IMG/VR virus record: IMGVR_UViG_3300037466_000868
Length of the DNA stretch: 20,000 nt
DNA from: an uncultured virus (IMG/VR IMGVR_UViG_3300037466_000868)
Lineage: Duplodnaviria > Heunggongvirae > Uroviricota > Caudoviricetes
Reading direction: 5' to 3' (one strand)
The notes under the pieces were generated by a model. The model saw only the letters and a list, made by a program, of their open reading frames with translations. It made no database searches and had not been told where the DNA came from. Made by a program: the position numbers and the translations under genes. This document shows, piece by piece, positions 1-20,000 of this stretch (the first letter of the stretch is position 1; every line of letters begins with the position of its first letter).

Positions 1-384
1 ATGCTGGTGTCGTTGCGGAAGCATCACGCCACTCATGCGTTCGCGTGGTCGTTCGATCGCGTCCGCCTGTCGGCTGTCTGCGCGCACGCCATAGAGTCCG
101 ACGAGTGGCTGGCGCTGGTCGGTGACCGCGCGCTGCTCCTAGCGCGCTGGTTCGATTGCGAATTTGGATCGGGCCGCCATGCGATCGAACGGGCGCTGTG
201 GGCTGAGCGCGGTCAGGGGGCGTCACTGATCGCCGAATACGAACAATGGGCACGTGACGCGGGATGCGTTGACGCCGCCCTGTCGTCGATGCGTCGACCT
301 GACGCCTTCGCCCGTCTCTACGGGCGGCTCGGCTACCGGATGGCCGAGACCACCTTCGTCAAGCCTCTGCGCGCAACCGCGTAG
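1..384 (+). CDS. GNAT-family acetyltransferase-like protein (probably 5'-truncated by window edge)
   Basis: ERALWAERGQGASLIAEYEQWARDAG...RLYGRLGY resembles GNAT motif A (RGxG) and the C-terminal LYxrLGY motif; lies directly upstream of the tail-tip gene. Confidence 0.65.
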   Translation: MLVSLRKHHATHAFAWSFDRVRLSAVCAHAIESDEWLALVGDRALLLARWFDCEFGSGRHAIERALWAERGQGASLIAEYEQWARDAGCVDAALSSMRRPDAFARLYGRLGYRMAETTFVKPLRATA

Positions 385-418
385 CGCATTCGCAATCAAT
401 CTCACGGGTAATCGATAA

Positions 419-2992
419 GTGCCAATCTTTAGCGGCATCATCGCGGCTGCGTCGGCGGCGATATCGTCTTTCTTCACCGTTGCCGGCATTGCCACGGCCG
501 CGTTGCAGATGGCGGCCGGTATCGGGCTGTCGTACATCGCCGCCGCGATCAAGGGAAAGCCGACGCAGGAAAAGGTCGGCATCCAGGGCAAGTTGGCAGG
601 CGGCGGCGATACGCCCCGCTCGATCATGCTGGGCCTCTACAACACCGCCGGATCGCTGGTCTATCGCAACACCTATGGGCAATCGGGCGAGACGCCGAAT
701 GCATTTTATGTGGAGGTGAGGGCGCTAGACGACCTTCCCGATGGTGGAATAATCGACGTCTGGGTGGATGGTGAAAAGGTCGATCTTGTTGCCGGCGACT
801 ACGGCTTGACCTCCACCAAGCACATCAAATACGGAACCAAATGGGGCGATCTCCAGCATCTGTGGTTCCAGTTTTATGACGGGACGCAGACGACGGCGGA
901 CTCGCGCCTCGTAAGCTGGTTTGGCGGCTCGGCTCGTCCGTGGGGCAGCGATCGTATCGGTAAAGGCGTTCCATACGTCATCATCACGGCGTTGCGTGAC
1001 GATCTCGAAACCGAGAATCCGCTCTTCAACGGATTCCCGAACTGCAAATTCACGCGGGCAGGCGTTCCGCTTTACGACCCGTCTAAAGATGACGCGGTCG
1101 GCGGTTCGGGCGCGCATCGCTACGACGATCCTTCGACTTGGGGGGGCGACGGCGACGATCTGCCAGTCGTCCAGATTTATAACATCCTGCGAGGGTTCAC
1201 CTACAACGGGCAATGGCTGTATGGTTTGCAGGCTGCAAGCCCGGCGATCTTGCCGGCCGCGAACTGGATTGCGGCCATCAATAAGTGCCGCGCACTGGCG
1301 GACGGCCCGGATGGATCGGAGGCGCAGTATCGTTCGGGCATTCAGGTTAACGTCAACGTCGCGCCGGCCGACGCGATCGAATCCCTGCTCAAGACCTGCA
1401 ACGGCCGCCTGACGGAGGTTGGCGGCGTCTACACCATCCACGTCGGCGAGCCCGATACGCCTGTTCTGTCGTTCTCGGATGCTGATATCCTTTCGACCGA
1501 GGAGCAATCCCACCAGCCGTTCCGCTCGCTCGCCGACAGCATTAACGGCGTCGTCGCCAAATATCCCGAGCCGCTTGAGGGCTGGAACGTCAAGACGTCG
1601 CCGGTCACGAAGAACCCAGCGCAGATCGTTCGCGATGGTGGTCGCGAACTGTTCGCGGACGTCGACCTTTCGGCTTGTCCGTATCACGGTCAGGTGCAGC
1701 GTCTTCTTAAGAGCGCGATGCTGGAAGCGCTTCGTGAGCGCCGACATACCATCGTGCTGCCGCCTTGGGCGCAGGTGCTTGAGCCGGGTGACATCGTCCA
1801 GTGGTCGAGCGAGCGCAACGGGTACGTCGAAAAGTGGTTCCGCATCGACGGCATGGCCTATAAGGCCAACCTTGATGTCATGCTACAGATCACGGAAGTT
1901 GATCCGTCCGATTACGATTGGGACCAATCGGCGGACTACGTCGCGCCCGTTTTCTCGCCGATGGAGATCATTCGGCCGGCGCCGCAGCCGATGGTTACGT
2001 GGAATGCGGAGGGTATGGTTGAAACTGCGCCAGACGGGCGTAGACGTGTCTACGTTCTGCTGACTTGGGACGGCAATAAGCGGGACATTAACGGTGTCTC
2101 GTACCAGATCGCCAAGACGGCCGACGAAAGCACCGTAATCCTGCGCGAGAACAGCGATGGCGCGGATATCGGCTCGATCAAGGTCTACTCGCAAGGGATG
2201 CTGCCGGGAACGACTGTTTACGCGCGGGGCCGGTACATCCCGACGTCGCCGCGCGCGACTGATTGGTCAGACTGGCGGCCCGCCTTCCTGCCTGATGTAC
2301 GTTGGGGTGTTCTTGATTTTAACGAGTCGCTTAAGGCCGAGATCAACGAATTAAACCAGAAGGCCGAGGACGCCTTCAATTATTCTGACGCGCTAATCAC
2401 GTCGATCTCCGACAATCAGGACTCTGCGGACTGGTTGAGTCGAGATGAGAACCGTAGCCAATTGCAGGCGGTCAGTGGGCGGCTTCAGTCCAACATCACG
2501 CACGTCGAAACCGTCGCGGCGAGTGCGACGGCGGCGTTGGCCGAAACTGTCGATACCGTATCGGCTTCGGTTGACGATAACACGGCTGCGATCACGACGA
2601 CACAGACCGCCGTTGGCAACATCGAAGGACAACTAGCGCTCTCGTACAGCGTCAAACTGGACGTTAACGGCTATATCATCGGCTATCAGCAGACCAACGG
2701 AGGCCCAGGTACAGGCACGACGATATTTACGACCGACTTCTTCCAGATCGTGGGGACAGGTGCGTCACCGAAAAAACCATTCACAGTCGGAACAGTGAAC
2801 GGCGCGACGTCGATTGGCATCAATGCCGATAACGTGCTGATCGACGCGAGTGTGAAGGTGCGCCACTTGGACGTGGCGGAGTTGAGTGCGATTGCAGCGA
2901 ACATCGGACTCGTGACGGCTGGAAAAATCCAGAGCACAGATGGGAAAACATTCTGGGATCTGGATAACGGCTATATGCTGGGTTCTGACTGA
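419..2992 (+). CDS. phage tail tip / host-specificity protein (TipJ-like)
   Basis: 857 aa; hydrophobic N-terminus, GVPLYDP, LEPGDIVQW, FN3-like region, coiled coil, and C-terminal SYSVKLDVNGYIIG...IFTTDFFQIV resembling the DUF1983-type end of J proteins. Confidence 0.85.
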   Translation: MPIFSGIIAAASAAISSFFTVAGIATAALQMAAGIGLSYIAAAIKGKPTQEKVGIQGKLAGGGDTPRSIMLGLYNTAGSLVYRNTYGQSGETPNAFYVEVRALDDLPDGGIIDVWVDGEKVDLVAGDYGLTSTKHIKYGTKWGDLQHLWFQFYDGTQTTADSRLVSWFGGSARPWGSDRIGKGVPYVIITALRDDLETENPLFNGFPNCKFTRAGVPLYDPSKDDAVGGSGAHRYDDPSTWGGDGDDLPVVQIYNILRGFTYNGQWLYGLQAASPAILPAANWIAAINKCRALADGPDGSEAQYRSGIQVNVNVAPADAIESLLKTCNGRLTEVGGVYTIHVGEPDTPVLSFSDADILSTEEQSHQPFRSLADSINGVVAKYPEPLEGWNVKTSPVTKNPAQIVRDGGRELFADVDLSACPYHGQVQRLLKSAMLEALRERRHTIVLPPWAQVLEPGDIVQWSSERNGYVEKWFRIDGMAYKANLDVMLQITEVDPSDYDWDQSADYVAPVFSPMEIIRPAPQPMVTWNAEGMVETAPDGRRRVYVLLTWDGNKRDINGVSYQIAKTADESTVILRENSDGADIGSIKVYSQGMLPGTTVYARGRYIPTSPRATDWSDWRPAFLPDVRWGVLDFNESLKAEINELNQKAEDAFNYSDALITSISDNQDSADWLSRDENRSQLQAVSGRLQSNITHVETVAASATAALAETVDTVSASVDDNTAAITTTQTAVGNIEGQLALSYSVKLDVNGYIIGYQQTNGGPGTGTTIFTTDFFQIVGTGASPKKPFTVGTVNGATSIGINADNVLIDASVKVRHLDVAELSAIAANIGLVTAGKIQSTDGKTFWDLDNGYMLGSD

Positions 2993-3432
2993 TGGCACGC
3001 GTTGCCTATGGAAACGTGCCCGGTCTTGGCCAGGTGCTTCGCGTATCAAAGCCGCCATACGACGTCGTTGGTGAAGCCTACGGTTCTGCAAACATCTCGT
3101 TCGATTCGCGCCTGCCTTACCTCGGTGCGGCGGTTTCGAGCGGTTTGATCCAATGCGGGGGAGCACCCGTTTACTTTGATACTCTGCCTTACGTGCCGCT
3201 GGTTCAGATCAAGCGGTGGGACGGAAGCTATCTGCAAGGTTCTGACGGCACTTTCAGGATGCCAGATCCGAGTGGATTGATCGCTGACGGACGAACGTGG
3301 ATTCCCGCCATCGGAATCGTCACATCGTCAAGCCTTAGCGTGGTTGCTTATACGAACCCGTTCTATTCGACGACGAGTTACTACAACCCGAACGGAACTT
3401 ATTACCACTACATCGTCTGGGCGATAGGCTGA
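2992..3432 (+). CDS. small tail-associated protein, paralog 1
   Basis: TGATG coupling to J gene; motif LRVSKPPYDV...ISFDS shared with the next two ORFs. Confidence 0.7.
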   Translation: MARVAYGNVPGLGQVLRVSKPPYDVVGEAYGSANISFDSRLPYLGAAVSSGLIQCGGAPVYFDTLPYVPLVQIKRWDGSYLQGSDGTFRMPDPSGLIADGRTWIPAIGIVTSSSLSVVAYTNPFYSTTSYYNPNGTYYHYIVWAIG

Positions 3433-3881
3433 TGACTTGGCAGACGCAGTTTGGTAAGCGCGGATCGGTTTTCGGCTGTTGGATCGCGAAGCCGGGCTAT
3501 GACGTCACCACGACGTCCAGCGGCAACATGCTTTTCGACACGTCGAAACTCGGAATGCAGCCATTACAATCTGGCCCGGTCCTACTCTATGGGCATGGTG
3601 AGGGTGGCACCGGTAACATTATCAAGACAGTCTCTCTGTCGGTCGGCGGGGCATCACGGCTCGCTGTTGGATTTGAGATATCTTACCAATTCCTGGCGGC
3701 GATCCCGTCGCCATTTACCACAGAGCAGGTTTACGACGGGATGACGCAGCTTGACGATCTTCAGGCGGTCGTGTCGGGCGGCTCTCTCTATCTGAATTAC
3801 GTTAATCCACCACGCAGTTGGTCTGACACGTACACCATCGACATTTGGGCGTTCTACTCCGTGCTCAGAGCGAGGTACTGA
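3432..3881 (+). CDS. small tail-associated protein, paralog 2
   Basis: TGATG coupling; motif CWIAKPGYDV...MLFDT. Confidence 0.7.
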   Translation: MTWQTQFGKRGSVFGCWIAKPGYDVTTTSSGNMLFDTSKLGMQPLQSGPVLLYGHGEGGTGNIIKTVSLSVGGASRLAVGFEISYQFLAAIPSPFTTEQVYDGMTQLDDLQAVVSGGSLYLNYVNPPRSWSDTYTIDIWAFYSVLRARY

Positions 3882-4480
3882 TGTCTACAGACCGTTGGAT
3901 ACTGTTCAAGCATCCCGTCACTGGCGTCCAAGGGTTCTTTGTTTCCAATCCTGGCGTTGATGTTAAGAGCGCTGGGGCATTGGACCTTGCTTTCTCCACG
4001 GATGTAGCAATTCCACGCCTCGTGGCCTTCGGCAGCGTCGTCGCATACCCACTAAGCGGTTGGGCTCCAAACGACACCGACATCCCCCAGATTCCCGGCG
4101 CTAAGGCGACAACGACGTCAGTTTATTATGGGTCGACGGTCGCGGCACCATATGTCGCAGCAATCGCAAGCGCGTCGTCGTGGCCGGTGCCAACTTACGA
4201 TATGGCTGCTCAACTGAGTTATCTGAACAATGCTTGGCACACCTACATCTGCGAGAGGCCGAAGGACCAGACGGGCAATACGGCGAATACCGATCCGACT
4301 TACGGTTCACACGGTATCCGGCGATCAACTCGAACGGCACCAAACCTTCAAAAAGGCGATACGGATTTCACGTTCGCGTCGGCTCGCTTCGTTCCGCGCA
4401 TATTCTCGGATCACGTCGAGTTCATCACCAATTGCTACAACCCCGTGACCATCAAGTATCTCATCTTGGAGCCTCGATAA
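3881..4480 (+). CDS. small tail-associated protein, paralog 3
   Basis: ATG at 3881 overlaps upstream TGA; motif FFVSNPGVDV...LAFST. Confidence 0.7.
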   Translation: MSTDRWILFKHPVTGVQGFFVSNPGVDVKSAGALDLAFSTDVAIPRLVAFGSVVAYPLSGWAPNDTDIPQIPGAKATTTSVYYGSTVAAPYVAAIASASSWPVPTYDMAAQLSYLNNAWHTYICERPKDQTGNTANTDPTYGSHGIRRSTRTAPNLQKGDTDFTFASARFVPRIFSDHVEFITNCYNPVTIKYLILEPR

Positions 4481-4899
4481 TGTACGTCGTCTATAATGAT
4501 ACAGGCGCGATCACTCAAACGATTCTCGGGCCAGATGAAAGTTATGGTCCGACCGTGCTAGATGCTCACAACCAAAAATGGCTATTCGTATCACAGCGTT
4601 CGATGATCGATCCGCATCAGTTTTATGTAGATACCGCAACGAAGACGTTGATCGAAAAGCGGCCCATGGCGCTCACGGTCGATAAGGTTGAGATCGCAGC
4701 GGACGGGAACGATGTCGCGACGGTTGGCGGCATCCCCGAAGGGGCGGCTATCTCGATCCTATGCGAAGGCAAGCCGCAGTTTGCCAACGTCATCGGTAAG
4801 GAGACGCTGGAAATTACGTCGATGTCACCCGCAACATACTTCGTGTCGGCTACCTGCGTCGGCTACCTGCCGGCCAGCCTGACTGTGGTGGCTAAATGA
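4480..4899 (+). CDS. tail-associated hypothetical protein (MYVVYNDTG...)
   Basis: ATG at 4480 in TAATG overlap, in frame with ORF 4180..4899; beta-rich C-terminal half (IAADGNDVATVGGIPEGA). Confidence 0.7.
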   Translation: MYVVYNDTGAITQTILGPDESYGPTVLDAHNQKWLFVSQRSMIDPHQFYVDTATKTLIEKRPMALTVDKVEIAADGNDVATVGGIPEGAAISILCEGKPQFANVIGKETLEITSMSPATYFVSATCVGYLPASLTVVAK

Positions 4900-5249
4900 G
4901 AGTTGCACTCGATCCGTTCCCGCAGCGGAAGACGGATGCCATCGCCGCGGTTAACGCGCATTTCGTAGCGCTGGGCGCTTCGGTGGCAATGCAGGAATCC
5001 GCATGGACGCGCAAGCGCCAAATAGCGCAGGCGGTGAAGGCTGGCGGCTTCGGCAGCGCATTGGCGCAAGAGGCCGCTTTGCGCGGCATGACTGTGCCGG
5101 CGCTTGCAGACCTGATCCTCTCCAAACCTGACCCGGCAACATTCGCCGACGCGCGCGAGCTCCAGCGTCAGACGACGCTTTTGGCGATCGACGCCGCCAA
5201 AACTCCAGCTGATCTTGACGCAATCTTGGCGTCATTGCCGCGGGCTTAG
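4896..5249 (+). CDS. tail fibre assembly/chaperone-like protein
   Basis: ATGA overlap; helical 117 aa ending IDAAKTPADLDAI, typical of tail assembly chaperone C-termini. Confidence 0.55.
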   Translation: MRVALDPFPQRKTDAIAAVNAHFVALGASVAMQESAWTRKRQIAQAVKAGGFGSALAQEAALRGMTVPALADLILSKPDPATFADARELQRQTTLLAIDAAKTPADLDAILASLPRA

Positions 5250-5352
5250 TCGTCCGCCTTAGCCGCTCATCCGCAAACCAACAACCAATAACCATCGCCG
5301 CCGCGTGCCGCGCACGCGGTCTGCTGCGCATATCGACGGGGCACGCTTGTAA

Positions 5353-8166
5353 ATGACCGACTTTCCTTCCTACGCCTACGGCACTGTTACGATTGAGGCC
5401 GGCGGCACCGTCATCACCGGAACGGACACAAACTGGTCAGGCGTGAATGCCCGTGCCGGCGATGATTTTAAGGTGTACGGTCATACGGTCGATATAGTCG
5501 ATGTGATCGACGAAACGCATCTAAAAATCGACGCTTGGCCTTACGATGCTGTCACCGATGCGGAATACAAGATCATCCAGCGGTCGCCGCTGCGGTTTGT
5601 TGGCGGTGTCGCGCGCGCCGATCTGACGACGTTGCTTTCTACGCTCAAGGCCAAAGGGCTACTCTGGTATCTGCCGGACGGATTGACCGAGCCTAACGAT
5701 GCCAAGCCACCACTGACAGCGGATGAAAATCAAGGCATTCTCGACATCACCACGAAGCAGTTATGGGTGATGCAGGGCGGCGCGTGGGTGTCGGCTGGAT
5801 CATTCTCTGGGTTCGGCAGTCCGCAAGACTACAATGCTGGCACGACTTACCATCCGCTCGACATCGTCATCAAGGACGGCACCGTCTATGTTGTCAAAGC
5901 CACAACGACTGGCAATGCGCCGCCAAATGCAACTTACTACGGCGTAATTGCGCCTGCTGGCGTGGCCGCTACCGTTGACGTTGGAGCCACGACGACGCTT
6001 GCTCCAGGTGCCAGCGCAACAGTCACTCCGTCCGGCACGTCGAATGCGCGAATCCTCAACTTCGGCATTCCCACCGGTAAGGGCTACGGTGGCACGTCAA
6101 CGACGTCAATGACGATCGGTACGGGCAACCAGGCGTTAGACCTTCAAGCGGGGCTTGCCTTCGTGGTTGGCGACCGCGTTCATATCGGCGCTGTCGGCAA
6201 TGAATTGAACTGGATGGAGGGGTTTGTCACCGCATATAGCGGCACGTCAATGACGGTTGCTGTCAGCGACGTTGGCGGTTCTGGCACGTATACCTCATGG
6301 GGCATCGGCCTTACTGGTAAGCCTGGCGCGGGCGACGGTGATATGAAGGGTGCGAATAACCTTTCCGACCTGTCTGACATTCCGGTCGCGCGCGCTAACC
6401 TTTTGGGACGCGCTATTCCTCTAATCACCGATTTCGGAGATGTCGACGATAGCGGTACGGAAGATGCGGCATCCGCCTTCCGATGGGCGCGTGACGAGTT
6501 GCCGAACGGTTCGACGGTTTGCATCCCGAACGGGGAATGGTTACTTGATAGCATCGCCAGTGGCGAGGCTGATATCATCCCTTTCACGGGTGGCAACGGA
6601 AATAAATCAATCTCTTTTGAAGGTATGGGCTGGCAGATCAAAACAGGCACTGTTCCGGGTCAACCTTACGCCAAACCGACCGGCTCGATTCTGAAAATTG
6701 GTTCGTCTATTCCTGATACAGCCAATGTATTCCGATGGGCCGGTACCGATCATCTGGATCGGTTGTCTTTTCGGAATTTCGCGATCATTCCGTATAACGG
6801 CGCGCTGGGTACACCGAAAGGGAAGAACGGAATTTTCATTGACGCCACAGGTAACGATGATTTTCTCGTTTCTCATTTGTCGTGCGAGAATGTCTATATC
6901 GACAATATGGCTACAGGGGTGTCGTTTCGGTCTAAAGCGGAGTTGACAAGTAACAGCGGAGGCTTGGCTTACTCTGTCATCCGTGACAGCCGCCTAATGT
7001 GTATCGCGCTCGAATACGTTGGCGACAGTATGAAGGTCGAGCATAACGTCATCGGCTACAATTGCACTTCCGACAATCCTGGCATTTACGCCCACAACAT
7101 TACCGGCGCCGCTGGATTCACGGAACGCGATAACAATATTGCCAACACATATGGGCCTCTGGTCGTCTTCGATGGCGGCACTTCTCCAGTATTCGATAAT
7201 GAAGAACTCGAATATGGGAACGGTTTAGTAAACCGCCACGGGACTCTTCTACATCTGCGCGGCGGGGCCTCCATCATCTATGGTGCTACTGTTCTTGGTG
7301 GAACACATTCACAGAACAATACACGCAGCAAAATTCGTCCCTTATTGATCGATAACGCGGCCCACACGAAGATCATTGCGCCTCGTATCAACCAAGGCGC
7401 TTATTGTTTTGTCGACAATGTCACCCTCGGGTTGGCAATTTCAATTGCATCGCCATGCGTTGTGACGTGGCCCTATCACGGATTTGACGCGGGGGACCAA
7501 TTCTCGATATCCACCACAGGGGTGCTACCAACAGGGCTTCCAGCGGGCACCTACTACGTCAAGACCGTTATTGACCAGAATACGTTCACTGTGAGCGCGA
7601 CGGTTGGTGGGGCGGCGATCAACACGTCCGGTACGCAGTCCGGCGCTCATACCGCCGTCGTGCCCCAAGCAAAACATATAGTCGTGGGGGCCACGGCTGT
7701 TAGCACCAGGATTTTCGAGCCGACCGCGATGGATGGCGGTACGCTATACACCAACCCCGACAGTTATCTATCTGACAAAGGAACAGACACGCGCGTTGTT
7801 AATAGCGTCGAGGGTGTCTGGACGCCCACCGTAACACCGTCATCCGGAGCGCTTGGTGCGTACACGGCGGTCGGAAAATTCATCAACGACGGCAAATGGA
7901 CCCGATGGGAAGCGTCAATCACCATTACAGATAACGGCACCGCTCCTGCGGCTGGTACTGCCGCTGGTTCGATGGGAGTTTCTCTCCCTTATGCAACGGG
8001 CGTTATCAGTACGGCCTCCGGGGCTGAAACCACCATAAGCGGATTAGCGGTTAAAGGTTTTCAATATTCCCCTGGCGCAATAATGAATGTCAATCGATAC
8101 GATAATTCGTATCCAGGCGGGACAGGTGCTGTCATCTTGTTGAGTGGACAATACCTGCGGGCGTAG
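5353..8166 (+). CDS. tail fibre/tailspike with pectin-lyase-like beta-helix (putative polysaccharide depolymerase)
   Basis: N-terminal GTVTI...GTDTNW anchor; CBM5/12-like YNAGTTYHPLDIVIKDGTVY; NNLSDL..ARANL linker; beta-helix cap ITDFG...DAASAF...VCIPNGEW; Asn/Gly-rich rungs; C-terminal EGVWTPTV domain. Confidence 0.85.
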   Translation: MTDFPSYAYGTVTIEAGGTVITGTDTNWSGVNARAGDDFKVYGHTVDIVDVIDETHLKIDAWPYDAVTDAEYKIIQRSPLRFVGGVARADLTTLLSTLKAKGLLWYLPDGLTEPNDAKPPLTADENQGILDITTKQLWVMQGGAWVSAGSFSGFGSPQDYNAGTTYHPLDIVIKDGTVYVVKATTTGNAPPNATYYGVIAPAGVAATVDVGATTTLAPGASATVTPSGTSNARILNFGIPTGKGYGGTSTTSMTIGTGNQALDLQAGLAFVVGDRVHIGAVGNELNWMEGFVTAYSGTSMTVAVSDVGGSGTYTSWGIGLTGKPGAGDGDMKGANNLSDLSDIPVARANLLGRAIPLITDFGDVDDSGTEDAASAFRWARDELPNGSTVCIPNGEWLLDSIASGEADIIPFTGGNGNKSISFEGMGWQIKTGTVPGQPYAKPTGSILKIGSSIPDTANVFRWAGTDHLDRLSFRNFAIIPYNGALGTPKGKNGIFIDATGNDDFLVSHLSCENVYIDNMATGVSFRSKAELTSNSGGLAYSVIRDSRLMCIALEYVGDSMKVEHNVIGYNCTSDNPGIYAHNITGAAGFTERDNNIANTYGPLVVFDGGTSPVFDNEELEYGNGLVNRHGTLLHLRGGASIIYGATVLGGTHSQNNTRSKIRPLLIDNAAHTKIIAPRINQGAYCFVDNVTLGLAISIASPCVVTWPYHGFDAGDQFSISTTGVLPTGLPAGTYYVKTVIDQNTFTVSATVGGAAINTSGTQSGAHTAVVPQAKHIVVGATAVSTRIFEPTAMDGGTLYTNPDSYLSDKGTDTRVVNSVEGVWTPTVTPSSGALGAYTAVGKFINDGKWTRWEASITITDNGTAPAAGTAAGSMGVSLPYATGVISTASGAETTISGLAVKGFQYSPGAIMNVNRYDNSYPGGTGAVILLSGQYLRA

Positions 8167-8188
8167 CCACTCGCCTTTCCGAGCCGCG

Positions 8189-9496
8189 CTACTTCTCGCA
8201 CTTCCCGAGCGGGCGACGGTCCTTTCTCTCGAAAACTGGTATTTGTTCGATAGTGGAGGCCGGGGAGATCAGGGAGGCTGTCGGCTGGACTGATATCGTG
8301 TTCAGGCGTGGGTTGACGTTGACGGCAAGTGGGCATCCATCGCGCGCGCAGATTGTGTTGTAGGTACGTTCAAATCCATATCCCTCATCGCCCATAAGTT
8401 TCGCCTGCAAAATCGTATGATACGGCAGGAAGGGGAAGTAATCCGGCTTGTGTAACTGGACGCCAAGGCCGGCGATTCCAGCGATACCAACGCCTGCGAC
8501 GACCGCTTGCCGAACTCGCAATCGGTAGATGGACAGCACGTCAGCACGCAAAGCGGCGGCGGTCTGCCAAGGCAGCGCCACAGCCATGATCCGCGTCCAG
8601 AATGTAGGATAGTGCGATAGCATCAGATGCGCGGCGAGCATGTAAAGTGTCAGAGCGAATCCTATTTTAATAAAGGGGTCGTCATTGCGCTGCTTAAAGA
8701 GTGCGGTGAGGATGATGCTATGCCAAACGATGAGAACCATCGCGCTAATTGAGGCGTTGACCGGCAGATACGTCAGATGGAAGCATAGCTTGTACCGCAG
8801 CCAATCGGGGGAGAACGGCATAACCGCGCGAATGACCGTGTGAAACAAATTGAGGCCGGTTAGGAGCGAGGCAGCGAATGACGCGACAAAAATCGCTAAG
8901 GCAAACGCGATTATTTTGCCGCTAAATCGTACCCTGTTGATCAGCCACAGCGGCGCGAACATTGCCGACGAGACTTGAATACCAAGAGCGGCAATCATAG
9001 GGGTTGCGCCAGTGAACGTTTTTCGGTTTGCAACAAAGAGTAACCCCAGCAAGACGAATGAACTCGCAAACGCCTGTCGGGTGGTATTCATTTGGACGGT
9101 GACAACCGCAACGCAGAAGTAGACCAGCCACACGATCGGTTGGGAATTAGGACAAATTCGCTGAACGACGAAGTAGATTGCCCAAACGTTAAAGACGGCG
9201 ATCACGGCAAAGAGGATGTCTACCGACCCGCCGAGGGATTTCGTTAGAATATTAAGCCAAAGAAAAAGCGGCTCAACCTGGAGAACTGGCGCGGGTGGTT
9301 GATAGCCGAAATGCCATTCCCGTAGATGCGAAAACAACGAGTCGTAGGCGAGCCAATCGTATCCGAGATGGTATCTTAATCCGACAAAAAGCCCAACGAT
9401 CACCGTAGAAGCTATCGCCGCCCACTTTGTGGGGCTGTGCATCGATATCAGGGCCAAAATTAACAGCGCAACGGCAACGACGAGATAAGCAAACAT
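8189..9496 (-). CDS. EpsG/Wzy-like polysaccharide polymerase (lysogenic conversion moron)
   Basis: Multi-TM 435 aa protein with GLRYHLGYDWLAY, EPLF, RQAFASS and IQVSS motifs typical of the EpsG family; antisense to late genes; visibly AT-richer than its flanks. Confidence 0.8.
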   Translation of the reverse strand: MFAYLVVAVALLILALISMHSPTKWAAIASTVIVGLFVGLRYHLGYDWLAYDSLFSHLREWHFGYQPPAPVLQVEPLFLWLNILTKSLGGSVDILFAVIAVFNVWAIYFVVQRICPNSQPIVWLVYFCVAVVTVQMNTTRQAFASSFVLLGLLFVANRKTFTGATPMIAALGIQVSSAMFAPLWLINRVRFSGKIIAFALAIFVASFAASLLTGLNLFHTVIRAVMPFSPDWLRYKLCFHLTYLPVNASISAMVLIVWHSIILTALFKQRNDDPFIKIGFALTLYMLAAHLMLSHYPTFWTRIMAVALPWQTAAALRADVLSIYRLRVRQAVVAGVGIAGIAGLGVQLHKPDYFPFLPYHTILQAKLMGDEGYGFERTYNTICARDGCPLAVNVNPRLNTISVQPTASLISPASTIEQIPVFERKDRRPLGKCEK

Positions 9497-9663
9497 TTTC
9501 GAATATTCCTGCGCGCGAACCGGCCGCCGCAGCGCTCACTACCACACCTCAAAAGATCAATCCACTACGTTCACAACCACAATGTCCGCCCACCAACCTC
9601 CAATTCAGAGGACGAGAACCTATGGCCGATGGCGTCCGCGAGCCGACCGAACAAGGAGACCCT

Positions 9664-9891
9664 ATGCCAGAACCGCCCAAAATCCGCCTAATCCCCCGCT
9701 GGCGCACCGAATTAACCAGATTGTGGTCCATGCGGGTGGCCTATTTCTGGATGGCGATGGGGGCTGTGGCTGCCCTATGGATGGGGCTGGCCGGTAGCAT
9801 ACCAACGCCAATCTTTTTCGGCGTTGGCTTCTTGGTCATCTTTTCGTTCAGCGTTGCCCGTTTTCTTAAGCAACCGGGCACCGACGCATGA
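9664..9891 (+). CDS. putative holin/pinholin (2 TM); alternative in-frame start at 9622
   Basis: AGGAGA before ATG 9664; two hydrophobic segments; basic end (ARFLKQ); ATGA overlap with the endolysin. Confidence 0.7.
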   Translation: MPEPPKIRLIPRWRTELTRLWSMRVAYFWMAMGAVAALWMGLAGSIPTPIFFGVGFLVIFSFSVARFLKQPGTDA

Positions 9892-10364
9892 GGCCGAATG
9901 CCAAAAAAGGCGCTGGCCTTGCGGCTGGCGTGGCACTTGCCGCGGCGTTGTTCGTGATGCCGTGGGAAGGTCTGTACACGAAGCCTTACCGGGATATCGT
10001 CGGCGTGGTGACGGTCTGCTACGGCGAGACGGAGAACGTCCAGAATCGCCGCTATACGCCGCAGGAGTGTCGCGATCTGTTGGCGAAGAAACTGCCCCGT
10101 TACTACGCGGAGATATCGTCATGTTGGGGGCCTCAGATTGAGACCAAACTAACCGACAACATGCGCGTGGCGTTCGTGTCGGGCGCATACAACTTCGGCT
10201 CGGGCGCGTTCTGCAATTCCAGCATGGTCCGGGCGTTGAAGGCTGGCGACTTTCGCGGAGCTTGCCACGCGCTACGGCTTTACAATCGGGCAGGCGGCAA
10301 GGTGGTGCGTGGGCTGGATAACCGGCGCAAAGCCGAGGAGCGTCTGTGCCTCACCGGCCTCTAG
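9888..10364 (+). CDS. GH24 lysozyme endolysin with N-terminal SAR-like segment
   Basis: Catalytic E-X8-D-X5-T (EGLYTKPYRDIVGVVT), AYNFG, GLDNRRKAE; Ala/Gly-rich weakly hydrophobic N-terminus. Confidence 0.93.
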   Translation: MRPNAKKGAGLAAGVALAAALFVMPWEGLYTKPYRDIVGVVTVCYGETENVQNRRYTPQECRDLLAKKLPRYYAEISSCWGPQIETKLTDNMRVAFVSGAYNFGSGAFCNSSMVRALKAGDFRGACHALRLYNRAGGKVVRGLDNRRKAEERLCLTGL

Positions 10365-10411
10365 CACCGTAACAACCGGCGCATCGCGCCACCCCGCAAG
10401 TGGAGGCGCGC

Positions 10412-10489
10412 ATGGTGTTGGGGCCTATCGGGCTGGCTGCGGCCATCATCATAATCATCGTTATCATTGCATCGTGGGGGCCGCGTTAG
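10412..10489 (+). CDS. 25-aa single-TM peptide (MVLGPIGLAAAIIIIIVIIASWGPR)
   Basis: GGAGG at 10402-10406, ATG 10412; TAG 10487-10489 overlaps the GTG start of the next gene; below the ORF-track size cutoff. Confidence 0.6.
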   Translation: MVLGPIGLAAAIIIIIVIIASWGPR

Positions 10490-10875
10490 TGTGGTTGCTG
10501 TCGTACTTGGGCGCGAACTTTGCGCTTGTGTTGGTTGTCGTGCTTGCCGTTGTGGCGCTGGGCGCGGTGGCGTGGTTCGCGAAGAACTGGAAAGTGGCGG
10601 TTGCGGCGGCCTGTGTGCTGGCGGCGGGGCTGGCCTATCAGCAAGTCGACAAGACGGCATATCAGCGGCGCGTAAGCGAGGAAGCCGCGGCGCGCGTTGC
10701 CGTGCTGCAAGGCCGGCTGGATACGCTACAGGCCGTGAACACCGCCGATGCTGAACGGGCCTTAGCGGCCAATGCCAGAATTGCAGAGATGGAAGCGCTG
10801 GCCGCCGAGACGCCGGCCAATAACAACCAGTGCTTGCCGGAAGATGCGGCCAAGCGGGTGGGGGATATTCGATGA
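10489..10875 (+). CDS. Rz-like i-spanin
   Basis: N-terminal TM segments, periplasmic coiled coil, C-terminal Cys; follows the endolysin and precedes a lipoprotein. Confidence 0.72.
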   Translation: MWLLSYLGANFALVLVVVLAVVALGAVAWFAKNWKVAVAAACVLAAGLAYQQVDKTAYQRRVSEEAAARVAVLQGRLDTLQAVNTADAERALAANARIAEMEALAAETPANNNQCLPEDAAKRVGDIR

Positions 10876-11144
10876 AGTACACTGTAACTGCCGCTGCGCT
10901 AGTGGCGGGCCTGATGCTTGCCGGTTGCCAGCCTCCCGGCACCACCTCCGGCCAGTTGCCCACCGTCCCGGCCGATATTCAGGCGTGCTTCCGGCAAGGC
11001 CCGGTGAAGGTGCCGCCCAAGGCCCTGACCGTGGCCGAGGTTGAGTCCCTCTGGAAACAGGACCGGGTTCGCTCGGCCGTCATGCATGCTTGCGGGCAGC
11101 GCTTCTTAGCCTGGTACGGCGATCTGCAGAAGAGGTGGCGGTGA
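10872..11144 (+). CDS. Rz1-like o-spanin lipoprotein
   Basis: Signal peptide with lipobox LAGC, Pro-rich mature part with additional Cys; ATGA overlap with Rz. Confidence 0.78.
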   Translation: MKYTVTAAALVAGLMLAGCQPPGTTSGQLPTVPADIQACFRQGPVKVPPKALTVAEVESLWKQDRVRSAVMHACGQRFLAWYGDLQKRWR

Positions 11145-11335
11145 TGACGCCACAGACAGAGGAGGCGATGTCTCGCATTCGCGCCTGTAAGACTTACGAA
11201 GAAAGGCAGGCGATGGCGCGGCAAATCTACAAAGAGCGAAACCCACCCCTTACGGCATTCGATAAATTCATGAATTTCGCGGTGTTTTTCGGCCCCATCG
11301 TTATCGGTGTGGCCATCGCTTTGGTGATTTTGTGA
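11144..11335 (+). CDS. small membrane protein
   Basis: GTGATG coupling after GAGGT; C-terminal TM helix. Confidence 0.6.
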   Translation: MTPQTEEAMSRIRACKTYEERQAMARQIYKERNPPLTAFDKFMNFAVFFGPIVIGVAIALVIL

Positions 11336-11625
11336 TGGGTGTCTTTGAATGGGGCGCCGTAGCCGCCCTGGTGGCCGTGGGCGGCATTGTCTGGAGGCTG
11401 GCGTGGCGGCTATCCTCCAACACGGAACGCATCACGGCGGCGGAAACCTTGGCTACGGCGGCATCCGCGCGGACTGTAGAACTGACTCGCGCGCTTGCCG
11501 AGCACAAGGAACACGTCGCAGCAGAATATGTGAGCCGTGGGGCGTTGAAGGAGATTACCGACGCGATCAACCGGTTGGGTGATCGGCTCGATAATCTTTT
11601 CATCCACATGATGCCCAAGCCATGA
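11335..11625 (+). CDS. N-terminal TM plus coiled-coil protein (lysis-cassette associated)
   Basis: TM helix followed by EHVAAEYVSR...INRLGDRLD coiled coil, a pattern common in phage lysis regions. Confidence 0.65.
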   Translation: MGVFEWGAVAALVAVGGIVWRLAWRLSSNTERITAAETLATAASARTVELTRALAEHKEHVAAEYVSRGALKEITDAINRLGDRLDNLFIHMMPKP

Positions 11626-11765
11626 TCGAGACCGCGCTGGAAGTCGCCATGGCGCTGGGCGCACTGGCCCTGTTCGCCATGGCTTTAGGGCTGGCCTTGG
11701 ACAACCACGCGGCGCGGTTGGACCCTAGCACGCCATATTATGTCGCAGCGCAAAAGGCCCCGTAA
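11622..11765 (+). CDS. 47-aa hydrophobic peptide (MIETALEVAMALGALALF...)
   Basis: ATGA overlap with the upstream gene; ends TAA inside the terminator hairpin. Confidence 0.5.
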   Translation: MIETALEVAMALGALALFAMALGLALDNHAARLDPSTPYYVAAQKAP

Positions 11766-11782
11766 GTCGGGGCCAAATTTTT
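11752..11782. terminator. probable intrinsic terminator (possibly bidirectional) ending the late operon
   Basis: AAAA-GGCCCCG-taagt-CGGGGCC-aaaTTTTTT. Confidence 0.6.
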
Positions 11783-11840
11783 CTATAGCTGTTGCGTTTT
11801 GCCGCCTTAGCTATCTGCGTATTCCAACCAATGAGGCCAC

Positions 11841-13115
11841 ATGCCTACTCCTCCGGTATCAAACGAAGACCTTGCGGCCACGGTAGCCGCCTATGAGGCC
11901 AGCGGGCGCAATCAATCCGCCACGGCCAGGGTGCTAGGGTTGGCGCGGGAAACCGTGCAGTCGCGGCTTAGGCGGGCCTCTGAGCGGGGTCTGCTGCTGG
12001 GGCATCCGGCGGCGATGCCGGGGTTTGCCATAAAGAGCGTAGCGGCCAAGGTTGGCGATGCTTGGGTTAAGCAAACCAAGGAACCGGGCGAGGTCTACGC
12101 GCCGATTGAGGGACACGCCATCAAGGGCGAGTCCGCTCTGGTGGATGCCGAAGGGCGCGTTATCCAGAAGTGGATTAAAACCAAAGAGGACGCCGACGAC
12201 ACGATTGCGCTATCCGCCGCAATCCATGACGAGTTTTCGCAATACAAGGGGTACGCCAAACTAGTGCGCCCGCCGAAGGAAACCTACGCCGACCTCTGCA
12301 ACTACTACCCTGTCGTCGATCCGCACATTGGGATGCTTTCTAACGGCAAGGAGACCGGCGAATCCAACGACTTGAAGATTGGCGTTAGTCGCGTCGGCGG
12401 GACATTGCAGCGGCTTATCGGGGACTCACCTCCCGCAGACACTGGCGTAATCATCAACACCGGAGACTTCTTCCACGCAGACGATCAGCGCAACGTCACG
12501 CCAGCATCAAACCATCAACTTGACGTTGATGGACGCAGCCACAAAGTCAAGTGGGCCGGAATTAACATGCTGCGCACCACGATTGATCTGGCCCTACAGC
12601 GGCACAAGAGGGTTATCGTCAAAAACCTGAAGGGCAACCACGACCCGGAATCAGCCATGTGGCTGAATATTTCTCTTGGGTTGTTCTACTCAAATGAAGA
12701 GCGCGTCGAGATCGACACGGAAGACGCGAATAATGATCACTTCTTCCATCTGTTCGGCGTGAACTATACCGGGGCCACGCACGGTCACACGATGAAGCCT
12801 GACCGCATGTATGTGATGATGGCGGAAGATAACCCTGAATACTGGAATGCGTCGCTCTACCGTTGGTGCATCTTCGGCCACATTCATCACGAGACGAAGA
12901 AGCAGATCGGCTCGCTAATATGCGAGTCATTCAGCCAGCCTGTGCCGCGCGATTCATTCGCTCACAGCCACGGTTATAGGTCGGGCAGCGCCATGCAGTC
13001 GGTGACGCTGCATAAGCAGGACGGCGAAAGCGGGCGGGTTATCAAACGCTTCCCGCCGTCGCGTGGGTTGCCGGTTGCGGCGAATGATAATGAGCAAAAG
13101 CGGAGGGCGGCGTGA
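11841..13115 (+). CDS. N-terminal HTH plus calcineurin-like metallophosphoesterase
   Basis: HTH NQSATARVLGLARETVQSRL; motifs DPH, TGDFFHAD, GNHD, HGH, GHIHH; C-terminus AANDNEQKRRAA. Confidence 0.85.
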   Translation: MPTPPVSNEDLAATVAAYEASGRNQSATARVLGLARETVQSRLRRASERGLLLGHPAAMPGFAIKSVAAKVGDAWVKQTKEPGEVYAPIEGHAIKGESALVDAEGRVIQKWIKTKEDADDTIALSAAIHDEFSQYKGYAKLVRPPKETYADLCNYYPVVDPHIGMLSNGKETGESNDLKIGVSRVGGTLQRLIGDSPPADTGVIINTGDFFHADDQRNVTPASNHQLDVDGRSHKVKWAGINMLRTTIDLALQRHKRVIVKNLKGNHDPESAMWLNISLGLFYSNEERVEIDTEDANNDHFFHLFGVNYTGATHGHTMKPDRMYVMMAEDNPEYWNASLYRWCIFGHIHHETKKQIGSLICESFSQPVPRDSFAHSHGYRSGSAMQSVTLHKQDGESGRVIKRFPPSRGLPVAANDNEQKRRAA

Positions 13116-13378
13116 GTAAACCGGCAGAAGTTATTATCATCAAGGAAGGTGTATTGGAGTCGTGGCTTAACGATGCCGGCACGTTTGTTATGTTCGCGAC
13201 TCTTATCGGTATTGGCGTCCTTATCGGTAGCCCTGCCATGCAATGGGTTGGTGGAATCATTGGCTTCATTGCCATCGGCACGCGCCCAACGCTACACCGG
13301 AAGCGGATGACGATCGCGGAAGCTCGTGCAAAGCTGGACTCGTTTGACGCCGCACCCACGCAAGTAGGTGCGGCATGA
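13112..13378 (+). CDS. small 2-TM hypothetical protein
   Basis: GTGA overlap with GGAGG upstream; two hydrophobic segments; ends TQVGAA. Confidence 0.65.
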   Translation: MSKPAEVIIIKEGVLESWLNDAGTFVMFATLIGIGVLIGSPAMQWVGGIIGFIAIGTRPTLHRKRMTIAEARAKLDSFDAAPTQVGAA

Positions 13379-13584
13379 CACCCACCAAATTCGACGGCTT
13401 CAATGCCGTTTACCGCGGCACCGCAGAACTTCCCTGTGAAGACCTCCCTGCCAAGCGCACCGACAAGACGGTTGTTACGCGCTGGTTGCCGTCTGCGGAG
13501 GAGATACAGCGCATGGCGCGCGGTGGTGCTGTTGAGTTGACGATCTTCGGCGGGCAGCCGCCGGTTGCTATGAGGGTGGTGTGA
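13375..13584 (+). CDS. phage hypothetical protein
   Basis: ATGA coupling; pattern CEDLP...W.PS.EE...GG.V.L...QPPV is a recognisable phage small-protein family. Confidence 0.7.
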   Translation: MTPTKFDGFNAVYRGTAELPCEDLPAKRTDKTVVTRWLPSAEEIQRMARGGAVELTIFGGQPPVAMRVV

Positions 13585-13787
13585 TGCTGACAAAGCCGAT
13601 GACAAGCAACCCCGAGCTAGACGCGCTTATTGAACGCGCTGTCGCTGCGTACAATAAGATGACGCCGCAGCAAAAGCGCGAGATGCACGAGGCGCAGCGG
13701 CGTTCGTGGGTGATCGGCAACATGCTGTTGGATCATCCTGATATGTCGCGTGAGTATGCGGAGAACATTTACGATAGGGTGGTGTGA
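13584..13787 (+). CDS. phage hypothetical protein
   Basis: GTGATG coupling; MTPQQKREMHEAQRRSWVIGN. Confidence 0.65.
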   Translation: MLTKPMTSNPELDALIERAVAAYNKMTPQQKREMHEAQRRSWVIGNMLLDHPDMSREYAENIYDRVV

Positions 13788-13930
13788 TGGCGATAGGCAA
13801 CATAAAGCGAAAGTGGTTGCGCCGCACGGTTGTTGTTATTGTTTCGCCTGTGGCGTTCGTTGTGCACATCCTTGTCGGCCTGGCACAGGGATGCGTTGAT
13901 GCCGCAGAAGACGTGCGCAGCGCTTGGTGA
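13787..13930 (+). CDS. 47-aa membrane peptide (MAIGNIKRKWLRRTVVVIVSP...)
   Basis: Exactly fills the gap, with TGATG coupling at both ends; basic N-terminus plus TM helix. Confidence 0.6.
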   Translation: MAIGNIKRKWLRRTVVVIVSPVAFVVHILVGLAQGCVDAAEDVRSAW

Positions 13931-14295
13931 TGACCGCGCTCCAACTAACCCCCGCCGTCCTCGCAGCGGCTTACGACTATCTAGCAGCCTGCGAACCTTT
14001 CTGCCGTTGGAACCTACCCGACTCCGAAGACATCAAGTTTCGAGTCATCAAGTCGCGCAAGGTATTCGCGCAGTATGTGTGGGACGGCACCCACGCAATT
14101 GAGGTGTCGTCCGGCACGGTAGGGCAAACGGATACGTTGATGCAGACCATGGCACATGAGCTAACGCACCTGCACCTGCGGCTTACCGGGATGGAAAGCC
14201 GCAGCGATAATCCGAACGTGCATAACGGCGCGTTCCGGAAGTTGGCGGCGAAGGTCTGTGCGACACACGGCTGGGATTTGAAGGCGTTTTATTGA
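13930..14295 (+). CDS. SprT-like zinc metalloprotease
   Basis: TMAHELTHL (HExxH) followed by HNGAFRKL, the SprT-type downstream H-x-x-x-F motif. Confidence 0.75.
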   Translation: MTALQLTPAVLAAAYDYLAACEPFCRWNLPDSEDIKFRVIKSRKVFAQYVWDGTHAIEVSSGTVGQTDTLMQTMAHELTHLHLRLTGMESRSDNPNVHNGAFRKLAAKVCATHGWDLKAFY

Positions 14296-14302
14296 GGGGA
14301 AA

Positions 14303-14500
14303 ATGACATTCAAAGAAATCCCATTTGAAGACGATGCCGATGAAGTCCAAACATGGAAGGGGCTTGCGTTATCGGCTATAAGCGATCTGAGGCGATATGC
14401 GCACGATGATCTTCCGCACCGCCGAATGGTCTCTGTCGAGGCTTATGAAGCCGACGCCATACGACTTCACTCCGCTACGCAAGTTGCGGAGGCGGCGTGA
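14303..14500 (+). CDS. hypothetical protein
   Basis: GAGGGG SD; ends TQVAEAA. Confidence 0.6.
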   Translation: MTFKEIPFEDDADEVQTWKGLALSAISDLRRYAHDDLPHRRMVSVEAYEADAIRLHSATQVAEAA

Positions 14501-14646
14501 TGAGAGCGGCGTTCCTGGCGAACCTTGCTCTTACATTCCAGCGGGCTGTGTCAGTTGGGCCGCCGCACAGGATAGATGGCAGAATGCGGGAACGAGCGTG
14601 GCTTTGGTTTTCTGAGGCTCAACAGATGGGGCTAGTATTGCAATGA
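14500..14646 (+). CDS. 48-aa hypothetical protein (MRAAFLANL...)
   Basis: GGAGG SD; TGATG coupling upstream and ATGA coupling downstream. Confidence 0.55.
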   Translation: MRAAFLANLALTFQRAVSVGPPHRIDGRMRERAWLWFSEAQQMGLVLQ

Positions 14647-14930
14647 CCTACCACAACCCCGGCGACCCCGTCGTTTTCGTCGACGACACCAACCTTGGCA
14701 CGCTCGGCTACGGCGACGAGGTGTATCCCAAGCTCGGCAATACCTACACCGTGCGCGATGTTGTGCTTGACCACTTCGGCGTGGAAGGGCTCTTGCTGAT
14801 GGAGATCCGCAACGATCGTCTGCCGTATCGCGTTGGCGCCGAGATTGTGGACACGGAAAAGAGCTTCGCGTCGTGGCGATTCAGGCCGGTTGTGCGCGGT
14901 GAGAGCAAGAAAGATATGGAGGCGGTGTGA
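14643..14930 (+). CDS. hypothetical protein (small beta-barrel-like)
   Basis: ATGA coupling; PGDPVVFVDD...G.TYTVR...RFRPV pattern common in alphaproteobacterial phages. Confidence 0.7.
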   Translation: MTYHNPGDPVVFVDDTNLGTLGYGDEVYPKLGNTYTVRDVVLDHFGVEGLLLMEIRNDRLPYRVGAEIVDTEKSFASWRFRPVVRGESKKDMEAV

Positions 14931-15409
14931 GTATTAGAATCATGGATACAACGGCGCGTGAGACGTGTGACGCGGTTTCTGCTTATCGCGAAGCCCCCGC
15001 GAAGTCGCACAGCGACACCGCGCCTTGCGAAATCCTTCCAACCTCCGAATGGTCGCCAACTATTGGCCAGCCGGAGGCGGCCAATAGTAACGTCGTGGGG
15101 CTGGCGGGCCAGTACGTTCTATTGCGCACCATCCTCGACGCCGCCTTCAACCACGCCGCAACCGGCAAGGGCAAGGAGCGTCACGCGCGGGACTTGCCTT
15201 TCGATAAGCAGCCGATGCTTGAAACCACCCGCCTTGTCGGACCAGGATTCCCGCTCGGACAGGCCATCAAGAAGGCCGGCGAGGCGGCTGGCATGATCGA
15301 TCGGTCGGAATACGACGCCGCAGAGGCTGAGTGCCTTGGGGCGATCAACTATCTGGCTGGTGCGGTGGCTTGGATGAGGGAGCGAAAATCTGCTAAGGTG
15401 GCTGCATGA
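14927..15409 (+). CDS. conserved phage hypothetical protein (GKGKERH family; possibly all-alpha NTP-pyrophosphatase-like)
   Basis: GGAGG plus GTGA coupling; GKGKERHA...PF..QP...GQAIKK..EA...E.LGAINY; function is inferred only. Confidence 0.6.
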   Translation: MSIRIMDTTARETCDAVSAYREAPAKSHSDTAPCEILPTSEWSPTIGQPEAANSNVVGLAGQYVLLRTILDAAFNHAATGKGKERHARDLPFDKQPMLETTRLVGPGFPLGQAIKKAGEAAGMIDRSEYDAAEAECLGAINYLAGAVAWMRERKSAKVAA

Positions 15410-15636
15410 CAGATTGGCAGACTATAGACTCAGCGCCCAAGGATGGCACCGCCATACGAGCGTGCCGCGTGGTAGATGGCAAGCCGATGTTTGATGGTAA
15501 GGCCGCTTGGCGCACCGTTACGCTACCAGAGACGTTTGTCGCCGGAATGTTGGTTCATGAAGAGACGGTCACTGGATGGATGCGTATAGATGAGGATAAG
15601 CGCGCCCCTGAACCGACGCATTGGATGCCAGAATGA
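15406..15636 (+). CDS. DUF551-like phage protein
   Basis: WQTIDSAPKDG ... PTHWMP signature. Confidence 0.75.
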   Translation: MTDWQTIDSAPKDGTAIRACRVVDGKPMFDGKAAWRTVTLPETFVAGMLVHEETVTGWMRIDEDKRAPEPTHWMPE

Positions 15637-15806
15637 ACATCAAGGGCGATACTGTCGAGATGACGGAGAACGAACTTCAGGAACTCATGCGCCAGCGTGA
15701 TAATTATTCTGGAAACATTTCTCTCAATCTAGAGTCTGTTGGCGAGACCTACCAAGGGCGTAGGGTCGTCATTTCGCCGGCCTCTACGCAAGTTGAGGCG
15801 GGCTAG
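15633..15806 (+). CDS. hypothetical protein (MNIKGDTVE...)
   Basis: ATGA coupling; ends TQVEAG. Confidence 0.55.
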   Translation: MNIKGDTVEMTENELQELMRQRDNYSGNISLNLESVGETYQGRRVVISPASTQVEAG

Positions 15807-15954
15807 GCTGCCGCCACTCATCACCACACCAGCGCTCCATAAATGACACGTTGGCGCGTCATACGGGCCAGATATGAAGCGTATACGCGACAGCGTATGA
15901 TTCATGGATATACGCTTTTGCGTATTGAAATTCACAACGAGTGAATGTTTTTCA

Positions 15955-15990
15955 GGCCCGCCCCTTCGAAAGTTGGGGTGGGTTTTCTTT
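15955..15990 (+). terminator. intrinsic terminator of the accessory operon
   Basis: CCCGCCCC-TT-C-GAAA-G-TT-GGGGTGGG followed by TTTTCTTT, at the convergence with minus-strand genes. Confidence 0.7.
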
Positions 15991-16306
15991 ACCGCGCACC
16001 CACTCCCATCGGAACCTTCGGCCAGACCGCCCTTACGTCGACCCAGCCAACCGCGCCGCATTTCGTGCAGCGAAGGTGCGCAGATATATCGGCCCACGTC
16101 CAATCCGGCAGATTCGCGATTCGTAGTTCTGCGCTGTGGCCGCACCGCTGACCCGATCCGCCAACGCAATAAACCAGAATCGACTTCACGTCCCCGCGGC
16201 GATCGGGCTTACCCGGCCAATATCGCAGGAAGTCGGCGGGCTTTTTGCGCCATGGTTTGCGTTGCTGGAGGCGGTGCATGGCGAGAACGTAATGCGAACG
16301 CGCCAA
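15989..16306 (-). CDS. small zinc-ribbon protein
   Basis: YC...RCGH and LRCTKCG Cys pairs; immediately downstream of the integrase; start codon uncertain. Confidence 0.6.
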   Translation of the reverse strand: MARSHYVLAMHRLQQRKPWRKKPADFLRYWPGKPDRRGDVKSILVYCVGGSGQRCGHSAELRIANLPDWTWADISAHLRCTKCGAVGWVDVRAVWPKVPMGVGAR

Positions 16307-16309
16307 GTG

Positions 16310-17644
16310 TCAACGCTGCGCCAATATCCTGTCCAGTTCCGCGCCCAGAATATCCGCGACGGCGCGCTTTTCAGGCAGCATATCGTATTTGTCATAGACG
16401 GCGGTTACGTCGCCATTCAGATGGTCAAGCATTGCCTTGACATCTTCGCGCTTGGCGCCAGCTCGGCGGGCGAGGGTGGCAGCGGTACGGCGCAAGTCAT
16501 GCGCCGTGAAGTGCTCCATCCCTAAAAACTCGCGAATGCCAACGCGGTTTTGCTTCTTGCCGTCCACGACCTTGCCGTTCCGCTTTCCATTTAATGCTTG
16601 GGATATCGACGCCCGCGAAATCGACGTGCTTCCGGTCGAGTCGAATTTTGACGGAAACAGCACTTTAGAATCAGCACCCTCTAGGGCCTCAGATACAACC
16701 GCACAGGCCCGTTTTGACAGCGGCACCAAGACGGCACGGTCCTTTTTCACTCGGCCTGGCGGCATGTCGTATAGCGCCTCTGGCGTGTCTAGGCCGGTAA
16801 CCTCGCCAACTTCGGCACCAGCGGCCTGATAGGGGCGTACCATGGTGGTTAGAATGAACCGGATGGCGAGGCGCGTAGGCTTGTCCGCCGGCACGCCTTC
16901 CGCGTCGAGGCCGCGCCAGAGCCTTCGTATTTCGTCGTCGGTGAGGACACGATCGCGTTTGCGTTCTTTGCCGCCGCGGCGGTCTAGTTCCGCAACGGGG
17001 TTGGTGGCGACATACTTGCGGCCGGGCTGCTTTGCCCATTTGAACAGCGTGTGAAGGATGGACTGCGTGCGGTTTGCGCTCACGGGGGCAGACTCCGCAA
17101 TTACGTCCAGCAGTTCAGCAACGTCATCGTCTGCAACCGACGAGGCCGGCAGGCCGCCCCATTCTTCGCGCGGGCGCTTGAGATATTGAACGTCGTTTTT
17201 CCAAGATCGTTTGTTCGGATGTGGTATGTCTGGCCACTTGCCGGTCTCGTTAAATGCTGTAACGGCGGCCTCGCCTCCGGCGCCGATCACGTATTCCGCG
17301 ACGTATAGATCCGCGAGGCGGTTGAACGTTAGTTCCTCATCGTCAGCCACGCGCCGTCGTTCCTGCCGCTGTAGACGACGCGGGTCTTCATCAGCTGCTA
17401 TTGTTTCGCGGTGCTGCGCAACTTTCCTGCGCGCGCCAGATAGGTCGAGGCCAGGATATCGTCCAAGGTTCAGGGTTATCGCCTTGGACAGGATTGGCGA
17501 CCAATATTTAAACGCGAACGTTTTCACAGCGCCCTTGGTGACGCGGAGATACAAACCGGGGCAGGAGGTGTCCGGCAATTCTACGCGGGCCTTATCTGGT
17601 GGGCACCGCGCGGCCTTTACCGAACTATCCGTTAGCTTTGGCAT
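16310..17644 (-). CDS. int: tyrosine integrase, P4-like with N-terminal arm-binding domain
   Basis: N-terminal DTSCPGLYLRVT...LGRYPGLDLSGAR; catalytic R (MVRP), K (VKK), HDLRRT, LDH, Y (VYDKY). Confidence 0.95.
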   Translation of the reverse strand: MPKLTDSSVKAARCPPDKARVELPDTSCPGLYLRVTKGAVKTFAFKYWSPILSKAITLNLGRYPGLDLSGARRKVAQHRETIAADEDPRRLQRQERRRVADDEELTFNRLADLYVAEYVIGAGGEAAVTAFNETGKWPDIPHPNKRSWKNDVQYLKRPREEWGGLPASSVADDDVAELLDVIAESAPVSANRTQSILHTLFKWAKQPGRKYVATNPVAELDRRGGKERKRDRVLTDDEIRRLWRGLDAEGVPADKPTRLAIRFILTTMVRPYQAAGAEVGEVTGLDTPEALYDMPPGRVKKDRAVLVPLSKRACAVVSEALEGADSKVLFPSKFDSTGSTSISRASISQALNGKRNGKVVDGKKQNRVGIREFLGMEHFTAHDLRRTAATLARRAGAKREDVKAMLDHLNGDVTAVYDKYDMLPEKRAVADILGAELDRILAQR

Positions 17645-17679
17645 GGTTGCGCTCTAGTCTTGCAAATCTCATATATCGC

Positions 17680-17701
17680 CTTGCCCAAGGGCAGGGAAAC
17701 T
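17680..17701. promoter_or_regulatory. putative integrase arm-type sites (left arm)
   Basis: CTTGCCC-aa-GGGCAGGGAAACT, matching the GGGCAAG and GGGCAAGGAAACT repeats at 17901-17930. Confidence 0.55.
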
Positions 17702-17747
17702 GGTTGATAGCACTAGAGCACGCTAGACGGCAATAGATGTCAAACCG

Positions 17748-17765
17748 AATAAAAACAATGACTTG
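17748..17765 (+). promoter_or_regulatory. IHF-like site left of att core
   Basis: AAACAATGACTTG, one mismatch to WATCAANNNNTTR; near-direct repeat of 17859-17876. Confidence 0.55.
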
Positions 17766-17809
17766 CGTAGTTTAAGATTGTCCAGCAATGTCATCTACGG
17801 CACTATTTT

Positions 17810-17859
17810 CTAGTCTGGGGGACTAGGGGTCGTGGGTTCGAATCCCGCCGCTCCGACCA
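17810..17859 (+). mobile_element. attP core: 3' portion of tRNA-Pro(GGG)
   Basis: CTAGT-CTGGGGG-ACTAG anticodon arm, GTGGG-TTCGAAT-CCCGC T-arm, CGCTCCG-ACCA acceptor 3' strand; no 5' half or D-arm upstream; lies between int and xis. Confidence 0.92.
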
Positions 17860-17863
17860 ATAA

Positions 17864-17876
17864 AATCAAGGACTTA
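17864..17876 (+). promoter_or_regulatory. IHF binding site right of att core
   Basis: AATCAAGGACTTA is a perfect WATCAANNNNTTR match. Confidence 0.7.
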
Positions 17877-17900
17877 ACCGGAAGTCGATTTAAAAGAAAA

Positions 17901-17930
17901 TGCCCTGGGCAAGGCCAGGGCAAGGAAACT
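17901..17930. promoter_or_regulatory. putative integrase arm-type sites (right arm)
   Basis: TGCCC-t-GGGCAAG-gcca-GGGCAAGGAAACT. Confidence 0.55.
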
Positions 17931-17931
17931 A

Positions 17932-18150
17932 TCAAGAGGCTTGCCGGTCTAGCGATTCTTGCCAGGCCGAGACGTCGTCCTCGTACCAGGCAATTCGCCG
18001 CGGCGCGATCTCGCGGGCCTTGGGGAAGCGGCCGGCACCCATCTCGTTGTAGAGGGTGGCCCGGCTGAATGGCACCAGCGCGAGCACCTGTTTAACGCCG
18101 AGCATCTTGCGGATTGTTGGTGTGTTGTCGTTAGCTGCGGTTGTAGCCAT
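17932..18150 (-). CDS. AlpA-family excisionase / recombination directionality factor
   Basis: MLGVKQVLALVPFSRATLYNEMGAGRFPK..I..RRIAWYEDDVSAW; adjacent to attP. Confidence 0.88.
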   Translation of the reverse strand: MATTAANDNTPTIRKMLGVKQVLALVPFSRATLYNEMGAGRFPKAREIAPRRIAWYEDDVSAWQESLDRQAS

Positions 18151-18153
18151 CCC

Positions 18154-18426
18154 TTATCCCTCCGCCTTTGGGGGAGAGGGGAGGGGATCTGCTGCCTTCG
18201 CTTCGATCTCGCAGGCTGGACAGTATCGATATGTGATGCCGCCGGACTGAAAGGACCCATGGCGCATATCGCGACGGTCGAACATGAGCCCACAGCCAGG
18301 GCGGTCGCAAAGTTCGATCTGGTCAAGGTCGGACGCGATTGATTCCGCGTCTTTGAGCGCTGGCCGCAAGTGATCGTCAATGACGATGCCAAGCCAACCG
18401 CGTTCTGCGATTGTGGGTTTAGTCAC
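18154..18426 (-). CDS. Cys-containing hypothetical protein
   Basis: CDRPGC...YCPAC possible Zn site; GGAG SD upstream; part of a tightly packed minus-strand operon. Confidence 0.6.
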   Translation of the reverse strand: MTKPTIAERGWLGIVIDDHLRPALKDAESIASDLDQIELCDRPGCGLMFDRRDMRHGSFQSGGITYRYCPACEIEAKAADPLPSPPKAEG

Positions 18427-18940
18427 TGTTCTCTCCCGTTGTGGCTGCGGGAAGCATGGCGCGGGCGGCTCGAAGGTGGCCGACGTTGATCTGCATGGCG
18501 CACAGCGCTTCCCAGATATCCGTTGCGTCCTTGTCGCTGTCGTCTAAATCGTCACCGGCTTCCGCAAACGGCCTTAGCACCTCGACCGCCTCTGCCAACG
18601 CGCGCTCTGCCTGCTCGGCGCGGTGTCGCCATTCGAGGCGGCTTTTCATGGCGAGGTCGTAGCACTTGCCGAGCCGCTTGATTTCCGCGTCTTTTGCGGC
18701 CAGCGTATCAGCATCACGACACGCTGCCGAGATGCCGCTCGTCTCATCGTCCAGCGCCATCTTGAGCGTGGAAATCTCCTTGTCCTTCGCGGCGAGCGAG
18801 GCGGATTGCTGCTCGATAAGGTCGGCGGCTTCTAGCATCATGGGCCACACTGCTCCGATGTACTTTCCGTCATCGTCTTTGGCTGGGCCGCCACGATCGT
18901 TGACGTGGCTGCGCAACCGCTTCAAGATATCCTCTGTCAT
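18419..18940 (-). CDS. Ead/Ea22-like coiled-coil early protein
   Basis: MTEDILKRLR...EAADLIE...LAAKDKEI/LAAKDAEI...ALAEAVEVLRPFA...LRAARAML. Confidence 0.65.
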   Translation of the reverse strand: MTEDILKRLRSHVNDRGGPAKDDDGKYIGAVWPMMLEAADLIEQQSASLAAKDKEISTLKMALDDETSGISAACRDADTLAAKDAEIKRLGKCYDLAMKSRLEWRHRAEQAERALAEAVEVLRPFAEAGDDLDDSDKDATDIWEALCAMQINVGHLRAARAMLPAATTGENSD

Positions 18941-18941
18941 G

Positions 18942-19133
18942 CTATTCCCCTTCGCGCTGCAGGGCGGATCGGCCTTCAACGCTCGGCAACCACAAAAGCT
19001 TGCCGGTCACGCCGTCCATGATTTTTGTCGTGCCGGGGTTGCGGTCAGCCTCAGCCTGCCAATCTGAGTAGTTGGCCGGATATTCGGTCGGATAGAAGTG
19101 ATCGCCGCGAAAGAAGATGATGCACCGCTTCAT
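18942..19133 (-). CDS. hypothetical protein
   Basis: GGAG SD; FYP.E...NPGT.KI.D..TG.LLW pattern. Confidence 0.6.
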   Translation of the reverse strand: MKRCIIFFRGDHFYPTEYPANYSDWQAEADRNPGTTKIMDGVTGKLLWLPSVEGRSALQREGE

Positions 19134-19134
19134 T

Positions 19135-20000
19135 TCACTTCTCCCCGGCGGCACGAATGGCGGCGGCGCGCTTCACGCGATCAGCCCCGCAAATAAAAAC
19201 GGCTGCGTTGTGTAAGGAAACTCTCGCGGTCCCGATGATACTCTCGTCCCCACGAGATAGAACGAGCAGGTTCTCGCAAACCTTGTCGAGCATCTTCTCC
19301 CGCTCGTCTGCCCTGATCGCTGCTTCCGGCGAGCCGAAGTCCTTCAGCGCAAACTCGCGGTCGGCTTGCTTGTCATCGTCCCATGCCAGCAACAACCATT
19401 GCGGCTCTGGATGCCATTCAGTCGATCCGAAGCGAACGGATTTCGGTATGATGCGGCGGACAGACGTTTCGCCGCGATAGTTGGTGTAGCTGATGACCCA
19501 TAAAGCGGATTGTCGGATCGCCGCTTCGTCTGGCAGCGTATCGAGCAAACTAGGACCATGGCCGCACCCCGAATAATCATTTGGGGTTCCCTTCTTCGCG
19601 TCTGCGTCGGGCGCTCCCGCTCGCATTCCGAAGTTGTCGCTTTCGTATTCGCAGAGCAGACAGACGGCGCCATCCGCGTTAATCTGGCGATCTATGACGC
19701 GACCAAACACCCGGTTACCTGCATCGTCGTCACCAGTTGAAACATCAATCGAGACGGTGCTGGGCAGGAGGCCGAGGATGGCATCGATTGCCCGTGCTAC
19801 GTGGTTTTCGTTGATGATGCCGATATCGTAAAGCCGATCAACAACGTCCACGGCCAACTCATGCCTTGCCGCGCTCGGCGTCGGTGCCGGTGGGGTGGCG
19901 TTCAACGCGGCATCGATCATTTCGCCAAGCGATTGCATCGTGCCGACATCGACGACGGACGCTTCGATCATTTCGCCGCGAATAAAATCACGGCAGATTT
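19135..20000 (-). CDS. mosaic early protein containing a WYL-like domain (5' end probably outside window)
   Basis: ISYTNYRGETSVRRIIP...WLLLAWDDDKQADREFAL matches the WYL pattern; the frame is open to the window edge. Confidence 0.7.
   Translation of the reverse strand, partial: ICRDFIRGEMIEASVVDVGTMQSLGEMIDAALNATPPAPTPSAARHELAVDVVDRLYDIGIINENHVARAIDAILGLLPSTVSIDVSTGDDDAGNRVFGRVIDRQINADGAVCLLCEYESDNFGMRAGAPDADAKKGTPNDYSGCGHGPSLLDTLPDEAAIRQSALWVISYTNYRGETSVRRIIPKSVRFGSTEWHPEPQWLLLAWDDDKQADREFALKDFGSPEAAIRADEREKMLDKVCENLLVLSRGDESIIGTARVSLHNAAVFICGADRVKRAAAIRAAGEK

What the first reader, a model, noticed from the sequence alone, without database searches (positions are those of the whole stretch)
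13074..13115. Genome-encoded tmRNA (SsrA) tag mimic on the metallophosphoesterase: AANDNEQKRRAA-stop
Seen: the protein ends AANDNEQKRRAA. Known: alphaproteobacterial tmRNA tags begin AANDN and end AA (Caulobacter AANDNFAEEFAVAA), with the N-terminal part bound by the SspB adaptor and the terminal AA read by ClpX. Inference: the phage hard-codes a complete host degradation tag, either to make this enzyme short-lived or to titrate SspB/ClpXP.
Basis: partly seen in the sequence, partly recalled or inferred. Interest (0 to 1): 0.72.

Follow-up and report, generated by a model that had tools for sequence, protein, structure and literature searches.

The report
Phage enzyme ends in ssrA-like tag
A temperate phage of rhizobium-type bacteria has written the two constant ends of its hosts' "destroy-me" peptide tag into the floppy tail of a metal-dependent phosphoesterase, and related phages do so in many other proteins, which probably links these proteins to the host SspB-ClpXP protease, although no binding or degradation has been measured.

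Summary
Observation confirmed: ORF 11841-13115 (424 aa, HTH plus calcineurin-like metallophosphoesterase) ends AANDNEQKRRAA-stop in a disordered tail. ANDN lies in the last 40 residues of 33 of 120 homologs and nowhere else in them, with free synonymous codons. All 30 host-order tmRNA tags read ANDN...AA. It is not a complete tag: one residue short, unrelated middle, and no aromatic at +5 (hosts 28 of 30). It is not specific to this enzyme: the window's excisionase starts with AANDN. Phage 16-3 has 17 in-frame ANDN in 16 of 109 genes (0.14 expected), and three relatives have 15-20, against 0-2 in nine other phages. In the closest complete relative, 9 of 10 ANDN proteins end AA/VA against 9 of 80 others. 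The AA also overlaps the next gene's ribosome site and start. SspB co-folding gave only weak support (0.60, best control 0.03). Best reading: a lineage-wide SspB-tether plus ClpX degron that shortens protein lifetimes; untested. This scan reported the same motif earlier on three other genomes; ten paper searches found no description.

The parts
11841..13115 (+). 424-aa phage protein (PHROG 704): N-terminal HTH, beta-rich middle part, calcineurin-like metallophosphoesterase domain, disordered tail; substrate unknown
   Evidence: (phrog_704 E 6.7e-89; PF13556 residues 11-48)
12282..13055 (+). Metallophosphoesterase domain (about residues 148-405) with D160-x-H162, G208-D209-x-x-H212, G265-N-H-D268, H314-G-H316, G346-H347-x-H349
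   Evidence: D160, H162, G208, D209, H212, G265-D268, H314, G315, H347, H349 invariant in 112 aligned homologs, H316 and G346 at least 90%; best VIA Z 13.7 (rmsd 4.0, 221 aligned) to DP1, with MJ phosphodiesterase, LpxH, SbcD and Mre11 tied within 1
13077..13091 (+). AANDN: head of the alphaproteobacterial ssrA peptide (inferred SspB-binding site), codons GCG GCG AAT GAT AAT
   Evidence: pLDDT below 50 for residues 412-423
13092..13106 (+). Variable spacer EQKRR, unlike host tag middles; its last codons carry GGAGG (13102-13106), a Shine-Dalgarno-like site 5 nt before the next start
   Evidence: sequence; spacer variation
13107..13115 (+). Terminal Ala-Ala and TGA (inferred ClpX degron); GTGA overlaps the start of the next ORF
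13112..13378 (+). Next ORF, 88 aa, no family hit, starts inside the stop codon; itself ends GAA* overlapping the following start
17932..18150 (-). Excisionase/AlpA-like protein (72 aa) with AANDN at residues 5-9 (18138-18124); ends ...RQAS, not AA
   Evidence: phrog_2790 E 4.6e-10, phrog_66
16310..17644 (-). Tyrosine integrase (context: temperate phage)
17810..17860 (+). attP core-like 3' part of tRNA-Pro(GGG); places the host among rhizobium-type alphaproteobacteria (inferred)
   Evidence: 95.6% to the phiLM21 attP (attP named in PMC12429752, passage); 96% over 51 nt to a tRNA-Pro(GGG) in G056

Best explanation
The tail is a genome-encoded, two-part mimic of the alphaproteobacterial ssrA peptide, selected as protein. 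SHOWN: ANDN and a terminal AA/VA sit in a disordered tail, are kept while the spacer and codons vary, match the two invariant ends of host tags, and recur together in many unrelated proteins of 16-3-like temperate rhizobial phages. INFERRED: the host adaptor SspB-alpha binds A-N-D-N, tethers the protein to ClpX, and ClpX engages the C-terminal Ala-Ala and feeds the protein to ClpP. Because the +5 aromatic is missing, the spacer is short and the last five residues (KRRAA) are polar and basic, the signal is probably weaker and more SspB-dependent than a true tag. The likely purpose is to limit the level and lifetime of potentially harmful DNA- and nucleotide-handling proteins (this phosphoesterase, excisionase, HNH nucleases, methyltransferases, helicase, sigma factor) and of unassembled portal. 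Proteins with N-terminal or internal ANDN and a distant AA end would use the same two signals split apart.
For: Host tags: 30 of 30 tmRNA loci read (the 30 best of 61 genomes of G001's order) encode ANDN...AA; 61 of 61 have SspB. Homologs (top 120 of 1102): ANDN in the last 40 residues of 33, none elsewhere in 49,839 residues; 31 of these 33 end AA/VA against 23 of the other 87. 32 of 33 put Ala before ANDN, where all 30 tmRNA genes have ...TAGTT (a Val codon), so the phage copies the peptide including the non-templated Ala (that this Ala is non-templated is recalled), not the gene. All Ala, Asn and Asp codons are used in 71 distinct viral tails from 28 BLAST families. Phage 16-3: 17 ANDN in 16 of 109 CDS, 0.14 expected; all 18 six-frame hits lie in open frames, 17 in annotated genes. 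G062: 15 in 11 ORFs; 9 of 10 called ANDN ORFs end AA/VA against 9 of 80, p 6e-7; 16-3 6 of 13 against 11 of 74, p 0.017. Five host genomes: 127 pattern matches in 32.8 Mb, control 78, about 75-fold sparser than 16-3. No SspB homolog in 4 of 4 motif-rich phages. An AANDE...AA form, like the E. coli tag head, ends 12 distinct viral frames; the 2 I tested are HTH regulators nearest to gammaproteobacterial phage proteins. Co-folding of G001 SspB with residues 395-424: weak support, score 0.60, best control 0.03, runs agree in at least 77% of contacts, partner pLDDT at least 54; the mark was reached by 116 of 157 solved and 2 of 215 mismatched pairs, but at 0.60 or under by only 18 of the 157 and by both mismatches, and Caulobacter SspB is solved (2QAS, 2QAZ), so the pass may come from memory.
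Against: No binding or turnover data. Position +5 is aromatic in 28 of 30 host tags but in 0 of 33 homolog tails, 0 of 71 viral tails, 0 of 18 16-3 and 0 of 15 G062 motifs; a full scan for ANDN[YF]x4[AV]A-stop gave only 12 stretches, 2 of them true tmRNA genes. If SspB needs that residue, binding could be weak or absent. The terminal AA is partly explained by gene overlap: 46 of 71 viral tails overlap an RTGA start, and among genes without ANDN, AA/VA ends are commoner at such overlaps (G062 6 of 28 against 3 of 52; 16-3 8 of 26 against 3 of 48). On a tree the link between ANDN and AA/VA was not significant (5 independent pairs, median p 0.625), and for annotated 16-3 genes it was borderline (7 of 16 against 18 of 93, p 0.050). 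Three other rhizobial phages have only 2, 1 and 0 motifs, which a general benefit from host SspB does not explain. The window's excisionase does not end in AA. In E. coli a terminal AA was not sufficient and strong tags had charge of +2 or less (PMC10862746, section 16); KRRAA is +3.
Confidence: 0.66

Rival explanations
1. Collective decoy: the many ANDN-bearing phage proteins occupy SspB and queue at ClpXP, sparing phage products from tmRNA-linked destruction or slowing turnover of host ClpXP substrates; fast destruction of each protein is secondary.
For: 11-16 proteins per genome carry the motif, some in tandem (SSB-like protein and excisionase of G062, helicase of 16-3); several lack an AA end; SspB is scarce in E. 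coli (176-356 dimers per cell in exponential phase, PMC9382460, passage).
Against: ANDN co-occurs with AA/VA ends in the same protein, which fits delivery rather than a stable sink; carriers are mostly enzymes and regulators, not a small dedicated decoy; loss of the +5 aromatic would make a poor competitor.
Confidence: 0.12
2. ANDN is a linear motif for another reader (a host protein other than SspB, or a phage-encoded protease, chaperone or adaptor of the 16-3-like lineage), and its likeness to the tag is convergent or historical.
For: Enrichment is confined to one lineage (15-20 copies in 4 complete phages, 0-2 in 9 others, three of them rhizobial); +5 aromatic absent; motif position varies; 16-3 encodes a trypsin-like protease that itself carries ANDN.
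Against: Exact identity with the invariant host tag head including the extra Ala; coupling to AA ends; a parallel AANDE form on proteins nearest to gammaproteobacterial phages; no phage SspB found, though other readers were not searched for.
Confidence: 0.14
3. Only ANDN matters; the RRAA-stop is a by-product of translational coupling (GGAGG, GCGGC, GTGA), so the tail is an SspB-binding site without a working ClpX degron.
For: The Shine-Dalgarno-like GGAGG and the next start lie inside the last five codons; three other small genes of the window end AA, all at RTGA overlaps, without ANDN.
Against: 21 of 71 viral tails have no start overlap (but the pattern demanded the AA); L010 and RHph_X2_25 homologs end AA with no ORF of 35 aa or more starting nearby; downstream genes differ among homologs while the tail is kept.
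Confidence: 0.06
4. A DNA or RNA element (captured ssrA fragment, resume-codon mimic, repeat) or chance.
For: In the window alone the DNA pattern is not significantly frequent.
Against: Full synonymous variation; hits fall in frame in genes; no tmRNA match at the site; scrambled control nearly empty.
Confidence: 0.02

Closest known systems
Native tmRNA (ssrA) tag of alphaproteobacteria read by SspB-alpha and ClpXP (Caulobacter AANDNFAEEFAVAA, PMC9393093; SspB structures 2QAS, 2QAZ, 2NYS)
   Same: AANDN head, Ala-Ala end, about the same length, unstructured C-terminal position.
   Different: Encoded in the gene rather than added by trans-translation; 11 rather than 12-13 residues from ANDN; polar and basic middle; no aromatic at +5; in other proteins the head and the AA end are split apart.
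Native ClpXP substrates with ssrA-like ends, notably E. coli RseA(1-108), delivered by SspB and ending VAA (PMC8138137, table passage); phage proteins MuA and lambda O as ClpXP substrates (same table)
   Same: A genome-encoded SspB site plus a small-residue C-terminal degron; phage proteins made unstable by host ClpXP.
   Different: RseA is a single host regulator exposed by cleavage, with a sequence unlike ssrA; MuA and lambda O use other motifs. Here the ssrA head itself is reused in about 15% of a phage's genes.
Phage-borne parts of the trans-translation pathway: tmRNA genes in mycobacteriophages and Bacillus phage G (PMC4131195, passages); SspB homolog in Pseudomonas phage pf16 (PMC5587285, passage)
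   Same: Phages engaging the tmRNA-SspB-ClpXP axis.
   Different: Those phages carry the RNA or the adaptor; this lineage carries neither in the sequences tested and marks its own proteins.
PHROG 704 'DNA repair exonuclease' family (16-3 p044; calcineurin-like superfamily)
   Same: E 6.7e-89 over residues 15-402; catalytic motifs intact; 2033 phage records match.
   Different: Most members lack the tail (87 of 120 close homologs; 8 of 10 named phage homologs read); substrate not established.

Membership tests
Alphaproteobacterial ssrA tag | Encoded in a tmRNA gene and added by trans-translation | tested here: not met
   In frame at the end of a 424-aa ORF; no tmRNA by ARAGORN or Rfam at this site
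Alphaproteobacterial ssrA tag | (A)ANDN head | tested here: met
   30 of 30 host tags; window tail
Alphaproteobacterial ssrA tag | Free C-terminal Ala-Ala | tested here: met
Alphaproteobacterial ssrA tag | Aromatic residue after ANDN and length 12-13 | tested here: not met
   Hosts Y/F in 28 of 30, length 12 (26) or 13 (4); window E, length 11
SspB-delivered ClpXP substrate (works-like claim) | Degron in an unstructured, exposed terminus | tested here: met
   pLDDT below 50 for residues 412-423, no secondary structure after 404
SspB-delivered ClpXP substrate (works-like claim) | Host group encodes SspB-alpha | tested here: met
   61 of 61 genomes of G001's order; the window's own host is inferred, not held
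SspB-delivered ClpXP substrate (works-like claim) | Binds SspB | tested here: inconclusive
   Weak pass 0.60 against best control 0.03; like structures solved
SspB-delivered ClpXP substrate (works-like claim) | Degraded by ClpXP, faster with SspB | not testable with these tools
   Needs biochemistry
Calcineurin-like metallophosphoesterase superfamily | Five metal-binding motifs DxH, GDxxH/D, GNHD, H, GHxH | tested here: met
Calcineurin-like metallophosphoesterase superfamily | Fold | tested here: met
   Foldseek and VIA top hits are of this superfamily; PF12850 matches 23 of 112 homologs weakly but not P0001 itself
Mre11/SbcD DNA repair nuclease | Capping domain, Rad50/SbcC partner, nuclease activity | tested here: inconclusive
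   Z tied with LpxH, DP1 and small phosphodiesterases at 9-16% identity; no SbcC-like hit among 37 window ORFs scanned

The most novel reading that the evidence does not exclude
16-3-like temperate rhizobial phages run a proteome-wide proteolysis programme: 11-16 proteins for excision, replication, methylation, transcription and packaging carry the host SspB-binding tetrapeptide, often far from their AA end, deliberately detuned by loss of the +5 aromatic. Free SspB then acts as one dial: when host tmRNA-tagged proteins occupy SspB (translation stress) the phage proteins are stabilised together, so the phage reads host translation stress and times induction or lytic progression by it. A parallel AANDE version exists in phages of gammaproteobacteria.
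Probability: 0.25. Interest if true: 0.85.

Novelty: new variant of a known kind. Interest (0 to 1): 0.62.

Why it matters
SspB has few known natural substrates beyond tmRNA-tagged proteins and RseA. A phage lineage that writes the SspB-binding head of the tag into about one gene in seven would show post-translational control of a phage life cycle by a host adaptor, and would show that the site works at N-termini and inside proteins. It is directly testable in phage 16-3 and laboratory Sinorhizobium. The natural tails are also a ready library of graded degrons for alphaproteobacteria, and ANDN density is a simple marker of this phage group.

Tried and rejected
No whole genome is held for the window, so the rest of this phage could not be read; G062 (MPE 90% identical, DNA similarity limited to window 9.7-16 kb) and 16-3 served as stand-ins. 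Captured ssrA DNA or an att-site remnant: rejected; the phage's attP is tRNA-Pro and the motif's codons vary freely. Phage-encoded SspB: none in 4 of 4 phages at E up to 10 (no positive control in that call). Tree test of ANDN with AA/VA (116 rows; P0010, P0048, P0052, P0092, P0120 left out as truncated or odd-length; label was [NC]DN in the last 30 residues): 9 changes of state, too few independent pairs for significance. PDB sequence search of P0001: nothing significant. NCBIfam: no hit for P0001. Promoter and terminator scan of 11000-18500: at shuffle level. Earlier findings by sequence: none. Paper searches showed no paper on ANDN motifs in phage proteins, judged from listings and abstract starts; term look-ups in PMC4131195 and PMC12429752 found no ANDN. 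Two key papers were not held: Mao et al. 2009 on tmRNA gene variation and Chien et al. 2007 on SspB-alpha specificity (both recalled), so a prior mention and the role of the +5 residue remain unchecked. No supplements were read; most subscription papers are outside the library.

Full report
Observation. ORF 11841-13115(+) encodes 424 aa ending RGLPVAANDNEQKRRAA*. The protein matches PHROG 704 (E 6.7e-89) and has an N-terminal HTH. The calcineurin-like motifs are invariant or nearly so in 112 aligned homologs. The AlphaFold model (mean pLDDT 82.6) matches Mre11, SbcD, LpxH, DP1 and small phosphodiesterases about equally (best Z 13.7, rmsd 4.0, 221 aligned), so the superfamily is clear and the substrate is not. 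The last strand ends at residue 404 and residues 412-423 have pLDDT below 50: the motif is in a free tail.

Context. The window holds tail, lysis, small accessory genes, an integrase and an excisionase. Positions 17810-17860 match the phiLM21 attP (PMC12429752, passage) and a tRNA-Pro(GGG) of genome G056 at 96%. The phage is therefore temperate, and its host is inferred to be a rhizobium-type alphaproteobacterium. The order lysis, phosphoesterase, small genes, integrase, excisionase resembles phage 16-3. No genome is held for the window.

Is the tail more than chance? In the window alone the DNA pattern is unremarkable (3 matches, 1.05 expected, 17 of 200 shuffles). In frame, 0.053 ANDN are expected in 32 likely genes and 2 are seen. 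Among the top 120 of 1102 homologs, 33 have ANDN within the last 40 residues and none has it elsewhere in 49,839 residues; 31 of the 33 end AA or VA, against 23 of the other 87. The spacer changes length and sequence. On a tree of 116 rows the trait changes state at least 9 times, but the link with AA/VA ends is not significant on 5 independent pairs. All synonymous codons of Ala, Asn and Asp occur, so selection acts on the peptide.

Comparison with real tags. tmRNA was found in 61 of 61 genomes of the order of G001, a genome that carries a 71%-identical homolog in a motif-rich region. In the 30 loci read, every tag begins ANDN and ends AA; length is 12 (26) or 13 (4); position +5 is Tyr 27, Phe 1, Asn 2. 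The Caulobacter tag AANDNFAEEFAVAA is confirmed in PMC9393093 (passage). All 30 genes have TAGTT before the Ala codon, whereas 32 of 33 homolog tails have Ala there: the phage spells out the first Ala that tmRNA supplies by charging (recalled), which points to mimicry of the product and not capture of the gene. SspB is present in 61 of 61 genomes, usually just behind ssrA. The mimic is partial: 11 residues, a polar and basic middle, and no aromatic at +5 in 0 of 33, 0 of 71, 0 of 18 and 0 of 15 motifs of the four sets. Aromatic versions exist but are rare: 12 stretches in a full scan, 2 of them tmRNA genes, against 22 for His at +5.

A lineage-wide trait. The window's excisionase begins MATTAANDNTPT. 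Phage 16-3 has 17 ANDN in 16 of 109 annotated proteins (0.14 expected), among them its phosphoesterase, excisionase, portal, helicase, Cas4-like nuclease and two methyltransferases; nine lie within 30 residues of the C-terminus and the rest are N-terminal or internal. G062, a complete 64.7-kb relative, has 15 in 11 ORFs, including portal, HNH nucleases, methyltransferase, sigma factor, SSB-like protein and excisionase. ANDN is the most over-represented tetrapeptide in both, and the 11 permutations total 4 in each. RHph_TM3_3_14B has 18 pattern matches and RHph_X2_25 has 20. Nine other phages have 0-2: phiLM21 2, RHEph19 1, RHph_X2_26 0, three roseophages 0, three gammaproteobacterial phages 1, 0, 0. 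Five host genomes give 127 matches in 32.8 Mb against 78 for a permuted control. In G062, 9 of 10 called ANDN ORFs end AA/VA against 9 of 80 others (p 6e-7), even where ANDN is N-terminal; in 16-3 it is 6 of 13 against 11 of 74 (p 0.017) with my simple ORF caller and 7 of 16 against 18 of 93 (p 0.050) with the annotation. An AANDE-x5-[AV]A form gave 15 stretches, 12 distinct, none in a tmRNA; the two ORFs I tested are HTH regulators nearest to proteins of gammaproteobacterial phages, whose model host tag is AANDENYALAA. Their hosts were not established.

A confounder. The last codons CGG AGG GCG GCG TGA contain GGAGG, five bases, and the GTG of ORF 13112. Three more small genes of the window end AA at such overlaps, and overlaps raise AA/VA frequency among genes without ANDN. 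So the AA is doubly constrained. It is not only that: two homologs end AA with no overlapping ORF, and downstream genes differ while the tail persists.

Mechanism. Most likely SspB-alpha binds ANDN and tethers the protein to ClpX, which takes the terminal AA (established for ssrA tags: PMC8138137 and PMC9382460, passages; inferred here). Co-folding gave weak support: 0.60 against a best control of 0.03, at least 77% contact agreement, partner pLDDT at least 54; at this level 18 of 157 solved and 2 of 215 mismatched pairs passed, and SspB-alpha structures exist. In E. coli, AA alone is not enough and strong tags are hydrophobic with charge up to +2 (PMC10862746, section 16), so KRRAA is probably a weak degron that needs the adaptor. 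I put 0.66 on SspB/ClpXP-linked turnover, 0.14 on another reader, 0.12 on collective titration, 0.06 on ANDN without a working AA degron, and 0.02 on a nucleic-acid element or chance. The restriction to one lineage is unexplained.

Novelty. Built-in ClpX degrons and SspB delivery of RseA are known, and phages are known to carry tmRNA or SspB (PMC4131195, PMC5587285; passages). Ten searches (listings and abstract starts) showed no description of ANDN motifs in phage proteomes; two likely sources were not held. This scan reported the same motif on three other genomes; I had seen the second motif and the homolog tails before that look-up, and the counts above are my own.

Noticed in passing
window 18138-18124 (-): Second AANDN at the N-terminus of the excisionase; the excisionases of 16-3 and G062 also carry N-terminal ANDN, twice in G062.
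   Followed up: yes
window 13378, 14500, 15409 (+): Three more small genes end in AA without ANDN, each at an RTGA overlap with the next gene.
   Followed up: partly
L041-L070 (SspB genes): 10 of 28 SspB-alpha proteins read have an AND/ANE-like stretch in the linker behind the core, a possible pseudo-substrate; loose pattern, no control run.
   Followed up: partly
L211-L225: AANDE-x5-AA tails on viral proteins, two of them Cro-like regulators nearest to gammaproteobacterial phage proteins: a possible gamma-type version of the same mimicry.
   Followed up: partly
window 8189-9496 (-): EpsG-family (polysaccharide polymerase-like) membrane protein opposite to the late genes, between tail fibre and lysis genes; possible surface-conversion moron.
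   Followed up: no
window 17810-17860: attP-like tRNA-Pro(GGG) fragment lies between integrase and excisionase, upstream of the integrase start; it explains a weak tmRNA hit in Rfam.
   Followed up: yes
window 13924-14295 (+): SprT-like zinc metalloprotease ORF three genes behind the phosphoesterase, just under the Pfam cut-off.
   Followed up: no
window 19135-19971 (-): 278-aa ORF with a phrog_3715 match at residues 158-216; by eye that part looks WYL-like (recalled motif; Pfam gave no hit).
   Followed up: no
L227, L228: Two viral contigs carry one-piece tmRNA genes with ANDNF...AA tags.
   Followed up: no
G037:C1:1617813-1621643; G001:C3:268709-321068: Clusters of the ANDN pattern in host genomes (4 in 4 kb; 8 in 52 kb) probably mark prophages of this group.
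   Followed up: partly

What the first reader, a model, noticed from the sequence alone, without database searches (positions are those of the whole stretch)
13349..15803. Family of covarying AC-GCAA-GT hairpins at gene ends, overlapping the next ribosome-binding site
Seen: three hairpins share the architecture stem / 1x1 mismatch / AC-GCAA-GT, but their stems differ completely and remain fully paired. They are GCCGCACC-C-AC[GCAA]GT-A-GGTGCGGC (13349-13374), CTCCGC-T-AC[GCAA]GT-T-GCGGAG (14470-14491) and GCC-G-GCCTC-T-AC[GCAA]GT-T-GAGGC-G-GGC (15776-15803). Each lies in the last codons of an ORF. In the first two, the 3' arm carries the SD-like AGGT or GGAG of the next gene. None has a U-tract, so they are not ordinary terminators. 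Known: GNRA-type loops are protein-recognised in lambda/P22 boxB. Inference: a phage-specific cis element, such as a translational-coupling switch, an antiterminator/RNA-binding protein site, an RNase or stability signal, or an ssDNA hairpin marking gene-cassette boundaries.
Basis: partly seen in the sequence, partly recalled or inferred. Interest (0 to 1): 0.8.

Follow-up and report, generated by a model that had tools for sequence, protein, structure and literature searches.

The report
Conserved hairpin tails at phage gene junctions
A small group of soil phages ends many of its small genes with the same short, strongly conserved RNA hairpin, which hides the start signal of the next gene and marks the fixed edge of slots where unrelated genes are swapped in and out.

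Summary
The three hairpins are exactly where stated. Each has a GC stem, a 1x1 mismatch, then AC[GCAA]GT, and each lies in the last codons of an ORF in the frame ACG-CAA-GTx (TQV).

They belong to a real family limited to one clade of uncultured temperate phages (distant kin of Rhizobium phage 16-3). A covariance model finds 4-7 copies per related genome, and 23 of 30 hits end 0-5 nt before a stop codon.

The stems covary. Orientation follows the gene, and GNRA loops are enriched on the main coding strand only. The roughly 25-30-nt units are near-identical between phages, while the flanking ORFs are unrelated. Homology breakpoints fall on the first base of the 5' arm. Unrelated ORFs therefore inherit the same hairpin-encoded tails.

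My best reading (about 0.45) is an mRNA hairpin that masks the next cistron's ribosome-binding site, so that its translation is coupled to the upstream ORF. The same unit serves as the fixed right edge of ORF slots.

Hairpin 3 and some intergenic copies have no gene behind them. A protein-binding, RNA-stability or recombination role therefore stays open. No RNA data exist.

This is a new variant of known kinds. The scan noted related, but differently built, portable hairpin junctions on other DNA.

The parts
13349..13374 (+). Hairpin 1: 8-bp stem / C.A mismatch / AC[GCAA]GT. It encodes AAPTQVGA. The 3' arm holds AGGTG, the Shine-Dalgarno (SD) of the next gene.
   Evidence: -17.8 kcal/mol. G007 has a compensatory C-G to T-A change at two third-codon positions.
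14470..14502 (+). Hairpin 2 (14470-14491) together with the conserved GGAGG-CGGC-GTGATG stop/start block. It encodes SATQVAEAA*.
   Evidence: The stem-loop is identical in 5 of the 7 phage records aligned (G001 and G008 vary), with unrelated flanks on both sides. A further partial record (L060) has the T variant. Breakpoints at 14470 and 14500/14503.
15776..15803 (+). Hairpin 3: 3 bp / G.G / 5 bp / T.T / AC[GCAA]GT. It encodes PASTQVEAG* and is the last cistron end of the operon, with no gene directly behind it.
   Evidence: The GCCTCTACGCAAGTTGAGGC core is identical in 6 records with unrelated upstream flanks. Breakpoints at 15776/15780.
13112..13378 (+). Variable 88-aa ORF (slot 1) that reads through hairpin 1. 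No homologue sits at this slot in G001, G006, G007 or G008.
13375..13584 (+). Conserved 69-aa gene whose start (ATGA overlap) abuts hairpin 1.
   Evidence: 87% identity to G001; 42-44% to G006/G007/G008
14303..14500 (+). Variable 65-aa ORF (slot 2) that reads through hairpin 2.
   Evidence: a homologue only in G001
14497..14646 (+). Variable 49-aa ORF that starts at the GTG/ATG just after hairpin 2.
15633..15806 (+). Variable small ORF (slot 3; ATG 15633, or TTG 15621) that reads through hairpin 3. It is an extra ORF relative to G009.
15406..15636 (+). 76-aa ORF. In G009 its homologue is fused directly to the hairpin-3 tail (..PEPTHWMPASTQVEAG*).
   Evidence: 50% identity over 104 aa
11841..13115 (+). 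First gene of the operon: HTH plus metallophosphoesterase-type exonuclease (phrog_704). It served as the anchor for finding relatives.
15954..15991 (+). Canonical intrinsic terminator of the operon (11-bp stem, then UUUUCUUU). It shows that hairpin 3 is not the terminator.

Best explanation
These are mRNA hairpins, read on the sense strand and built into the last 9 or so codons of a cistron. The 5' arm is an anti-SD-like sequence (CUCC, CCUC, CACC). The 3' arm is the Shine-Dalgarno of the next cistron (GGAG, GAGG, GGUG). The stop and next start follow within 0-8 nt, as ATGA or GTGATG.

The fast-folding C(GCAA)G cap makes the helix form locally whatever lies upstream. As a result, the next ribosome-binding site is closed until a ribosome finishing the upstream ORF melts the helix. 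This is translational coupling through an insulated junction.

The whole unit, from 5' arm to stop, has to stay intact, so it is conserved nucleotide for nucleotide. It therefore forms the fixed right-hand edge of slots in which ORF bodies are exchanged. Any ORF that lands in a slot must read in frame through the hairpin, which is why unrelated proteins share the tails ..TQVGAA, ..TQVAEAA and ..TQVEAG.

Shown here: the structure, its covariation, its position, its conservation and the slot boundaries. Inferred: RNA-level folding in vivo and the coupling itself.
For: Position:
- 23 of 30 model hits end 0-5 nt before the stop of the longest open frame. 14 of these 23 have an ORF start within 2 nt of the hit end.
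- The SD-like words in the 3' arms match those at hairpin-free junctions of the same operon, such as AGGTGGCTGCATGA at 15406 and GGAGGCGGTGTGA at 14927.

Structure:
- 92% of cells are paired and 7 of 8 pairs change on both sides. 0 of 500 shuffles reach the observed score. Slid controls score 0.13 or less against 0.485.
- Within hairpin 1, the one compensatory change (G007) lies in the non-SD part of the stem, at two synonymous third-codon positions.
- At a junction that appears homologous, G008 has GC[GAAA]GC (tail APAKAGAA) where G009 has AC[GCAA]GT (tail ASTQVDAA). G006:1285 and G007:61499 carry C[GCAA]G in another reading frame (LLLASGA). So the structure is kept, not the peptide.

Strand:
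- G006:1285 and G007:61499 are inverted together with their gene.
- GNRA loops make up 37 of 308 tetraloop hairpins on the main coding strand and 12 of 308 on the other strand. A mismatch after 2 bp occurs in 21 of 37 GNRA hairpins against 41 of 271 non-GNRA hairpins.

Conservation:
- Major-allele frequency is 0.87-0.90 in the 30-nt unit and about 0.5 in the flanks.

Slots:
- Breakpoints fall at 13349, 14470 and 15776/15780.
- ORFs ending in the same tail are unrelated.
- One ORF segment (52.6% identity over 57 aa) sits before a hairpin-2 type unit in L059 and before a hairpin-3 type unit in G001.

Start codons:
- Start codons at the hairpin-1 junction are ATG in the window, G007 and G001. They are TTG in G006 and GTG in G009, whose hairpins carry a non-GNRA loop; only G009's is clearly weakened.

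Precedent:
- RBS-sequestering helices are established in T4 genes e, soc, 49 and I-TevI (PMC3014915, passages read).
Against: - Hairpin 3 is the best conserved unit (identical core in 6 records). Yet no ORF starts behind it in the window, G001, G007, G009 or L060.
- Hairpin 2 has no directly coupled ORF in G007 or G009.
- Several copies are intergenic or lie inside long ORFs: G001:52530, G006:3446, G009:48885, G007:47776 and G008:15067.
- The 8-mer ACGCAAGT is kept on 7 or more different stems, and 22 of 27 loops are GCAA. That is more sequence conservation than stability alone would need.
- Predicted unpaired probability of the SD window at the two hairpin junctions (0.41, 0.31) is not lower than at some hairpin-free junctions, which range 0.25-0.79.
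- Wobble pairs give no strand evidence: 2 G.U-type cells against 5 A.C-type.
- Copies from related phages are not independent, and the model was built from the family itself.
- There are no RNA data.
Confidence: 0.45

Rival explanations
1. The hairpins are operators for a trans-acting RNA-binding protein, of phage or host origin. The protein would recognise the apical part (Y.W mismatch, A-U, C-G, GCAA). It would repress or activate translation at many junctions at once, or modify transcription (antitermination). This would resemble the MS2 coat-protein operator, T4 RegA or gp43 operators, or N-boxB.
For: - The apical 8-10 nt (YACGCAAGTW) is invariant on at least 7 unrelated lower stems. 22 of 27 loops are GCAA and 23 of 27 closing pairs are A-U.
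- The mismatch sits after exactly 2 bp in 21 of 37 main-strand GNRA hairpins.
- The layout of stem / unpaired base / 2 bp / tetraloop, with the RBS in the 3' arm, is that of the MS2 operator (recalled, not read).
- Copies with no gene behind them (hairpin 3, intergenic copies) fit a binding site better than they fit coupling.
- The T4 gp43 operator likewise keeps the top of its hairpin between phages (PMC3014915, passage).
Against: - No candidate protein was found. Pfam and PHROGs and the Atlas give no RNA-binding family for the conserved small proteins.
- There is no boxA above chance.
- At the hairpin-1 junction, G006 keeps a helix of equal strength with loop GCCA and the mismatch closed (-16.2 kcal/mol). 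Loop identity is therefore dispensable there.
- G008 uses GC[GAAA]GC at another junction.
Confidence: 0.2
2. The hairpins are hyperstable tetraloop punctuation of the polycistronic mRNA. They would act as folding nuclei, barriers to 3'-5' exonucleases, or processing marks that set the half-life of each upstream segment. This would be like the C(UUCG)G and GNRA hairpins between T4 genes or REP stabilisers.
For: - The C(GCAA)G cap is present, and GNRA loops are enriched on the sense strand.
- Copies occur at the end of the last cistron (hairpin 3) and in intergenic spacers.
- In G001, hairpin 3 heads an array of three hairpins (z = -3.8).
- An earlier scan note on another soil phage reached this reading for its intercistronic hairpins.
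- The stability and nucleation role of such loops is described in PMC4371310 (passages).
Against: - 23 of 30 copies lie inside the ORF, just before the stop, where every translating ribosome unwinds them. Stabilisers and terminators usually sit after the stop.
- A destabilising 1x1 mismatch is conserved.
- The units are near-identical between phages rather than freely covarying.
- A canonical terminator already protects the operon's 3' end.
Confidence: 0.15
3. This is a DNA-level signal for cassette exchange. The conserved units would be crossover points or structure-specific targets, for instance for the neighbouring SbcD/Mre11-like exonuclease. They would let ORF bodies move between slots and phages, analogous to PeSLs of T4-type phages or integron attC sites.
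For: - Breakpoints lie exactly at the first base of the 5' arms.
- Variable ORFs sit on one or both sides of each unit.
- One ORF segment is found in two different slots.
- G008 has a hairpin-3 type stem at the hairpin-1 position, followed by CGCATGA.
- Relative to G009, the window has an extra ORF inserted just 5' of hairpin 3.
- PeSL-mediated shuffling is documented (PMC2839356 and PMC4122927, abstracts read).
Against: - Orientation follows transcription, and the loop is GNRA on the sense strand only. A dsDNA site would not need this.
- Different hairpin types share only 8-12 nt, too little for ordinary homologous exchange.
- The arms always match each other, so crossovers are not inside the unit.
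- There is no integron integrase. The only integrase is a phage Arm-type enzyme next to the tmRNA att site.
- Breakpoints at gene ends are also what selection on random recombinants gives.
Confidence: 0.1
4. The selected object is the peptide tail (..TQV(A/G/E)(E)A(A/G)), for example a C-terminal degron. On this reading the palindrome is a by-product of Ala/Gly/Pro-rich codons.
For: - Most copies are read in the same frame and end in AA.
- At the hairpin-1 junction, G001 and G006 keep AAPTPVGAA and G009 keeps DAATPVGAA, while pairing is partly lost.
- Many proteins of these phages carry SsrA-tag-like ..ANDN..AA ends.
Against: - Third-codon positions inside hairpins 2 and 3 do not vary between phages whose genes differ by 20-30%.
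- The one synonymous change seen is compensatory.
- The same architecture occurs in another frame (LLLASGA), with another peptide (APAKAGAA), and in intergenic DNA.
- The AA ending is explained by the GCGGC(A/G)TGA spacer-plus-overlap. That spacer is also found at hairpin-free junctions of phage 16-3.
Confidence: 0.05

Closest known systems
RBS-sequestering helices and translational coupling (T4 genes e, soc, 49, I-TevI; MS2 coat/replicase junction)
   Same: The SD of the downstream cistron lies in a helix. The upstream stop is at the helix, so a terminating ribosome can open it. Start and stop overlap. (T4 cases: PMC3014915, passage read. MS2: recalled.)
   Different: Here one stereotyped unit (YAC[GCAA]GTW cap plus mismatch) recurs at many junctions. 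It is conserved between phages more strongly than the genes. It is shared by unrelated upstream ORFs as an encoded tail. Some copies have no downstream gene.
Hyperstable tetraloop hairpins between phage T4 genes (Tuerk et al. 1988, recalled; the review PMC4371310 was read in passages)
   Same: Over-represented C-G-closed tetraloop hairpins punctuate polycistronic phage mRNA.
   Different: The loop is GCAA rather than UUCG. The hairpins lie inside the ORF end, not between genes. They carry a conserved mismatch, and they include the next SD.
PeSLs (promoter-early stem-loops) of T4-type phages
   Same: Short conserved regulatory motifs flank variable ORFs in hyperplastic regions and coincide with indel and replacement breakpoints (PMC2839356 and PMC4122927, abstracts).
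   Different: There is no promoter and no terminator function. The unit lies within coding sequence and fixes the reading frame. Different copies share only 8-12 nt. Recombination at them is not shown.
Lambda/P22 boxB nut hairpins
   Same: A small hairpin with a GNRA-type fold in a phage early transcript, with a variable stem and a conserved loop.
   Different: The loop is a tetraloop, not a pentaloop. A mismatch sits below a 2-bp cap. There is no boxA. There are several copies at gene ends rather than one per operon leader. No N-like protein was identified.
Bicistronic-design junctions of synthetic biology (recalled, not read)
   Same: The SD of the gene of interest is embedded in the end of a leader cistron with overlapping stop and start, which makes expression independent of context.
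   Different: This is a natural element with an added masking hairpin. Its function here is inferred only.

Membership tests
Intrinsic (Rho-independent) terminator | GC-rich hairpin followed directly by a U-run | tested here: not met
   The hairpins are followed by ATGACACCC, GCGGCGTGATG and TAGGCTGCC. Canonical terminators with U-runs do exist in the same window, at 11756-11774 and 15954-15991.
RBS-masking / translational-coupling hairpin | SD and/or start codon of the downstream cistron lies in the helix | tested here: met
   Hairpin 1 holds AGGTG and hairpin 2 holds GGAGG in the 3' arm, with the start 4-8 nt later. 14 of the 23 ORF-end copies have a start within 2 nt of the hit end. Hairpin 3 has GAGG but no start.
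RBS-masking / translational-coupling hairpin | Upstream ORF terminates at or within a few nt of the helix | tested here: met
   The stop falls 0-5 nt after the 30-nt model window in 23 of 30 hits.
RBS-masking / translational-coupling hairpin | Downstream translation depends on upstream translation | not testable with these tools
   This needs reporter fusions with premature stops and arm mutants.
T4-type hyperstable tetraloop punctuation | C-G-closed UNCG or GNRA tetraloop, over-represented on the mRNA strand | tested here: met
   C(GCAA)G is present in all three window copies. GNRA loops make up 37 of 308 tetraloop hairpins on the main strand against 12 of 308 on the other.
T4-type hyperstable tetraloop punctuation | Intercistronic position | tested here: not met
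   23 of 30 copies lie inside the upstream ORF. Only about 3 are intergenic.
PeSL | Composite of a sigma-70 early promoter and a terminator stem-loop | tested here: not met
   No promoter-like site was found on the + strand at the hairpins, and no U-run follows them.
PeSL | Flanks variable ORFs and coincides with replacement breakpoints | tested here: met
Lambda/P22 boxB-boxA nut site | boxA (CGCTCTTA-like, recalled) upstream of a 5-bp stem with a GNRA-fold pentaloop, in an operon leader | tested here: not met
   The loop is a tetraloop with a mismatch. boxA-like words occur at chance level (12 against 9.8 expected), with none upstream of a hairpin on the + strand. The hairpins sit at gene ends.
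Integron attC | Imperfect palindrome of 57-141 nt with R/L boxes, next to an integron integrase and attI (recalled definition) | tested here: not met
   The units are 22-28 nt. The only integrase is a phage Arm-type tyrosine integrase next to a tmRNA att fragment. The R/L boxes were not searched formally.
Host repetitive palindromes (REP/BIME-like) | Many copies spread over the host chromosome | tested here: not met
   In the 6.8-Mb MAG that carries a related prophage, ACGCAAGT occurs 78 times against 161 for the control word. 0 of the 25 sites fetched have stems. The window's own genome is not held.
Rfam families | Match to a curated covariance model | tested here: not met
   No Rfam match at the hairpins at E up to 5.

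The most novel reading that the evidence does not exclude
The hairpin units could be dedicated docking adaptors of a phage gene-cassette system. Each slot would offer a fixed start junction on the left and a fixed hairpin-plus-stop on the right. Foreign ORF bodies would be captured in frame between them and instantly receive a standard tail and standard coupling to the next gene.

A clade-specific factor would read the invariant YAC[GCAA]GUW cap. Candidates are an RNA-binding regulator or the adjacent SbcD/Mre11-like nuclease acting on the DNA form.

A further twist that is not excluded is modelled on arfA (recalled). The in-ORF hairpins might truncate some transcripts and so feed the small ORF products to tmRNA tagging. 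This would fit a phage clade that integrates into the tmRNA gene and writes SsrA-like ANDN..AA tails onto about 40 of its own proteins.
Probability: 0.12. Interest if true: 0.85.

Novelty: new variant of a known kind. Interest (0 to 1): 0.6.

Why it matters
The finding gives a concrete, testable example of how a temperate phage can keep operon expression stable while freely exchanging small accessory genes. A roughly 25-30-nt standard junction is conserved more strongly than the genes around it. [quoted passage not shown]

If the coupling model holds, this is a natural counterpart of engineered bicistronic junctions. It would also be a useful marker for finding ORF slots (hyperplastic sites) in uncultured phages.

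If the invariant cap is read by a protein, it would define a new multi-site post-transcriptional regulon in alphaproteobacterial phages.

Tried and rejected
- **Whole genome of the window:** not held.
- **blastn against cultured phages:** 7.5 kb of the window gave no match. Protein-level relatives of the exonuclease are Rhizobium/Sinorhizobium 16-3-like phages at about 35% identity. The 15-kb 16-3 region scanned with the model with filters off gave a best hit of only 15 bits, so the family is absent there.
- **Rfam:** nothing at the hairpins.
- **Genome-contig scan:** only one relative, in an Alphaproteobacteria MAG, without hairpins at ACGCAAGT.
- **Distant relatives of the 160-aa protein:** the 34 metagenome loci at 59% identity or less gave 0 model hits at E up to 1.
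- **Pattern CYACGCAAGTAGGTG in viral contigs:** 95 stretches matched. Of the 80 read, only 1 (G007) is a family member, and 4 others have 4-5 flanking pairs in unrelated contexts.
- **RNA runs:** no RNA holder is listed.
- **Unpaired-probability survey of 12 junctions:** it does not separate hairpin junctions from others.
- **Wobble-pair count:** gives no strand evidence.
- **boxA search:** chance level.
- **Atlas look-ups of the 95-aa and 69-aa proteins:** only unnamed clusters.
- **Earlier scan notes:** none by place or by sequence.
- **Literature:** two full-text searches for such junction hairpins listed no paper describing this element. That covers only the held library.
- **Rejected readings:** terminator (no U-run), REP-like host repeat (not in the MAG), chance.

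Full report
**Observation**

The window is the right end of a prophage. Its layout is:
- tail fibre at 419-2992;
- an EpsG-family gene on the - strand;
- lysozyme at 9888-10364;
- a canonical terminator at 11756-11774;
- a + strand operon that starts with an HTH-metallophosphoesterase exonuclease (11841-13115, phrog_704) and runs through about twelve small, mostly overlapping ORFs to 15806;
- a canonical terminator at 15954-15991;
- an Arm-type integrase on the - strand (16310-17644);
- a 95-nt tmRNA 3' fragment (17765-17859) that marks the attachment site.

ACGCAAGT occurs four times against 0.65 expected. The three + strand copies have 8, 6 and 5 further Watson-Crick pairs beyond a 1x1 mismatch. 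The fourth copy, on the - strand at the edge of the tmRNA fragment, has none.

All three hairpins are read ACG-CAA-GTx (TQV), 3-4 codons before the stop. None is followed by a T-run.

**Is it more than chance, and how wide is it?**

A MAG that carries a related prophage has 78 ACGCAAGT sites in 6.8 Mb, against 161 for the control word. None of the 25 sites fetched has a stem. The element is therefore not a host repeat.

Relatives were found with two anchors: the exonuclease (7 viral contigs and 1 MAG) and the 160-aa protein (3 viral contigs and 36 metagenome loci).

I built a covariance model from five copies.
- It finds 4-7 hits at E up to 0.1 in each of five related phage records of 60-140 kb, four of them rated complete (G001, G006, G007, G008, G009). 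It also hits the partial records L059 and L060.
- It finds none in the 34 loci whose 160-aa protein is 59% identical or less.
- It finds none in the corresponding 15 kb of Rhizobium phage 16-3, the nearest cultured group at about 35% protein identity.

Rfam has no match. The family is therefore real, but confined to one uncultured clade found in soil and rhizosphere assemblies.

**Structure versus peptide**

On the 27 best matches, 92% of cells pair and 7 of 8 pairs change on both sides. No shuffle out of 500 reaches the observed covariation. Slid controls score 0.13 or less against 0.485. The alignment is fitted to the model and many rows are homologous copies, so these numbers are generous.

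Independent stems carrying the same cap are:
- GCCGCACC, CTCCGC and GCCTC (the three window types);
- (T)GCCGA;
- CTGGTTC.GC;
- GGCAC;
- GCTGCTTCC.

Within hairpin 1, G007 differs from the window by a C-G to T-A exchange at two synonymous third-codon positions.

At what appears to be one homologous junction, G009 has AC[GCAA]GT (tail ASTQVDAA) and G008 has GC[GAAA]GC (tail APAKAGAA). G006:1285 and G007:61499 carry CTCC-T-C[GCAA]G-T-GGAG in a different reading frame (LLLASGA). Other copies are intergenic.

Third-codon positions inside hairpins 2 and 3 do not vary among 6-7 phage records, although their shared genes differ by 20-30%. The constraint is therefore on the nucleic acid, not on TQV.

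Against this, at the hairpin-1 junction G001, G006 and G009 read T-P-V with loops GCCG or GCCA. Their helices fold at -11.4, -16.2 and -6.4 kcal/mol, against -17.8 in the window. That hairpin can therefore lose its GNRA loop, and in one case most of its pairing.

**Strand**

All copies in the operon are on the sense strand. The G006:1285 / G007:61499 copy lies on the opposite strand together with its ORF.

Among all tetraloop hairpins with at least 7 pairs and at most one mismatch, in the window and five genomes:
- GNRA loops are 37 of 308 on the main coding strand and 12 of 308 on the other. The main strand is the one with more long-ORF coverage.
- The mismatch lies after exactly 2 bp in 21 of the 37 GNRA hairpins, against 41 of 271 non-GNRA hairpins.

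This favours an RNA-level element. Wobble pairs do not help: there are 2 G.U-type cells against 5 A.C-type. No RNA run holds the stretch (reported only as something tried).

**Position**

In 23 of 30 hits, the longest open frame through the hairpin stops 0-5 nt after the 30-nt model window. In 14 of those 23, an ORF of at least 40 codons starts within 2 nt of the hit end.

The 3' arms hold GGTG, GGAG or GAGG. Hairpin-free junctions of the same operon use the same words at the same distance from the start.

The seven exceptions are:
- G001:2385, where the stop is 41 nt on;
- three intergenic copies;
- three copies inside longer frames.

**Conserved islands and ORF slots**

Anchored on the core, the 30-nt unit has a major-allele frequency of 0.87-0.90. 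The upstream flank is at 0.48-0.50. The downstream flank of hairpins 2 and 3 is at 0.48-0.55. It is 0.76 for hairpin 1, whose downstream 69-aa gene is conserved.

The BLAST block against G001 starts at 13349, and another ends at 14502. Soil-metagenome contigs laid on the window break at 13093>13349, 14293>14470, 14500/14503>14690, 15297>15776 and 15381>15780. These points are the first base of each 5' arm and the stop after hairpin 2.

ORFs that end in the same tail are unrelated between phages. Among five phages, only the window/G001 pair at slot 2 matches.

Two cases show that the tail belongs to the slot and not to the ORF.
- The homologue of the window's 76-aa ORF (which ends ..THWMPE*) is fused in G009 to ..THWMPASTQVEAG*. 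The window has an extra ORF inserted just 5' of hairpin 3.
- A 57-aa segment (52.6% identity, E = 1e-14) lies before a hairpin-2 type unit in L059 and before a hairpin-3 type unit in G001.

**Mechanism**

The best-supported reading is a masked, coupled ribosome-binding site. The 5' arm is an anti-SD-like sequence pairing with the next gene's SD. The helix is nucleated by C(GCAA)G and is opened by the ribosome that terminates at the overlapping stop. The unit must stay intact and in frame, so it is frozen. It then becomes the right-hand border of exchangeable ORF bodies.

Two details fit this reading:
- The invariant part of each stem is the SD part, and the one compensatory change lies outside it.
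- Start codons at the hairpin-1 junction are ATG in the window, G007 and G001. They are TTG in G006 and GTG in G009, whose hairpins carry a non-GNRA loop; only G009's is clearly weakened. With n = 5 this is suggestive only.

The model does not explain:
- hairpin 3, which is identical in six records but has no gene behind it;
- hairpin 2 in G007 and G009, which has no directly coupled ORF;
- the intergenic copies;
- why ACGCAAGT itself is kept on so many different stems.

I therefore give the coupling model 0.45. The rest is split between a protein-bound operator (0.2), RNA stability or processing punctuation (0.15), a DNA-level exchange signal (0.1), a peptide tail (0.05) and other readings.

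**Comparison with known systems**

It works like the RBS-sequestering helices of T4 genes e, soc, 49 and I-TevI (PMC3014915, passages) and like coupled junctions in general. Its cap belongs to the hyperstable tetraloops (PMC4371310, passages; Tuerk 1988 recalled). Its relation to variable ORFs resembles PeSLs (PMC2839356 and PMC4122927, abstracts).

It fails the defining features of:
- terminators (no U-run);
- PeSLs (no promoter or terminator);
- boxB/boxA nut sites;
- attC sites;
- host REP elements.

Earlier notes of this scan describe portable hairpin-containing RBS junctions in E. coli prophages and intercistronic tetraloop hairpins in another soil phage. Those place the hairpin between SD and start, or between stop and SD. 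Here the hairpin lies inside the upstream ORF and contains the SD.

Two full-text searches listed no description of this element. That covers the held library only.

**Verdict**

This is a real, clade-specific, nucleotide-conserved mRNA hairpin family at cistron ends, and it also delimits ORF slots. I class it as a new variant of known kinds, with interest 0.6.

Noticed in passing
window 13077-13112 (exonuclease C-terminus); also G001, G006, G007, G008, G009: About 40 long ORFs from many apparently different families end in [A/P]-A-N-D-N-x(5-20)-AA*, for example ..VAANDNEQKRRAA* in the window. The motif is coded with varying Asn and Asp codons, so it is a peptide-level motif. It resembles the alphaproteobacterial SsrA (tmRNA) tag (recalled: AANDNFAEEFAVAA in Caulobacter). 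43 ORFs have NDN in their last 20 aa against about 20 expected over all ORFs, spurious ones included. 94 of 1088 ORFs of at least 100 aa end in AA. The exonuclease homologue of phage 16-3 also ends ..QAANDNVPASERRVA*. This may be built-in degradation tags. It was not tested.
   Followed up: partly
window 17765-17859 (+), 16310-17644 (-): A 95-nt match to the tmRNA 3' end (Rfam RF00023, E = 0.005, below gathering score) lies next to an Arm-type tyrosine integrase. ARAGORN finds no complete tRNA or tmRNA. This is probably the attachment-site copy of the ssrA 3' end.
   Followed up: partly
window 17761-17768 (-): The fourth ACGCAAGT lies at the inner edge of the tmRNA-like fragment and has no flanking stem. 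It is probably a coincidence.
   Followed up: yes
L001 9795-9880; L050 5634-5700; L060 1494-1560; absent from the window (gap after 15803): In G001, L060, G007 and L144, hairpin 3 is followed at once by a second hairpin. Its stem shows two compensatory double changes (GTCCGAA/TTCGGAC against GTAAGAA/TTCTTAC), and its 13-14-nt loop contains CTACAT. G001 has a third hairpin as well (three-hairpin array, z = -3.8). This may be a structured 3' UTR or a small RNA.
   Followed up: partly
L001 9243-9272; L050 4434-4463 (sense strand of the operon): The 160-aa-family gene in G001 and G007 ends in a hairpin of the same architecture but with the cap AC[TAGC]GT (tails AAPTSVGAAA and AAPTSVGEAA). On the opposite strand it reads ACGCTAGT, one base away from the family core. 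The window's copy of this gene (14927-15409) has no such hairpin.
   Followed up: partly
window 8189-9496 (-): An EpsG-family membrane protein gene (Pfam E = 6e-31) lies on the opposite strand, between the tail-fibre genes and the lysis genes. It looks like a lysogenic-conversion moron for surface polysaccharide.
   Followed up: no
window 15843-15862 and 15837-15958: A palindrome ATGACACG-TTGG-CGCGTCAT and repeated GCGTATAC-like words lie in a 120-nt non-coding block. The block is 86% identical to G001 and sits between hairpin 3 and the operon terminator. It may be a regulatory site.
   Followed up: no
G001 43298-41592, G006 14302-16017, G007 49447-47711, G008 23153-24886, G009 42077-40323: Proteins of about 570 aa end in ..NDNWKPLMAAGDDWxxDIPF*. 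This acidic tip resembles the SSB C-terminal tail (recalled). In G007 a family hairpin lies inside this ORF (SATQVAEPANDN).
   Followed up: no
L140 4490-4531 (Rhizobium phage 16-3, p036/p037 junction): A perfect hairpin TTGTTC[GCAA]GAACAA sits directly before GGAGGCGGCATGA. It is the only GNRA junction hairpin seen in the 15 kb of 16-3 examined. Many 16-3 ORFs there also end in AA* through the same GCGGCATGA overlap.
   Followed up: no
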